The notes below the pieces were generated by a model. The model worked only from the letters and a program-made list of their open reading frames with translations, searched no databases and was not told the origin of the DNA. The position numbers were made by a program, and so were the translations under genes. A stretch of 63,759 nucleotides of DNA, the filler included, from Candidatus Nanoarchaeia archaeon (GTDB lineage: Archaea > Nanobdellota > Nanobdellia > Woesearchaeales > DATDTY01): assembly GCA_035290625.1 (NCBI GenBank). It is 5 parts of 5 records of this genome, joined end to end, with 100 filler letters (N's around TTAATTAATTAA, not from the genome) between each part and the next. Parts side by side here need not be neighbours in the genome. Positions count along the whole stretch, not along the records: positions 1 to 28,774 come from DATDTY010000049.1; 4 more parts are not named here. One strand, given 5' to 3'. Below, in pieces: positions 1 through 63,759 of this stretch (position 1 is its first letter; each line of letters begins with the position of its first letter).

Positions 1-915
1 GGTTAAGTCAACTTAAGTGGGAAAACATAAAATCTCCTTTTTCTTAAAGAAAACCGAAGGATAGCCAAAAAGCGTTGAAGCTGTGCTATCCTTCGGAGGA
101 AGATCAAATGATACAGACAGATCTGAGTAGCTTTAGCTATAAAAAAGGTTCGCTTGTGCCTTGGTGCAAGCGGTGCGAAGCACAGCATTGGTATAGAGAT
201 GGAAAGAACAAGCAAGGCATCCAAAGATACAGATGCAGGCAATGCGGATACCGCTTTCTCTGGACAAGCGACCTGCCCCATAGGAGAATCTTTAGTAACG
301 TAGTGAGTTTTGCAGTTAAGATATACACAGACCTGCGCAAAGCAATCTCACTTCGTGGGATTGCTGAGCTTCTTAAGGAGGTGTTCAATGTTGTGGTCAG
401 CCACGAAGCTGTACGCAAATGGATCAGAGCAGCAAAGAGAACGCTTTATAGACGGGAAATACCTGCAACAACAGCATGGCATGCAGACGAGACCTACATC
501 AAGATTAAGGGAAGTGGGTACTGGTTATGGGTTGTCTATTGCGCAGATACGGACTATGTGCTTGGGTGGCATATCAGTGATACGCATCTGTTTAAGGACG
601 CAAAACAGGTTCTTGAGATGGCACTCAAGAACAACCACGGAGTTAGGCCAGACAAGATAACCACTGATGGCCTCTGGCAGTATCCTGCTGCCATCTACAA
701 AGTCATGGGCTGGAACTGGAGAGAGCATAAGAAAAGGCATATTGTTGACAGTGGCATTGGCAAGAATGCGATCATTGAGAGGCTGAATAGAGAGATTAAA
801 CGAAGGGTTAAGTGGTTCAGCACATTCCAGAGTTTGGGAGGCGCTCAAGCATTCTTTGGGCTATGGTTCTACCACTACAATCAAAGAAAGTCAACACACG
901 CGTGTTGACTTAACC
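1..915 (+). mobile_element. IS6-family insertion sequence
   Basis: Perfect 12-bp TIRs GGTTAAGTCAAC (1-12) / GTTGACTTAACC (904-915) enclose a DDE transposase. Confidence 0.85.
108..908 (+). CDS. IS6-family DDE transposase with N-terminal Zn ribbon
   Basis: CxxC..CxxC, WHADETYIKIKG, ITTDG, NAIIERLN motifs; ATG 108 follows GGAGGA (ORF track starts at 75). Confidence 0.85.
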   Translation: MIQTDLSSFSYKKGSLVPWCKRCEAQHWYRDGKNKQGIQRYRCRQCGYRFLWTSDLPHRRIFSNVVSFAVKIYTDLRKAISLRGIAELLKEVFNVVVSHEAVRKWIRAAKRTLYRREIPATTAWHADETYIKIKGSGYWLWVVYCADTDYVLGWHISDTHLFKDAKQVLEMALKNNHGVRPDKITTDGLWQYPAAIYKVMGWNWREHKKRHIVDSGIGKNAIIERLNREIKRRVKWFSTFQSLGGAQAFFGLWFYHYNQRKSTHAC

Positions 916-959
916 GCTAGTAACTAAGCTTTTTAAATAGAGGGTGTTTAACGATTTCT

Positions 960-3311
960 ATGTGGGGAAATATAACGGAGATATTGAAGAGAGCACATCG
1001 TACCCATGGGATTCCCTTACTTATAATTGCTCTTTTGCCATTTTTCTACCTTCATACATATCTTGACCCAGGAGAAACCTACCGAAGTGATCTGCTATTC
1101 AGGACCGCAAAAGGGGAGATCATAAAAGAATCAATCCTAGAATATGGAGATTTCTACCCTATGTGGAACCCTTATCTCATGTCCGGGGACATGTTCTGGG
1201 CACGCCCTAATTCAGCTGACCTGCTCTACCTCCCCTGGAATCTCATCTTCTTCCTTCCGGCACTCGATGCCTTAAAACTCATCTTGGTCTTGAATATAGC
1301 ATTTGCCGGGATCTCCATGTACTCATTAATGGTCTCACTCAACATCAGACCTCAATTTGCCATAATCTCTGCGTTCACCTACATGTTCAATGGCTGGCTC
1401 ATGGAGCATTTCCAGACAACCCATTTCTCCACTCTAGCGGCATACCCTTTTGTTCCTCTGATTATCCTCTTCACAATAAAAGCCTGCAAAAAGAAGGATT
1501 GGGTCTATTATTCAATTATGACTGGAATCCTCTTCTCCCTCCAAGTATATTCAGGCCCGGACTTAAAAGTGATGATCTGGACAGTTCTTATCTTTGGATT
1601 ATACTTCCCTGTATTCATTCTTGGAAAAAATATGAAGAAAAGAGTCGCAAAAGCTGTATACATCTTTTTTCTTATAGCAGTTGTCCTGCTTGGCTTAACA
1701 GCCCATCGTATCATACCCACAAAAGAAACGTTAGAACAGACACAGCGCCTGCAACTCCCTTGGGAAACCGCCTCAAGCAGAGATATCCAGCCGCGCCAAT
1801 TCTTTACGCGACTTATAGAGCCAATCTATGAAGGAATCCCTAAAATACACCGCACAGGATTTGACCAGAATATCGGTATTGTTGCATTTATATTAGGATG
1901 TTTTGCCATCTGGAAGCAACCAAAAAAGAGGATAACCCTGTACCTCATACTTGTGGTAATACTTTCATTATTTCTGGTGACCGGATCATTTGTCTTTTAC
2001 GTGTTATGGAAATATGTACCACCTTTTGGAGGATTTCGTTATCTCACAAGAACAGTAGTTATATTCGTATTTGCATGGTCCGTATTGGCAGGATTAGGGT
2101 CACAACATCTCTTCTCGTCCATAAAATCAAAATGGCCGCTTCTCTCAAAGAAAGCCTATTGGTCTATCTATACAGGAATACTGTCCCTCTTAATCCTCAA
2201 TCTTCTGGTTTTTGGTCATACTCCTTACAGGGACGAGGTCATCTTTAATTATGAAGACGCAGTAAATAAAAACCCTATCCTAAAAGACCTCAGCGAGAGG
2301 CCTGGCTATTTCAGAATACACACCTATGAAACAAATGGTATTGATTGGTCAACTGATTTCTACACCGTCCCCCTAAAGCTCGAGCATATCCTTGGAGCCG
2401 AAACAGCTTGGGACCCGCGATATTTAAATGAGTTTTTAAGCATCGCAAACAAAAACCCAGCAAAATTATGGGGGTTGCTGAACGTCAAATGGGTAACCGC
2501 CCAAAATAAGATCGATGTAAGCGGCTTAGAATTGGTAAAAGAATACCCTCCTTGCACTGCCTGTGATCCCCATGAAAGATTACGCAAAGCATGGGGACCT
2601 TATCTTTACGAAAATACACTTTTCTTACCACGAGCATATATCGCGCATCACGCAATCCTCGTCGTGGGCGAGACGTCAGCTGCAAAAAATGTCATGTACA
2701 GTTTGTTGATCAGCCCAGATTTTAAAACATCCACAACAATTGTAGTGCTTGGCCCAAAAGAAAAAATAGACCAGTATGATTTAGGCTTCCTTGAGAGATT
2801 TGATGCTATCTTACTAACTCAGGGATCCGTCGGCAACTCACCACCCAATGCTCTTTCACAATATATTGCCGCAGGAGGCACAATCTTCCCTAACATCCTT
2901 TCCGGAGAAACGAATGCTAATCCTAATGAAATATCCATGTTCCTAAAAACCCTTGCTACCCCCATCGACCCAATCGAAGATAATAAAATTGTCAGAAATT
3001 CATTTGATGATATAAGGGTAAGTCTCCCAAAATCAGGCGGATTTTTGGTAATGAGTGAGAAATTCTCTCTCTACCCTTGGTGGCACGCATTTGCCGATGA
3101 TAAAGAAGTTCCCCTGTACGTTTCTGACGGGGTAATCACTGCAGTGCCCTTGAACGAGGAGGATACAATAGAGTTTAAATTCATCATGAAATCCATCTTA
3201 TATTCTGCCATCGTGACTCTCTTTACAATACTGCTCCTCCTAATCTATCTCTCAACAAGAATAAGAAAAAGAAGGCAAGGACAAACAGCAAAAGAAGAAA
3301 ATGGGCTATAA
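960..3311 (+). CDS. YfhO-like polytopic membrane protein (GT-C-fold glycosyltransferase-like)
   Basis: 783 aa; PMWNPYLMSG motif, many TM segments, LPRAY and C-terminal 'MSEKFSLYPWWHAF' YfhO-like region. Confidence 0.7.
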   Translation: MWGNITEILKRAHRTHGIPLLIIALLPFFYLHTYLDPGETYRSDLLFRTAKGEIIKESILEYGDFYPMWNPYLMSGDMFWARPNSADLLYLPWNLIFFLPALDALKLILVLNIAFAGISMYSLMVSLNIRPQFAIISAFTYMFNGWLMEHFQTTHFSTLAAYPFVPLIILFTIKACKKKDWVYYSIMTGILFSLQVYSGPDLKVMIWTVLIFGLYFPVFILGKNMKKRVAKAVYIFFLIAVVLLGLTAHRIIPTKETLEQTQRLQLPWETASSRDIQPRQFFTRLIEPIYEGIPKIHRTGFDQNIGIVAFILGCFAIWKQPKKRITLYLILVVILSLFLVTGSFVFYVLWKYVPPFGGFRYLTRTVVIFVFAWSVLAGLGSQHLFSSIKSKWPLLSKKAYWSIYTGILSLLILNLLVFGHTPYRDEVIFNYEDAVNKNPILKDLSERPGYFRIHTYETNGIDWSTDFYTVPLKLEHILGAETAWDPRYLNEFLSIANKNPAKLWGLLNVKWVTAQNKIDVSGLELVKEYPPCTACDPHERLRKAWGPYLYENTLFLPRAYIAHHAILVVGETSAAKNVMYSLLISPDFKTSTTIVVLGPKEKIDQYDLGFLERFDAILLTQGSVGNSPPNALSQYIAAGGTIFPNILSGETNANPNEISMFLKTLATPIDPIEDNKIVRNSFDDIRVSLPKSGGFLVMSEKFSLYPWWHAFADDKEVPLYVSDGVITAVPLNEEDTIEFKFIMKSILYSAIVTLFTILLLLIYLSTRIRKRRQGQTAKEENGL

Positions 3312-5556
3312 ACTGTTTTCGGAAGAGGCAAAGAACCATGTTCTAGCGGCAGTATTCTTGTTAGCAATAGCCATCCTGCTCCAAAGACAGTTTCTCTCTC
3401 CCGCAAGCGTCCCAAACAGCGACGTCCTTAATGTAGATTACACCTACACCATCAATATGGGGAGGATACTTAAACAATATCATCAATTTCCTCTGTGGAC
3501 CGACACGTATATGGGGGGAATGCCGTTCTTCGTCAATTCCCAATATCCTGTTTTATACTTCACAACGCTATTCCAGATATTCCTTCCTTTCTCAGCCTCA
3601 GCCTTCCTTAATTTCATGACAATATTGAATACATTCCTCAGCGGGCTATTCATGTACCTCTTGATGATATACATTCTTAAAAAAGAGTCTCGTTATGCGG
3701 CAGTTGTATCAGGTTTAATCTGGATGGGAACAATTCCGGTTGTAGGCTGGAACAAGACGTGGCATTTTAGGGCAAATACCATCATTTGGTTGCCTCTTAT
3801 ACTCTTGATGCTTATGAAGGCATACTACACAAAAAAAAATTGGATTGGCTATTCTATGCTTGCGGGATTATTCATGGCATTTGCCTTCCACGGAGGTGGA
3901 GTTGATGTATTCTTATTCTTCTCAGATGTGATAATCTTATTCGGATTCGTGTTTATTATCGGAAAAAATATCAAAAGTCACATCATAAAGATGGCTTTGA
4001 TAGGGACCGTCATGAGTCTCTTCTTCTTTGGTCTAATCGCAGTCAAGCTCATCCCTTTGCTTGAGTTCAGCGATATCAGTAGCAAGTCAGGGGATTATAC
4101 CTTTGAAGAATCCGTTGGAAAGAAAATAACCAAGGTTGATGCAGGGCAACTTCTGAATAGAATGTTCTTTCATAGAGGGAGTGAATCATTAAAAGTGGGG
4201 ATTGCAGCAGTACTCCTTGCAGCAGCCTCGTTCTTCCTTATCCGTAAGCGGATGGTCATTTTTGGAATACTCATAGCAGTTTCAGGGCTCCTTATCGCAT
4301 CAGGATCACCATATTATTATCTGTTCTGGAAATTCGTTCCCGGATTTGGAAAAATTCACCACGTTGAGCGTGCATACTATATATTCACATTTGGAATTGC
4401 GATTCTTGCGGGAATGGGCCTAACCTATATAACTGCCAGGTTCAAGAGACAAAAAAAGATCATATCCGTAATGGCAATCCTTGCACTCATAATCGACATT
4501 GTTGCTTTTGGCTATTATGATTATCATGATTTCATAAACTATGAAAAGGAGATGGAAACAAACCCAATGTGGAACAGATTTGCTAATGACAAAGACATAT
4601 TCCGCGTCCACAAGGTAGATCAATTCATGATAGGTGGAAAAGGAGCCAATTACGGAGCAAAATTTGGGAAAGGAGTATTAATGGGGTTGATCACAGTCTG
4701 GATTCCAGAATACTTCAATGAATATCTGGGCATTGCAAATCGGGATCCAGCAAAGTTCTTTGGAATGCTGAATACAAAATATCTTTACTCGGAAAATCTA
4801 GTGAATATCTCAGGGCTTCGTCTTCTTGACGAAATGCCAGATTGCCTGTATTCAGACTGTAGGGAATCGGGCCCATACCTCTACTTGAATGAAGAGTGGC
4901 TTCCTCGGGCATATCTTGTGGATAACAGCATCCTGATATTAGGGCAGCAGATAAAACCAATGGTATATACCCTAATGTTGAAGGAATCATTTGATCCGAG
5001 GACAACAGTCATTATCCATGGGAGAGATAGTATCAATGATTATTCGTTTGAGGAGCTTAGTCAGTTTTCTGCTATTATACTCACGCAAAATGCAATTACG
5101 GCCGACTCAGGGCTTTTACTTGCGGCATACGTAAGCCAAGGAGGCATACTTCTTCCTAACATCCTCAATGAGACGTTTGCCATGACTGATAGTGATATAA
5201 ACTCTCTTCTCCTAAGTCTCCAAGAAAGAAAAAAAGCACTAGAAGCTTCAGAAGTTGAATTTATAGAATACTCCCCTAGCAAATACGGTCTTAGAATAAA
5301 CTCCAATGCAAAGTTCCTTGTCCTTGCAGAAAAATTCTTCATGTTTGAAGGATGGAGGGCAACGCTTGGGAAAAATAGGCTCCAGCAATATAGGGCTAAT
5401 GGCATCAATACGGCAATATACTTGGGAAACGCTCAAGGACGTCTGGGGTTAAGTTATCTCCCAACCTCCTTCTTGAAAGGACTGTTAATAACCCTTTTCA
5501 CAGCTTTTTTAATGCTGTCTTACTATCTTATCTATAGAATACAAAATAAAAGATGA
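3301..5556 (+). CDS. YfhO-like membrane protein, paralog of 960-3311
   Basis: FPLWTDTYMGGMPF, LPRAY, PEYFNEYL vs PRYLNEFL; same architecture. Confidence 0.7.
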   Translation: MGYKLFSEEAKNHVLAAVFLLAIAILLQRQFLSPASVPNSDVLNVDYTYTINMGRILKQYHQFPLWTDTYMGGMPFFVNSQYPVLYFTTLFQIFLPFSASAFLNFMTILNTFLSGLFMYLLMIYILKKESRYAAVVSGLIWMGTIPVVGWNKTWHFRANTIIWLPLILLMLMKAYYTKKNWIGYSMLAGLFMAFAFHGGGVDVFLFFSDVIILFGFVFIIGKNIKSHIIKMALIGTVMSLFFFGLIAVKLIPLLEFSDISSKSGDYTFEESVGKKITKVDAGQLLNRMFFHRGSESLKVGIAAVLLAAASFFLIRKRMVIFGILIAVSGLLIASGSPYYYLFWKFVPGFGKIHHVERAYYIFTFGIAILAGMGLTYITARFKRQKKIISVMAILALIIDIVAFGYYDYHDFINYEKEMETNPMWNRFANDKDIFRVHKVDQFMIGGKGANYGAKFGKGVLMGLITVWIPEYFNEYLGIANRDPAKFFGMLNTKYLYSENLVNISGLRLLDEMPDCLYSDCRESGPYLYLNEEWLPRAYLVDNSILILGQQIKPMVYTLMLKESFDPRTTVIIHGRDSINDYSFEELSQFSAIILTQNAITADSGLLLAAYVSQGGILLPNILNETFAMTDSDINSLLLSLQERKKALEASEVEFIEYSPSKYGLRINSNAKFLVLAEKFFMFEGWRATLGKNRLQQYRANGINTAIYLGNAQGRLGLSYLPTSFLKGLLITLFTAFLMLSYYLIYRIQNKR

Positions 5557-6500
5557 GAATAAAAATATCCGATCTGGTAAAAGTCTTCGTAGGGACACTT
5601 ATCTTAGTTATACTTATCACACAAGTAGGGCTTGCCAACATCATAAATCAGATAACTGCTGTCAATCCAATATTCTTGCTCCTTGCAGTCATAACATCCT
5701 TTATATCGTTAGTTATAGCAGCCTATAATATTCGTATTTTACTATACCCGTTAAATGTAAAGATACAATTCCCGCAATTATTAAAATACACATTTGCAGT
5801 CTTGGTGGTAGGAGTGTTTGTTCCAGGCAGATTTGGAGAACTATCCCTTATCTATTTTTTAAGGAAGGGGGGCGCAACAGGGATGCAGGCAACCGAGATT
5901 GTTGCAATTCAGAAAGGTATCATATTTCTCTCCACAACCTTCTTTGCAACATTTGGTCTATACATCTTCCTTCAACCATCCCAAGCCGTCATCATATCTT
6001 CCTTCTTCTTGGCTCTCGTTACTGTCTCCTTAATTGTATTTTTCTATACAGGAAAACAAATGGCACAAAAGTATTTTCCAGAGAAATATACCCACAAAAT
6101 CATCTTATTTTTAGATTTGATTGCAGGATATATACAAATTCAGAAAAAAACTCTTGTTATAAATCTAGGGATTTCCCTCCTGAATGGAATCTTATTTGGG
6201 CTAACCTTATTCATACTCTTCTTAGGATACGGTGTCCAGATATCTATATTCCATGCCGTAGTGATCCGAGCTTTGCTAGGAATAGCATCCACAATCCCCC
6301 TGACATTTGGTGGAATAGGGATCCGAGAATCTCTGGGCGTCCTGATTTTTGCGCAGCTTGGAGTAAACATATCCATTGCAACTTCAGTATTTCTCCTCTT
6401 GCTTATTATCCGATTTATATTTGCCGGAGCAGCTTCGTTATTCATACTCGATAAGACCATCCTCTCTTCAAGGAAGAACACACCCCCAACCAACTTCTAA
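5553..6500 (+). CDS. Flippase-like / lysylphosphatidylglycerol synthase TM-domain protein (UPF0104)
   Basis: PGRFGE and PLTFGGIGIRE motifs, multiple TM helices. Confidence 0.75.
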   Translation: MRIKISDLVKVFVGTLILVILITQVGLANIINQITAVNPIFLLLAVITSFISLVIAAYNIRILLYPLNVKIQFPQLLKYTFAVLVVGVFVPGRFGELSLIYFLRKGGATGMQATEIVAIQKGIIFLSTTFFATFGLYIFLQPSQAVIISSFFLALVTVSLIVFFYTGKQMAQKYFPEKYTHKIILFLDLIAGYIQIQKKTLVINLGISLLNGILFGLTLFILFLGYGVQISIFHAVVIRALLGIASTIPLTFGGIGIRESLGVLIFAQLGVNISIATSVFLLLLIIRFIFAGAASLFILDKTILSSRKNTPPTNF

Positions 6501-7513
6501 AAAAAACGAATTCCTAAAAAAGCTTGTAGGACCGAAGATATAGAAATCCTGCTCATGCAGGCTCCAGCCCGATCTCCAAACCTCCCATACACATCATAAC
6601 ACGGGCATCCCTTAACATCAGATTCAATGACGACAGCATTCTTAGGAGCAAACCGCTTTGCAGGCGTAGGCCCGAATAAGGCTATAACTTTTGTTCCAGA
6701 TGCAGCAGCAATATGCAAAGGCCCGGAGTCATGCGTTACCACCACTCTGCATCTTTTCATGAGCTCATAGGTTTCTCCAAATGAAAATCCCGTGCAATCA
6801 ATCAAACCACTATGAGTTAATGCCTCTGCAACCTTCTCATCATTCTTTCCGCCAAATATCAAGAATACCCTCTTTTTCTTCTGTAATTGTGAAATAAGCT
6901 CTCTGTAACTCTCCAATGGCCACCTCTTGAACAGCGCCTTTTGGCCTGGATTCACAGCCCCTCCGGGAGCAATGCCGATCAACTCTTTTCCAGCCAAACC
7001 TTTCTCTCTCAAAAATCTCTCAACGTTTTTTCTTTCATCCTTGGAAGAAAACATCTCAAGCGAATACTTCTTTGGCACCGAAATCCCAATTGCCTGAGCC
7101 AACTGAAGGTACATATCCCCCTCATAGCTCTCTCCCGTATACTGCGCGTTCTTGGTATTCCACTTCCCTTCTCCATATCTGTCAAAGCCAACCCGAACCG
7201 GTATCCCGAAGAGCCTAGCCAGCAATCCAAAATGCCAGGATTTATCCAAAATAAAAACCATGTCAAATCTCTTTTTCCTGATCTTGAAAATCAATGGAAT
7301 CAATCTGAGCCTGCTGAAAAACCTGAAAAAGACTGAGTCGTCAACAGGGATAACTTCTGAGACATGGGGATTGTTCTCCAACACGCCTGCAGACCACCTC
7401 CCGCAAAGATACGAGATCGAAGCGTCAGGATACTGTTTTTTTAACACCCGTATCAATGGCGTTGAGAGCAGCACATCACCGATCCCACCTGACCGAAAAA
7501 GAAGGATTTTCAT
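6497..7513 (-). CDS. Glycosyltransferase family 9 (heptosyltransferase-like)
   Basis: GGIGDVLLSTP, KRWP, DSGPLHIAAA, LFGPT motifs. Confidence 0.9.
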   Translation of the reverse strand: MKILLFRSGGIGDVLLSTPLIRVLKKQYPDASISYLCGRWSAGVLENNPHVSEVIPVDDSVFFRFFSRLRLIPLIFKIRKKRFDMVFILDKSWHFGLLARLFGIPVRVGFDRYGEGKWNTKNAQYTGESYEGDMYLQLAQAIGISVPKKYSLEMFSSKDERKNVERFLREKGLAGKELIGIAPGGAVNPGQKALFKRWPLESYRELISQLQKKKRVFLIFGGKNDEKVAEALTHSGLIDCTGFSFGETYELMKRCRVVVTHDSGPLHIAAASGTKVIALFGPTPAKRFAPKNAVVIESDVKGCPCYDVYGRFGDRAGACMSRISISSVLQAFLGIRFF

Positions 7514-7917
7514 GCAAACACCCACCATTTGTTGAGCTTATAGTTCACGACAGCAATCCCGCATGTCACCAGGATAATCGACACGAGGTAATTAAACCGA
7601 AATGAGATCACTGCTCCCAAAATATTCTCAAGCGCAACAGAGCTCACATAATTAAGAAGGATTGTGGAAATGCTAACAGCAAGGAACCTCACAAATCTCC
7701 TTAAAGCCTCTGAGTGTTTTCTGAAAGTTATCATCATATTAAAAAAGAAATTCAGCAGCAAATTAATGCTCAACCCAACAGCATAAGACGCCTCCCAGGG
7801 AATCAGCAGAATCTCAGTGAGCGCTACAGTAATGGCCCAATTGACTATTGCTCCTAAACCGCCTCCGATTGAAAAGACCCAGAACCTGCTCGATACTACC
7901 CGTTGCATAAAGGACAT
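7510..7917 (-). CDS. GtrA-family small flippase-like protein
   Basis: 135 aa, 4 TM, C-terminal NYKLNKWWVF. Confidence 0.8.
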   Translation of the reverse strand: MSFMQRVVSSRFWVFSIGGGLGAIVNWAITVALTEILLIPWEASYAVGLSINLLLNFFFNMMITFRKHSEALRRFVRFLAVSISTILLNYVSSVALENILGAVISFRFNYLVSIILVTCGIAVVNYKLNKWWVFA

Positions 7918-7947
7918 ATGTTATGTGTTATCCCTATCTTTAAAAAC

Positions 7948-8652
7948 TTATATCCTCCCGAAAAGGCGCATCAGCCTGAGTTTCAGGATCAATGTATAGC
8001 CCTGGGCGAGCTGCTTCAATCCAAGCTTGGACTCCCCGGATGTCCGATCCTTAAATACAATAGGAATCTCACAAATGCGAAACCCCTTGAGATGCGCTTT
8101 AAACAACACCTCCTGCACAATTCCAGGCCCTTGAGCCCGTATTCCAGGAGCGATTGCCTCTAACACCTTTCTCCGGAATGCACGAAACCCGGAATTGCAG
8201 TCCTTGGCCTTTAACCCCAAAAGGAAGCGGATATACAGATTAGCTGCTCTTGTCACAATTCTTCGGATAATCCCCCTTCCGACCTCCTCCCCGCCCTGAA
8301 TCATCCGCGATCCCAAAACAACATCGCATTCCTTCAGTTTCTCCAGCAGCCGCGGAATATCTTTTGGATTATGGGAAAAGTCAGCATCCATCTCAACAAC
8401 CTGCTCTGCGCCTTTTTCCAGAGCGTAGAGAAACCCAGCTTTTCCGGCATTGCCCCTGCCGCGCTCCTCCATACGGCGAAGCAGATGAACTCTCGGCTCT
8501 CTTTTTGAGACATCCTCAACAGCCTTCCATGTGCAGTCAGGGGAATTATCATCTACTACTACGGCTTCAACCTCATGCTTAAGAATCTCCTCCAAAAGAT
8601 TCTCAATATTCTCCAGTTCATTATAGGTAGGAACCACAACAAATGTTTTCAC
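7948..8652 (-). CDS. Polyprenol-phosphate mannosyltransferase (GT2, DPM1-like)
   Basis: VVPTYNE, VDDNSPD, MDADFSH, DCNSGFRAF, FKDR..GESK. Confidence 0.9.
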   Translation of the reverse strand: MKTFVVVPTYNELENIENLLEEILKHEVEAVVVDDNSPDCTWKAVEDVSKREPRVHLLRRMEERGRGNAGKAGFLYALEKGAEQVVEMDADFSHNPKDIPRLLEKLKECDVVLGSRMIQGGEEVGRGIIRRIVTRAANLYIRFLLGLKAKDCNSGFRAFRRKVLEAIAPGIRAQGPGIVQEVLFKAHLKGFRICEIPIVFKDRTSGESKLGLKQLAQGYTLILKLRLMRLFGRI

Positions 8653-9713
8653 CGAATCACCTTCTTCAAGGCCTCAATAAAATCATCCACCTCAAGCATA
8701 TCATTGCAGCTCGGCTTTGCAAGCCCGTCTTTCTTATAGCAGCAGACGCATCCGCCGCGAGGAACCACCTTCTCCCCCATCCCATATAATTCAATCTCGG
8801 CAGAACTTGTCGGAGCAAAAAACGCAACAACCATCTTCCTCAAAGCTATGGCGATATGCATCGCAAGGCTATCACTCGTAACCACAACATCGCAGATGTT
8901 CACAATGCTGGCAAACTGCCTCAAATCATTATCACAACCCGCATCAATAACCCCGCTAACCCCAAAAGCAATCCTCTTATTCCTCCCAGCCTCTTCTGGG
9001 CCGCCTAATAAAATTATCTTAATTTGTTTTTTTGTTTTTTTGTTTTTTGAATTGTTTATTTCTTTTGGATGGAGTTCATTCTTAATTTTTTCAATCAACT
9101 CAATGGTCTTCTCCTCTGATAATATTTTTAGTGGCCACCTTCCGCCAGCTCCTGTATTCACGCCAATAACCAGATCATCCTTCTCAATTCCATTCTTCTT
9201 TGCAAAGCCGTCTCCAAATACCTTCTCCTGTTCTGTCAAATACAAAAGGGTATCAAACTGCTTTGGCCTGATCCCAACAATCTCCTGCATGATCCGCTGC
9301 CAGGTTTTCCTGTTTGCCTTTTTCAGCTCGTCATTCCTCGGCTTCTTGCCCAAAGCAGACATTGCATGCCATTCAGCAGCGCTTGAAGTTGGCACCACTT
9401 TTCCATCCTTCCAGATATATCCGACCTTCTCTCCTGTAAGGCCAGATGCAAACCTGCAAACCTCTTCATCCTCCTCTAAAATAATAATCCTAAAGTATGC
9501 GCTGGCAGCCAAATCTGTGAATCCCCCATCATCCCATAAGATAATCTTCCCGATGAAAGGATTGTTCTTCAGCAGCTCCATGCCACCTTGAGAAGTAACC
9601 CACCATATCGGGTTGCCAGGAAAATGCTCTTTCAATCCCTGAAGCAGGGAAGTTGTGCGCAGCACATCTCCAACAGCTCCAATCTTGACAATGAGGATAG
9701 GATTCATAGTCAT
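8649..9713 (-). CDS. Glycosyltransferase family 9 (heptosyltransferase-like)
   Basis: KIGAVGDVLRTT, DSLAMHIAIAL, FFAPTS. Confidence 0.85.
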   Translation of the reverse strand: MTMNPILIVKIGAVGDVLRTTSLLQGLKEHFPGNPIWWVTSQGGMELLKNNPFIGKIILWDDGGFTDLAASAYFRIIILEEDEEVCRFASGLTGEKVGYIWKDGKVVPTSSAAEWHAMSALGKKPRNDELKKANRKTWQRIMQEIVGIRPKQFDTLLYLTEQEKVFGDGFAKKNGIEKDDLVIGVNTGAGGRWPLKILSEEKTIELIEKIKNELHPKEINNSKNKKTKKQIKIILLGGPEEAGRNKRIAFGVSGVIDAGCDNDLRQFASIVNICDVVVTSDSLAMHIAIALRKMVVAFFAPTSSAEIELYGMGEKVVPRGGCVCCYKKDGLAKPSCNDMLEVDDFIEALKKVIR

Positions 9714-9781
9714 ACAAACCTCGCATGAGTTATAAAGATTTCTAAGCAATTCTTTTAAACCCCAGTTCCTTTTTGGCCTCT

Positions 9782-11359
9782 ATGAAGCTGGAAAACTCAA
9801 TTATCGAATCAGTCTTCCTCCTTGCGCTCTTCCTCGCAGCATTCTGGCTCTGGACCCTCCCATTCCAGCAAAACCACACTCCTTTTGGCGATGTTGACTC
9901 ATCAACCCATTTTGGCTTAGGAGACTACATGGCATACAAGAATAAGGCAATCATTGACGTTCCGTATTTCTTCTCCTTCAGATATGGCAAGAACAACGCA
10001 GGCAAGCTGTGGTATCCTCCTCAGTACCACACAAATCAGGCAATCTTTGAGCTTTATGGCGGCTCCAGAGAGATTCCAGCCCAGATCTACATAGCTTTGA
10101 TGTCGGCAGCGGTCATCTTCACCTCTTATATCCTCATGCGAGCCATCTACGGCTTCCTTCCAGCCCTGCTCACATCAACCCTACTCCTCTTCTCTTCAAG
10201 AGATATCTCATGGTATATCCTCGGCCAATATCCCCAAGTCCTTTCATTTGGCCTTGTTCCTTTGTTCCTCGCAAGCCTTTATCTCTATGTCACAAAAAAG
10301 CAGACCATCCATCTCTATCTTGGATCAATTCTGATTGCTCTTCAGTTCTATTTCCACCCCCAAGCCATCTTTGTCTCAGCGATTGCAACGTTCTTCTTCG
10401 TTGTTTTTTATTTTTTAAAAGAAAAAAAAATTCCCTCAAATCTAAAACCGGATATAAAACACATAGTATTCTCAATCTTGATATTGGTGCTACTCATTGC
10501 CCCGTTCTATCAATTCCCCTTTGGAAAAGGCTCTATCTACAAGAATCCAATTTCGGCAGCATTGCAACAAGAGAAGCCCTATGGTCGTCTCCTTTACTGG
10601 TATGGCAATGAGAAGCCTGAAGGCATCTCTCCTTCCTACTATCAATTCACGGAGATGCACGGAAATCGGTTCTCATATCTCCTTATCCTCCTTACTATTC
10701 TAGGGCTTATCTTTACCATTTACAGAAGAAATCCAGCAGATCTCATGCTTCTTGCCATGTTCCTAACCCTTTACCTTGTCATGCACTCAAATGTCTTTGG
10801 ATTAGGCAGGGCAGAGCGCTTTATGGAGGCAGAGGCAATGCTTCTCTACCCAATTGCAGTCATTGGTTTTTTTGGCGTACTCTCGGCCTCAACTTCATTT
10901 TTCAAAATTGAAAATAATAAAAAAATAATAAAGATTGGGACTATAGCAGTACTCATCCTCTTTTCGCTTTTCACATTAGGAACAAATGCCTATACCCAAC
11001 TCAAAGGAGCCTATGCAGGCTATGGAAGGCTTACCCCTCCTCAAGTTGAGGCAGCCCAGTGGATGAGAGCCAACCTTCCCGAAGACGCAGATGTCTACCT
11101 TGTCGGCACAGCAATCTACACCAAGAAGAAATGGCTCCAGGCAGCTTCCTTTAGGCATATGGTCACAGATACAAAGCCCATTTTCCCGGATTTCTCCCTC
11201 TCTGATGCCAATTATGCCTTCCTTGATTACTCAGAACTTGGCTTGCTTGGCGGCCAACCAGCCCTCGATTCCATCAACGCCTGGGCTATCCAAAACATCC
11301 AAAATGCAACACTTCTGTATGATAAAGGCAATATCAGGGTGGTGAAGCTTGCTGAATAA
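9782..11359 (+). CDS. Polytopic membrane protein, GT-C-like
   Basis: N-terminal D-x-x-x-H loop, YPP motif, ~11 TM, C-terminal soluble domain (AAQWMRANLP). Confidence 0.55.
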   Translation: MKLENSIIESVFLLALFLAAFWLWTLPFQQNHTPFGDVDSSTHFGLGDYMAYKNKAIIDVPYFFSFRYGKNNAGKLWYPPQYHTNQAIFELYGGSREIPAQIYIALMSAAVIFTSYILMRAIYGFLPALLTSTLLLFSSRDISWYILGQYPQVLSFGLVPLFLASLYLYVTKKQTIHLYLGSILIALQFYFHPQAIFVSAIATFFFVVFYFLKEKKIPSNLKPDIKHIVFSILILVLLIAPFYQFPFGKGSIYKNPISAALQQEKPYGRLLYWYGNEKPEGISPSYYQFTEMHGNRFSYLLILLTILGLIFTIYRRNPADLMLLAMFLTLYLVMHSNVFGLGRAERFMEAEAMLLYPIAVIGFFGVLSASTSFFKIENNKKIIKIGTIAVLILFSLFTLGTNAYTQLKGAYAGYGRLTPPQVEAAQWMRANLPEDADVYLVGTAIYTKKKWLQAASFRHMVTDTKPIFPDFSLSDANYAFLDYSELGLLGGQPALDSINAWAIQNIQNATLLYDKGNIRVVKLAE

Positions 11360-11672
11360 ACCCCCCATTCCGGCAATTCTTGCAGCTTTGGCATTAGGCT
11401 TGGCGTTTGCCCTCTTTGGGCCTTCAGGAATTAGGTCCATCCTCACACTCTTCCTCTATGCTGTTCCTGTGTATGTCATCCTGCTGAAATCACCCCTCAG
11501 CCAAGCCGAGAAGGCCATTTATTCCCTCTTTATTGGAATTGGCATCATTCCCTCATTTGCCTACTGGCTGAGCCTCAAATATGCCTCATTGTCGGCTGCA
11601 GCAGCTATCGTCTTTTTTCTCTTGATTGGGGTAGGAGTCTTCATAAACAAAAGGCAACACACGGCTCAGTAG
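11349..11672 (+). CDS. Small 4-TM membrane protein
   Basis: 107 aa hydrophobic; similar to 13015-13419 (EK..GIGI); stop codon supplied by the TIR of element A. Confidence 0.6.
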   Translation: MLNKPPIPAILAALALGLAFALFGPSGIRSILTLFLYAVPVYVILLKSPLSQAEKAIYSLFIGIGIIPSFAYWLSLKYASLSAAAAIVFFLLIGVGVFINKRQHTAQ

Positions 11673-11864
11673 AAAGTCGTCATTGCCGCCCTTCGTGAGG
11701 CCCTGCTCAGCTCAAATGCAGACCGACAAGGGGGTAGTCCCATTCGGGGGATGTCGGTTTATTCAAAGTACAATGCAAGCCGAAATGCCCCGAAGGAGCG
11801 ACCAAAAATGTGAAGCATTTTTGAGTACCGGCGGCAATCGCAAAGCGAGACTTTCTACTGAGCC
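11663..11864 (+). mobile_element. MITE-like element A carrying a structured, putative dual-guide RNA
   Basis: 16-bp TIR GGCTCAGTAGAAAGTC/GACTTTCTACTGAGCC; degenerate 9-bp TSD GCAACACAC/GCAACTCCC; conserved internal fold. Confidence 0.8.
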
Positions 11865-12059
11865 GCAACTCCCTCAATAATCCAAGATAAGTCTTTGTAG
11901 AAAAATATAAATTTTCCTCATACAAACCTCTCAAACCAAGAAAAACTTGTTTATTCTTTGTGATTATTACTCAAAAATAAACTTCTAGAAAAAAATAAAG
12001 AACTCTGATGAACAAAGATATATAATCCCTTAAACCTTCTAATTGTCCACCCCTTAGCC

Positions 12060-12998
12060 ATGCAACCCCCCACTTCACATAAAGCCAGAAAGAGCTATGC
12101 AAGTAAATTCATCACTCTGGCAGCCGCTGCCCTTCTCTATGCCGCTCCATCTTACGCTTCTGGGCCAACAGCAGGGCCAGCAATAGCCCCCAGTCATCAG
12201 GCAACAAGCCAATACACCAAGCAACAAGCCAATACATCCCAAATCCGGCCTGCAACAAGCCAAGAGCAGCTACACAACCAAATATCTGACCTTGAGCTCC
12301 AGATACAAGCGCTTTCCAAGCAAAAATCAGAGCTGGAAAGCCTTCTCCCAGCCCCCCCTCCACCCCCTCCCGATACCCTTTCAGGCTCACTAATGGCAGG
12401 CCTGACCTACACAGAGAAGAACGGCACCAAAGGCCTCACAGGCACAGCAGACATCAAGGTTGACTACACTCCTACTGAAAGTGTCTCCTACAAATTCAGG
12501 AACCTTTTGGATGTTGTTGGAAATGGCAGCGAAACGCAGCTGAGAAACCAACTGACTCTTAGCAGATATGCTGAGTTAACCGAGCGCTATGACTGGTTCC
12601 TTGAGGCAGAATCAATCTACGACCGAGACATGTTCAAGCAGAATCTCGATGCAGGTCTCCGCATTAATCACCCATTCGATATTTCCTGGCTTGATCTTGA
12701 ATTTGGGGCAGGCAGCCAGTATTTTGACAAGGATTTGCGCTTCATCATGACTCAAAAAACCATCATCAACTACCCTCTTACATGGAATGACGAAGTATGG
12801 GCAACTCTGAAGGCAGAGCAGAAATTCATACTCCTTGATACAGGCAATCTTGATGAGGCACGAGGCGAGTACAGCCTATCACTAGCTAAAAGCCTCTATC
12901 CTGGGCTTAACATCGAACTCTTTCACCGCCGGGTTGATGATAAATCCATTGGAACTACCTTCAGCATAACAGGAGTTGCTGTCACAACGACATTCTGA
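12060..12998 (+). CDS. Secreted protein with DUF481/YdiY-like beta-barrel-type domain
   Basis: Signal peptide, coiled coil, poly-Pro linker, alternating amphipathic beta strands, terminal Phe (GVAVTTTF). Confidence 0.55.
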   Translation: MQPPTSHKARKSYASKFITLAAAALLYAAPSYASGPTAGPAIAPSHQATSQYTKQQANTSQIRPATSQEQLHNQISDLELQIQALSKQKSELESLLPAPPPPPPDTLSGSLMAGLTYTEKNGTKGLTGTADIKVDYTPTESVSYKFRNLLDVVGNGSETQLRNQLTLSRYAELTERYDWFLEAESIYDRDMFKQNLDAGLRINHPFDISWLDLEFGAGSQYFDKDLRFIMTQKTIINYPLTWNDEVWATLKAEQKFILLDTGNLDEARGEYSLSLAKSLYPGLNIELFHRRVDDKSIGTTFSITGVAVTTTF

Positions 12999-13014
12999 GA
13001 ACGCGCGGGCAGAG

Positions 13015-13419
13015 TTATATGCTGCTCTCCCTCCTGCTTGCAGATCTCCATATGATCCAACCACCTACCAGAAGCATAACCAATGGTATAATCACTGAAT
13101 GATACTTCAAATCCAATCCGATAATCGACAGATTATATCCAACCACGCCAAACACAGCAATGCCTATACCTGCCCCAATCACAACCCTTTCCAGGAAATC
13201 CAACTTCGATTGCCAATAAAGCATTAAACTCCACCCCGGCAAAATAAACATCCACCACAACAAGGCAGCAATCCTCGTCGTAACCAAGAACGATTCATTG
13301 TAAAAAATAATCTTTAATAAAATAATCAAGCCCAACACTATATAAATCAGATACAAGCATTCTTTCTTTATCATAGAAACTACATCTTTATCCAAGGCAG
13401 TCATCTCCTGGGTTTTCAT
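13015..13419 (-). CDS. Small membrane protein, paralog of 11349-11672
   Basis: FILPGW..LDFLERVVIGAGIGI; 4 TM. Confidence 0.6.
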   Translation of the reverse strand: MKTQEMTALDKDVVSMIKKECLYLIYIVLGLIILLKIIFYNESFLVTTRIAALLWWMFILPGWSLMLYWQSKLDFLERVVIGAGIGIAVFGVVGYNLSIIGLDLKYHSVIIPLVMLLVGGWIIWRSASRRESSI

Positions 13420-15085
13420 TCTCTAATATCGCCACCAGCGGATTTGAATAGATCTCCTTTATCCATGGTTTCTGCAAAAGAGTCTGCGCAATGGCCATGT
13501 TATACTGGGCAAGGACTTGCTGCCCTGCGCTCTTGGTAAAATAGAGGTAACGTGCAGTGCAGATATCTTTCTCCTCCACCTCCTTTGGAGGATAGACAAG
13601 CCCCTGGTATTTCATTTTTGTGCAGCCATAGGTAGAGTTTCCAACGAGCTGCAGGTTGAGGTGGTTGGGATAATACCCGGCATCTGAAAGCAGATTAAAC
13701 TCGCAAAGGTACACATGATAGCTGTCTGCCAATCCAAAAAAATACTTCCTAAATATCTTCTGCTGCTGGATTCCCTCATCCATAGTCTTTGGATTGATCT
13801 TAAATGAAACCCTGTGCGAGTTATACAACGCAGCAGCCTGGCTCAAGCCATCAGAATAGAAATAATAAACAAATGAGTCAGGATCAGTATTCTCCCGGAT
13901 CCACAGCAGGCTCTCCCATGTATACCCATCCATAAGCCCGCTTCCTGCGTTGGTAACTTTTAATAGTGGAACTCCAAAAAGCAGCAATAAGCCTAAAGCA
14001 ACAGCCGCAGAGTGTCGAAAATCCCACTTCTTGTAAATAAAGTTTTTAACAACAAAATGGATTCCAAACCCAATAAAAAAAGCAAGGTAGAACCACCAGT
14101 AAAACCGGTGCGTATATGCTCTCTTTCCGAAACCAATGACATACATATAGCTCATGGCAAACATGAACAGGGAGAAAAGAGCAATGACCCAAGAAGCACG
14201 ATCCCGTTTTGCTAAAAACCAAATAATATACACAAAAAACCCACCAATCGCAAGTAGCCCCCAAAATCCCAGCAATCCAAGATTCACTTCCCTAAACCCA
14301 AATGTTCCTTCGCGCACAGTCTGCAATCCTCCCTGCAATAAATAAAACCCCCTGTAAAAAATTCCAAGGTTATACGCAGCAAGCGCAAAGGAGGCAATCC
14401 CCGCAAAAATGACTGGCTTCAGAGCAACAAAAAAATCCTTTCTAAATACAAAGAACTCAAATAACAAAAATAAGATAATAAAGAACACAGTAAATATTGC
14501 TTGAGGAGGGTGAGCTAAAAAGGTGGCGGCTAAGCTAACCCCAAATAACCTCCATAACCCTCTCTCGGAAATCCTCTGAAGAAACCATACATTGAGAAAC
14601 AAAAACAGCACCCCAGCAACAAAAAGCCAGTTTCCCCACCAAATCCCTTGATTAAACGGAACAGTCAGAATCAGCAAGGTAAAGGGAATCCCAATCAGCG
14701 CCGCATGCGTGTTAAACCTCCTTAAAACAAAATACAAAACAAGTGCAGTCAATGCAAAAAACAAAACTGTTATAAAATAGATTCCGTCATACACCTCAAT
14801 CCCTGCTGCCTTTGAAAAAACAGCAGACATATAGTACAAAAACGGAGGGTGAACATCATACACTCCTCTATGCCCACCAACCTCATACCACGGAGTTATC
14901 TTTACCTGCCCCGTCTCCTTGAAATAATCTGCAACGCTCTGGTGCAGAAAGGAATCTGAGGCAAGATAGCCATAAGGATGGTCATGTTTGACCTTGAACT
15001 CCCAGGCATTCCCTAATCCAAGATAAAGAAACGCCGAAAGGACAAGGACGATAATGCCTGCCTCAAGCCCTTTTTTCACATCCAT
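13388..15085 (-). CDS. Polytopic GT-C-like membrane protein, paralog of 9782-11359
   Basis: HPYGYLASDSFLH vs HTPFGDVDSSTH; HPP; HPPQAIF vs HPQAIF; WIRENT vs WMRANL. Confidence 0.6.
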   Translation of the reverse strand: MDVKKGLEAGIIVLVLSAFLYLGLGNAWEFKVKHDHPYGYLASDSFLHQSVADYFKETGQVKITPWYEVGGHRGVYDVHPPFLYYMSAVFSKAAGIEVYDGIYFITVLFFALTALVLYFVLRRFNTHAALIGIPFTLLILTVPFNQGIWWGNWLFVAGVLFLFLNVWFLQRISERGLWRLFGVSLAATFLAHPPQAIFTVFFIILFLLFEFFVFRKDFFVALKPVIFAGIASFALAAYNLGIFYRGFYLLQGGLQTVREGTFGFREVNLGLLGFWGLLAIGGFFVYIIWFLAKRDRASWVIALFSLFMFAMSYMYVIGFGKRAYTHRFYWWFYLAFFIGFGIHFVVKNFIYKKWDFRHSAAVALGLLLLFGVPLLKVTNAGSGLMDGYTWESLLWIRENTDPDSFVYYFYSDGLSQAAALYNSHRVSFKINPKTMDEGIQQQKIFRKYFFGLADSYHVYLCEFNLLSDAGYYPNHLNLQLVGNSTYGCTKMKYQGLVYPPKEVEEKDICTARYLYFTKSAGQQVLAQYNMAIAQTLLQKPWIKEIYSNPLVAILENENPGDDCLG

Positions 15086-15122
15086 ACGAACAGTTAAAGA
15101 AGCCGAGTTTAAAAGAATTGCT

Positions 15123-15908
15123 CTAGACCCAAATCTCCTTATCCCTAAACTTGATGAGCCCCTCCTCAGAAAGCTCCAAACACAATTCCCGAATAAACCG
15201 GAGAGGCGTCTTTAATTGTTTTGAAACATCCTGCGTACGAAGATTCCCTTTCAGCGCCATCTTCACAATCTGGCTCCTGTACCATCTTCTGCTTCCTTCA
15301 AACTTCCCTTGTTTCCCCAGTGAAGAGACTCCAGTCTTCCTTGCTGTTGCAACCATTGCTCCATAATCCATCAATGCATTATGCCAGATTCTTGATTTTC
15401 CCTTGGGGATAAGCTCTTTTGCAATCTTCTCCAATTCCATAAAAGAAATTCTTTCATCCAATCCAAACTCATGGATCAAGATCCTCCGGATATTGGTATC
15501 AACAACAGGAACTGCTTTATTAAACGCAAAAGCCAAAACAGCCCTGCTGGTATACGGCCCAATCCCTGGCAAACTCCGCAGATCCGCCTCATTCTTTGGA
15601 AATTCCCCTCCAAACCTCTCAACAATCTCCTGGCAAGCTCTCTTGAGACTGATTGCCCTTCTGTTATACCCCAATCCTGACCAAAGCAGCAGCAACTCCC
15701 TATCATTCGCCTTGCTCAACGCAAAAACATTTGGATATCTCTCCACAAATGCCGAATACTTCGGAACAACCCTCTCTGTCTGTGTCTGCTGGAGCATCAC
15801 CTCAGAGACGAGAATCTTGTACGGATCCTTTGTTTTTCTCCAGGGAAAATCCCTCCCCAGCTTCGCGTAATGACCCAATATTTTGTTTTGAACGCGTTTG
15901 ATCGCCAT
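15123..15908 (-). CDS. MutY-like HhH-GPD DNA glycosylase (no Fe-S Cys motif)
   Basis: PWR..DPYKILVSEVMLQQT, WSGLGYNRRA, LPGIGPYT, VDTNIRR. Confidence 0.85.
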   Translation of the reverse strand: MAIKRVQNKILGHYAKLGRDFPWRKTKDPYKILVSEVMLQQTQTERVVPKYSAFVERYPNVFALSKANDRELLLLWSGLGYNRRAISLKRACQEIVERFGGEFPKNEADLRSLPGIGPYTSRAVLAFAFNKAVPVVDTNIRRILIHEFGLDERISFMELEKIAKELIPKGKSRIWHNALMDYGAMVATARKTGVSSLGKQGKFEGSRRWYRSQIVKMALKGNLRTQDVSKQLKTPLRFIRELCLELSEEGLIKFRDKEIWV

Positions 15909-15964
15909 ACAATCGCATACCTCCTATCCCTTATTTATGCTTTGCTTTGCATATCTTAATAGGT

Positions 15965-16591
15965 TGAGCCAGAAATCTCCGCAGTTTACTGCGTGAGATG
16001 AATGGCTCAGTAAACTATTTCTACTACAAAAATAAAAAAATGCGTGGCGAACGAATTTTTGCGCCACGCACTAACATCTCAAGTTAGCGTGAGCTTTCTT
16101 CGCCGGAGCGCGAGCAAAATGGCAACCCTTGAAATGAAACATTATGCCCACAAAGTCGACGTGAACGTGCATCATCTGGAATGGTGCACAAAGTACCGCT
16201 ACAAGATGTTTAAGCAGGAAGAGTATAAAAATCTAGCTGAAGAAATTTTGCGCGAGACCGCGCAAAGGCATAATATCCTCTTCCGCGAACTGTTTGTTAT
16301 GCCTGAGCACATCCACGCAAGCGTTGAAGCTCCAATGTCAATGAGCCAAAGCAAAGTGCTTCAGTTGCTTAAAGGAAATCTGAGCTATCAATTATTTCGG
16401 CGGCAGCCGAAATTCCGGCTGCGCTATCCGCAGGGGCATTTCTTCAGCCCAGGAGCTTATGCTGGCAGCGTCGGCTACAACACGGTTGATGTCGTCGACA
16501 GCTATGTAAGAAATCAGGCAGACATACACCAGATGCGCCTGCCGTCGTTCACGTCAGGAAGCCCCGCACTTTAGTGCGGGGAGGAGGTCAC
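15965..16591 (+). mobile_element. IS200/IS605-family element, TnpA only
   Basis: Left-end hairpin CTCCGCAGTTTACTGCGTGAG and right-end hairpin CCCCGCACTTTAGTGCGGGG followed by AGGAGGTCAC; boundaries approximate. Confidence 0.8.
16119..16574 (+). CDS. tnpA: IS200-type Y1 HUH transposase
   Basis: HLEWCTKYR, HIH (HuH) motif, LKG, YVRNQ catalytic Tyr. Confidence 0.9.
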   Translation: MATLEMKHYAHKVDVNVHHLEWCTKYRYKMFKQEEYKNLAEEILRETAQRHNILFRELFVMPEHIHASVEAPMSMSQSKVLQLLKGNLSYQLFRRQPKFRLRYPQGHFFSPGAYAGSVGYNTVDVVDSYVRNQADIHQMRLPSFTSGSPAL

Positions 16592-16617
16592 TAAATAAAT
16601 CAGTATTCTTTCTATGT

Positions 16618-17241
16618 ATGTACCGTCTCGAAAAAATGATATATACCCTTTTGGAGAATATGCATAGAGAAGAGTTGGAGAACAACCTTAAAGCAATGCA
16701 ATATGTAGGCTGGCCCGATGCCGAGTTACTCACAACTCCACGTGACATGCTGCTTGAAATGAAGAATTTGAGTGCATCCCATCACGAAGGCCTGGTTTCA
16801 TTAACTGATTATTATGCTCTTGATTTCAACGCCGCGAAGCCTAAAAGGCCGCGTACGGGGTATATTGTTAAAGCTGTAGGAATGGTAGTTGACAGAGTAC
16901 TCGCTGGCGCGTTCCCAGACCGCTATAGGATAGATTTAGTGGCGATCTCGCATATCGAAAGCATCAAAGGAAAAGTTCCCCACAAAATCATTACAGTCAC
17001 GAATGGAGAGAAAAACCTTGAATGCTATGTTGATATGCACCCAGAACTTATCTCCCATAAATTTGAGCATTATTTATCTCAGGCGTTCATTCATCAGGGG
17101 GTGGATAATATTATCGTCGGCAAGCCAAAAAAGAACAGGACAAGATTATTCTCTATTAATCCCTACTCGGGCGATAAACATAAAGAGCCCGTAATCCCAG
17201 ACCAAGCGATGCCCTATCTTCTTTCACTGCTTGCCGCATGA
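16618..17241 (+). CDS. Hypothetical protein
   Basis: 207-aa ORF, no recognised motif. Confidence 0.5.
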   Translation: MYRLEKMIYTLLENMHREELENNLKAMQYVGWPDAELLTTPRDMLLEMKNLSASHHEGLVSLTDYYALDFNAAKPKRPRTGYIVKAVGMVVDRVLAGAFPDRYRIDLVAISHIESIKGKVPHKIITVTNGEKNLECYVDMHPELISHKFEHYLSQAFIHQGVDNIIVGKPKKNRTRLFSINPYSGDKHKEPVIPDQAMPYLLSLLAA

Positions 17242-17366
17242 TTACAAAATTCTTTTCTTTTTAAGACTCCATTATACTCCTTTACCCTAATCAACCTTCC
17301 TAAAAACGCAAAAAACCAAGCATAGAAACCTTTATAAACCGCCTCCTATTCTTGTGAATCCATATC

Positions 17367-17456
17367 GGGGCTGTGGGGTAACTTGGTCAATCCTTTCTGG
17401 TTTGGGACCAGACGATCCCGGTTCAAAGCCTGTGGGTGAAAGTCCGGGCAGCCCCA
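17367..17456 (+). tRNA. tRNA-Pro(TGG) with 15-nt intron in the T-loop (59/60), intron 17428-17442
   Basis: Acceptor GGGGCTG/CAGCCCC, anticodon stem TCTGG/CCAGA with TGG at 17403-05, T-stem CCCGG/CCGGG, canonical BHB motif. Confidence 0.92.
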
Positions 17457-17464
17457 GTTGAACA

Positions 17465-17704
17465 ATGGCTAACACGACACGACGCTTTGGAGCCCGCTAC
17501 GGAATCAAGGTCAGAAAAAACGTCGAAAAAATTGAAGTAATTCTCAGGCGAAAGCACGTCTGCCCCTATTGCAAGGCTCCTGCAGTCAGGCGCAAAGCAG
17601 TTGGCATTTGGAGCTGCCGTAAATGCAAGTCAGTCTTCACTGCCCGTGCTTATGACTCTATTAAGACAGTCATAGCTTCAGGAAAAACATCGGAGCCTAA
17701 ATGA
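17465..17704 (+). CDS. rpl37ae: 50S ribosomal protein eL43 (L37ae)
   Basis: RFGARYG, CPYC, GIWSCRKC. Confidence 0.95.
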   Translation: MANTTRRFGARYGIKVRKNVEKIEVILRRKHVCPYCKAPAVRRKAVGIWSCRKCKSVFTARAYDSIKTVIASGKTSEPK

Positions 17705-17838
17705 CATCCTATAAATGCTTTACCTGCAATAAGCGCATAGGCTTTGAAAGCCTTGGAAAGCGGATCAGATGCCAGTATTGCGGCTCAAAGATGCTTTTTA
17801 AGCCGAGATCCAAGCCTACACAGGTAAAGGCGCGGTAA
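17701..17838 (+). CDS. rpoP: RNA polymerase subunit Rpo12 (RpoP); not in ORF track
   Basis: MTSYKCFTCNK..IRCQYCGSKMLFKPR..VKAR, 45 aa; conserved position after rpl37ae. Confidence 0.9.
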   Translation: MTSYKCFTCNKRIGFESLGKRIRCQYCGSKMLFKPRSKPTQVKAR

Positions 17839-17839
17839 C

Positions 17840-18172
17840 ATGGCCGATAAATCAACACAGCAGAAAATAGAGCAACTGCAGCAGTTCGAGCAGAGCCTGC
17901 AGAACTTTCTTGCCCAGAAGCAGAGCTTTGAATCGCAGCGCATTGAGCTGGACGCAGCCCAAAAAGAGCTTGAGTCTGTTGATGAAGCCTACAAGCTCAT
18001 CGGAAATATCATGGTCCTCAAGAAGAAAACCTCCCTTACTGATGATATTGCCGAAAAAAAGAAAATAGCAGACCTTCGCATCAAATCAATCGAAAAGCAG
18101 GAGGAAACTCTTAGAAAGCGGGCCAAGGAGCTCCAAGCCGAAGTGCTCGGTGCTATGAAAAAGGAACCATGA
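17840..18172 (+). CDS. pfdB: Prefoldin beta subunit
   Basis: Coiled coil with YKLIGNIMV hairpin; conserved operon context. Confidence 0.9.
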   Translation: MADKSTQQKIEQLQQFEQSLQNFLAQKQSFESQRIELDAAQKELESVDEAYKLIGNIMVLKKKTSLTDDIAEKKKIADLRIKSIEKQEETLRKRAKELQAEVLGAMKKEP

Positions 18173-18417
18173 ACCAGTTTATTGAGATTATCGAAATCCT
18201 GAAAACATTGCAGGATGATGCGGCTGTTCCAAAGAACATACGCCTGAGAGTGCAGGGAACTGTCACAATCCTGGAAAGCGGTGAGGAATCCTCTATCAAG
18301 ATCAACAAAGCGCTGAATGAGCTTGAAGACCTCGCAGATGACTCAAACATGCAGTCGTACATACGAACGCAGCTGTGGAATGTCGTGAGTTCTCTTGAGA
18401 AATTGACTGCCCTGTAA
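18169..18417 (+). CDS. UPF0147 family protein
   Basis: D..VPKNIR..LEDLADDSNMQSYIRTQLWNVVSSLE. Confidence 0.85.
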   Translation: MNQFIEIIEILKTLQDDAAVPKNIRLRVQGTVTILESGEESSIKINKALNELEDLADDSNMQSYIRTQLWNVVSSLEKLTAL

Positions 18418-18452
18418 TCTTTGCGCAATCGGCGTATACTCTTTCGCGCAAT

Positions 18453-18995
18453 CTACAATTTCTGAATAATCTGCCCTCTCAACAGCCGGTTTGGGACGAT
18501 GTAGCAATCCCCTTTCCTTGTCTCAACACGCGTCTGCACAAGGCCGAAGTGGACAATCTTCCCCTCAATCCCCTGCGCAGCAATCCTGGAATTCTCTTTG
18601 ATGCCCTGCCTGCTCAGGATACTCCATGCCAGCAGGTTGGGCAGAACATCCTTCAATGCCGTCAGGGTTGAAACAATGAGAAGGAAAACAACCGCTCCGC
18701 CAATGAAAGTGAATGCCCACGCTCCTATCCCCAGCTTGTCAAAAACAAGGAGAATCGTGATGACATACGTTCCATACATCACAATGCCTCCGATCGCCTG
18801 CTCAATCGGAACTCCCAATCCCGTTACCTGCTTCGCAAGAAAATTTATCTCGATCTCATTCAGGCCGCGCTCGATAAGCCTGCCAAGAAGCCTGCCAAGA
18901 GTGAATCCTACAACGAGGATGAGAAAGGCAATGATAATCTCGGTAAAGAATCCTGACAAGGATTCACTAATCATCGATAGAACTGACACAGCCAT
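18453..18995 (-). CDS. Small MscS-like membrane protein
   Basis: TM helices, KDVLPNLLA, GIEGKIVHFGLVQTRV..VPN. Confidence 0.7.
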   Translation of the reverse strand: MAVSVLSMISESLSGFFTEIIIAFLILVVGFTLGRLLGRLIERGLNEIEINFLAKQVTGLGVPIEQAIGGIVMYGTYVITILLVFDKLGIGAWAFTFIGGAVVFLLIVSTLTALKDVLPNLLAWSILSRQGIKENSRIAAQGIEGKIVHFGLVQTRVETRKGDCYIVPNRLLRGQIIQKL

Positions 18996-19039
18996 AGCTT
19001 GTAAAATCACTACAATCTTTATAAATATGGTGGTTCTGA

Positions 19040-20006
19040 GGCTCGATTGCAAGTTCCATCTTAACCCCTCGCCAACATATTATGCGTAAAGCACTTCATA
19101 TAGAAGTGCCTTGCCTGCATGCCGACGGACTTCCCCCGTAAGGTTTCTCCCATGCCTCGTTTGAGCATGCTATTCGCAGTTTCAGTCAGTGACCTTCTAT
19201 GGTAGCTTCTCCCAGGCCATTTCCGACGCAATTGCTTGCGTCGCGACCCTTTTGTCCTATGCACAAGAACCTCCTTATGCCTCAAAGGAGCAACGCCTTT
19301 CCCTCCAAGTTCAAGCACTTTGTCATGGAAGCGCTCCTGAGCATCAAATTCAGTATCTGCTACTATGCTCTTCCCTTTTACCCATGACCCAAGCAACTTA
19401 TCAAGGTCATCTAAGCCATTCCTCCTAGGATAAGCATAGATAACAGCGTCTATAATCCTTAAGCTTCGAGTTCCTGTTGCTATAGTGACCTTCCTATTCG
19501 GCTCCCTTTCCAGCACCCTCTTTGTGCGCTTACAGTATGCTACGCTGGGCCTGCTGATCTGGAAATGGGTAGGGTCAAGTGCTATGCACTTGTCTCTGCC
19601 GCCTTTGCCGCTTAGCTGGACAAGCTTGCGGTAAAAGCGTGGCGGAATGCGTCGCCATGCACGCCACAGCGTCGAAGAATCAGGAAAGGTTTTAAGCCTG
19701 AGACTTAGCGGAGGGCAAGACTCCACAAGCCTCCTAAATCGCTTGTAGCTCTTGTCTGCCATGCAAAACAGGACATAGAGAACAAGTATCAAGTGCACAT
19801 CATATCTTTCGTTCTTGGTCTTGCTCCAGTGCTTTGGCACGTCGTGGTTTCTTAGGAACTTGAATGTCTTAGCAACAACTTTATTAAGGTCTACATCATA
19901 TGTTCTCTTTCGCATTGTGGGGTCTCCACCACCCCCATCTATCCATTAGATGGGGGCTGAAGCCCCCTTAAATCTTTCTAATTGTGAGTTAACTTGCAAT
20001 CGAGCC
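19040..20006 (-). mobile_element. IS5-family insertion sequence
   Basis: Perfect 16-bp TIRs GGCTCGATTGCAAGTT (19040-55) / AACTTGCAATCGAGCC (19991-20006); no TSD seen. Confidence 0.85.
19061..19915 (-). CDS. IS5-family DDE transposase
   Basis: PDSSTLWR, IALDPTHF, IVADTEFD, YHRRSLTETANSMLKR. Confidence 0.85.
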   Translation of the reverse strand: MRKRTYDVDLNKVVAKTFKFLRNHDVPKHWSKTKNERYDVHLILVLYVLFCMADKSYKRFRRLVESCPPLSLRLKTFPDSSTLWRAWRRIPPRFYRKLVQLSGKGGRDKCIALDPTHFQISRPSVAYCKRTKRVLEREPNRKVTIATGTRSLRIIDAVIYAYPRRNGLDDLDKLLGSWVKGKSIVADTEFDAQERFHDKVLELGGKGVAPLRHKEVLVHRTKGSRRKQLRRKWPGRSYHRRSLTETANSMLKRGMGETLRGKSVGMQARHFYMKCFTHNMLARG

Positions 20007-20050
20007 CATCCTCCTCAACCTTTAAATATCCCCACTAATCCCTCTTTTTA

Positions 20051-21028
20051 ATGGACAAAATCTTTTTGACAGGAGGGGCGGGATTTATAGGATATCACAT
20101 TGTGAAGCAGCTCCTCAAGAGAGGAGACAGCATCGTTATCTATGATGCGTTCCAGAACTTTGCAGACCCGCGCAAGAGCAAATATGCAAAATACCTTGAT
20201 TTTCGTCTTAAGGATCTGGGAAATCAGGCAACCATTATCCGTGGCGATATCAGAAACAACGGCCTTCTTGTACGCTCGTTGAAAGAACATAAGCCGAACA
20301 TCGTTGTCCATCTGGCAGCCCTTCCCATAGCTCCCGTATCTGACAAGCTCTCTGAAGACGCAATGACCATCAATCTGCAGGGAACCGTAAATGTCCTTGA
20401 GGCGATGCGTGAATCTCCTTTTGTAAGACGATTCATCTATGCATCTTCAAGCATGGTCTATGGGGATTTCCAATACACTCCTGCCGATGAAAGTCACCCG
20501 AAAGCCCCCACGGGAGTCTATGGAGCGACAAAAAAATGCGGAGAGCTTCTCACAAGAGTATTCTCAAAACAGCTCGGATTTGATCACACGATTATACGCC
20601 CCTCTGCAGTCTATGGGCCAACAGACGCAAATAACCGGGTATCCCAGCTTTTTGTTGACGCAGCACTCGAAGGAAGGCCTCTGATACTCCATGGCGGCGG
20701 CGCATCTAAACTCGACTTTTCTTATGTTGAAGATGTCGCTGAAGGGTTCATACTCGCCATGAAATCGGAAAAGGCAGCAAACCAGACATTCAATATCACT
20801 GCAGGCCAAGGCAGGAGCATCAGGGAATACGCAGAAATTGTGAAAAAGCACGTTCCTGAAGCAAGGACAGAGGAAAGGCCGGCAGACTTCTCGAGCCCGG
20901 AGCGTGGAGCATTGGGCATCTCGAAGGCAAGGAGTCTGTTAGGCTATGATCCAAAATACTCTATCGAAATAGGCATAAAGAAATATATAGATTTTATAAG
21001 GAAAATTGAACGAAAAGAAGCTTTTTAA
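20051..21028 (+). CDS. NAD-dependent epimerase/dehydratase
   Basis: TGGAGFIG, ASSSMVYG, YGATK. Confidence 0.9.
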   Translation: MDKIFLTGGAGFIGYHIVKQLLKRGDSIVIYDAFQNFADPRKSKYAKYLDFRLKDLGNQATIIRGDIRNNGLLVRSLKEHKPNIVVHLAALPIAPVSDKLSEDAMTINLQGTVNVLEAMRESPFVRRFIYASSSMVYGDFQYTPADESHPKAPTGVYGATKKCGELLTRVFSKQLGFDHTIIRPSAVYGPTDANNRVSQLFVDAALEGRPLILHGGGASKLDFSYVEDVAEGFILAMKSEKAANQTFNITAGQGRSIREYAEIVKKHVPEARTEERPADFSSPERGALGISKARSLLGYDPKYSIEIGIKKYIDFIRKIERKEAF

Positions 21029-21064
21029 ATCGACCTGATTTACCCAATTAAACTCAGAATCCAG

Positions 21065-21157
21065 AAAATAAAGGATCTTGTCATAGGAAAATTTTTAGTG
21101 AAAAGGAAAAATAATCTGAAGGACGCCTTGGACAGTGAAAAATACGTCAAAGATTAA
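21065..21157 (+). pseudogene. Possible 3' remnant of a NodU/CmcH carbamoyltransferase
   Basis: Start-less frame KIKDLVIGKFLVKRK..* resembles the carbamoyltransferase C-terminus; sits where that gene usually precedes SGNH + DUF5989. Confidence 0.35.
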
Positions 21158-22307
21158 CCCGTATAATCCGCTAAGAAAAAACCGATTAAACTTCCTCCTA
21201 TTCTTATCGAGCACACTGGCTTGTTTAATCCTTCTTGAATTGTTCTTAAGGCTCACCATGCAAATGCCCTATTCCTGCATCCTTTATGAAAAAGATGACG
21301 CGCTTTCATTTAAGACTAAACCGAACTTGAACATCACGTTTAGAACAAAAGAATATGAAGCACTGTATACAACAAACAACGACGGAATCAGAGAGTATAC
21401 CCAAAAGAAATTCAACAAGGCAAAAGGCCAGCAAAGAATCCTGACAATAGGCGATTCATTCACTTTCGGTATTGGTCTAAACAAAGAGGACACATTTCAG
21501 GAAAAATTAAAAGAAAAACTCTATACGATACTCAAAAAAAAGGTGGAGGTTATTAATGCAGGAACTTCTGGGTATGGGGCAGCACAGTCATTCGAGTTCT
21601 TAAAAATGAACATTAAGGGGTATGATCCGGATATAGTCATCTTCAGCTTTTATAATAATGATGTCCTAGACGATCGCGAATATTCTTCATTAACAGTTGG
21701 GAATGGGTGTTTAATAAGAAAGGATATCAGCCGACTTAAAAAGTTTTTGTATACTCATTCAAGAACGTATCTTTTCTATAAATCTTATAAAAACTCCTTT
21801 TCCATAGGAATCGAACCAGTAAGGAACGCTCTTTATAAATTTCGGAACTTTTTAGTGAGATTAGGGTTGTCTAATGGTGCAAAAATAATGTACCCTATCT
21901 TAGAAAACCACACGTCAGACGAACTCAATAAGGCATGGGAAAAAACACTCCAAAACATCCAAGAGATGGATAATCTATGTAAACAAGAAAATTGCACATT
22001 TGTCCTAGTATACATCCCTTCTAGGATACAAGTAAACCCAACGTTCAGGGAGGAGTACATCTCCAGAAATAATCTTAATGAGGCAGATTTTGATTTCGAG
22101 AAGCCATCGCGACTGCTGAGAGAACATGGCCGGGCAAAAGAGATGATCTTTGTGGACCTGCTTGAAAAATTTAGTAAGGTTAATATAGATGATAATAATT
22201 TACAAATATACAATGAGTACGACCCGCATTTCAATAAGAACGGCGCAGAGGTCTTTAGCACAGTACTATTAAACAAACTAAGAGAGATATACAAAAATGA
22301 GGAATAA
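21135..22307 (+). CDS. SGNH/GDSL hydrolase-family protein, membrane-anchored
   Basis: IGDSFTFG, INAGTSGYG, NND, DPHFN. Confidence 0.85.
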   Translation: MKNTSKINPYNPLRKNRLNFLLFLSSTLACLILLELFLRLTMQMPYSCILYEKDDALSFKTKPNLNITFRTKEYEALYTTNNDGIREYTQKKFNKAKGQQRILTIGDSFTFGIGLNKEDTFQEKLKEKLYTILKKKVEVINAGTSGYGAAQSFEFLKMNIKGYDPDIVIFSFYNNDVLDDREYSSLTVGNGCLIRKDISRLKKFLYTHSRTYLFYKSYKNSFSIGIEPVRNALYKFRNFLVRLGLSNGAKIMYPILENHTSDELNKAWEKTLQNIQEMDNLCKQENCTFVLVYIPSRIQVNPTFREEYISRNNLNEADFDFEKPSRLLREHGRAKEMIFVDLLEKFSKVNIDDNNLQIYNEYDPHFNKNGAEVFSTVLLNKLREIYKNEE

Positions 22308-22458
22308 CAAATCACTCATAGGAGAAACATGGGAATTCTTAAAGGTAAGGAAAGCATGGTGGCTTGCCCCTATAATCATTATGTTATCATTAGTAGGCGC
22401 GCTTATCATATTTGGACAAAGTAGCACACTCTCCCCATTCATCTATGCCCTATTCTGA
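22297..22458 (+). CDS. DUF5989-family small membrane protein; not in ORF track
   Basis: MRNNKSLIGETWEFLKVRKAWWLAPIII..SSTLSPFIYALF, 53 aa. Confidence 0.8.
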   Translation: MRNNKSLIGETWEFLKVRKAWWLAPIIIMLSLVGALIIFGQSSTLSPFIYALF

Positions 22459-22870
22459 TATAAAAATGCCTGTTTTTAAGGCGAACGCAGCGACCTAGGG
22501 TCTAAACCTCCGCCCGGAGGGTGGTGGAGGAGATTACAGTCCAAAGCATCTAGAACCTAGTCCAAGAAGACGGATCATACCTACTCGTCAGGTTGACTCA
22601 AACCCTTAACACTATACGGATAGTGTCCAAAAGGCGTACGTTGGTTTTGGTCCTCTTCTTTGCAACCTTACTGAAATGAGAAGGGGTGGGCTGTAGAAAA
22701 AGGTTACGCCTTTAATCAAACATCAGTTGAAATCTCAGCTACTACTGAATCCTTCTATATCCCCTCTATTATCGTTGCAGAACTGCGACGCAACCATCAG
22801 ACATCATATAAGACACCATATATTGCACGGAATCCAATTTTTCTGAGAGAGCAAGTCTTGTTTTAAATAT

Positions 22871-23422
22871 TCATCGCAAAGACGCGACCCACTCTGCAGC
22901 ATCCTTCAAATCAGCAGCAACATAATCAGGCTTGGCCTGCCCGTCTCCGCCCCCTTTTCCTGTGTTTACGAGAATAGTGATGCACCCAGCAGACTTCCCA
23001 GTCTCGACATCCTGCACCTTGTCTCCAATCATGACACTCTTCTCTAGCTCAATATCGGGGTACTGTTCCAGAGCCTTGCTGATCATCCCTATCTTTGGCT
23101 TTCTGCAGCCGCATTCAATAGCATATTCTGTTACCTTGCCTCCAGGAAAATGCGGGCAATAATACACCCCATCAATCTTGATGTCCTCTGCCCCCAGCCT
23201 CCGGACTAACTCATCATTAAACCTCTGAGTCTGCTCCTCGGTATGGACGCCCCGAGCAATGCCTGACTGGTTGGTGATGATAATAAGGCGGTATCCCAAG
23301 TCCTGAAACATCCGAATCCCTTCAACAGCATTTCTCTCAAACTCCAGATCTTGAATCTTACTCACATATCCAAAATCCTTGTTTATCGTTCCATCCCTAT
23401 CAAGAAATACCGCTCTGCTCAT
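22871..23422 (-). CDS. gmhB: D-glycero-manno-heptose 1,7-bisphosphate phosphatase (HAD)
   Basis: FLDRDGTIN, TNQSGIARG, CPH..CGCRKP, MIGDK. Confidence 0.88.
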   Translation of the reverse strand: MSRAVFLDRDGTINKDFGYVSKIQDLEFERNAVEGIRMFQDLGYRLIIITNQSGIARGVHTEEQTQRFNDELVRRLGAEDIKIDGVYYCPHFPGGKVTEYAIECGCRKPKIGMISKALEQYPDIELEKSVMIGDKVQDVETGKSAGCITILVNTGKGGGDGQAKPDYVAADLKDAAEWVASLR

Positions 23423-23952
23423 TTTGATGTTCGACCGCCATGTCCGCCATATACTTTACAGATCTTCGCAATAATCTCCGTTGTAGACAATCCTTCTTTC
23501 AACTTCACAATATGCAGCCTCCCCCCGTTCTTCTTAACAGCCCCGGCCTCGATGCAGTTCTCCCCATACTCGCTTCCATTCACATGCACATCGGGCTTCA
23601 CCATGGTCACAAGAGGAACCGCAATCTCTGGCTCATCCATGATCACAACATAATCAACATACCGGATGGCAGCAAGCATCTCCGCCCGGTACTCCTGAGG
23701 TATGATTGGCCTATCCTTCGACTTGTATTGCTTCACAGAAGCATCAGAGTTCAGCCCAACAATCAACACATCTCCCTGCTCCTTTGCTTCCTTCAGCAGC
23801 TGAAGATGGCCGGCATGCAGGAGGTCAAAACTTCCATTTGTCGTGACAATCCTCTTGCCCTCTTTTCTCAAGCGGTCTGCAAGGGAAATCAGCCCCTCCG
23901 TCTGGATGATCCTTTGTTCTGGCCTGTCTTTGATTTCCTGCATTTTATCCAT
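23419..23952 (-). CDS. Heptose-1-phosphate adenylyltransferase-like (RfaE domain II / cytidylyltransferase)
   Basis: TNGSFDLLHAGH, VGLNSDASV, RPI, GLSTT. Confidence 0.85.
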   Translation of the reverse strand: MDKMQEIKDRPEQRIIQTEGLISLADRLRKEGKRIVTTNGSFDLLHAGHLQLLKEAKEQGDVLIVGLNSDASVKQYKSKDRPIIPQEYRAEMLAAIRYVDYVVIMDEPEIAVPLVTMVKPDVHVNGSEYGENCIEAGAVKKNGGRLHIVKLKEGLSTTEIIAKICKVYGGHGGRTSK

Positions 23953-24034
23953 GAATCTCTATGAATCCATCTCTTTTTAATAATGTTTCTACATGCTTCA
24001 ACAACTAAAAAAGGGCTTAATATTGGCTTTTTTC

Positions 24035-24242
24035 GGCTCAGTGGCTCAGTAGAAAGTCTCGGCGTGGCTTGCGAGTAAGCCCCTTATCACCCGCTCACAA
24101 GCCGCCGGTTGCCGCCAGCTCGGCTCTTCATCTTTTCAGCAAAGAGCGGCACCACCCCGTATGGGACAACCCCCTCCGCTGCTGATGCCTCGACTGGTTG
24201 AGCCTCGCAAAAAAGGCGGCAACGCAGACTTTCTACTGAGCC
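24035..24242 (-). mobile_element. MITE-like element B carrying a structured, putative dual-guide RNA
   Basis: Same 16-bp TIR as A (tip GGCTCAGT tandemly doubled at 24035-50); TSD GCTTTTTTC/CCTTTTTTC. Confidence 0.8.
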
Positions 24243-24288
24243 CCTTTTTTCCATAAGCTTAAAAAACAGAGCCCGCCCCTCACTGGCT

Positions 24289-27200
24289 GTGGCAGAAGAC
24301 GAACGCCCTGATGAAGAAGATATCTCTATTGATTTTAGCGCTCTGAAGAAACTCTTCAAGCGGAAGAAAAAAGAGGACAGTACTTTGCAGAAGGACACAA
24401 TAAAGGATGCATCTGAAGGCAGACCTACAAGGTCAAGTGGCGCTCATTCAGAAGTTCAATCTGAAGACGAGATCGAGCTTGACTTTTCTTGGCTGAAGAG
24501 ACGGTTCAATAAAAGCGAAAAAGCACCAACAGAAACCTCAACGCCAGACAGCTCCCAAAAGGAAGATTCCGACCTTTCTTTCGATTTTTCAAAAATTAAA
24601 AAGATATTCAGAGGAAAAGAGGAACAAAAGGACGACGAAGCCTTATTCCATTTCGAGGATGTTAAAAAGTTATTTCAATGGAAAAAAAGCCCACCCTCAC
24701 AACATTCAGCTAAAAAACAGGAGAAATCCGTTATCACGGATTCTGAGATTTTTGATTTCAAGAAGGCTCTGGGATGGTGGAAAGGCAACAAGAAATGGGC
24801 AGTGCCTCTGCTCTGCATATTGATTGTGATCTCCGCTTCCTTCTTTCTGAGGATCCAGCCAGTGTATTTGCATGCTGCTGATGGCTGGGCTGAACAGGCC
24901 ATCGAAGCACAGGTCAAGCAGTGGATCTACGGGCAGGTCAGCCAGCAGTTTCCGAACCTTCCGGAGACCCAGAAGCTGCAGCAAGTTGAACTCCAGTTTC
25001 AGGCAATCTCACAAGAGCATGGCAATGAGCTCAAGCAGCAGAGAGAGGTCCAGGCAAGACTATTTCGGGAAAAGCTTCAGGATGAGAACGGTCAAACGTA
25101 CCTCAGGCTTATTGACGACTATTTTTGGCTCTTAGCAGCAGAAAGAATCCTGAGGAACGGCTACCCTGGAGACGAACTCCGTCTGGGTACAGGCCCGTAT
25201 CGCGCAACCTTGCGTCCGTGGGACAACCACATGTATGCCCCTGCAGGAGCCTATTCAGATGTATCATTGCACCCTTACATAGCAGCGTACACCACACGTC
25301 TGCTCCGCTTGCTTAACCCTGGCATAAGCGTCAAAAGCGTTTTGTTTTACCTTCCTCTTATCGTATCGCTTCTTACCATCGTGCCTGCGTTCTTTATCGT
25401 TCATCGGGTCACTGGGCCTCTCGGCGGTTTTTTTTCAGCCCTCCTTTTGGCAATCCATCCAGTAATACTGGATAGGACTGTCGCTGGAGCTGCTGATACA
25501 GATCCGTATAATCTCCTCTTTCCGCTTCTCATTGTATGGGCATTTTTGGAAGCCGGGTATGCAACCAACATCTGGTGGCGCATCTGCCTGGGAGCAGTGG
25601 CAGGTGTTTTAGTCGGGCTCTATGCATTTACCTGGATTGGATGGTGGTACATCTTTGATATGCTGCTTATTGGAGGCATCGCATTTTTGGCTTATTCTGC
25701 AATCATGAACTCTAGCAAGTCCCGTTTTGCTTGGGGCTTTGCATACTCCTTTGCTGTCTTTATCCTCCTTGCAACTCTTACAGGTCTATGGCTGATTAGC
25801 TCTGAAAAATTTGTTAATTTCGCGACACAGCCGGCGGCGTTCGCCAGCTTAAAAACCATCAAGGCAGCAGATCTCTGGCCCAATGTGTATTCAACAATCA
25901 CCGAACAGCGTTCCATCACCACACAACAGGCAATTACAGAGGCTGGCGCCGGGATGCGGCTGTTGTTTTTTGCAGCAGTTCTTGGAATATTTTCCCTGTG
26001 GCTCTCGCCCCATTCCTTAAAGGCGAAGAAGTACTGGCTCCTAGCCTGCCTGTTCTGGCTCCTGCTCTTGATATCTTTTCCTCCTTCAAGTATCTCCCTC
26101 TTCTTACTGCTCTTTGCAGTTCCCTTCATTGTGATAAGTCTTGTTGAGAGGAGCGCAAACCCGAATCTCCTGATGGGAATGATCCTCTTGATATGGTTTG
26201 CAGTTTCAATGTATGCCACAATCCAGGGAATCCGGTTCATCTTGCTGCTGGCTCCAGCAGTGAGTTTAGGGGCAGGTATACTGGCTGGCCGCATCTATTA
26301 CTGGTTTTCTGACAGGTTTGCCCAAAGCCTCCGCATCACTTCAGAAGTCTCACGGCTATGCATAGCAGGTGTTCTGCTGTTGCTGCTGGCGATTCCAGCA
26401 ACAAACGCAGTCAGCGCAGCCAGATCAGTTTTTCCCCTATTCGATGATGCATGGTTTGCAGCACTGACCAAAATAAAAGAGCAATCACAGCCAAATGCAA
26501 TCATTACTTCATGGTGGGATTTCGGGCATTTGTATAAGGCTATTGCAGACCGCGCCGTGACCTTTGATGGAGCATCCCAGAGCAGCCCGCAGGCTCACTG
26601 GGTCGGGAAGATGTTTATCACAAAGGATGAAAACCTTTCAATAGGCATCCTCCGTATGCTTGACTGTTCAGGTTATAACTCCGGAGTAGGCGGTTTTGAT
26701 GAATTGAATCATGTTGTTAATGATACCCCGAAGGCAGCTCGCTTGGTTGAGAAGGTGATTGCCCAATCAGACCGAACAGCAGCGCAAAAAATCTTGCTTT
26801 CTAACGGATTCTCACAGCAAGAGGCAGATGCAGTCCTTGACAAAACCCATTGCGCTCCACCAGAGGCATTCATCGTCACTTCAAATGACCTTGTCTCGAA
26901 GGCCAATGTGTGGTGGCATTTCGGCCTGTGGGACTTCGAAAAAGCGCAAATCTATCAATCCTTCAGGACATCTCCAGATTTGTTGAATCGGAAAAATGCT
27001 ATCTCTTATCTTAAAGAGCGCTATAATTATACTGATAGGAAAGCTGATCAGACCTATAATGAACTTCAGTCGTTGAGTGAAGGAGATGCCAACAGCTGGA
27101 TTGCGCCACCGCCCGCATATGACGCCAATGCTGTGCGCCCCTGTGCAGGCGATGCCAGAGAGCTGCAATGCGTCTTTTCTGGTCTTACCGCAAAGGTTTC

Positions 27201-27720
27201 CCTTGACAGGAAGGATGCCGCATTCGCAAGTCCGAGAGGCAATGAGTATCCCAGGAACCTCCTAATCATGTCAGAGACCGAAGAAGAGATGGTTGTTTTC
27301 GAATCAGGAAACCCGAATGTCGGATTCACAGTGTTTCCAACCAAGACAGGATATATGATGATCCTTTCTTCTCCTGAGCATGTCGGCTCTGTCTTTCAGC
27401 GGCTCTTCTTTATGGAAGGTGTTGGCCTCAGGCATTTCAAGAAGTTTACTGAGGAGAGGACGCTTAATGACAATAGGATCCTCATTTGGAAGGTGGATTG
27501 GGAAGGAGGAGAAAAGAATACCATCAATCTTACTGTCTCAGCAGCACAGGATTCAACTGGAAAAAATGAAACAGTTGCGGTTTCTCCTGCACCAAGCGGA
27601 CCAAATGAGTCTGCCCGGAATCAATCATCTCAGGCGCTCGATGATAGTATCATGTCAGTTAATGATACGATTACCAGTAATAAAACGATGAGCAACCAAT
27701 CTACAGAGGGGCTTCCCTGA
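24289..27720 (+). CDS. aglB: Oligosaccharyltransferase AglB/STT3
   Basis: DDYFW, DTD, TITE, SWWDFGH motifs; ~13 TM; acidic repetitive N-terminal extension. Confidence 0.92.
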   Translation: MAEDERPDEEDISIDFSALKKLFKRKKKEDSTLQKDTIKDASEGRPTRSSGAHSEVQSEDEIELDFSWLKRRFNKSEKAPTETSTPDSSQKEDSDLSFDFSKIKKIFRGKEEQKDDEALFHFEDVKKLFQWKKSPPSQHSAKKQEKSVITDSEIFDFKKALGWWKGNKKWAVPLLCILIVISASFFLRIQPVYLHAADGWAEQAIEAQVKQWIYGQVSQQFPNLPETQKLQQVELQFQAISQEHGNELKQQREVQARLFREKLQDENGQTYLRLIDDYFWLLAAERILRNGYPGDELRLGTGPYRATLRPWDNHMYAPAGAYSDVSLHPYIAAYTTRLLRLLNPGISVKSVLFYLPLIVSLLTIVPAFFIVHRVTGPLGGFFSALLLAIHPVILDRTVAGAADTDPYNLLFPLLIVWAFLEAGYATNIWWRICLGAVAGVLVGLYAFTWIGWWYIFDMLLIGGIAFLAYSAIMNSSKSRFAWGFAYSFAVFILLATLTGLWLISSEKFVNFATQPAAFASLKTIKAADLWPNVYSTITEQRSITTQQAITEAGAGMRLLFFAAVLGIFSLWLSPHSLKAKKYWLLACLFWLLLLISFPPSSISLFLLLFAVPFIVISLVERSANPNLLMGMILLIWFAVSMYATIQGIRFILLLAPAVSLGAGILAGRIYYWFSDRFAQSLRITSEVSRLCIAGVLLLLLAIPATNAVSAARSVFPLFDDAWFAALTKIKEQSQPNAIITSWWDFGHLYKAIADRAVTFDGASQSSPQAHWVGKMFITKDENLSIGILRMLDCSGYNSGVGGFDELNHVVNDTPKAARLVEKVIAQSDRTAAQKILLSNGFSQQEADAVLDKTHCAPPEAFIVTSNDLVSKANVWWHFGLWDFEKAQIYQSFRTSPDLLNRKNAISYLKERYNYTDRKADQTYNELQSLSEGDANSWIAPPPAYDANAVRPCAGDARELQCVFSGLTAKVSLDRKDAAFASPRGNEYPRNLLIMSETEEEMVVFESGNPNVGFTVFPTKTGYMMILSSPEHVGSVFQRLFFMEGVGLRHFKKFTEERTLNDNRILIWKVDWEGGEKNTINLTVSAAQDSTGKNETVAVSPAPSGPNESARNQSSQALDDSIMSVNDTITSNKTMSNQSTEGLP

Positions 27721-27905
27721 AAATGTAGTTGCCGTTAATTCGTGAGGCTCTTAACCTTAAAGACGGAAAACCGACAAGGGAGTTGCCCCCTACGGGGAAT
27801 GTCGGTCACCACCATCATATGCGCAGCCGAGCCGGTGGCTAGCGAGCAAGCTCGCATTGCTCGCTTGCAAGCCACCGCAACCTCGAAGAGATTTTCAGGG
27901 AAGCC
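27710..27905 (+). mobile_element. MITE-like element C carrying a structured, putative dual-guide RNA
   Basis: 15-bp TIR GGCTTCCCTGAAAAT/ATTTTCAGGGAAGCC; TSD CTACAGAGG/CTACAGAAG; supplies the aglB stop codon. Confidence 0.78.
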
Positions 27906-27952
27906 CTACAGAAGAAGAAATTAATAAATAAGCAAAAACCACCCTCAATCCC

Positions 27953-28615
27953 ATGCGCCCTTTTGTCATCATACCAGCATACAATGAAGCAAAGCATCTT
28001 GGAGATGTTATCGCCAGGACTAAAAAATTCTGCAAAGACATTATCGTTGTTGATGATGGAAGCAGGGATGAAACAAGCGCAGTTTGCCGAGCAGCCAATG
28101 TTGTGGTGCTGGCGCACATTGTAAATCTGGGAAAGGGAGCAGCGCTTAAGACCGGATGTGATTTTGCGGTCTCTCGCGGCGCAGATATCCTTATCGCTCT
28201 TGATGCCGATGGTCAGCACGATCCAGAAGAGATTCCTCATTTTCTGGCTGGCCTGCAGGAGGGAAACTCAATCGTCTTCGGAATCCGCCAATTCAATCAT
28301 GCAATGCCTCTTGTGCTCCGCTTTGGGAACATGGCAATCAGCCTCTGCGCTAACCTGCTGTACCATGTAAGCCTGCCAGATACGCAGTGTGGTTATCGCG
28401 CCTTCACCAAAGAGGCGTATGCAAAGATACGCTGGAGCTCAAGCGATTACAGCATGGAATCTGAGATGATTGCAAAGGCAGGCAGGCAGCGCCTGAAGTA
28501 TTCACAGATCCCAATCAAAACCGTGTATTCTGACAAGTACAAAGGGACAACAGTGCTGGATGGTATCCGGATTGTGATCAATATGGTCTTCTGGTGGTTT
28601 CGGTTTGTGATTTAA
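27953..28615 (+). CDS. Glycosyltransferase family 2
   Basis: IPAYNE, VDDGS, NLGKGAAL, DADGQH, DTQCGYRAF. Confidence 0.9.
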   Translation: MRPFVIIPAYNEAKHLGDVIARTKKFCKDIIVVDDGSRDETSAVCRAANVVVLAHIVNLGKGAALKTGCDFAVSRGADILIALDADGQHDPEEIPHFLAGLQEGNSIVFGIRQFNHAMPLVLRFGNMAISLCANLLYHVSLPDTQCGYRAFTKEAYAKIRWSSSDYSMESEMIAKAGRQRLKYSQIPIKTVYSDKYKGTTVLDGIRIVINMVFWWFRFVI

Positions 28616-28634
28616 TAGGTGTAGTTGTTCTAAC

Positions 28635-28774
28635 TGTCTTATCCCGAAACTATTTCCCTACGGTGAGTTACATTGGAGCATGAAACTCACCAGAGGGAAG
28701 CTTATGGAGACCATAAGGCGCAAGAATGATGGCTGGACAACCTATCAAGCGAGGAAAATAGCCCGTGTTAGTAT
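28635..28774 (+). mobile_element. IS481-like element, left end and transposase start, cut by gap
   Basis: Begins TGT; ORF at 28680 MKLTRGKLMETIRRKNDGWTTYQARKIARVS; identical to 47375-47511. Confidence 0.65.
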
Positions 28775-28874
28775 NNNNNNNNNNNNNNNNNNNNNNNNNN
28801 NNNNNNNNNNNNNNNNNNTTAATTAATTAANNNNNNNNNNNNNNNNNNNNNNNNNNNNNNNNNNNNNNNNNNNN

Positions 28875-31800
28875 TTCCAAAATCAAATATATCTTTGAAC
28901 GTTATCGGATCTGAAGCATTCGCTCCCATTTGCGTCTTCCCATCTGACCCATTTGAACCCCAGACCGTTATCCTCTGGGTATAATTATCAAAGCTCATCG
29001 GGTAATCAGCGGCAGCCCCGCCCCCCGGGGCGCATGTATTTACAGTAAATTGCCACATTTGCGATGACGTTGAATTTTGTGTTCCAGTAGATGCTATTAC
29101 TTTCCAATAATATGTACCTGCACTTAAACCACTCCAGAGATAATTTGTAACTGTAGTTTCTGATAACAACGTGGTCCCATCTACTGCATCTCCAAAGACA
29201 AAATAGCTCGTTGCCCCGCTCACCGCCAACCAAGAGATAACTACGTTCTCGCTCGCTTGTGTTGAGGCATTTGGGGGGGCTTCCAAGGTTGGGGCATCTG
29301 GCACAAAGACAAACGTTTTAATATTGACCATAAGAGGCTGTGTGTCTCCAAACAATCTGCCATGATTCCACAAATAGCTTATATTCTCCAGGCGGACTGT
29401 TCCTGCTTCCTCCGAAGCTGCATCTGTGAAAGACCGCACACCGATATTGCGTGATGTCGTCTTAAATTGCTGTTGCTCTTCTTCCGTTAGGCTATAATTG
29501 ATCCATTTTTGACTTTTATTGTTATTAAAAGAAAAAGCCTGCCACACAAGCTTATCTCTTCCAGAATCATCCGTAATGTTTAAAGACGATCTTGCAATCG
29601 TAAGATTAAAGCCATTCCAGCTATGGTTTATATAGAAATCTATACTCGAAATCCTTTGATAGTCTTGATTCGGGTCTGAAAAAGTAAAACTCTTTTCATC
29701 GAAACAGCTAGCACCTGAACAGTTTATAGCGGTTGTGTTTCTATATATCTGTGTTGCACGTGTATCATTGAACCCTTCAGCATATAGTAAGTATCGTGTT
29801 TCTTCAGTGCAATTCATAACAAACTCAAAATTTGTTACAGCCTCTTTCGCCAAGGCGCCTAATTGCCATGTTATCTTCCGTGTGCTTGGATCAAAAGTTC
29901 CTGTATAGTTGGTGGCGTTGCATGCTCCAGGAATAAGAAGAGACGCATTCCATGCATTTGCTATTATTGCAGCATCTCCTATGTTTGTTATAGTGAAATT
30001 ATATGTCTGATTGTCAGATGGATCAGCGGATCTTTTTCTAGCTGTGCTCTGCCCGACTGACACAAGATCAAAACTTAAATGCTTCTCGCCTGTATAATTT
30101 ATGGTCGTTATTTCGTACTCTCTGTCTTCCGATATATTCCTAGCCCCCCACGTTAAATTATATCTAATCGTTCCCCGCTGGGCTTGACTTGAATGAGACA
30201 AGATGTTATACTGAATTGTTTTGTACTCTCCTGCAGCTATTGTCCCAAACTGGCTTGTTCCTAACCGAATCTCTCCTTTAGGGATATCCGTAGTACCTGT
30301 TGAAGTTCCATCCAGTGTTTGCCCATAGGCAGTCCATCCAGACGCTACCTTCTCTACAAAGGAGATATCTTCTGCAAGGGCGCATCCTTTGTTGCGTACC
30401 AACAGCCTAGAATTAAACTGCAGGTTATTCCCTGCCTCAGTAGGCACTTCCCTAAACACTTCAAGGATAGGGATACTTTGCGAAGTTTCAATGCCTACGA
30501 GATTGCTTTTGTTCCTCCCAGAACCAAGGAAAGTGTAATTAGCCGTGGCATTAATGCCTGCCACCTCTGTGCCTTGTGAAGAGGTTACATTAAACTGAAC
30601 AGTGAAATTACCAGCTGTTGATCGATTGATAACTCGGAACGCAGGCGTAAAGCTCCAATTTGTGGGAACCCCAAGGCTGATATTATAGCTAATCTTATCT
30701 GTGAATGGGTGGTATATGGTAACATTAAAATACTCATTTGTCCCATTACACCTATACCGAGAAGCTTTGATATTGGCTATCTCGACGGGCATAAATACAA
30801 AATCCTCCCTCTTCTGGGTTGTCAACCCGCCTGTAACATACGCCTCCAATCTGTAATTCCCTATACTCCAAGCACTGGTGTTTATATTCGTGAAATTATA
30901 CTCCAATGATGTGTAGCCAGTAATATTTAAATCAGGGACTCTGGATGAGTTAACCATGCCTCCTGAGGAGTTTGTTATATTTAATTCAAGGGTAAAGGTA
31001 TAGTTTGCGGCCAACGCATTCTCCACTTGGATTGTAACATTAAGGAATCCATCATTTGGCTCTATCCCTGTTGTAGCAATCCCATTCACATTTGGTATGA
31101 TATCCTTAATCCTTGCTCCTGCAGTATAATACATTTCTAGACTTAGGTAATCAACCATTAAGTCATTTGAACCAATATTCTCTATCTTAATCTTGCAAAA
31201 TCCCCCTTCAGGAACCATCTGCCCGCTTAATATCCCCACACCTATCCTTTCAGCATTATCATCAATGTCTTTCCTGTACACTGGCTCATAATCTGACCCA
31301 TTAAAACTAGAGATCCTTACATTCGATGTGGCGCTCACGCCTTCTGCATTAATTGTTAAATTGCTGTACTCATAATCCCCAGCTTCGCAACCCCATCGCG
31401 CAACGACATATTCCCGCGGAGATTGTCCTTGGGTTAACTGCGCTTCTGATACGTTGCTGTCCAAAGAACTCCCGGGAGTGGCATCAATTGAAGAAACATG
31501 CTCTGTAACATTGCAAATATTGTCGCTGCAATTCAAAAAACCGGAAGTATCATACAAAAGCGCTTGCTCTGGAGTGGAAGATACCTGCCATTTGTAGATG
31601 GTAATGCTAAATGTATCTGATTCATTTAACCCTTGGGAGTTATTTACTGATATATTGATGGTAAACGCGCCAGAGCTGTTTGGCAATAAGCCATAGCTCC
31701 CATCTTTAGTCAATCCGCTGCCGATATACGTAAGGTTTATCGTCTCATTCGGTGAAGGCTTCCAGCCATCTGGAAGATTTCGAATTTTTGCTAATGTATC

Positions 31801-34245
31801 ATTCGATTCGTCTAAAGAAGACGTGACTGTAAGATTCAATCCAAACGATTTATTCTGAAATCCGAAGTTAGGAGTCTTAAACTGGGAGATATCAAGGGTC
31901 GCGGCGCAAGGAGTATTTATGTTTATACTGTATGTCGTAGGAGTCTCGTTATTAGCGTAGCACTCATCTCCTGAAGTGAATGCTTTCCATTGCTGGGGTC
32001 CTGGGCTCCATAAGCACGAATCGTCTCTAAAATTGAAGCTTGCATTTCCAACATCATTCGTCTCATTAGACCCGGCCAATTGATCTACCCTGCCGCTCAC
32101 ATTAAAATAAACAGTTGCGTTCTCAGGCGTTAAATCATAGACATTCCTTATACTGTCCCTCACACGCACTGCAAGAACGGCCCCGTCAGTCTCGTTCATA
32201 CTGCTTCCGCTGCCCGCCATTAACTCAAGTTCAACGTTGTCCTGCACCAATGTAGTGAACGTGCTACTGCTTTCAGCATTGCCTCCCGTGCTTGTGCTGT
32301 TGAACTTGAATTTCCAAGTCTCTTTATCACTGCATCCCGAGAAGTTGTATGTAAAATTCATTTCTCCGCAGCCTTGGCCGGTGCAATTAAGCTCAGATCC
32401 AATCTGGGTATACACCGTATACGTGGGAGCATCGTTGCTAATCCATGCTTTTACAAACAGCGTTCTATCATCATCTCCGGCTGACGCAGTAACGTTAAAC
32501 TTCTGTTGCGCGCCCCATGGCCCATTGTTAGGAGTTACCTCTGGATTGTTTAATTTGGGCGCTCCTGTGAGTTTGAAGGTGATCACATCTGAAGCATTAG
32601 CATCGTAATCTGGTTTCGACCCCAAAAAAGTGGCATTATAGAATCCAGCAACCTTATTAGACGTATTCCATAAACAATCGTAGGAATCGCTATCCTGGCT
32701 CCAAATCCCTGTAGTAACATCATTAGATGACTCATTGCATAAAAAGTGAAACCCGCTTGGACCATAAATATCAAAACTCATATTTGCTCCTGTTACATAC
32801 CCGCAGCTATCAACAACAGATCCTGAGAACGTTACTGTTGGATTAGCGTCCGTATCAATCTCTGTGCCATTAGTATGACTATCCAAAGAGGCATTAAAAT
32901 CATCAGTTACATTAACATAAAATTCGATGCTCTCTGCGGAATCATAACAATCCTGATCAGGGTATTCCTGCGTAGACCCGTCAGTTGTAAACTTCCATTT
33001 CTGCAAACCAACCTCGTATTTTGTCGGGCTGCATGTTGCTCCGAATGAAAAACTGATATTCCCTGCATCATGGGATGTATTCGTGCCAATCGTGTTATAG
33101 GTGGAATTATCATTCGTCACCTTCAGTGTAATAGTCGTGTTCCTGAGAATTGCAGAATTATTCGTCGTATCATTCCCATAGAGAGTAAGCGTTACGAATG
33201 TATCTCCAGAGGTTGCGCCTCGATTCGTAACACTGGCATTTCCAGCAACGTGGGAAAATGAAATCTTATCCTTTAATACTGTAAAAAAGTGCGTTAAGTC
33301 AGGATCTACGAGCCTGGTAAACGGTCCATTAACAGTATCATTATCCGTTGCATTGAACATATAATACCTCTTGCCTATATCGCCGCATGTGAATCCTTTA
33401 AACAGTATTGAAGTAGAAGTAAAATTCTGGCATTTCGGGCAAGGCGATTCACTAAGCCTCGTAGCCCCAGTCAAGCTTGGTGTCTCATTATAATACGCTG
33501 TTACATTAAGATTATCACTGTTTGGATCCCGCGCAAACAAAGTAAAATTAAACGTATCTCCCCAGCCTCCCTGTGCCGTTGTATTTGAAGCATTAACTGA
33601 AGTTCCTACTGACTGATTTTCCACTTTTGGTAATACTTCAGTATAGCACCATGTGTAGTTGAGATTAAATACATCAAGCAGCGCAAATTTTTCGCCATAG
33701 GCTCGTACCGAGTAACAATCCTCATCTGTATACCCGTTCCCAATCGACAGGCTGCATGTATTAGGTCCGCCAGAATCAAGACCGCAATCATCATAGTATG
33801 TAGCTGCCTGCCCTTTTGGGAAATTCTTATATGCAATATATCGCGTATATGCGGCATTTGATGCATTGACACAGTCTTTCTGGCTCGTATTGGACATTTG
33901 CGCATATCCAAGGATAGTGCCACCTCCTGTTGCCCCAATATCCAGCATTCTTGTGTATGCTGTGATATTTTTTATGTAGCAATCTATCACAGTCTCGCCT
34001 GATGCTTCTGTACAGTTTGTTCCCACAGTCCATACCGCGTCCCTTTGCACATTAGCAGCTTTGCTCCCTCCTCCAAAGAAAGCAACACTATCCACAAACA
34101 ACCCGCATTGCTCCGCGCTTTGGGCAGCTGTTTTCTCAGAGAGCACTGCTACTGCAAGACCTATGCACAGCAGAACAACAGCAACTTCTATCCATACACG
34201 AGCGGATTTCTTCTTTTTTGATATGTTTGAGTTATCTTTTTCCAT
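28875..34245 (-). CDS. Very large secreted S-layer/surface glycoprotein-like protein, C-terminus truncated by gap
   Basis: >1790 aa, N-terminal signal/TM, very many N-x-S/T sequons, Ig/FN3-like beta-rich repeats. Confidence 0.7.
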
Positions 34246-35950
34246 TGCTTTTTTCCAAAAATCTTTCTATATCCGAAAGTACCTCTTTTGGATCCTGGTA
34301 GAGGACCCTTTTTGCAGTTGAAAACTCTAAGAGCGGGTTGTCATCTGTTACCAAGGGAGCATCATCTGCATACCCTTTCATTTGCTCTTCTGTAAAAAGG
34401 AGTAAATGCAGCACATTATCAGAAGAACGAAGGCCAATAGGCCCAAGGTATTGTTTTGCAGAAGACGGCAGCGCCTCGAAATTCTTTTTGATGCCCTCCT
34501 CATCAATCTTTATAGGCTGATGAGAGCCTATGAGGATTATCTCAGGCGTAACATACTTTACCGGCAATTCCTCGTCTTCCTTGATGCTTGCAAATGCCGC
34601 AATATATGGAAATACAGAATTGAAGGTTCTGTAAAAAGACTTGAACGTATTAATATCCAGTTCATATAATGGCACCCATTGCGCATACAGCCCATTTTGG
34701 CGTAAGTGATCTTGGGAGAGTTCGAAAAATTCCTTTGAATACAATGAGCTTGAAAACGACTGCCATGGATCAGATGGTTCCGGAACAATGACATCATACT
34801 TCTCTGTGCTCCGCAGCAAATAATTCCTTCCATCAGCAATAACAAGCTTATGGTTCGGATTTCTCAGTACATTCTCGTTCATAAAGGAGAAATACGGTAT
34901 AACATTAACAACCGCAGGCTCTATTTCTACTGTTGTCGTAGCCAGGAATTGCGCGAGTTGACCAGACGTTGTTCCTGTTCCCAAGCCAACTACTAAAGCC
35001 TCTTTACTCTCTGGTTTAAGCAGCAATGGCAGGTAACTCAGTAAGAAATTAACCCGCAGGTCAGTTATGATGCTGCTTCCTTGCCCCTTTCCATTGAAGA
35101 GCAAGACTGTCCCTCCTTCCTGTTCTCTTATTACCGACAACGTTGCATGCAATCCTTCATTATAATACAGAAATTCAGCGCTCTCCATATACTCCTTTGG
35201 ATATCCTGAGCGATAAAACCCGCCAGAATACATCTCTTTAATATTGTACTCACCAACAAAAGCAAAAACTGCAAAGAACAGGATGGCCAAAGGTACTATT
35301 TTTTTTGCAAGATGTATTGACGTATGATAAAGAACCAAACACCCAATGCCAATATTTAGGGCAGCAGCAACCAGCATACTCATTTTAATTCCAAGCAAAG
35401 GGATTAACACGAATCCTGCTGCAAAACTCCCTATAATCGCTCCAATATTATTTGCAGAATAAACTTCACCAATTCCCTTGCCTATTTTTCCTGTTGTATC
35501 TGTCGTATATTTTCCTGTTGTATATGTTGTATAGAATCTTGCAATCACCGGGAATGTTGCTCCCATTAAGGTTGTTGGTATAAGCAAAACCAGAAAGGTG
35601 ATTACGAACTGAGCAAACTCAAATACATAGAAGTTCTGATTTAAAGGGTAAACAACTCTATGAACATCAGGCAATTTGTTAAAGATCGTGAGAAGCAAAA
35701 CCCCATACGCTCCAATGCCTAATTCTAACAAAGCATAGGTTGCTGGCAAATTCTTAATCCTGTCTGTGTATCTACTGATGATGAACGAACCCAATGCGAG
35801 GCCAGCCATAAATGCGGCAAGAATGATGCTTACCGTGTATGTAGTTGAACCAAGAACAAACTGCAAGGGCCGTATCCAGACAACTTCATACATCAATGCA
35901 GCTATCCCAGATGCCGCAAATGCAGTTAAGATTATTCTCTTAAGATTCAT
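34232..35950 (-). CDS. Membrane-fused spermidine synthase-like methyl/aminopropyltransferase
   Basis: 7-TM N-domain (SGIAALMYEVVWIR, GEVYSANNIGAIIG), VVGLGTG, VEIEP, ADGRNYL, TDDNPLLEF. Confidence 0.8.
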   Translation of the reverse strand: MNLKRIILTAFAASGIAALMYEVVWIRPLQFVLGSTTYTVSIILAAFMAGLALGSFIISRYTDRIKNLPATYALLELGIGAYGVLLLTIFNKLPDVHRVVYPLNQNFYVFEFAQFVITFLVLLIPTTLMGATFPVIARFYTTYTTGKYTTDTTGKIGKGIGEVYSANNIGAIIGSFAAGFVLIPLLGIKMSMLVAAALNIGIGCLVLYHTSIHLAKKIVPLAILFFAVFAFVGEYNIKEMYSGGFYRSGYPKEYMESAEFLYYNEGLHATLSVIREQEGGTVLLFNGKGQGSSIITDLRVNFLLSYLPLLLKPESKEALVVGLGTGTTSGQLAQFLATTTVEIEPAVVNVIPYFSFMNENVLRNPNHKLVIADGRNYLLRSTEKYDVIVPEPSDPWQSFSSSLYSKEFFELSQDHLRQNGLYAQWVPLYELDINTFKSFYRTFNSVFPYIAAFASIKEDEELPVKYVTPEIILIGSHQPIKIDEEGIKKNFEALPSSAKQYLGPIGLRSSDNVLHLLLFTEEQMKGYADDAPLVTDDNPLLEFSTAKRVLYQDPKEVLSDIERFLEKSNGKR

Positions 35951-36620
35951 GTTTCCACCTTGCATACGTAAAGATCAAAATTGCAAATAAGAACAGTAAT
36001 ACCGCATAACTCCAAGATGAGGCAGCATCGGTATTGCCGACGCTCTCGCCTTTCCCATACCCCTTGTTCTCAGCCCAGCACCACGTATAATCTATCTTCG
36101 TCACGTCAATCAAAGCAGACTTATCCGCTCCAACCTTTACAGAAAAACAATCAGTATCATAGTACCCTTCGGATCGATCCAGGGAACAAAGATTCTTTTC
36201 TTGGCCTTCGCCGCAATCCCACTCCCACCGATCAGGCAGATTCTCTTCGTATCCTGCCTCCTTATAACTCGCATATCTTGAATAGACAGCCTTTGAAGGA
36301 TCATTACAATTGGCCTCCTCTGCATTTGAAATCTGGACATAACTCCTTCCAAGCTCTTCATCGCCATAATATCTTTCTCTAACATACACACGTATCCTTT
36401 GCACGAAACAGTGAGACCCTAAGCACCCATCTCCTGCCTTCCATGTGTAATACGAAATTGAATCTTGCGCATTGCTCATACCGCTGCTCCATATTAGATT
36501 GTCCTGGAACTCTTCACATGTTATGGGCGCATTTGCGTTTTCCCATACGTAAACTATCCCCAGCAATACAATCACTCCCACAATCCCAAATAGCGCCACA
36601 CGAGGCTTATCGATTTTCAT
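35940..36620 (-). CDS. Membrane-anchored Cys-rich protein homologous to the N-domain of the large surface protein
   Basis: YVQISNA..C..YSRY..DC..CSL..DTDCFSV..IDYTWCW aligns with YAQMSNT..C..YTRY..DC..CSL..DEDCYSV..LNYTWCY. Confidence 0.65.
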   Translation of the reverse strand: MKIDKPRVALFGIVGVIVLLGIVYVWENANAPITCEEFQDNLIWSSGMSNAQDSISYYTWKAGDGCLGSHCFVQRIRVYVRERYYGDEELGRSYVQISNAEEANCNDPSKAVYSRYASYKEAGYEENLPDRWEWDCGEGQEKNLCSLDRSEGYYDTDCFSVKVGADKSALIDVTKIDYTWCWAENKGYGKGESVGNTDAASSWSYAVLLFLFAILIFTYARWKHES

Positions 36621-37233
36621 TTCTCCTCCGTATGAATACAAAAACAAGCAATGCTATCAACACATTCAAAAAAGCAGCAATTATCGATGTTTTAGCAATG
36701 CCAAAAACAGGAATCAAAATAAACCCTGCAGCGATACTGCCGCATGCTGCGCCAGCCGAGTTCCACGAGTAAAGCATTCCCGTATCTTTCCCCAGCTTTT
36801 CCAAGCTTGAGTAAGCGGCGTTAACCATAGGCCATGTCCCGCCAAACAGCGTAGCAGGGATGATCAGAACACCAAAAGAGAGTATAAACTGCACAAATTG
36901 GAATCCTGGAACCTCAAGTAAGCCCAAATATATCGATGGCAATATTTCAAACAATGACAGTATAATGAACCCATACAGGCCGATACCCAACTCCAATGCG
37001 GCAAATATCATCGCAGGCCTTTCGGCTCTGTCTGCTAAATTCCGGAAGATATACGCGCCAAGAGCAAAGCCAAACAACAACGTGGTCAGCATTGCAGACA
37101 CTGCATAGATCGTTGACCCAAAGATTAACTGCAGCGGCCTTGTCCAAACAACTTCGTACATCAAGGCAGTCATACCACTAAGTCCAAATGCCAGCAATAA
37201 TAACGTCCTCAATGAGCGTGTTTTTGTTTCCAT
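36607..37233 (-). CDS. Stand-alone membrane domain of the spermidine synthase-like family
   Basis: SGMTALMYEVVWTRPLQ..LELGIGLYG..YSWNSAGA; paralog of the N-domain of 34232-35950. Confidence 0.7.
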   Translation of the reverse strand: METKTRSLRTLLLLAFGLSGMTALMYEVVWTRPLQLIFGSTIYAVSAMLTTLLFGFALGAYIFRNLADRAERPAMIFAALELGIGLYGFIILSLFEILPSIYLGLLEVPGFQFVQFILSFGVLIIPATLFGGTWPMVNAAYSSLEKLGKDTGMLYSWNSAGAACGSIAAGFILIPVFGIAKTSIIAAFLNVLIALLVFVFIRRRNENR

Positions 37234-37237
37234 GTGC

Positions 37238-37759
37238 CTACCCAAGATTGAATATATTCACGTTCCCCCCCATCGCAAAAACAAGTTTCACATCCTTGGT
37301 CTCCAATACAGGAAAAGTTACATACCCCTCCCGCCTCTCATGGGGGGAAATCTTCAAAGAACTGCCAAACACCTTCTCATCTTGAGAGATTTGGTATGCT
37401 ATCGATGCATAAGGATCATACTGGTTTCCAGATCCATCAACGAGCCTGATTGAGCTGAGAGTCTGCACTTCCTGGCCAGGATTGTACACATCAACCCATA
37501 TTCTATAATAGCTCCTGTTCACCCAGTCGTCAGAGTTGAGGTCATAATACCTATACGCTGCTTCTTCAAGATCCCCCGCAGCTATCTGCAATCTATCCCT
37601 CTCTATTTGCTCGGTCTCCAGAACAGCCGCGCCGGTAATTCCTTTTATCTTGATCAGCAAGAAACTGATAAGGAAGATAGCGGCTAAGCTGCCCATCACA
37701 ACTAGTATGCCTGTCCTGCCCAACTTTCCTTTTTTTGTTTTCATAAGCTCACCCACCAT
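37238..37759 (-). CDS. DUF4352-like membrane-anchored Ig-fold protein
   Basis: ITGAAV anchor; VDVYNP..RLVDGSGNQY..ISP..REGYVTF. Confidence 0.55.
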   Translation of the reverse strand: MVGELMKTKKGKLGRTGILVVMGSLAAIFLISFLLIKIKGITGAAVLETEQIERDRLQIAAGDLEEAAYRYYDLNSDDWVNRSYYRIWVDVYNPGQEVQTLSSIRLVDGSGNQYDPYASIAYQISQDEKVFGSSLKISPHERREGYVTFPVLETKDVKLVFAMGGNVNIFNLG

Positions 37760-37831
37760 GATGCCCTCTTTTTCTTATCCAAAAATCAAACCAGCATCGT
37801 AAAATGCTGGAATGAACTTCTGGATTTTTGG

Positions 37832-38419
37832 TCACCTCCTTAGCTTGAATACGCTCCTCTCACCAGATTCAAGCTCAAAAACCAGCTCCAGTGTTTTGGC
37901 GCCTTCCGCGACATCCAAAAAGAAGAGATAGCCCTTCCTCAAGGTGCTTGGAGAAACAATTTTGTCCCTGCCAAATTCTTGAAGCTCAACGCTCGGGTCA
38001 GGATTTGGCTCTACGCCGTACTCCTTACCCAGGTCATCCCGCAGTTTTACGGAATCAAAGACGATATCTTGGGCTGTCGGATTCAGCACCTCAACATATA
38101 TCTTCTCGTATGTCTTCTCAACCGTCTCCAAACTTCTAACAAAAGACTCCCCTGTGTCCGTAGTCTTGACCATCTTTAAGGAATATCTACCCTCTTCCGG
38201 CTCGCTTACCAGTATCTCCAAGCCTCCGAGATTAGCCTTTTCACCAATTACAGCCTGGTGAATCACAGAGGCAGCAGGCCCTTCAATTTCTGCTACTGCT
38301 TGACTTTCTGTTTCAATTTCTTGGGTCGCGCAAGCACTCAAAAGCAAGGCCAGACCCAAGACTAGGGCAGTGAAAACTATTTCTCGCCCCTTACTTCCCT
38401 TATACCCTATTTTTTCCAT
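37832..38419 (-). CDS. DUF4352-like lipoprotein
   Basis: LLLSAC lipobox-like; KLRDDLGKEY..VSPSTLRKGYLFF. Confidence 0.55.
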   Translation of the reverse strand: MEKIGYKGSKGREIVFTALVLGLALLLSACATQEIETESQAVAEIEGPAASVIHQAVIGEKANLGGLEILVSEPEEGRYSLKMVKTTDTGESFVRSLETVEKTYEKIYVEVLNPTAQDIVFDSVKLRDDLGKEYGVEPNPDPSVELQEFGRDKIVSPSTLRKGYLFFLDVAEGAKTLELVFELESGERSVFKLRR

Positions 38420-38442
38420 TTTTACCTCCTTTTGTTTTTTCT

Positions 38443-39054
38443 TTATCTCTCAAATTCAAACACACCCTCCTCACCTGATTCTAACTCAAAAACCAACTGC
38501 AATGTTCTGGCATCCTTAGAAACGTCCAAGAAGATCAGATAGCCTTTCCTCAAAGTGCTTGGAGAAACAATGGGGTCCCTGCCAAACTCTACCAGATCAG
38601 CATCAGAGGGATTTGAGTCAATTCCGTACTCCTCACCTATATCATCCAACAGTTTTATGGAGTTAAAGACAATATCTGCAGCAGTCGGATTGAAGGCACT
38701 AACATATACCTTTTCGAAGGTTTTTGTTACAGGCTCGTACTTAAGGATATAATCAGATCCTGTATCAATCCTTTTTGGCACCTTAATAGAGTAGGTTTCC
38801 TCATCCGCGCCGGTGACGCTTAGTTCAAGGTCTCCAAGAATCATTTTCTCTCCTAGCCCCAGCCCCCTGTTTGTTTTAGCTTCCGCATCCGTATCGACTG
38901 CAGCAAAACCTGATACCGAATCGCCACCTCTGCTTATCTCCTGCGGGGTTAAAAATATCACAAAAAGGAATGCTGACATTACTGCCAGGCACACAAAGAT
39001 AATCTTTTTATTTTCGCTGCCAGATTTTTTTCCTTTTTTCGACTTCTTTCTCAT
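38443..39054 (-). CDS. DUF4352-like protein, close paralog of 37832-38419
   Basis: Shared EFGRD.IVSPSTLRKGYL.FLDV..LVFELESGE. Confidence 0.55.
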   Translation of the reverse strand: MRKKSKKGKKSGSENKKIIFVCLAVMSAFLFVIFLTPQEISRGGDSVSGFAAVDTDAEAKTNRGLGLGEKMILGDLELSVTGADEETYSIKVPKRIDTGSDYILKYEPVTKTFEKVYVSAFNPTAADIVFNSIKLLDDIGEEYGIDSNPSDADLVEFGRDPIVSPSTLRKGYLIFLDVSKDARTLQLVFELESGEEGVFEFER

Positions 39055-39593
39055 TGTTTCGCCTCCTTTTGCTTCGCTCTCTTGTATACAATCCAAATAT
39101 TACTCGGATTCTTATTCAGTAATTTGGCAATCTTTGAATTTTTCAAATGTCTAACATCCTTCAGATAGGAAACAAGGCATTCCAGAATGCTAAGCCCATC
39201 ATTCTGAAATACAGAAACGGCCACAGAATCGGTCTCGCTAATCTCTAATCGAGAAGCTCTTTTTTTTACTGCCCTCTGATAATTTGCCCATACCCCCCTC
39301 TCGTTCCTATGGATGAGCACTGCTATTTCATGGTATGTAAGCTGTTTCTCTTCCTTGAGATACTTGGTTAGCGCTTCAGATGGGCATAAACCAACAGAAA
39401 ATATTGAGACCGGAATCAACACTTCGGTGAGTCCTTCTTCTCCATAGACTCTGACGAGCTGTTCGTTAACATATCCATATTCACTTTTTAGTCTTTGAGC
39501 AATCTCCCCCAAAAGTTTGACGAGAAAATCACTCTCCGCAGTCTTGGGACTATCACTAATCCTCCCTCTTTTTTGCTCAAGGCTACTATTCAT
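39051..39593 (-). CDS. Tandem HTH (sigma-70 region 4-like) DNA-binding protein
   Basis: Two repeats: E.L..YLKE...LTYHEIA.L..R....W..Y.RA. Confidence 0.7.
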   Translation of the reverse strand: MNSSLEQKRGRISDSPKTAESDFLVKLLGEIAQRLKSEYGYVNEQLVRVYGEEGLTEVLIPVSIFSVGLCPSEALTKYLKEEKQLTYHEIAVLIHRNERGVWANYQRAVKKRASRLEISETDSVAVSVFQNDGLSILECLVSYLKDVRHLKNSKIAKLLNKNPSNIWIVYKRAKQKEAKQ

Positions 39594-39979
39594 GCAACTA
39601 ATCTACTTTTATGTATATCGATATATAAAGATTTTGTTTTTTTTACTAATTTTGTATAATCCTTACTATCTATCAACTATAAATAACCCTCTTTGTGTAA
39701 CTATTGGAATACAGATTACGTATTATCAGTATACTATCTAATAATGATTAAAATACAATGTATGTAGATTTATACTATTTTTGTATCATACTTAGGCTAT
39801 AGTTTCTAAGACCGCATACTAAGCGAACCCATCCCAGAGCCGCCAAAAACAAGGGAGCGTTGAACAGGAACTATTGAAAATTCGCTGATGGAAAACCACT
39901 GCTTGTCAACCCACGCGTTTACAGGAGCCTTCTTCAGATATCAGAGAACTAAATAATCTGGGTCTTAACTTCGTCTCCT

Positions 39980-40957
39980 CTACCTCAAAAGAACATTAAT
40001 CCCTTTTTTATAGTGATACATAAAATCATCTTCTGTTGAATCTTTGTGTTCTTTGATGTACTCTGTCATCTCTGTAAGTTTTGAACTTAACTCATCCGCG
40101 TAATACAATGCTAAAGCTTCTGGAAACATTGGCTCTTTTGGAGAGCCGAACTCCACTTTGCCATGATGGCTCACAATCATATGAAGAAGTTTGTTTTTTA
40201 AAATCTCTGATCCATTGATCTCATCCAGCTTCCTGGATATAAATACAATCCCCAAGGGAAGATGCCCGATCAATTGCCCTTTCTGAGTCCCCCTTATGCG
40301 AGACGTTACTTCTAACTCCTCCAGTTTACCGATATCATGCAGCAAAGCTCCAGTTATCAGCAGATCCGGATTGAGGTCCGGAAAAAGTTTTAAGCTGGTC
40401 TTGCAATACTCAACAATCTCAAGCATATGCTGCAGGAGCCCTGCGACCCAATTATGATGTATTTCTATTGCTGCAGGATGTTTCTTGATTTTATTCTCGA
40501 TACTTTTATCAGAGAAGACTGAAACAAGAAGTTGCTTGTAAACCGGCTCTTCAATATTTTGTATGATCGCCATCAAATCCGCATACATCCCATCTGGATC
40601 CTTCTTCCCCTGCTTAATAAAATCAGTCTCGTATTCGTCCCTATTCAGAACTCTTATCATATCCTGCTCATTTGCTACAATCTGCGGCTTATCATTATAA
40701 AATGAAAATCTTCCTTGCACAAGCACAACGGAATCAGACCTGATCGAATCAAAAAGCGCAGTTACCTTGGCCTCATCAAGGCCTCCCCAATACTTATACT
40801 CAAGGCTCTTGCCGCTTGAATCTGAGAGGATAAGGGTGAATGAATACCCTTTACTATAAGGTGAGACGCCCTTCTTGATCTTAACAACAAAAATATCCAT
40901 CACAATGTCTCCTTTTTTAAGAGTGTTGATTGGTTGTTTTTTCGTAAATTTATCCAT
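39980..40957 (-). CDS. YhaM/Cbf1-like OB-fold + HD 3'-5' exonuclease
   Basis: N-terminal OB fold, PAA..HH...GLLQH, LLHDIGK, SHHG, PKEP, YADE. Confidence 0.85.
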   Translation of the reverse strand: MDKFTKKQPINTLKKGDIVMDIFVVKIKKGVSPYSKGYSFTLILSDSSGKSLEYKYWGGLDEAKVTALFDSIRSDSVVLVQGRFSFYNDKPQIVANEQDMIRVLNRDEYETDFIKQGKKDPDGMYADLMAIIQNIEEPVYKQLLVSVFSDKSIENKIKKHPAAIEIHHNWVAGLLQHMLEIVEYCKTSLKLFPDLNPDLLITGALLHDIGKLEELEVTSRIRGTQKGQLIGHLPLGIVFISRKLDEINGSEILKNKLLHMIVSHHGKVEFGSPKEPMFPEALALYYADELSSKLTEMTEYIKEHKDSTEDDFMYHYKKGINVLLR

Positions 40958-41119
40958 CAAATTCCCCCCTCTATTCCTGAAAAAACAAGAGTAAATAAAC
41001 TTTTTGGAATTTCAGAACTCTGAACAGACACCTATTTTTGTGTGTTTAATAAGTAGTATGTATAATAATATCTTATTTATGTATAAATTTATACAAACTT
41101 TGTATCACATTAATTCCAA

Positions 41120-41415
41120 AAATGCCGGTTTTTTTGCAGCGCATACTTCAAATCGCATGCACCAGTCCTTATGTTGTTGCTATTATCCTGCTGCGCTTCC
41201 ATCCCACGAGCTTAGGGCTGCCCAGTCGTCAAAGAAATCTTTCCCTGATAATAACTCTCGCCTATTTGACACGGCTGATGCTGAGATGCGCAATCTTTCT
41301 CGCCTGATACATTGTCCAGCCCTCGTTTTTCCTTCGGATCGTTTCCACGAGCTTCCCTTGTGAGTTTCATGCATGGAAGAAACTCACCGTAGGGAAATAG
41401 TTTCGGGATAACACA
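41120..41415 (-). pseudogene. Decayed IS481-like copy (frameshifted transposase 5' part)
   Basis: Reverse complement starts TGTGTTATCCCGAAACTATTTCCCTACGGTGAGTT like 28635/47375; frameshift after MKLTR; inner boundary approximate. Confidence 0.65.
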
Positions 41416-41465
41416 AACTCCAAGGATACACAACGCTTATATAATCTATTTCCCCTGAACTCCTC

Positions 41466-42041
41466 ATGCCTGAATTCGACCCTCATGAGGTAAGAGACAA
41501 GTTCCACAATGCCCTGAAGGAGCTTAAGCAGTATATTGCCCTTGCTATTGTTGCTGCTCCGAAATATCAGCAGACCAACATGCAGATCATCAAGGAATTG
41601 ACAGAAACAAACGCAATTCCGGGGGTTTATGTCACCCTCAACAAGCCATACGCCAATCTAAAAACCGAGTTTGAGGCAGATCGCATTGACACCCGGATGA
41701 TCATCTTTATCGATGCAGTGACTGAGACAGCAGGCGGAAAGACAGAAAAGACTGAAAGCTGCCTCTTTATCGGCTCTCCCCAGAACCTTTCAGACATCTC
41801 AATCGCAATGGACCAGGCTGTAAGGGCAGTTCCAGGAAAGGAAAAGTTTTTATTCTTCGATTCCCTGAATACGCTCTTGATCTACAATGCAGTAGGCACT
41901 GTCGCAAGATTCATCCATTTCCTCGCAACCAAGATGCGCGTCTGGGGCGTCAAAGGCATCATCATCTCGCTCCAGAAGGAATCAAATAAAGAGCTGATTG
42001 ACGAGATCGAGCAGCTCTGCGACAGGAGGATTGATTTTTGA
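41466..42041 (+). CDS. Inactive KaiC/RecA-like ATPase-fold protein (DUF835/DUF7504-like)
   Basis: GVYVTLNKPY, FIDAVT, FFDSLNTLLIYN; no Walker A. Confidence 0.65.
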   Translation: MPEFDPHEVRDKFHNALKELKQYIALAIVAAPKYQQTNMQIIKELTETNAIPGVYVTLNKPYANLKTEFEADRIDTRMIIFIDAVTETAGGKTEKTESCLFIGSPQNLSDISIAMDQAVRAVPGKEKFLFFDSLNTLLIYNAVGTVARFIHFLATKMRVWGVKGIIISLQKESNKELIDEIEQLCDRRIDF

Positions 42042-42170
42042 AGCCTGGGCGCATCGAAGAACCAATCAAAAGATAAAAAGATAATTACCGCAGTGATCAA
42101 TCAATCGTAAACCAATACGGCAAAAAAGATTAAAAAACAAGAATCAAAACGAGGCAAACAACCACGCAGC

Positions 42171-42605
42171 ATGATACCCGACATTCTCAAAATCCTGTTC
42201 GCAATCATAGCCATCATCTCTGGCCTTACTGCCCTGATGCTTTTCGTTGTCAACTTCGAGCTCGTCATAGCCCTGTTAACCATTACCTTCGGCATCACAG
42301 CAATCTTCTGGACTTTGCGTGCGCGATCCTCCCTGTCGATAGGCTCCTCCCTGAGGGAATACACAACCTACTTCCTGCTCTGCGTCATCTTCCTGATGCT
42401 GTTTTCTGTTTGGAATGTATCGATATTCCTCTTTGACCTGAAGGGAGTATGGATCCTTCCGCAGTACTTCTTTGTCTCCCTCACGTATCTTGTCTTTGTA
42501 TTTACTTCTTATAAGATCCTTTATCTTGGCAAGGAATTCGGCTTCGGCAGCCAGAGAAAGGTTATTGAGCAGGCAATGAACGAGAAGAAAAAGAGGAAGC
42601 CCTGA
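42171..42605 (+). CDS. Membrane protein (possible sensor partner)
   Basis: 4-5 TM, GKEFGF tail. Confidence 0.55.
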   Translation: MIPDILKILFAIIAIISGLTALMLFVVNFELVIALLTITFGITAIFWTLRARSSLSIGSSLREYTTYFLLCVIFLMLFSVWNVSIFLFDLKGVWILPQYFFVSLTYLVFVFTSYKILYLGKEFGFGSQRKVIEQAMNEKKKRKP

Positions 42606-42625
42606 CACCTCACCTGCCTGACATC

Positions 42626-42662
42626 TTGCAAAAAGGCGGCAACGCCGACTTTCTGCTGAGCC
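42626..42662 (-). repeat. Truncated 5' fragment (H) of the MITE/guide-RNA family
   Basis: Reverse complement GGCTCAGCAGAAAGTCGGCGTTGCCGCCTTTTTGC, near-identical to the 5' end of B; first G overlaps the PMM stop codon. Confidence 0.7.
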
Positions 42663-44065
42663 TATACCATGCCCCCTATAATCGCGCTCACTTCTTTCTT
42701 CTTAGAAACCATCTTTGCCTGAGACTTCGCCTCAAGATTCAGCCTTACAAGCGGCTCGGTGTTTGATGCCCGGAGATTAAACCACCAATCTTTATATTCA
42801 ATCGTGATGCCGTCAAGCTCAAGGATACGGGCGTCATGGTAGGCCTTCTTTATTTTCGCAAAGAGCCTCGCTTTATCGATATTCTTAAAATTCAGCTCTC
42901 CGGTCACAAAATAATTATTGAAGAATGGAGCCAGCAGCTCTGAGAGTTTTTTCCCAGTTGAACTCATAAGTTTCAGAATCTGGATTGCAGCAAGATACGA
43001 GTCCTCTGCATAGTAGTTGCCCAAATCGTAATAGTAATGTCCGGTGACCTCCCCGGCAAACTTTGCCTTTTCCTTCCGCATCCGTGCCTTGATAAATGAA
43101 TGGCCAACGCGATTCATGACGGGTTTTCCTCCATTCCTGAGGATTGTATCCTTGACAAACCAGCTTGCGCGCAGATCGTACACAATCGCTGATCTCGGAA
43201 ACTTCTTAAGGCTCATCTCCGCAAGCAAGCCTGTGATTACGTCTCCCTGGACAAACCTCCCTTTCTCATCGCAGAAGAAAACCCTGTCTGTATCTCCGTC
43301 CCATGCAATGCCGAGATCCGCCTTCTCTTCCTTAACCTTAGCAATCCACTTCTTCCGGTTCTTTGCTATGAGGGGATTCGGCTCATGGTCAGGAAATCTT
43401 CCATCCACCTCCCAGCACATGGGCACAATATCGAGCTGGCTTTTCTTGAAGAGTTCCGGAACAATCATCCCCCCCATGCCATTTGCAGTATCCATCACAA
43501 CCTTTAGCTTCTTTATGGTTTTCAGAGGCTCAATTGACAATGTAAAGTCAATAAACTCCTTCAAAATCCCTTTCCGTTCCCTGATGTTTCCCTTCTTCTG
43601 GATACTCTGGATACGTTTCGTCTTGGAAGGTGCAAATCCCTCGATGATCTTCCTCAATTCTTGGATCTCCTTGTCAAGGATCGGGATAGCGTTCTTCCTT
43701 ACAAATTTCATGCCGTTGTACTGCTTGGGGTTATGAGAGGCAGTGATCATTGCCCCAACATCGCAGGGGTATTTCGAACTTGCAAAATAGAACATATCCG
43801 TGCTTGCCAGTCCAATATCCAGCACATCTGCCCCCGATGCGGTGACTCCTCTGACAAATGCCTCGTGCAATGCAGGCGAGCTTAGCCGGGCATCCCTGCC
43901 CACAAGAACCGTCTTCGCCTTGGCAAATGCAACCAGCGCCTTGCCAATAAGGTATGCGTCATCTGTGCAAATCTCAGAGGGATAGACGCCTCTGATGTCA
44001 TATGCCCTAAAGATGCCCGTATTCGGTTTGCGGCTGCTCTTTGATGTGCTACTTGATCGGTCCAA
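42662..44065 (-). CDS. Phosphomannomutase/phosphoglucomutase (start uncertain)
   Basis: FRAYDIRG, TASHNP, DGDTDR, GEVTGH, RASNTEP. Confidence 0.92.
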   Translation of the reverse strand: MDRSSSTSKSSRKPNTGIFRAYDIRGVYPSEICTDDAYLIGKALVAFAKAKTVLVGRDARLSSPALHEAFVRGVTASGADVLDIGLASTDMFYFASSKYPCDVGAMITASHNPKQYNGMKFVRKNAIPILDKEIQELRKIIEGFAPSKTKRIQSIQKKGNIRERKGILKEFIDFTLSIEPLKTIKKLKVVMDTANGMGGMIVPELFKKSQLDIVPMCWEVDGRFPDHEPNPLIAKNRKKWIAKVKEEKADLGIAWDGDTDRVFFCDEKGRFVQGDVITGLLAEMSLKKFPRSAIVYDLRASWFVKDTILRNGGKPVMNRVGHSFIKARMRKEKAKFAGEVTGHYYYDLGNYYAEDSYLAAIQILKLMSSTGKKLSELLAPFFNNYFVTGELNFKNIDKARLFAKIKKAYHDARILELDGITIEYKDWWFNLRASNTEPLVRLNLEAKSQAKMVSKKKEVSAIIGGMV

Positions 44066-44894
44066 TGCCCTTCCACTCCTTTAATGCTTTTTCATAGCGC
44101 TTCATATTTCCTGTATCCATCCACTGGCCTGAGAACGGGTAGCCGAACAGTTTTCCTCTCTTGGCAAGCTTTGGGAAGACATCTTTTTCAAACATGGCAA
44201 ACCCTTTTGGGATGATGTCAATCACTTCAGGCTCCAGGATGTACAATCCGGAATTGATCAGGTTTGAAGGCGCCTTGTCCTTAGGAGGCTTCTCGACAAA
44301 CTCCAGGATCCTGCTTCCGTCGAGTTTCGCAACTCCGTACTCACTTGGATTATCAACAGTTGTTAATGCAATGGTTGCAGCTGCCTTATTGGACTTATGC
44401 GCCCGGTACATCTCTTCTAAGTCGATATCCTTAAGTTCGTCTCCATTTGAAACGACGAAGCTGGAATCAAACATGCCCTTGGCCAGCCGCAGCGGGCCGG
44501 CAGTCCCTAAAGGCTCTTCTTCCTCTACATACTCAATGGAAACCCCAAAACTTGATCCGTCCTTGAAGTAATTCCTGATCTTCTCCTTCATATGGCCGAC
44601 AGCCATCACAATGTTGGTGATGTTGTGCCTCTTGCAGAGGTCAAACAGATGCTCAGTCAATGTCCTGCCCTGGATCGGGATCAGCGCCTTGGGGATTTCG
44701 TAGGTGATTGGCCGGAGCCGTGTTCCTTTGCCTCCTGCCAATATGACAAATTTCTGCGGCGCATGCTGGCCCATGCCCCGAAGCAGGCTCAGCTCCACAG
44801 CGTGGCTCCTGTTTTTTATCGTGTGCCCATCAACCTGGCTGTCAATCTTTGCAAGAAGCTCTGCATCCAATGTTAAGGTAACTCTTTCTTTCAT
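44049..44894 (-). CDS. Sugar-phosphate nucleotidyltransferase with N-terminal RHH (CopG-like) domain
   Basis: ERVTLTLD..NRSHAVE then LAGGKGTRLRP..PK, EPLGTAG, WMDTG. Confidence 0.85.
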   Translation of the reverse strand: MKERVTLTLDAELLAKIDSQVDGHTIKNRSHAVELSLLRGMGQHAPQKFVILAGGKGTRLRPITYEIPKALIPIQGRTLTEHLFDLCKRHNITNIVMAVGHMKEKIRNYFKDGSSFGVSIEYVEEEEPLGTAGPLRLAKGMFDSSFVVSNGDELKDIDLEEMYRAHKSNKAAATIALTTVDNPSEYGVAKLDGSRILEFVEKPPKDKAPSNLINSGLYILEPEVIDIIPKGFAMFEKDVFPKLAKRGKLFGYPFSGQWMDTGNMKRYEKALKEWKGIGPIK

Positions 44895-44896
44895 CG

Positions 44897-45193
44897 TCAA
44901 TGGTAGCCAACAGGCTCTCGCAACCCCTCTCTGCTATCCCTCAAACAAGCAACTGCCATCTGTTCGATAAGCGGAAACTCTTTGAGCGGATTTGATGTGC
45001 TGGTCTGCTCCAGAAGATATTGCCTATACTCACGGCAGGCATGCGCGAACGCATCCTCCGAAGGCTGGCCCCATCGGTGCGCATAGACCTCGAGATCTCT
45101 TGAAACTTCCCTTGAGAGGGCAACCCTGTTGTCTTCAAGCATGGCAAAGCGAAATGCCCCTGCTCTTTTTAAGCCTTTTGATTTGTATGACAA
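44897..45193 (-). CDS. Hypothetical protein (true start probably ~45142)
   Basis: Short ORF abutting the nucleotidyltransferase. Confidence 0.35.
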   Translation of the reverse strand: MSYKSKGLKRAGAFRFAMLEDNRVALSREVSRDLEVYAHRWGQPSEDAFAHACREYRQYLLEQTSTSNPLKEFPLIEQMAVACLRDSREGLREPVGYH

Positions 45194-45264
45194 AGTATGA
45201 TGCTCTCTGCCATGCGAAGAAAAAGATAAAACTTATATACTTCCTGCCTCTGGAAAAATTCCAG

Positions 45265-45600
45265 ATGCCTGAAACCCCCGCCGAAATCAAGTTGGGAAAA
45301 AAGATCCTCCTCACCGGCTTTGGCATTGAGGCAGACTTTCCTCTTCTGAAAAAGCTCATCGCTAGCCATGTAGCCAAATACCAGAAAATGCTCAAGGATT
45401 TCGACCGCATTAGCCTGAGGCTGAAGCCTATCCACCATATCGAGCATGGCGGCAAGTTTGAGCTCACTGGCGATCTGTTTGCTGATGGAAAGGTCTACTC
45501 AGCATCGGCTGTCGGAAAGAATCCCTTTGAATTAGCTGCTGCTGTTCTCAAGAAAATCGATGCAGAGATTGCGCATCACAGGAGGCTGCATGGACAGTAG
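45265..45600 (+). CDS. HPF/RaiA-like ribosome-associated domain protein
   Basis: Pattern ISLRLK..KFELTGDL..YSASAVGKNPFELAAAVLKKIDAEI resembles the S30AE fold. Confidence 0.45.
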   Translation: MPETPAEIKLGKKILLTGFGIEADFPLLKKLIASHVAKYQKMLKDFDRISLRLKPIHHIEHGGKFELTGDLFADGKVYSASAVGKNPFELAAAVLKKIDAEIAHHRRLHGQ

Positions 45601-46012
45601 GCTGGACAGCGGACACTGCCACGATGCCTTGGTACACAGGCTTCGGTCTTTTGGGTTATTGGAGGACGCTAGTATCTCCCACCAGGCCGCGCTGCACTGT
45701 AATTACATGGCAGCCATGAACCAAGAAGTTGAAGCCCCTCCCCATCTTCTTGGAGAAGCATGCCATCAAACAGTTCTGGTGACCTCTATTGCAGAGCAGT
45801 CAGTGGATCAGGCTGTTGATGGAATCCTATCAGAACTGACCAGAAAAAATCCGCAGCTGTTTAATCCAAAAGACACCATCGACCATGAAATCACTCGGGT
45901 AGGGGTAGGAATAAAGATAGGCCAAGAGACCTATGGCCGCAGGCAAGCATACATTACTGTCCGATTGGCAATAGATACTTCATACCTCTATCCGGAAGTT
46001 CTGTTTGGCTGA
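45590..46012 (+). CDS. Hypothetical protein, possibly CAP/SCP-like
   Basis: GGAGG RBS; AALHCNYMA..ITRVGVGI..YITVRL. Confidence 0.45.
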   Translation: MDSRLDSGHCHDALVHRLRSFGLLEDASISHQAALHCNYMAAMNQEVEAPPHLLGEACHQTVLVTSIAEQSVDQAVDGILSELTRKNPQLFNPKDTIDHEITRVGVGIKIGQETYGRRQAYITVRLAIDTSYLYPEVLFG

Positions 46013-46042
46013 CTCTTTGTGCCCTCTCTTTTCGTACCGATC

Positions 46043-46057
46043 GGCTCCGGTGAAAAT
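46043..46057 (+). repeat. Solo TIR of the MITE family
   Basis: GGCTCCGGTGAAAAT, hybrid of the D and G TIRs, just downstream of a + strand stop. Confidence 0.45.
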
Positions 46058-46099
46058 TTGAAGTAACCTTTAAATAATACCCCAGTCTCTGGAAAGGCG

Positions 46100-46795
46100 A
46101 TGAAAGTCAGGATTATCTCAAAGTCCGCTCAAGCCAGGAAAAAATTCCAAAAAGCGTTGCAGGCAGGCGGGATCAAGGAATCCAATAGGCCGGATATCAT
46201 CATTTCACTGGGCGGAGACGGAACATTCCTGTACGCAGAGCGTAAATATCCCGGAATCCCAAAATTCCTCTATCGTGATCAAAGCATCTGCAATACCTGT
46301 TCCAATGCAGATGTTGTCGAAATGGTAAAGCTCCTCAAAGATGGAGACTACACAATAGATTCCCATAAGAAAATCAGGGCAACCCTGAAAGGGAAATCCT
46401 GGCTTGCAGTCAACGACATCATCCTCAGAAACGAAAAGCCGAATGAGGCGATCCGCTTTTCTGTTTTCATCAATGGAAAAGAGCAGTATCCAAATATGAT
46501 CGGAGACGGCATTGTGGTTGCTACGCCCTTTGGCTCCGCAGCCTACTTCAAATCCATCACCAAATGGTCCTTTGGCAAAGGGTTGGGCATCGCATTCAAT
46601 AATGTGACATCTGACCAGCCCTCAGTCGTCGTCCAGGATTCTGCTCGTATCACCTTCAGGCTTGATCGGGGATCGGCATGCCTGGCCGCAGACAACAACC
46701 CCTCCATCGCCAGGCTCAGCCAAGGAGACAGTGTCAAAATACAGCCCACAAATCATACTGCCTCTATCATACGGACAAAATGGGAATTCAGGTGA
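46100..46795 (+). CDS. NAD kinase
   Basis: LGGDGTFL, VND, GDGIVVATPFGSAAY. Confidence 0.88.
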   Translation: MKVRIISKSAQARKKFQKALQAGGIKESNRPDIIISLGGDGTFLYAERKYPGIPKFLYRDQSICNTCSNADVVEMVKLLKDGDYTIDSHKKIRATLKGKSWLAVNDIILRNEKPNEAIRFSVFINGKEQYPNMIGDGIVVATPFGSAAYFKSITKWSFGKGLGIAFNNVTSDQPSVVVQDSARITFRLDRGSACLAADNNPSIARLSQGDSVKIQPTNHTASIIRTKWEFR

Positions 46796-46799
46796 TGAA

Positions 46800-47360
46800 A
46801 TGAAAAACCAGCATAAAAACCAGCGGGTAGGAGTCTTTATAGATGTGCAGAATATGTATTATTCTGCAAGGCAGCTGTTTGATTCAAAGGTGAACTTTGC
46901 AGGCATTCTGAAAACAGCTACGCAGGGAAGGCAGCTGATCCGTGCAATTGCGTACGTGATCAAGGCAGATATTGGAGAGGAAAAGCCGTTTTTTGAGGCT
47001 CTGGAGCACATTGGCTATGAGCTCAGATCAAAAGACCTCCAGGTATTCCTTGGAGGGGCAAAAAAGGGAGATTGGGATGTTGGCATCGCCATGGACATCA
47101 TGCGTCTTGCATCCAAGCTCGATGTTGTTGTCCTGGTATCCGGAGACGGAGATTTCAAAGACCTTGTGGAGCATGCCAAAGCCCTTGGCTGCAAGGCAGA
47201 AGTCATCTCCTTTGCCCGAACCACGTCCTCAAGGCTCCGGGAGGTTGCGGATCTCTTCACCGACATGGAAAAAGACAAGAGCAAATACCTCATTGCGCGA
47301 AAATCTCCCCGGAAGGTGGAAGTGCCTGCCGATCCCAAACCGGCTTCGGTGAAAATGTAG
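46800..47360 (+). CDS. NYN-domain (LabA/DUF88) protein
   Basis: FIDVQNMY, KGDWDVGIAMD, VSGDGDF. Confidence 0.88.
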   Translation: MKNQHKNQRVGVFIDVQNMYYSARQLFDSKVNFAGILKTATQGRQLIRAIAYVIKADIGEEKPFFEALEHIGYELRSKDLQVFLGGAKKGDWDVGIAMDIMRLASKLDVVVLVSGDGDFKDLVEHAKALGCKAEVISFARTTSSRLREVADLFTDMEKDKSKYLIARKSPRKVEVPADPKPASVKM

Positions 47361-47366
47361 TTGCCG
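47342..47366 (+). repeat. Truncated 5' fragment (G) of the MITE family, followed by an IS481-like end
   Basis: GGCTTCGGTGAAAATGTAGTTGCCG matches the 5' end of C (GGCTTCCCTGAAAATGTAGTTGCCG); flanked by CCCAAACC repeats; supplies the NYN stop. Confidence 0.65.
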
Positions 47367-47374
47367 CCCAAACC

Positions 47375-47511
47375 TGTCTTATCCCGAAACTATTTCCCTA
47401 CGGTGAGTTACATTGGAGCATGAAACTCACCAGAGGGAAGCTTATGGAGACCATAAGGCGCAAGAATGATGGCTGGACAACCTATCAAGCGAGGAAAATA
47501 GCCCGTGTTAG
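47375..47511 (+). mobile_element. IS481-like element left end, cut by gap
   Basis: Identical to 28635-28771. Confidence 0.65.
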
Positions 47512-47620
47512 NNNNNNNNNNNNNNNNNNNNNNNNNNNNNNNNNNNNNNNNNNNNTTAATTAATTAANNNNNNNNNNNNNNNNNNNNNNNNNNNNNNNNN
47601 NNNNNNNNNNNGGTGTTTTC

Positions 47621-47869
47621 ATGAAAAAAGCTCAAGGCTTGCCATTGAACGCAATCGTCATAGCAGCATTAGTCTTGATAGTCCTGGTTGTTTTGATACT
47701 TGTTTTTACAGGAAGGATTGGAAGTTTTGTAGGCGGAGTTCAGAATTGTGAAGCCCAAGGTGGGAGTTGTAAAGCTTCTTGTGACCCAACAGAAGCGCCT
47801 CTCGGAGACCGAGACCAAACAAGCTGCGGCGCTACTGCTGTATGTTGCATCCCAACCCCAACTGGATAA
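47621..47869 (+). CDS. Class III signal-peptide pilin-like protein
   Basis: MKKAQ|GLPLNAIVIAALVLIVL; Cys-rich C-terminus. Confidence 0.8.
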   Translation: MKKAQGLPLNAIVIAALVLIVLVVLILVFTGRIGSFVGGVQNCEAQGGSCKASCDPTEAPLGDRDQTSCGATAVCCIPTPTG

Positions 47870-47893
47870 GGAACTGCGAGATTACAAAAAATT

Positions 47894-48187
47894 ATGAAAA
47901 AAGCCCAAGGACTTCCGCTCAATGCAATCGTCATAGCAGCCCTAGTGCTCATAGTCCTTGTGGTTCTTATTCTCATTTTTACAGGGAGGATTGGAGGCTT
48001 CAGCTCTGGAACTCAGGTAGCTGTTGCAGAGTCATGCCTTGCAAGAAACAGCCAGGACACTGCCAATACCTATACATGCGAGGTCGCTACCCAGTGTACT
48101 AATGAAGGCTTCACTAACTTAGGAGAAACAAAAGACTGCAAACTCCTTGACAAGATTTGCTGCCGGGTCTCGCGTAGTGCTGAATAA
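47894..48187 (+). CDS. Class III signal-peptide pilin-like protein, paralog
   Basis: Same N-terminal 34 aa (1 change); different Cys-rich C-terminus. Confidence 0.8.
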   Translation: MKKAQGLPLNAIVIAALVLIVLVVLILIFTGRIGGFSSGTQVAVAESCLARNSQDTANTYTCEVATQCTNEGFTNLGETKDCKLLDKICCRVSRSAE

Positions 48188-48249
48188 ATCAACTCTAATC
48201 CAGTTTCCCCACCGCAACCTATAAATACCCTCTTTCTTCAAAGCAGTTT

Positions 48250-48369
48250 ATGAAAAAAGGAGCAGTCCAGGTTACCTTTGAAACCCTTGTCTATGCTATC
48301 CTGATCATCGTTCTCATCGCAGTCATAGGCATTGCGATCAACACTGCTGTCCAGAGGTTCTTTCCATGA
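48250..48369 (+). CDS. Mini pilin-like protein (39 aa); not in ORF track
   Basis: MKKGAVQVTFETLVYAILIIVLIAVIGIAINTAVQRFFP; stop overlaps next ATG. Confidence 0.65.
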   Translation: MKKGAVQVTFETLVYAILIIVLIAVIGIAINTAVQRFFP

Positions 48370-49274
48370 AAGGAGCCCTCGCGCCAGAAACCTTGACAGT
48401 GATCATCATCCTTCTTGTAGCCCTTGTTATTCTTTTATGGGGAGGAAGCGCCTTTGGCGACGTCCTTAAAGGAGCAGCAGGAAAAAGCCAGTGCTCATGG
48501 TCATTCTTCCTCTCTTCAGAGACCCGCTTTCTGGGAGTCGCAGGAATCCCTCCAGAATGCGAGATGAAAAAAACAACAATAACCTGGGCTGGCCTTGAGG
48601 CAGGCACAGCCAATGCAAGGAGCCGGATACAGTTCTTTGAAAGAAACCCAGAATTTCAGGATTATGCAAGCTACTTTATAGAAAACAAAAACAAAGAGCA
48701 CATCCTTGAGGAATATGTCCTCGACGAGATTATCGCAAATGAGATGAAGGGCTGCACAGATAAAGTCCTCAACTACAAGTTCCCCTTATTTGATGAGTGG
48801 TGGAAGCTCTGGAAATGGGAAGGAACTCCTCCTGAAACAACGATCCAGGCATTAACGCAATGGATCCCAAGATACAACAAGCCTCCGGTCTTTTGCGTAG
48901 TCTGCGCAAGATACCTCTTTGATGAGGAAGTCCAGCAAAACCTCAATCAGCCAATAGCCTCACTGCCAAGCTTTATGCTCTCAAATCCAGCTCCTTATGA
49001 CCAGAAAAACAGGAATTATCTTGATTACATCACTGATTCAGAAAGCTCAGGCTATTTCACTCCAGCCTACCAATTCGACACCCAAAAGCCATGGGCAGTT
49101 GTCTATGCCAGAGTAAACACATTAAAAGGGTTCACCTGGGCTGCAAATGCTGTCAACACGATCACGTGGCCAATAACCCCGGTCGTCAGCGAAGAAACGA
49201 TCCAGCCTCTCAACACCATGAACCTTATTCCTTATAATGATGTATCAAGCATCTGCAATTACGCAATATCATGA
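48366..49274 (+). CDS. Pilin-like protein with class III-type N-terminus
   Basis: MKGALAPETLTVIIILLVALVILL; paired Cys (C.WS..C; C..C). Confidence 0.65.
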   Translation: MKGALAPETLTVIIILLVALVILLWGGSAFGDVLKGAAGKSQCSWSFFLSSETRFLGVAGIPPECEMKKTTITWAGLEAGTANARSRIQFFERNPEFQDYASYFIENKNKEHILEEYVLDEIIANEMKGCTDKVLNYKFPLFDEWWKLWKWEGTPPETTIQALTQWIPRYNKPPVFCVVCARYLFDEEVQQNLNQPIASLPSFMLSNPAPYDQKNRNYLDYITDSESSGYFTPAYQFDTQKPWAVVYARVNTLKGFTWAANAVNTITWPITPVVSEETIQPLNTMNLIPYNDVSSICNYAIS

Positions 49275-49278
49275 CACC

Positions 49279-49431
49279 ATGAGCAGATTCAAAAAAGCCT
49301 CCATCGGTTGGGACCACATCATTGCCATGATTATAGGCCTCCTTGTCATCATCGTCCTCATCTTTATTGCCATAAAATCAAAAGACAAGCTTGCTGAGAT
49401 CTTCAGCCAGATAAAGCAATGGTTTACCTGA
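49279..49431 (+). CDS. Mini pilin-like protein (50 aa)
   Basis: MSRFKKASIGWDHIIAMIIGLLVIIVLIF. Confidence 0.65.
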   Translation: MSRFKKASIGWDHIIAMIIGLLVIIVLIFIAIKSKDKLAEIFSQIKQWFT

Positions 49432-52400
49432 AAAAAGGCCTGGTCTGGTCAACATTGATCCATGCTCTGCTAGGCATCGCCCTGATCGCAATCATTGCAG
49501 GAATACTCTTCCCCATCAAAGATTATGTAAATGAGAAATTCTTTGACGAGGAAGGAGCATTCAGCTTTTCCCCAAAGGACAGATTCATTCCCTACGGCTC
49601 ACGGCTTTCCTCTGAGGAAAAGATCGTTGATGATTCTATGAAAGCCCTGCAATGCGCGATAGACAGAACAGCGAGCAGCCAAACCGACTGGAGTATCTGC
49701 CCTTCAGGCTTTACAGAAGTGACGCAAGACCCCTATCAGAACAAGAAATGCTGCCAAGTCACCGAATTCTTCGCAGCTGCGGGATCAGGCGGCGTCTCCT
49801 CCCAGTCTTCCTCTTATCGGTGGGCAACGGATTGCAGCGAACTCGCAACATCAGGCATTGGGCGTACATCAACCTCTGCTGAGGCAGGCAACAGCCTGTG
49901 CAAAAAAGACTGCACTCAGGGAGACATCAGATACGGCTCTGTCTGCGTCTCCTGCTCCTCAGGCCAATGCCAGGTCAAAGGGTTTGAGCTTCCGCAAAAA
50001 ACAACATTTACAGACGAGTGGTTTGCGGGAGTCGGAGATCCAGATTTCATAGTCTATTACGAAAGTTTTCCCTGGGGCATTGAATACGACTGGCAGCCAT
50101 CAGGGTTCAGTTTTGTGAGGGACGTCGTAATCTTAGGCTCAGTTGCAAACACCATAGTCCCTGTAGGCCAGCTCTTTGGAAAAGGAATACGGCAGGTGGT
50201 CAATGCCTATAGGCTCTCCAGAACCCAGAACCTTGAGTTTAAAGAAGCCCTCCGGCAATTTGCAGAGCGCCAAGGCCTCCCAACCATAACAGACGATGTT
50301 CTTGAGGAGTTTGCCAATCTCTACCAGAAGCAAAGCTACAGAAGGCTGATCCAGACGCAGTTTCTTTATGAAAACCTCCTTGGCGCTCTCCCTGCAGCCC
50401 AGGCATCAAGAATCGATGACTTCAGAAGAGCGCTTTTTAATAAAATAATGGATCTTGAAAGAAGAGGACAGCCAATAGACCCTTCAGCAATAGTTAATCA
50501 GCTAAAAGACGAAACTCACCAACGTCGCGCATATGTCAAATGGCAGCAGCGCGGCAGCCCCGAAGACTTTTCACGATCAACGCAGGACTGGGCCCAGGCA
50601 GAACAAGAGCTCAGATCAGAAGGAAATCTTCTTTTCAATGATGACGCTCTTCCAATCCTCAGGCAAAAGACACCAGAAGCCCTGCAGCCTTTTTCCGCAG
50701 CAATAGAGCAGGGCATCATCCGCAAGGCAAAGATCCGAGATTATTTTGAAAGGTTCCTGCTGAAAAAAGAGGGCAGCAGGATAGTCCTCAATCCAAACGA
50801 ATTCCAGAAGCTCTTCAGCAGGAATGCAGGGAGCTATTTTAATACTCTGAACAATGAGCAAAAGCAAACATTCCTCCGGAAATCACTTGAATATATGGAT
50901 GACGTTCTTGCAGACCAGAGAGGAGTCGCAGGCCTCAACTGGCAGTCCATACTTGGCACGAATGACCCTGCCATTATCGCCCAGCTCCAAAACGAATTTA
51001 ATAACCTCATAACCCAGCCGAATATCGCAGCCCTCTTCACAGGCCATGGCCTGGAAACCCTGCAAATCCTTAGGGCAGGAGACAGGCTTGTGCGCTCGAT
51101 CCCCATTATTGGCAGGAGGACTTCCGATGTTGGCCGTATCTTTATCATCCCTGCAGGAGCTGCTCTGGGAGCAGCAGAATTCGTCTGGGATTCCCGGGCA
51201 GCCCGCTACACAGCAGCATTTGCAATCGGCAGCATCCTTGCGCAGCGCGATCTGATGGAAAACAAGTATACGCCCAAAGGCATCAGCACCTTGGCAGTTA
51301 CGCGGCCTTTCGAGGACCAAGAGCGCGCAAGAACCTATACACTGCAGGCCCCGGGCATAGATACCACCTACCTCAATCTTGAGATGGACACAGGAGACAA
51401 TTCCCGCTTTTTCCTTGTAAGCCCCTGCAAAGCAGACATTACTTTAAGAAAGACGCGCGCGAAATGCGCAATACAGGCAGGGGACTACCTTCTTCAGACG
51501 AATCAGCCTATCGAAAATGAGTTCTCAGAAATTGAAGAGGCTCAAGTGACTAATATTAACTGGTTCAGAGGAGACGGAAGAAGCGCCTTCCTCACTCCGG
51601 CAGAACAGCAGGACGCAGTGGATGCGTGCCTCTCCTATCCTATCCGATACCAAAATTGCTTTAACCAGCTCTTCAAGCAGAGCCAGTCTCAACAAGAGCC
51701 GTTTGCTCAGGCAATCTTGGAATCAGTGAAAAAAGCAATACGATTCATGGAGGCCTATAGTGTCTCAAACCTCTTCACACAAGATCGGGACATCAGCGCC
51801 CAAGGACTGCAGCCTATCGGCTCTGATCCCAACTTCAGATATTTCGCCTTTTTTAGGGATGCAGCGCTCCGGGAATCTTCTTTCCAGATTGTTCCAACAG
51901 ACACCTTCCAAAGATACAAAGATGGCTCCTTATCCGGTGAGAACTTCCAGAAAGAAGTGCTGGACCACTTCAAGAGCATCCTCTACCAGGGAGATTTAAG
52001 CTCCATCTCTAACCAACTCCAGGCAATCAGGAGCATGAAGCAGGAGCACGACACCAATGGCGGCTATGAACCCATTTTCATGCAAGGAGGAGTGCTTTGG
52101 AACCTTGCAGCAGACTCTTACTTTAATTACAACACACTCCAAGCACAGCCGCAGACAGTTGTTAAGACCTGCTCCAATTTTGAGCCTGTTACTTACACCT
52201 CTCATGTAATAGAAAACCAAAACTATCAGAGCGGATTTGCCCATATTGATGCAGTCACAATAGCCGCAGACCTTGATCTTTCCTATGGGTCAAACTATTG
52301 TTATCTTGGACCAAGAACCACATCCGCCATCCTCTCCTGGTCCTTTACAGGAGTCGCAGTAGGCATTGACTTTGCAATAGCCACAACTACAAGTCCTGCA

Positions 52401-52487
52401 GGGGCTATAGTAATCGCGCCTATCACTGGGGGAGCTGCGGCTTACCTCACCCATCTGGTTACGCCAGCATGGCCCAACCGCGAATAA
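49419..52487 (+). CDS. Large (1022 aa) protein with pilin-like N-terminus
   Basis: LKKGLVWSTLIHALLGIALI; Cys-rich N-domain, helical core, hydrophobic Gly/Ala-rich segments. Confidence 0.6.
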   Translation: MVYLKKGLVWSTLIHALLGIALIAIIAGILFPIKDYVNEKFFDEEGAFSFSPKDRFIPYGSRLSSEEKIVDDSMKALQCAIDRTASSQTDWSICPSGFTEVTQDPYQNKKCCQVTEFFAAAGSGGVSSQSSSYRWATDCSELATSGIGRTSTSAEAGNSLCKKDCTQGDIRYGSVCVSCSSGQCQVKGFELPQKTTFTDEWFAGVGDPDFIVYYESFPWGIEYDWQPSGFSFVRDVVILGSVANTIVPVGQLFGKGIRQVVNAYRLSRTQNLEFKEALRQFAERQGLPTITDDVLEEFANLYQKQSYRRLIQTQFLYENLLGALPAAQASRIDDFRRALFNKIMDLERRGQPIDPSAIVNQLKDETHQRRAYVKWQQRGSPEDFSRSTQDWAQAEQELRSEGNLLFNDDALPILRQKTPEALQPFSAAIEQGIIRKAKIRDYFERFLLKKEGSRIVLNPNEFQKLFSRNAGSYFNTLNNEQKQTFLRKSLEYMDDVLADQRGVAGLNWQSILGTNDPAIIAQLQNEFNNLITQPNIAALFTGHGLETLQILRAGDRLVRSIPIIGRRTSDVGRIFIIPAGAALGAAEFVWDSRAARYTAAFAIGSILAQRDLMENKYTPKGISTLAVTRPFEDQERARTYTLQAPGIDTTYLNLEMDTGDNSRFFLVSPCKADITLRKTRAKCAIQAGDYLLQTNQPIENEFSEIEEAQVTNINWFRGDGRSAFLTPAEQQDAVDACLSYPIRYQNCFNQLFKQSQSQQEPFAQAILESVKKAIRFMEAYSVSNLFTQDRDISAQGLQPIGSDPNFRYFAFFRDAALRESSFQIVPTDTFQRYKDGSLSGENFQKEVLDHFKSILYQGDLSSISNQLQAIRSMKQEHDTNGGYEPIFMQGGVLWNLAADSYFNYNTLQAQPQTVVKTCSNFEPVTYTSHVIENQNYQSGFAHIDAVTIAADLDLSYGSNYCYLGPRTTSAILSWSFTGVAVGIDFAIATTTSPAGAIVIAPITGGAAAYLTHLVTPAWPNRE

Positions 52488-52524
52488 TAAACTATATTAA
52501 CCCAAACCTCCTAAGCAGTAAACA

Positions 52525-52848
52525 ATGAAAAAAGCAGACCTTTCCCTCAACACAGTTGTCATGGCAATCCTTGCCTTAGTTGTCCTTATAGTCCTTATTC
52601 TCGTCTTTCGCGAGCAGATAGGGTCAGCAGCGCAGCGCTATTTCAACATCGGAGACGATGCAGAAAAAACCGCATTAGGCAAAAAATGCCAGAGTTTCCT
52701 CTCTCGCTCAACAAGGCAGTGCGGAGATGCAAACGCTCCTCCGACTCAAGATTATGAATGGAGGAGCCTTGGCTCCATGGAAGACTGCCAATCTGGGCAG
52801 GTTTGCTGGGAGCGCGGAAGAAGAATAGAAACCTCAACACCCAGCTAA
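52525..52848 (+). CDS. Class III signal-peptide pilin-like protein
   Basis: MKKADLSLNTVVMAILALVVLIVLILVF; Cys-rich C-terminus. Confidence 0.8.
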   Translation: MKKADLSLNTVVMAILALVVLIVLILVFREQIGSAAQRYFNIGDDAEKTALGKKCQSFLSRSTRQCGDANAPPTQDYEWRSLGSMEDCQSGQVCWERGRRIETSTPS

Positions 52849-52851
52849 CCC

Positions 52852-53008
52852 AACTCCGGTGAAAGTCGGAGCTGCCGTCCATTTTCGAGGCTTTTTTTTC
52901 GTCACAATGTGCAGCGACAAGGGGGGCGTCCCTCACGGGGATATGTCGCTTTGAGCTGAGGCATTCGGAGCCGAGACTGGCGACAGCCACGAAGTGAGAC
53001 TTTCACCT
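52852..53008 (+). mobile_element. MITE-like element D carrying a structured, putative dual-guide RNA
   Basis: Eroded TIR core GGTGAAAGTC/GACTTTCACC; flanks GCTAACCCAA/GCTGACCCAA; conserved fold. Confidence 0.72.
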
Positions 53009-53167
53009 GCTGACCCAAAACCTTTAATAACCCTCTTACCGTAAATTCTTCTATGTCAAAGAAAGGGNNNNNNNNNNNNNNNNNNNNNNNNNNNNNNNNN
53101 NNNNNNNNNNNTTAATTAATTAANNNNNNNNNNNNNNNNNNNNNNNNNNNNNNNNNNNNNNNNNNNN

Positions 53168-53601
53168 AGCAGTATACCCATAATATCGATCCTGTCTTTT
53201 AGGCCTTTTTCACTCTCCTGCCTGTCGTATTCGGCTGCCTGCTTTAATATCAGCAATATCTCGGGCTTTACAACATTAAAATTCTCAATTTTTTCCGCAT
53301 ACTTCCTAATGTCCTCTGCAGGGACCGCAAGCCGCGAATAATACGGAACATAGATATCAACATCTATTTCATCAATGGTAATCTCATATTTTCTTAAATT
53401 ATCGTTCTTTTTTAGCTTGTATGCTTTTTTTATCTTTTCCAACTCTCCAAACTCAACTACAATGTCTATATCTTTTGATTTATGCGAATGGCTCCATAGA
53501 TAAGCAGCCCACCCTCCAATGAGGGTAAACTTTATTTTTTTATTAAGCTCTTTTAATACATTCCAGCTTTTTTCTGTTATTAAGGTATTCCAATACTCCA
53601 T
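53168..53601 (-). CDS. AbiEii-like nucleotidyltransferase, truncated by gap
   Basis: LIGGWAAY..SKDIDIVV..VDIY..LK..KDRIDI. Confidence 0.7.
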
Positions 53602-53602
53602 G

Positions 53603-54184
53603 TTAACCGCTCATCCTCTTCTCCAGTGCTTTCAGGAATTCTGCTGCATACCATTCATCCATATTCCAGAGGTCTACAAATATCTGGGCAAGGGTTGAGT
53701 TTTTTCCATACTTGCCCATATTCGAATCCGGCTTCAATACCCGGAGATTTGGAACGTTCCCTTTTCCAGGAAACCTCTTTTTCACTTCTGATACGTCGTC
53801 GGAGTACACATATGCTACTGAGTAATCTGATGGGATCTCTTTAAACATAAACTTATACGCTGTGTATGCTGCATATACGACGCCATCAGGCATATTTTTC
53901 TCTATAGAAGGGATGCTCTCATCAATTCTTGCTTCATAGAGCAAGTCTTTCTTTATATTCCGGATGCATGCCCAATAGTACAGCAGCTTTTTGGGGTTTA
54001 CAACCCTGAAGTTCCTTGGGTTTACCCTTATTGCATTCATCCTTCTGAGGCTTATCAGGCTATGATTGACAAGAGAGAGGGAAACCCCCAGCTTTTCTGC
54101 TATCGCTCTCTGCGTCAAGCTTGTTCTCTTCTGCTCCATGCTTTGGTAGAGGATTTCCCTCCATACTTCTTCTATCCTTTTCAT
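53603..54184 (-). CDS. wHTH protein, AbiEi antitoxin-like
   Basis: LTQRAIAEKLGVSLSLVN HTH; C-terminal LAQIFVDLW. Confidence 0.65.
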   Translation of the reverse strand: MKRIEEVWREILYQSMEQKRTSLTQRAIAEKLGVSLSLVNHSLISLRRMNAIRVNPRNFRVVNPKKLLYYWACIRNIKKDLLYEARIDESIPSIEKNMPDGVVYAAYTAYKFMFKEIPSDYSVAYVYSDDVSEVKKRFPGKGNVPNLRVLKPDSNMGKYGKNSTLAQIFVDLWNMDEWYAAEFLKALEKRMSG

Positions 54185-54313
54185 AGTTCAATGGCATATA
54201 TTTAGACTATTTAAATCTTTCTATGATTATAGAAAATAATATAAATAGATATATACAAGATAGAACATAAACACAAAGAAACGTTTAAAAACAGTAGCTT
54301 ATCTCCTCTTACC

Positions 54314-54838
54314 ATGGCACGGCTGAGAAAGGCAGTTTCCTACAGAAGGATTGAAAGGCCCTATACAAGGGTTTCCAAATACCGGGAGAAAGGCTATATC
54401 AGGGCAAACCCGCACAGGAAGATAGTACGGTATGTGATGGGCGCTGCAAGCAAGAAATTTCCTTATGTCCTTGAGCTGCGCTCCAAGTCAGAACTGCAGA
54501 TACGGGATAATTCAATAGAGGCTGCAAGGCAGAGCTCCAACAGGCTGCTGGAGAAGGTTGTAGGCCCCAGTAACTATATATTGCGGATCCGGGTGTTTCC
54601 GCACCATATCCTGAGGGAAAATCCATTGGCAGCAGGAGCAGGAGCAGACCGATTTTCAACAGGAATGGCGCACAGCTTCGGAAAGCCGATCGGCTCAGCT
54701 GCCCAGATACGGAAAGGCCAGGTCATTGCAGAGATTCACACCGTGAAAGAGCATATCGGGAACTGCCGGACTGCAATGAAAAGGATTACCAACAAGATTC
54801 CTCCAGGCTGCTCAATAGTCGTCAGAGAGAATATATAA
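54314..54838 (+). CDS. rpl10e: 50S ribosomal protein uL16 (L10e)
   Basis: RPYTR, IEAAR, FPHHILREN..GAGADR.STGM..FGKPIG. Confidence 0.95.
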   Translation: MARLRKAVSYRRIERPYTRVSKYREKGYIRANPHRKIVRYVMGAASKKFPYVLELRSKSELQIRDNSIEAARQSSNRLLEKVVGPSNYILRIRVFPHHILRENPLAAGAGADRFSTGMAHSFGKPIGSAAQIRKGQVIAEIHTVKEHIGNCRTAMKRITNKIPPGCSIVVRENI

Positions 54839-54840
54839 CA

Positions 54841-55881
54841 ATGGCTGCATTGACCGAGATTCTTCAGAACCCTTATGTTACTGCTCTTGCCATCTTTCTT
54901 GGATTCTTCATCGGAGCAAAGATTGTCCATTTTGTCATTGAGAGAGTCATTTCCAGGCTTGCTGCAAAGACGACAACAAAGCTTGATGACCTGCTCATCG
55001 ACAGGACGAAAGGACCGATGACCTTGCTGATTCTTCTCTACGGCCTTTTCCTTGGCCTGCAGCCTTTGCCGATTCATGAAAGATATTTTGAGATTATCAT
55101 CAGCGCCCTCCATAGCGCCTTGATCCTGCTGCTGTTCTTTATCAGCATCAGGATCCTTGATGCGCTGATCGATGTATGGGGGCAAAGGATTGCGGCAAGG
55201 ACAAAGAATGTTGTCGATGACGAGCTGTTCAAGATTTTCCACAGGTTTTCCAGGATTTTCATCAGCATCATCGCATTTTTGACAGTGCTGGCCTACTGGG
55301 GCGTTGAGATCGGGCCGCTGCTTACGGGATTGGGCATTGGAGGCATAGCAATTGCCTTTGCGCTGCAGAACTCCTTGGGAAACATCTTTGGAGGGATATC
55401 CCTCATCATTGACAAAAGCGTCAAGGTGGGGGATGTGATAGAGATTGATGAGACGACAAGCGGCAAAATCATTGACGTTGGGTTGAGGAGCACCAAAATC
55501 AGGACCTGGGACAATGAGGTTGTGATTATTCCAAACGGAAAGCTTGCAGATTCAAAGATCAAGAACATGATCCTGCCCGACCCTTCAATCAGGGCCATCG
55601 TGAAATTCGGGGTTGAATACGGGTCTGATCCAGAAAAGGTCAAGAAGGTTGTTTTGGGTGTTGTCAAGAAGATTCCGACTGTGCTTGCAGATCCTGCCCC
55701 TTCAGTTGAGTTTCTCGAGATGGGGGATTTCAGCCTGAACTTCAGGGCTACCATGTGGGTCAAGGATTACAATGAACGGTGGCATACAAAGCTGAAAGCG
55801 ACTGAGGACATCTACCTTGCTTTGAACAGGGCGAAGATTGGAATACCGTTCCCGACAAGGACGATTTACATGAAGAAGTGA
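54841..55881 (+). CDS. mscS: Small-conductance mechanosensitive channel
   Basis: GLGIGGIAIAFALQ..NIFGG, VGLRSTKI, IPN, IGIPFPTR. Confidence 0.9.
   Translation: MAALTEILQNPYVTALAIFLGFFIGAKIVHFVIERVISRLAAKTTTKLDDLLIDRTKGPMTLLILLYGLFLGLQPLPIHERYFEIIISALHSALILLLFFISIRILDALIDVWGQRIAARTKNVVDDELFKIFHRFSRIFISIIAFLTVLAYWGVEIGPLLTGLGIGGIAIAFALQNSLGNIFGGISLIIDKSVKVGDVIEIDETTSGKIIDVGLRSTKIRTWDNEVVIIPNGKLADSKIKNMILPDPSIRAIVKFGVEYGSDPEKVKKVVLGVVKKIPTVLADPAPSVEFLEMGDFSLNFRATMWVKDYNERWHTKLKATEDIYLALNRAKIGIPFPTRTIYMKK
55849..55881 (+). repeat. 33-bp direct repeat (mscS 3' end); second copy at 57530-57562
   Basis: TTCCCGACAAGGACGATTTA(C/T)ATGAAGAAGTGA, one mismatch. Confidence 0.85.
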
Positions 55882-55883
55882 GG

Positions 55884-56588
55884 CTACTCCTCCTTTATCG
55901 CTCGTTCTAATTTATGCATTATCTCTTCTGCGTGTTTGATATTGTTTTTATCAAATTTTTCCAAAGAAAAGACTCCTTTGAATGCGTCAATGAAATTCTT
56001 GTCATCAAGTGTTTTTATGAATTTGGCTATATTTTCCTTAAGCTTATTTGGCTCTCCCCTCTTTGCAAATGTTATCACCCTGCCAGCCTCTACACGATCA
56101 CATAGCGCCACGGCATCTCTGATGTCGGTCAATCTGCATGAATGGATCTTTGTTGCAATCAATAATTCTTTTACGGGGATTTTTGCAGTAATGCTCTGTT
56201 CTATGCCTTTTATTTCTTTTTCAACAGAGTTATTGTTGAACGTGTCGAAGCTCCACGAAGCATTTGTCTGCCTGCATGATACGGAATTTATCAACAGATC
56301 GATGCTTACAGGCAGATCTGCTTTCTTAACAAATACCCTGAATTTTCCGTTATATACATTCTGGAGTTCTGTTGATTTGCTTGTTTTGAACTTGTTTTTC
56401 TCTAAAATCCCGGCAATTCTGCCTAGCTCTTTCTCTTCGATAACAAGGTCAGCGTCAACTGAGAATCTGTGCTTAAATGCGGATACTGCATACCCTCCAA
56501 TAAGGATAAATTCGATCTCCTCCTCCCTTACCCTATCGAGCGTATTGAATATCTCGTTCTCTCTATCTATAAACTCTTTTAGCATCAC
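55884..56588 (-). CDS. AbiEii-like nucleotidyltransferase
   Basis: LIGGYAVSA..RFSVDADLV..IDL..K..R.TDIRD. Confidence 0.7.
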   Translation of the reverse strand: MMLKEFIDRENEIFNTLDRVREEEIEFILIGGYAVSAFKHRFSVDADLVIEEKELGRIAGILEKNKFKTSKSTELQNVYNGKFRVFVKKADLPVSIDLLINSVSCRQTNASWSFDTFNNNSVEKEIKGIEQSITAKIPVKELLIATKIHSCRLTDIRDAVALCDRVEAGRVITFAKRGEPNKLKENIAKFIKTLDDKNFIDAFKGVFSLEKFDKNNIKHAEEIMHKLERAIKEE

Positions 56589-57241
56589 CGAACACCTTTC
56601 TCTGCGTATTTAATCCCCGTATCCAGCTTATACATGCTATCCAGCATCTCCAATGCGGGCTCAAAATTATAGATGTATTTTTTTGCGTATTCTACTGTCC
56701 TATTTAACGGTATGACAGATACTCCATTAACCTCTTCTTTTTCAATCGCTTTTTTTGCTATTAAGATAAAATAGATTCCCTTCTTTCTTTCAATCCTTGC
56801 TGTGCATTTTATTGAAATTCCATCAAAAAAATCGGCCCACTTGCTGATGTCTTCTTTTACGACCTCTATAAATATCGGATAGGCTGTCTTATCCCTTCCA
56901 ATATTATACCCTCCTTTGGTCCAGATGAAAACCGCGTCAGTTTCTGTGTAGGCATACTCCAATCCTGCCAAATTCGGCAAGGAATAGGCATCTGCCAAGC
57001 TTAAAGATTCTTCTAATGCCTTTTTTATGAATCTTGTGAATTCTTTGTAGATGATGTTCTTTTTGTTTATCTTTATCTTCTGGCCTCTCCTCGCTATTAT
57101 CCCTAATCCAACCAACTTTTCCACCCATTGATGGGTCCAGGCATAGGATGCATTGATCCTTTTGGAGATTGCCCTAATGGAATCGTTGTCTTTTGCGGTG
57201 ATGATAATCTTTGCCGTGTAGGGATTTATTGCTTCTATCAT
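56585..57241 (-). CDS. HTH protein, putative cognate antitoxin
   Basis: SIRAISKRINASYAWTHQWV HTH; overlaps the nucleotidyltransferase start. Confidence 0.6.
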   Translation of the reverse strand: MIEAINPYTAKIIITAKDNDSIRAISKRINASYAWTHQWVEKLVGLGIIARRGQKIKINKKNIIYKEFTRFIKKALEESLSLADAYSLPNLAGLEYAYTETDAVFIWTKGGYNIGRDKTAYPIFIEVVKEDISKWADFFDGISIKCTARIERKKGIYFILIAKKAIEKEEVNGVSVIPLNRTVEYAKKYIYNFEPALEMLDSMYKLDTGIKYAEKGVR

Positions 57242-57263
57242 AGTTATCAGTATAGTGATAACT
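57242..57263. promoter_or_regulatory. Palindromic operator candidate at the HTH gene start
   Basis: AGTTATCA-6nt-TGATAACT directly upstream of the ATG, next to an AT-rich TATA-like tract. Confidence 0.55.
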
Positions 57264-57288
57264 TATATATAAAGTTTGCGGTTTTTAT

Positions 57289-57490
57289 GGCTCAGTAGAA
57301 AGTCAGTCGGCATCAGGCTCGCTTGCGCTTGTATTCGCGTATGCTGACACCCCCGAAGGTGCTAAAAAGAGCTACGCTCTTTTGGAACACCAAAACGCCC
57401 GATGGCGTTTTGATTGGGGCAACCCTCCGTCAGCACTGCTTATCTGGGTAAGGAAGCTCGCAGAATTGATGCCGGACTTTCTACTGAGCC
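57289..57490 (-). mobile_element. MITE-like element E carrying a structured, putative dual-guide RNA
   Basis: Same 16-bp TIR as A and B; perfect 9-bp TSD GGTTTTTAT (57280-88 / 57491-99). Confidence 0.82.
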
Positions 57491-57574
57491 GGTTTTTATG
57501 GATTGTTGAGGTCTCAGGAGAAGATACGATTCCCGACAAGGACGATTTATATGAAGAAGTGATTCTTATATCCA

Positions 57575-57961
57575 CTAACGCTTCAAAAACACCGGCGAGA
57601 AGCGTGAGGGGGCTTCGTCTGCTACGATGGCCTGGAGCGTGGCAGCGTAATCGAGGCGGTGGTTGAGAGTGAGGGCAGGGTCGTACTGCTGGAGCACGAA
57701 TAGTGACTCTTCGTCAGGAAGAAGAATGACCCCCTCATCGTTAAACTGTACGTGCACTTCGTTTATGCCCAGCCTGGCCTTTTTTTGAAAACCCTTATCT
57801 GTTTTGGTGACAGTGATGCCGCAAAGCCTGCGCGTTCCTTCCTCGTTTCCGGGATAGCTGGTATCTGTATAGGCATATAGGGTGGTGATTGTTCTTTCGC
57901 GTACCTTCACTTGGAGTTCTTTGCCGCGGCAGATGCTGACCTCAGACCCGTCCTTTTCCAT
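57575..57961 (-). CDS. Hypothetical protein
   Basis: 128-aa ATG ORF. Confidence 0.45.
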   Translation of the reverse strand: MEKDGSEVSICRGKELQVKVRERTITTLYAYTDTSYPGNEEGTRRLCGITVTKTDKGFQKKARLGINEVHVQFNDEGVILLPDEESLFVLQQYDPALTLNHRLDYAATLQAIVADEAPSRFSPVFLKR

Positions 57962-58171
57962 GCTTGTATTTGGATAAAGAGTTGAAAATAACTTTGCTAT
58001 GCTGACGTTTTCGATAAGATCAGGGTAAGCACTGTCTTTTTGAACATGTTGGAGAGTAGCTATATTCGCAGTATCGAGCCTGTGCCTTAAAGTAGAGGGA
58101 ACATCGGCGAGAGCATTGGGTAAAGGAGGGCGTTGCTGATAAAACTCAAAGGCTAAGGTTTTAGGAACATA

Positions 58172-58402
58172 TTATACATCATTATTTTGCTGGTCTTCCA
58201 TCCACAGGACAGGCTTGCCCAGCACCTCTCCCTTGAGCACAGCGTAGAAATCCATGAGGCTGACAGCCTTCTGAAACTCTTCAAATGCGGTATCTCGGGT
58301 TATGGCTTTCGCGAGTTTTGTGTTGTGCTTTGTCTCAGGAAAGACTTTTCCAATCTGCGCAACATTGCTGAGCACGAGCAATTGCTCCAAGTCGTCCGCC
58401 AT
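58172..58402 (-). CDS. Hypothetical protein
   Basis: 76-aa ATG ORF preceded by a TTTATA-like box. Confidence 0.45.
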   Translation of the reverse strand: MADDLEQLLVLSNVAQIGKVFPETKHNTKLAKAITRDTAFEEFQKAVSLMDFYAVLKGEVLGKPVLWMEDQQNNDV

Positions 58403-58497
58403 AATAGGAAAGAAGTTGCCTGTTTCTTTATAAATCTTTCTTAGTTAACCACTGTAGAGTAGGACAATATGATGCTGATTGGATAAAACATGGCGCC

Positions 58498-60438
58498 TTA
58501 AGAAAACGGAACAGCGATCTTTCTCTCTTCAATGTTCTTTTTTACCTGAGTTAAGAAGTTCTCAACCTTGACCCCAAACTTGACCTTTCCGTTCAGTGTT
58601 CGGACAGCTACTGAGTTTGACTCGACCTCTTTCTCTCCTATAGTGAGCATAAGCGGGATTTTCTGGGCTTGGGCCTCCCTGATTTTATAGCCTACTGACT
58701 CGTCCCTTGAGTCAAGGTCTACCCTGATGTTCTTCTCTTCGCATTTCTTCTTTACCTCTTCCGCAAAGGGAACAACTTTTTCTGTCACGGTAACGATCTT
58801 CACCTGCACTGGAGCAAGCCAGAGCGGGAACTTTCCTGCGAAGTGCTCAATGATGAATGCCATGAAGCGCTCATGGGTTGAGAGCGGAGCCCTGTGGATC
58901 ACATAGACTTCCTTGTTTTCCCTGCCATCCTTATCCATATACCCCAAGCCAAATTTCTCCTTTGCTGCGAAGTCGAGCTGGATTGTAGAGAGGGTTTCCT
59001 CTCTTCCGGTTACTGTCTTGTACTGGATATCCACCTTAGGCCCATAGAATGCCGCCTCATCTGCTGCTTCGGTGAAATTGCAGCTGTTCTTTTTCAGAAC
59101 ATTCCTGAGTATTGACTCTGCCATCTTCCAGTTTTCCTGCCCATCGATATACTTCTCCTTGTTTTCCGGGTTGCCTAACGAGAGCCTGAAATAATAATCT
59201 GTGAGGCCAAAGACTGCGTAATAGGATGTAATCATCCGTATCACATTCTCGAACTCTGCTTCGATCTGCTCCTTTGTGCAGTAGATATGCGCATCATTCA
59301 TGGAGAGCATCCTGACACGGAGCAGTCCTGACAATGTGCCTGAAAGCTCGTTCCTGTAGCAGGTTCCGTATTCTGCAATCCTCAATGGAAGATCCCTATA
59401 GCTCCGTGTCTTGTAGCCGAATACCAGATGGTGATGCGGGCAATTCATGGCTTTCAAAAAATACGTTCCGTCATCCAGCTTCATCTCAGGATACATGTTC
59501 TCCTGAAAATGAGGGATATGGCCTGACTTCAGGTAAAGCTCCTTCTTTGCGAGATGAGGGGTAGCAACACGGAGATAGCCTGCTTTTGATTCAGTCTCGA
59601 TTGCAAAATTCTCAATCTCCCTCTTGATGGTCTCTCCCTTTGGAAGCCAGATTGGCAGGCCTTTTCCAACGAGTTCGAATGTGGTATAGAGCTCAAGCTC
59701 CTTTGCTATCTTCTTATGGTCACGCTGCTTCGCCTCTTCAAGGCTTGAAAGATACTCTTCCATCTGCTTTTTCCTTGGAAAGCTGATTCCATAGATCCTC
59801 TGGAGCTGCTTGTTTTTCTGGTCTCCCTTCCAATAGGCCCCGGCAGTTTTTGTAATCTTAATTGCCTTGACCATGCCTGTTGAAGGAACATGGGGGCCTC
59901 TGCAGAAATCAATGTAATTGCCCTGCTTATAGGCAGACAATCCTTCTTTGTAATGGTCTTCGATAAGCTCAAGCTTATAGGGGTTGTGCCTGAAGAGCTC
60001 CTTTGCCTTTTCCTTTGTAAGCTCAATGCGCTCAACCTTATAATTTGCCTTGATGATCCTCTGCATCTCTGCCTCGATCTTGGGGAGGTCCTCCTGGGAG
60101 AAGGGCTCTGCGTCAAAATCATAATAAAATCCCTCATCGACAACAGGGCCTATTGTTGGAAGGGCGTTGGGGAAGAGCTTTGTGACAGCCTGCGCAAGGA
60201 TATGCGTAGAGGAATGGCGAAAGATCTCCTGGCCTTTCTTGTCTTCCCATGTAAGAATCCTCAGGCTGCAGTCTTCCTGAAGCTCAGAAGGCATATCCAC
60301 AAGAGCCCCATTGACCTCTGCTGCGATCGCTTCCTTTGTCAGGGATGAGCTCAGTGATGCGGCAACCTCTTTGAGCGCGGCGCCTTTTGCAACCTTCCTT
60401 GTGCTGGAGTCAGGCAGGGTTATTGTGATGGTAAGCAT
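58498..60438 (-). CDS. thrS: Threonyl-tRNA synthetase, bacterial type (TGS + editing domain)
   Basis: FRHSSTHILAQA, CRGPHV, KAMNCPHH, YRNELSG.L.GL.RVR, AFYGPK, IHRA. Confidence 0.95.
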   Translation of the reverse strand: MLTITITLPDSSTRKVAKGAALKEVAASLSSSLTKEAIAAEVNGALVDMPSELQEDCSLRILTWEDKKGQEIFRHSSTHILAQAVTKLFPNALPTIGPVVDEGFYYDFDAEPFSQEDLPKIEAEMQRIIKANYKVERIELTKEKAKELFRHNPYKLELIEDHYKEGLSAYKQGNYIDFCRGPHVPSTGMVKAIKITKTAGAYWKGDQKNKQLQRIYGISFPRKKQMEEYLSSLEEAKQRDHKKIAKELELYTTFELVGKGLPIWLPKGETIKREIENFAIETESKAGYLRVATPHLAKKELYLKSGHIPHFQENMYPEMKLDDGTYFLKAMNCPHHHLVFGYKTRSYRDLPLRIAEYGTCYRNELSGTLSGLLRVRMLSMNDAHIYCTKEQIEAEFENVIRMITSYYAVFGLTDYYFRLSLGNPENKEKYIDGQENWKMAESILRNVLKKNSCNFTEAADEAAFYGPKVDIQYKTVTGREETLSTIQLDFAAKEKFGLGYMDKDGRENKEVYVIHRAPLSTHERFMAFIIEHFAGKFPLWLAPVQVKIVTVTEKVVPFAEEVKKKCEEKNIRVDLDSRDESVGYKIREAQAQKIPLMLTIGEKEVESNSVAVRTLNGKVKFGVKVENFLTQVKKNIEERKIAVPFS

Positions 60439-60482
60439 GCATGAAAAAGGGTTACATCAGCTTTAAATAAGTTGTTGTTTAC

Positions 60483-60686
60483 TTAGTGGATTGACTCTTC
60501 AAATTTATTGGAGAAATACTTTCGCACTTCAGTTATTTCCTGAGGGTCGAGCTGGACGTACATCGTGTCAGGAGATGTCTGTTTTTTGAATAGTTCGAGC
60601 TGCTGCTCTGGCATCATGTACATAGCCATCTGCTCAATCCCATAGATGTATTGTGCTGCGCTTAGTGAGACTGCTTCCAGATGCAT
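60483..60686 (-). CDS. Hypothetical protein
   Basis: 67-aa ATG ORF. Confidence 0.35.
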   Translation of the reverse strand: MHLEAVSLSAAQYIYGIEQMAMYMMPEQQLELFKKQTSPDTMYVQLDPQEITEVRKYFSNKFEESIH

Positions 60687-60748
60687 AGCATTTACCTGAG
60701 ATGATGGGCTTATTATACTTTGCGGTGGTGTGAAGTAAAGTTGTTAAC

Positions 60749-60911
60749 GCTTTTTGCGGGGGGAAGGGTGCCGCCTTTTTGTGAGCAAGAGAGCTGAGAG
60801 TTTAGCATCGACATCGAGGGGATGCTCCATCCGGGACGAATGTCGATTTCTGGAAAAAGTTTTCACGTATTGCGAACTCGGCGGCACCCCTGATAAGCCC
60901 ATGCAAAAAGC
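60749..60911 (+). ncRNA. Divergent member F of the structured dual-guide-like family
   Basis: Outer IR GCTTTTTGC/GCAAAAAGC, GGTGCCGCC/GGCGGCACC, GA-GCAA/TTGC-GA, ATCGACAT/ATGTCGAT; no clear TSD. Confidence 0.68.
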
Positions 60912-61284
60912 CCTGAGGTACTTGAAAACTTTACTTAACAGGTGAGCCCCATCGCCTTCTTCAGGCACATTCTTCATACACACGGGGCTTTGGAGCACTC
61001 CCCACTGGACAGCCTGGGAGAGGGTATTTAAAGAGAGAAACGCACAAGAGTCTTATGGATCTGGCGCAGCGGCACAAGCTTTTTGATGGACTTGCCTTCC
61101 TTGAGGAAAGAAACTCTCTAAATCTTAGCCAGGCGGTGGTGGACGAACTCAAAGCTAAACGGAAAGATTTCAGGCTTTTCCTCANNNNNNNNNNNNNNNN
61201 NNNNNNNNNNNNNNNNNNNNNNNNNNNNTTAATTAATTAANNNNNNNNNNNNNNNNNNNNNNNNNNNNNNNNNNNNNNNNNNNN

Positions 61285-61475
61285 ACCAAGCTGCAGATCC
61301 TGCTCTCCTTGCCTGTTCCATGATTAAGGACTACAAAGAATTCTACCTGGTTCTCTGTTTTTTTCAGGTCAAGATCCTTAAAACTGACGATATAATCTAT
61401 TGACTGTGTGAATTTCTTCTTCGGAGATTCCTTATGTACTCTTTCCAGAATGCGTTTTATCTCCTGTTTTTGCAT
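61285..61475 (-). CDS. rpl1: 50S ribosomal protein uL1, N-terminal part (gap-truncated)
   Basis: KKKFTQSIDYIVSFKDLDLKK..V.LNHGTGK. Confidence 0.85.
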
Positions 61476-61530
61476 TGCGCCCTCCTATCAGAGATAGTAT
61501 TACGGGATGTTTTCAGGAACCTTGGCTTAT

Positions 61531-62787
61531 TTATAAATGTTTCTTTATATGCTGCTCTGCTGCCTTAGAAACAAGCCCATCGACAGAATTGTTGCCTTTC
61601 AGCCTGCTGCGGATCTCGGTTGCTGAAATCCTAAGTTCGCGCTTAATCCTTGCCACCTGATACCCTTTTGCCTTGAAGAGCCTGATTGTTCTGGGGTTTC
61701 CGCTGTACACGATGCTGGCCTTCCCGCAGATCTTTTCAACATGGTCCACCCACAAGGCATCATTGTTGATGTCAGGAATGGCAACTATTTGATACCTATC
61801 CAGGATGACCTCATCTTGGAGCGTTTTCTCAATGATATGTTTTCTCTCTTCAAATGAGTAGGGATTTTTTGATGTTCCTTTATGCTGGGAGGATCCGACT
61901 CCTATAATCACTGCATCGCATTCCTCTAATGCCCTCCTCACAACGCCGGCATGGCCTTTATGGAATGGCTGGAACCTTCCGATGAAGATACCTGTTTTCG
62001 CCGATTTTTCCGGCAATTTGCCGCTTGCCATGACTGGAGGAACTCGCCGCTTATGCTGGTTTGCCTGAATGAGGCCCAGGATTCTCCTGAAAAGCCCTGG
62101 GTTAGCTTTAGATGTCTGCATCCTTTTGATGCCGGAAATGCCAGGGTATTCTTTCTCAATTTGCCTGAGGATTTTGTCTATCTCTTCATAGGTTCCGCCA
62201 AGCTCAGACTCATCAGTATGGCCATGAAAGAGCTCTGCGGAGGGAGGCTTGGAAAGTATCGCCTCCGGAAGCTGAAGAAAACGGGCGAGCTTGTACACTT
62301 CTGTTTTATACAGTTCGCCTATAACCTCGATATCAACTGCGCCATCGCCATATTTCGTAAAATAGCCTAAGACGATCTCAGTCTTATTTGAGGTTCCTAT
62401 GACTATTGCATTGTGCGTGTTCGCAAAGTGGTACAGCAGCGCTGCCCTCACCCTGGCTTTTGCGTTCATGCCGGCCAATTTTGATCCTTTCCATGGAAGG
62501 TTTGAATAGGATGCTATATACTCGTTGATTGGGACAATATACCATCGAATTTCCAGCTTTTCTGCCAAACGTATTGCGTCGTCAACATTTGTTTTCAATG
62601 AAAGGCCTTTCTGGGGCATGATAAGGCCAGTAACATTCTGTTTTCCTAATGCCTTGACAGCCAGCATTGCAGAAAGAGAACTGTCAACTCCCCCGCTTAA
62701 TCCAATGACTGCTTTTGATTTCTTATTCTCCTTAAAATATCTTTGTATATTCTTTACAATATTCCTATACACTTTTTCAACATCCAT
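61531..62787 (-). CDS. nadE: NH3-dependent NAD synthetase fused to NMN adenylyltransferase (NadM-like)
   Basis: GLSGGVDSS, GTSNKTE, FTKYGDG, PSAEL; then GRFQPFHKGH, NPYSFEER, ISATEIR. Confidence 0.88.
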   Translation of the reverse strand: MDVEKVYRNIVKNIQRYFKENKKSKAVIGLSGGVDSSLSAMLAVKALGKQNVTGLIMPQKGLSLKTNVDDAIRLAEKLEIRWYIVPINEYIASYSNLPWKGSKLAGMNAKARVRAALLYHFANTHNAIVIGTSNKTEIVLGYFTKYGDGAVDIEVIGELYKTEVYKLARFLQLPEAILSKPPSAELFHGHTDESELGGTYEEIDKILRQIEKEYPGISGIKRMQTSKANPGLFRRILGLIQANQHKRRVPPVMASGKLPEKSAKTGIFIGRFQPFHKGHAGVVRRALEECDAVIIGVGSSQHKGTSKNPYSFEERKHIIEKTLQDEVILDRYQIVAIPDINNDALWVDHVEKICGKASIVYSGNPRTIRLFKAKGYQVARIKRELRISATEIRSRLKGNNSVDGLVSKAAEQHIKKHL

Positions 62788-62859
62788 GCTTTTGGGAACT
62801 TCTCTGTTTTTTTAAACCCTTTCAAAACCTTTATAAATCACTACCTGTTCGTTTTCACC

Positions 62860-63579
62860 ATGAAGGTTGCAGTCCTGTATTCCGGAGGGAAGGATTCCAC
62901 CTATGCAATTCAGTTTTGCAGGGAGAAGGGATGGGACGTTCGGTATTTGCTTAGCGTGAAGCCAACACGCAAGGATTGCTTTTTATTTCATTACGCCACT
63001 GTTGAGCACACAAGGAAAACAGCGGAGATGCTTGGGATTAGGCATCGGCTGATTTCATGTTCTGTTGCTGATCCTGTCCAGGAAGCGTTGCTTATCCAGA
63101 AGGTTGTTGCTATGGAAGAAAAGGTTGATGCAGTTGTTTTAGGAGGGACGGGATTGCAGGAGACGCAGATCAATTCTATCAAGCGGGTCTTGGCTCCTTT
63201 AGGGATTGATGCATTTGCAGCACATGCAGGAAGGGACCATGCTGAGGTGTTTGCTGAGATGCTGGAGCAGGGATATGAGGTTATGATCACCCAGGTTGCT
63301 TCTGATGGGTTGATGCAATGGCTTGGCACGATTATCACCAAGGCAAATTTCCCCCAGCTTTTAGAGGATTCAAAGAGGTATGGCTTTCATTCAGGATTTG
63401 AAGGAGGGTATGCGGACAGCTTTGTGCTTGATTGCCCCTTGTTTTCGAAGAGGGTTGAACTTGCTGGTGTTTCTACAATTATAGATGACGCTTATTGTGG
63501 GCATATCATAGCCACTACTATCAATCTTGTTGATAAGAATACCATCCTAGAGGCTGTTTCTGAAGTGATTATATCATAA
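62860..63579 (+). CDS. Diphthine-ammonia ligase (Dph6)-like PP-loop ATPase
   Basis: LYSGGKDS, FEGGYADSFVLDCPLF. Confidence 0.85.
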   Translation: MKVAVLYSGGKDSTYAIQFCREKGWDVRYLLSVKPTRKDCFLFHYATVEHTRKTAEMLGIRHRLISCSVADPVQEALLIQKVVAMEEKVDAVVLGGTGLQETQINSIKRVLAPLGIDAFAAHAGRDHAEVFAEMLEQGYEVMITQVASDGLMQWLGTIITKANFPQLLEDSKRYGFHSGFEGGYADSFVLDCPLFSKRVELAGVSTIIDDAYCGHIIATTINLVDKNTILEAVSEVIIS

Positions 63580-63618
63580 ATTTGTACTTCTTTCTACCCG
63601 AAAATCCATATATCAACT

Positions 63619-63759
63619 GGCTCTGTCCTGAATCTCTTTTTTAAGATACTTTTAAGTAAAAGGCTGCCCCGTTCAGGTTTTACCCTGATTGGGGCAGGGT
63701 GGAGGACTAGCTCCACCATGGACGAAGAAAACAAACTGGTTAAAAAAGTTAAGCGTCTC
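63619..63759 (+). mobile_element. Left end of a second IS5-family element (ORF from 63718, truncated)
   Basis: GGCTCTGTCCTGAATC, TTTAAG, hairpin, GGTGGAGG, ATG: same layout as the upstream end of the 19040-20006 IS; ORF MDEENKLVKKVKRL. Confidence 0.55.

Follow-up and report, generated by a model that had tools for sequence, protein, structure and literature searches.

Several RNAs that recognise two targets, namely the IS110 bridge RNA, the TIGR tigRNA and the archaeal C/D and H/ACA sRNAs, combine a scaffold with two variable single strands, and their guide strands measure roughly 9-12 nt. Among transposable elements, IS5-family members of the IS903 group are described as carrying a single ORF in ~0.9-1 kb, bounded by TIRs of 15-19 bp and flanked by 9-bp duplications (PMC3281130). 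MITEs moved by IS5-family elements are an already known kind (PMC10969869, PMC3281130), and the available part of an archaeal IS survey of 2026 mentions MITEs in passing (PMC13343696). In yeast, the Ty3 intasome contacts TBP in TFIIIB (10.1101/2021.07.27.453949).

The locus compared with these systems here is a window of 63,759 nucleotides, by which we mean the whole stretch of DNA analysed; it consists of five contigs (C49, C52, C57, C59 and C66) with N spacers between them. Its source assembly (G000) comprises 1.37 Mb in 84 contigs at 46% GC, and no genome of the same family was found among 40 relatives compared. IS loci related to those of G000 are mostly labelled Woesearchaeota or Nanoarchaeota, which points to a DPANN archaeon, and the sequencing runs that contain window sequence are groundwater and soil DNA runs, with no RNA run among those listed. 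Our best overall explanation, with a probability of about 0.7, is that the short cassettes scattered through this genome are MITEs moved by transposases of a clade of ~0.9-kb IS5 elements, that these transposases probably dock at promoters, and that the structured core of the cassettes is under selection for its fold. What goes beyond an ordinary MITE is the TATA-anchored insertion of IS5 elements and a cargo that is selected for its fold and swapped between transposon ends.

Cassettes and remnants in the window

Allowing up to 3 mismatches, the window contains 7 occurrences of the A/B/E-type TIR, where 0.52 are expected; the elements are given in Table 1. The duplications that the initial annotation had given for cassettes E, C and A came out the same on re-reading (9/9, 8/9 and 7/9), and its view that the insertions are of different ages is supported. 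Next to cassette B, the first 8 bp of the TIR are repeated in tandem (24035-24042), and the duplication of 8/9 stands only if this repeat is counted inside the element. The flanks of cassette D do agree at 9/10 in the register first chosen, but the true TIR is of the G type, decayed on the left and shortened on the right. Stump G is no full cassette, and another repeat starts downstream of it at 47375.

Table 1. Mobile elements and associated features of the window, numbered along its full length
Feature	Position	Strand	Remarks
Cassette A	11663..11864	+	A/B/E-type TIR and core fold, with hairpin module M2; 7/9 duplication; TATA absent from the nearest 60 nt
TATA-like box	19018..19025	-	15 nt from IS end; serves MscS-like gene
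8-bp target duplication, left-hand IS copy	19032..19039		Twin on contig C42
IS5-family insertion sequence	19040..20006	-	967 bp, perfect 16-bp TIRs 19040-19055 and 19991-20006
DDE transposase, 284 aa	19061..19915	-	Invariant D114, D187, E245; Y238-R241-E245-K252
TATA-like box	20021..20028	+	15 nt from other IS end; serves epimerase gene
Cassette B	24043..24242	-	Module M3; duplication 8/9; TATA at 16
Cassette C	27710..27905	+	C-type TIR, module M4; duplication 8/9; TATA at 16
B-type cassette left-end remnant	42630..42662	-	33 bp
Stump G	47342..47365	+	24 bp: left TIR and first helix only, between 8/9 duplications
Cassette D	52852..53007	+	G-type TIR, left decayed, right shortened; core intact
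Cassette E	57289..57490	-	Module M1; perfect 9-bp duplication; TATA at 16
IS5 left end and first 14 codons	63619..63759	+	~0.9-kb clade; cut by contig end

Double-hairpin modules of 40-58 nt are located at approximately 57330-57390 (M1), 11790-11830 (M2), 24065-24105 (M3) and 27835-27880 (M4). Their 55 instances (16, 22, 7 and 10 for M1 to M4) all sit at fixed positions inside cassettes of several TIR types, and they look like second-order mobile modules. Beside cassette E, 39 bp from the 3' end of the MscS gene are present a second time (55843-55881 and 57524-57562), and a solo G-type TIR with a TATA-like box close behind is found at 46043 (C52:17169).

Mobility of the cassette family

Throughout G000, iterated nhmmer returned 182 cassette matches, which amount to 2.3% of the genome, and a covariance model at least 145 cores (150 of 454 candidates scored). 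The cassettes are 141-262 bp in size and have TIR pairs and no transposase ORF. The TIR type is the same at both ends for 109 of the 145 parsed cores, and 59 of these 109 cassettes have kept a target duplication, against a mean of 0.42 (maximum 3) over 300 re-pairings. Duplication length tracks TIR type, with 13 perfect 8-mers and no 9-mer in 23 CATTG-type cassettes and 9 perfect 9-mers in 31 of the A/B/E type. Identical cassettes that had collapsed at contig ends pair into four duplications (8/8, 8/8, 7/8 and 9/9), and in other genomes a duplication is retained by 15 of the 28 cassettes with ends scored, including one in G015 with the A/B/E TIR and a perfect 9-mer. As TIRs, target duplications and identical copies at different sites are all present, the cassettes are MITEs that arose as DDE-type insertions, and the mobility proposed from the TIRs and ~9-bp duplications of the window extends to ~180 TIR-bounded cassettes.

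No joint that skips cassette A, B or C or the IS at 19040 was seen among the joints listed for contigs of four runs. Empty orthologous sites were likewise not encountered, loci fetched from elsewhere matching G000 only at 64-79%, and the empty promoters of other species are too diverged to compare for a single target copy. Viral contigs gave 2 TIR matches without core, 0 matches to the core pattern and 3 weak transposase matches. The lengths of the elements show weak helical phasing (R 0.29 at 10.5).

The insertion sequence at 19040-20006

The boundaries first given for this IS and for its ORF (19061-19915) hold. Across 60 aligned sequences D114, D187, Y238, R241, E245 and K252 are invariant in the numbering of the 19061 protein, which thereby matches Y-x2-R-x3-E-x6-K (YREK-type), a pattern that we take to be the IS5-family signature. 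The protein scores E 3.6e-28 and 98.9 bits against NF033579, under the cut-off of 140, and is a divergent relative; the Pfam search with it gave no match, nor did a sequence search of solved structures, and its 310 homologues include many with PF01609.

The IS had appeared to be without a target duplication, which is an artefact of assembly. The 8 bases to the left of 19040 exactly repeat the 8 bases to the right of the copy on C42, and the IS ends on C50 and C25 likewise pair into an exact 8-bp duplication, with three ends left unpaired. Further ends of this type lie at contig breaks (3 left and 2 right, 99-100% identical), and the copy number in the assembly is at least 4. Public unitigs from four runs stop at both ends of the IS, whose depth is ~7-10x that of its flanks when relatives at 88% likeness are included. 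The IS is a collapsed multicopy repeat, and contig C49 is a mis-join that fuses two different copies; no duplication is visible around the IS because its two flanks come from different copies. The flank pairs C49/C42 and C50/C25 together with the unitig breaks therefore show that this IS makes 8-bp duplications, and its end at the TATA box of the epimerase gene is a second, separate insertion. A collapsed IS can thus both mask its own duplication and mis-join a contig.

The IS has core-less MITEs of its own. Two of 219 bp on C15 and C30 share 21 and 18 terminal bases with it, and a third on C17 is decayed; all three are without the core. The interior of the latter (C17:1431-1627) matches a dispersed repeat on C33, C67, C84, C55 and C28. 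In the clade of the 19061 protein the own TIR type is kept in 7 of 7 full elements where a TIR pair was found, and duplications are mostly 8 bp (L451 and L454; 9 bp in L453).

Positions 1-915 of the window are an IS6-family element (NF033587 above cut-off) that is collapsed too, at 7 contig ends. A different multicopy repeat is present at 28634-28774, 47375-47511 and 41357-41415, the last of which is an older copy; one of its ends is seen at 6 contig ends, and a second group of 8 contig ends may be the other end. At 13120-13138, inside the ORF 13015-13419, four runs depart from the assembly at 8 shared positions within 19 bp, which could be an assembly error or a hypervariable patch. The window further contains an IS200-type Y1 transposase (16044-16574). 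Elsewhere in G000, one reverse transcriptase was found (C68:38030), with no link to the cassettes shown. A DDE_Tnp_1 match on C61 (L001) was rejected as a related element; this DDE element of 516 aa is unrelated, its contig is short and differs in character, and it is possibly a contaminant.

Transposases that probably move the cassettes

IS5 loci were taken from genomes of the order, from GTDB contigs and from one metagenome pattern scan, in which the loci were chosen by cassette TIR pattern and 20 of 119 held a transposase piece above 40 bits. Some genome and locus tallies include the unpublished G131 or G315, and no sequence claim rests on either. In a tree of 78 proteins, built with a quick tree search, 51 rows form a clade of ~0.9-kb elements (99 SH-aLRT) in which TIR subgroups follow the tree and duplications are mostly 9 bp, and the 19061 protein is placed in a distant clade of 7 rows. 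Among the complete IS5 elements recovered, the best TIR match is 15 of 16 positions for the A/B/E, G and CGTTC types and 16 for the 63619 type, all of them within the clade of 51; it is 14 for ATCCA and TGCTG, 13 for C, 11 for CATTG and GTGCG, and 10 for TTTGC.

The IS5-like end noticed at 63619 is the left end of an IS5 element. Its TIR agrees at 16/16 with the complete elements L323 and L324 and is common to cassettes on C74, C9, C73 and C75, and C28:34355 is the site of a right end from this clade. In G206, a single duplication separates a cassette from the IS on which it is stacked and whose end it shares. Transposases with cognate TIRs (15-16/16) are found in the ~0.9-kb clade of other genomes, but G000 has no complete one; its assembly contains only two 63619-type ends, and an IS end bearing the A/B/E TIR is absent. 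No autonomous partner was present among the loci recovered for the C, CATTG, GTGCG and TTTGC types (best 10-13/16).

The cassettes with 9-bp duplications (A, B, C, D, E and G) are very probably moved in trans by relatives of the ~0.9-kb IS5 element at 63619, each type by a transposase with matching TIRs. The proposal that non-autonomous elements are moved in trans by DDE transposases is therefore supported by strong inference and can be narrowed to the IS5 family. A sister lineage of the 19061 clade (L456, L203, L249 and L254) has a similar TIR (14/16) and a 9-bp duplication, which means that the assignment of the partner to a clade rests on one or two bases.

The likeness of 11 of 16 positions between the A/B/E TIR and that of the IS at 19040 was confirmed, but it points to the wrong clade when read as a sign of partnership. 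With 11/16 and an 8-bp against a 9-bp duplication the two are not cognate, and this IS is probably not the mover of cassettes A, B and E; instead it would mobilise itself and its own 219-bp core-less MITEs. The reservation already expressed, that the IS may not be the exact partner, was justified by its own TIR, its 8-bp duplications and its own MITEs. It was also correctly said to lack the fold. No core was found inside any autonomous IS of the loci searched: a model search of 42, 85 and 44 loci returned 1, 2 and 5 matches, of which those in transposase-bearing loci sit outside the IS ends and the remaining three come from loci retrieved by the CATTG pattern.

It is doubtful that the 19061 transposase nevertheless serves some cassettes as a partner of relaxed specificity; the most plausible clients would be the CATTG cassettes, an 8-bp type with recent activity, and not A/B/E. 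Its element is the only complete, multicopy IS5 in the assembly and makes 8-bp duplications like the CATTG type (13 perfect of 23), for which neither 30 loci from 401 genomes nor a closer look at 5 genomes yielded an IS with CATTG ends. Against this, the CATTG and 19040 TIRs agree at only 9/16 by hand count, the 19061 clade holds to its own TIR and has its own MITEs, and the A/B/E cassettes make 9-bp duplications. Longer IS5-like proteins with frames of ~360-430 aa and no clear TIRs (L091, L104, L105, L110 and L112) are mostly single-copy and occur in many genomes of the order.

Insertion in front of promoters

A TATA-like motif was counted when it starts 10-22 nt outside an element end. By this measure it is present at 73 of 234 cassette ends, or at 60 of the 105 cassettes with both ends (the remaining 45 have no TATA at the site), against 2.4% at random sites and 0-7% in neighbouring windows, without a bias between left and right ends (38 vs 35). 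Cassettes of other genomes have the motif in 17 of 28 cases and ISs from other genomes in 49 of 63, with position 16 at 43 ends; an ATG follows the TATA by 28-30 nt in 34 of the 63 IS cases, as at archaeal promoters. Ends of the 19040 family have it in 5 of 14 by the strict motif. The distance peaks at 15 for the 8-bp type and at 16 for the 9-bp types, which places the end of the duplication about 6 bp before the TATA in each case.

One promoter, which we take to be that of the thermosome gene, carries a cassette in G000 and, with identical offset, an IS in a different genome, and another, presumably that of the EF-1 alpha gene, carries an IS elsewhere and is empty in G000. Stacks of elements are spaced one duplication apart because of repeated insertion at one spot. 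Cassettes and ISs insert ~6 bp upstream of TATA boxes at a fixed distance, and no description of TATA-anchored IS insertion was found in the open-access literature.

The mechanism behind this pattern is less firmly established. The transposases are likely to insert, in either orientation, such that the duplicated target ends ~6 bp, the extent of one BRE, upstream of the TATA box, and we infer that they would most likely dock on promoter-bound TFB/TBP or on the DNA that these proteins bend. Direct readout of A/T-rich or bent DNA is the alternative to such tethering. Docking would leave the promoters intact, and later arrivals would come to stack behind earlier ones.

The core fold

Read from 5' to 3', the core consists of a closing helix, a pyrimidine linker, a GYGAGS box, the variable strand V1, a helix, a purine run and a hairpin with a 5-nt loop, followed by a helix, the variable strand V2, an SCGARC box, the closing helix and a small hairpin. 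The fold includes a tandem G-A helix between the closing helix and the unpaired strands. Among 33 diverse copies, pairing holds in 96.7% of cells, against 32-44% in slid controls, and both sides have changed in 15 of the 24 pairs. The 51 copies from outside G000, drawn from ~40 genomes of different families and aligned by fitting to the model, reach 95.4% pairing (slid controls 27-49%), with covariation at 21 of 23 pairs. Most V1 and V2 strands measure 19-22 nt and have little sequence conservation, and pairing between them shows no excess (-4.08 vs -4.11 permuted). With 24 candidates scored per genome, the model detected the core in 43 of 150 further genomes from the order, and it was present in 25 of 150 genomes of a phylum-wide sample, all of them labelled as the same order.

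The fold also has a probable tertiary contact. Wherever the hairpin stem pair concerned is T-A, the base six upstream is A (10/10 in G000, 13/13 elsewhere), and this is seen only at spacing 6. The three-way covariation between purine run and hairpin stem has Fisher p values of 5e-9 in G000 and 1e-10 elsewhere, computed on kin that are not independent, and it would most simply be explained by a base triple. Rfam gave nothing at gathering threshold in the whole window, only chance matches on cassettes A and D (E 0.29 and 1.5), and no description of the cassette family was found in the open-access literature. A K-turn reading was rejected because the two positions ahead of the G-A pairs show Watson-Crick covariation, and a hammerhead, a 6S and an attC reading were set aside on visual comparison with the respective consensus.

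The core is shared by at least 10 TIR types. On the core tree 22 TIR changes are needed, compared with a minimum of 9 and with 59 after shuffling; starred branches force at least 3 changes for three types, and near-identical cores carry different TIRs. Cores and ends have therefore been reassorted. The loops reassort as well, since of 43 pairs with similar V2 strands 12 differ in V1. The evidence shows the ~115-nt interior to be a captured cargo under selection for its fold, and the swapping of cores between TIR types would most simply be due to gene conversion among copies. In two loci of other genomes (L071 and L078), which are possibly domesticated, the fold is kept with one or both TIRs lost.

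Role of the core

Folding z-scores of the core are alike for RNA and DNA and for sense and antisense, all between -2.6 and -2.7. G-T outnumbers A-C by 14 to 7 in G000 and by 20 to 18 elsewhere, a weak wobble bias. The tail GCGAAGC, which we take to be an unusually stable DNA mini-hairpin, is present in 33 of 145 cores, and the UNCG-like loop and purine triples of the core are presumably also known in RNA. Of the roles considered, a cis function in spread ranks above a host-level RNA, followed by a guide and lastly by a neutral relic.

Our tentative preference is for a fold that acts in cis for the spread of the element, as a structure of protein-bound ssDNA or of RNA in which the variable strands would be length spacers and not guides. 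This is favoured because the fold is kept in either orientation and without a promoter facing the cassettes, and because MITEs with the core number ~180 in G000 against 3 without it. The existence of the latter implies that the fold is not required for mobilisation in trans.

Selection at the level of the host, whereby the fold in read-through transcripts would act as a terminator, be processed or insulate the adjacent promoter so that carriers are tolerated, seems unlikely. The cassettes are intergenic and lie just upstream of promoters, and L071 and L078 keep the fold after losing TIRs. Transcripts of other prokaryotic MITEs are cut by RNases according to a review (PMC10969869). However, the cassettes have no preferred orientation towards the promoter (38 vs 35) and a weak preference in tandem gene pairs (32 vs 21), and no read-through would be expected for the 26 copies located between divergent genes.

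The initial annotation had regarded the cassettes as RNA cargo that forms a dispersed guide repertoire. According to this reading the core would be a transcribed RNA whose two ~20-nt strands address targets for an unknown effector, with transposition and shuffling building the repertoire; we judge it improbable. Loop lengths fixed at 19-22 nt with little conserved sequence, the reassortment of V1 and V2 (12 of 43 pairs), a tertiary contact that implies a specific ligand and one wobble position that favours the sense strand (T-G 10 vs C-A 1) would all suit a guide. But loops match the G000 genome about as often as their dinucleotide controls do (16 vs 12.5 of 101; 14 vs 10 of 106), matches to IS loci do not exceed control (132 vs 126 of 229), and none above control were found to the cassettes' own flanks or in paired geometry. 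Loop GC tracks host GC (r 0.51), and most of the drift in the loops takes the form of point changes. In the fragmented G000 assembly there are 0 matches to the IS110 DEDD recombinase PF01548 and 0 to TnpB/Cas12f PF07282, with IS200/605-like ends sitting at contig breaks; box C (RUGAUGA with box D) is present in 0 of 145 cores, though Nop5 is encoded in G000, and no promoter is directed into the cassettes. With no targets above chance in the genome, flanks and IS loci searched, no IS110 or TnpB-type effector in G000 and no bias between strands or between RNA and DNA, the guide repertoire is unsupported. A still more far-reaching version, in which an order-wide system of tertiary-folded two-guide RNAs between exchangeable IS5 ends, put behind promoters by transposases tethered to TFB/TBP, shuffles 20-nt strands among ~180 copies for an unknown effector, is yet less probable.

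Least probable of all is that the fold is a neutral leftover from an ancestral element whose copies look alike owing to amplification in recent times and to gene conversion, for although copies form subfamilies and exchange parts and related sequences inflate the covariation counts, two-sided changes affect 21 of 23 pairs over ~40 genomes of different families (slid controls 27-49%) and the three-way covariation recurs in separate genomes.

Comparison with known systems

A non-coding cargo with secondary and tertiary covariation is kept across an archaeal order while the transposon ends around it change. As it fills 2.3% of a small genome, the core must do something, even if only for itself. 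If its loops were guides, this would be a new programmable system; if they are not, as we tentatively prefer, the cassettes would be a selfish structured module that exploits IS5s. Like the two-guide RNAs, the core has a conserved scaffold with two variable single strands, but it differs from them in having no Rfam match, no box C, no IS110 effector in G000 and no targets above chance in the sequences searched, and in strands that are longer at ~20 nt.

Cassettes and prokaryotic MITEs such as Correia, ERIC, QMITE and the Sulfolobus elements (PMC10969869) have in common that they are short, non-coding, bounded by TIRs and direct repeats, intergenic, multicopy, able to fold and, very probably in the case of the cassettes, moved in trans. 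The cassettes differ in an interior that does not come from the partner IS, is GC-rich, covaries across an order, has a tertiary contact and is found between at least 10 types of TIR. In the available part of the same review no DPANN MITE is listed (PMC10969869).

The ISs resemble the IS903 group and the archaeal ISH1-like group in their single-ORF DDE transposase, size, TIRs and 9-bp duplications, a likeness that is based on features tabulated for the IS903 group; with respect to the IS903 group, the 19061 protein stays below the NF033579 cut-off and the 19040 element makes 8-bp duplications. A fixed distance of insertion from the TATA box was not found described for IS903-group elements in the open-access literature.

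Small archaeal IS5 transposases appear to insert at one fixed spot behind BRE-TATA, which would be a prokaryotic parallel to Ty3-TFIIIB and, if true, would make an enzyme of 280 aa a compact tool for promoter-adjacent integration. Ty3 is an LTR retrotransposon at Pol III genes for which the contact with TBP is shown, whereas the elements described here are DNA transposons that insert at archaeal mRNA promoters, upstream of the BRE, through a putative contact. In both cases a DDE-type enzyme inserts at a precise position and the host gene is spared, the position of Ty3 being set, according to the available part of its description, by an initiation complex that contains TBP (10.1101/2021.07.27.453949).
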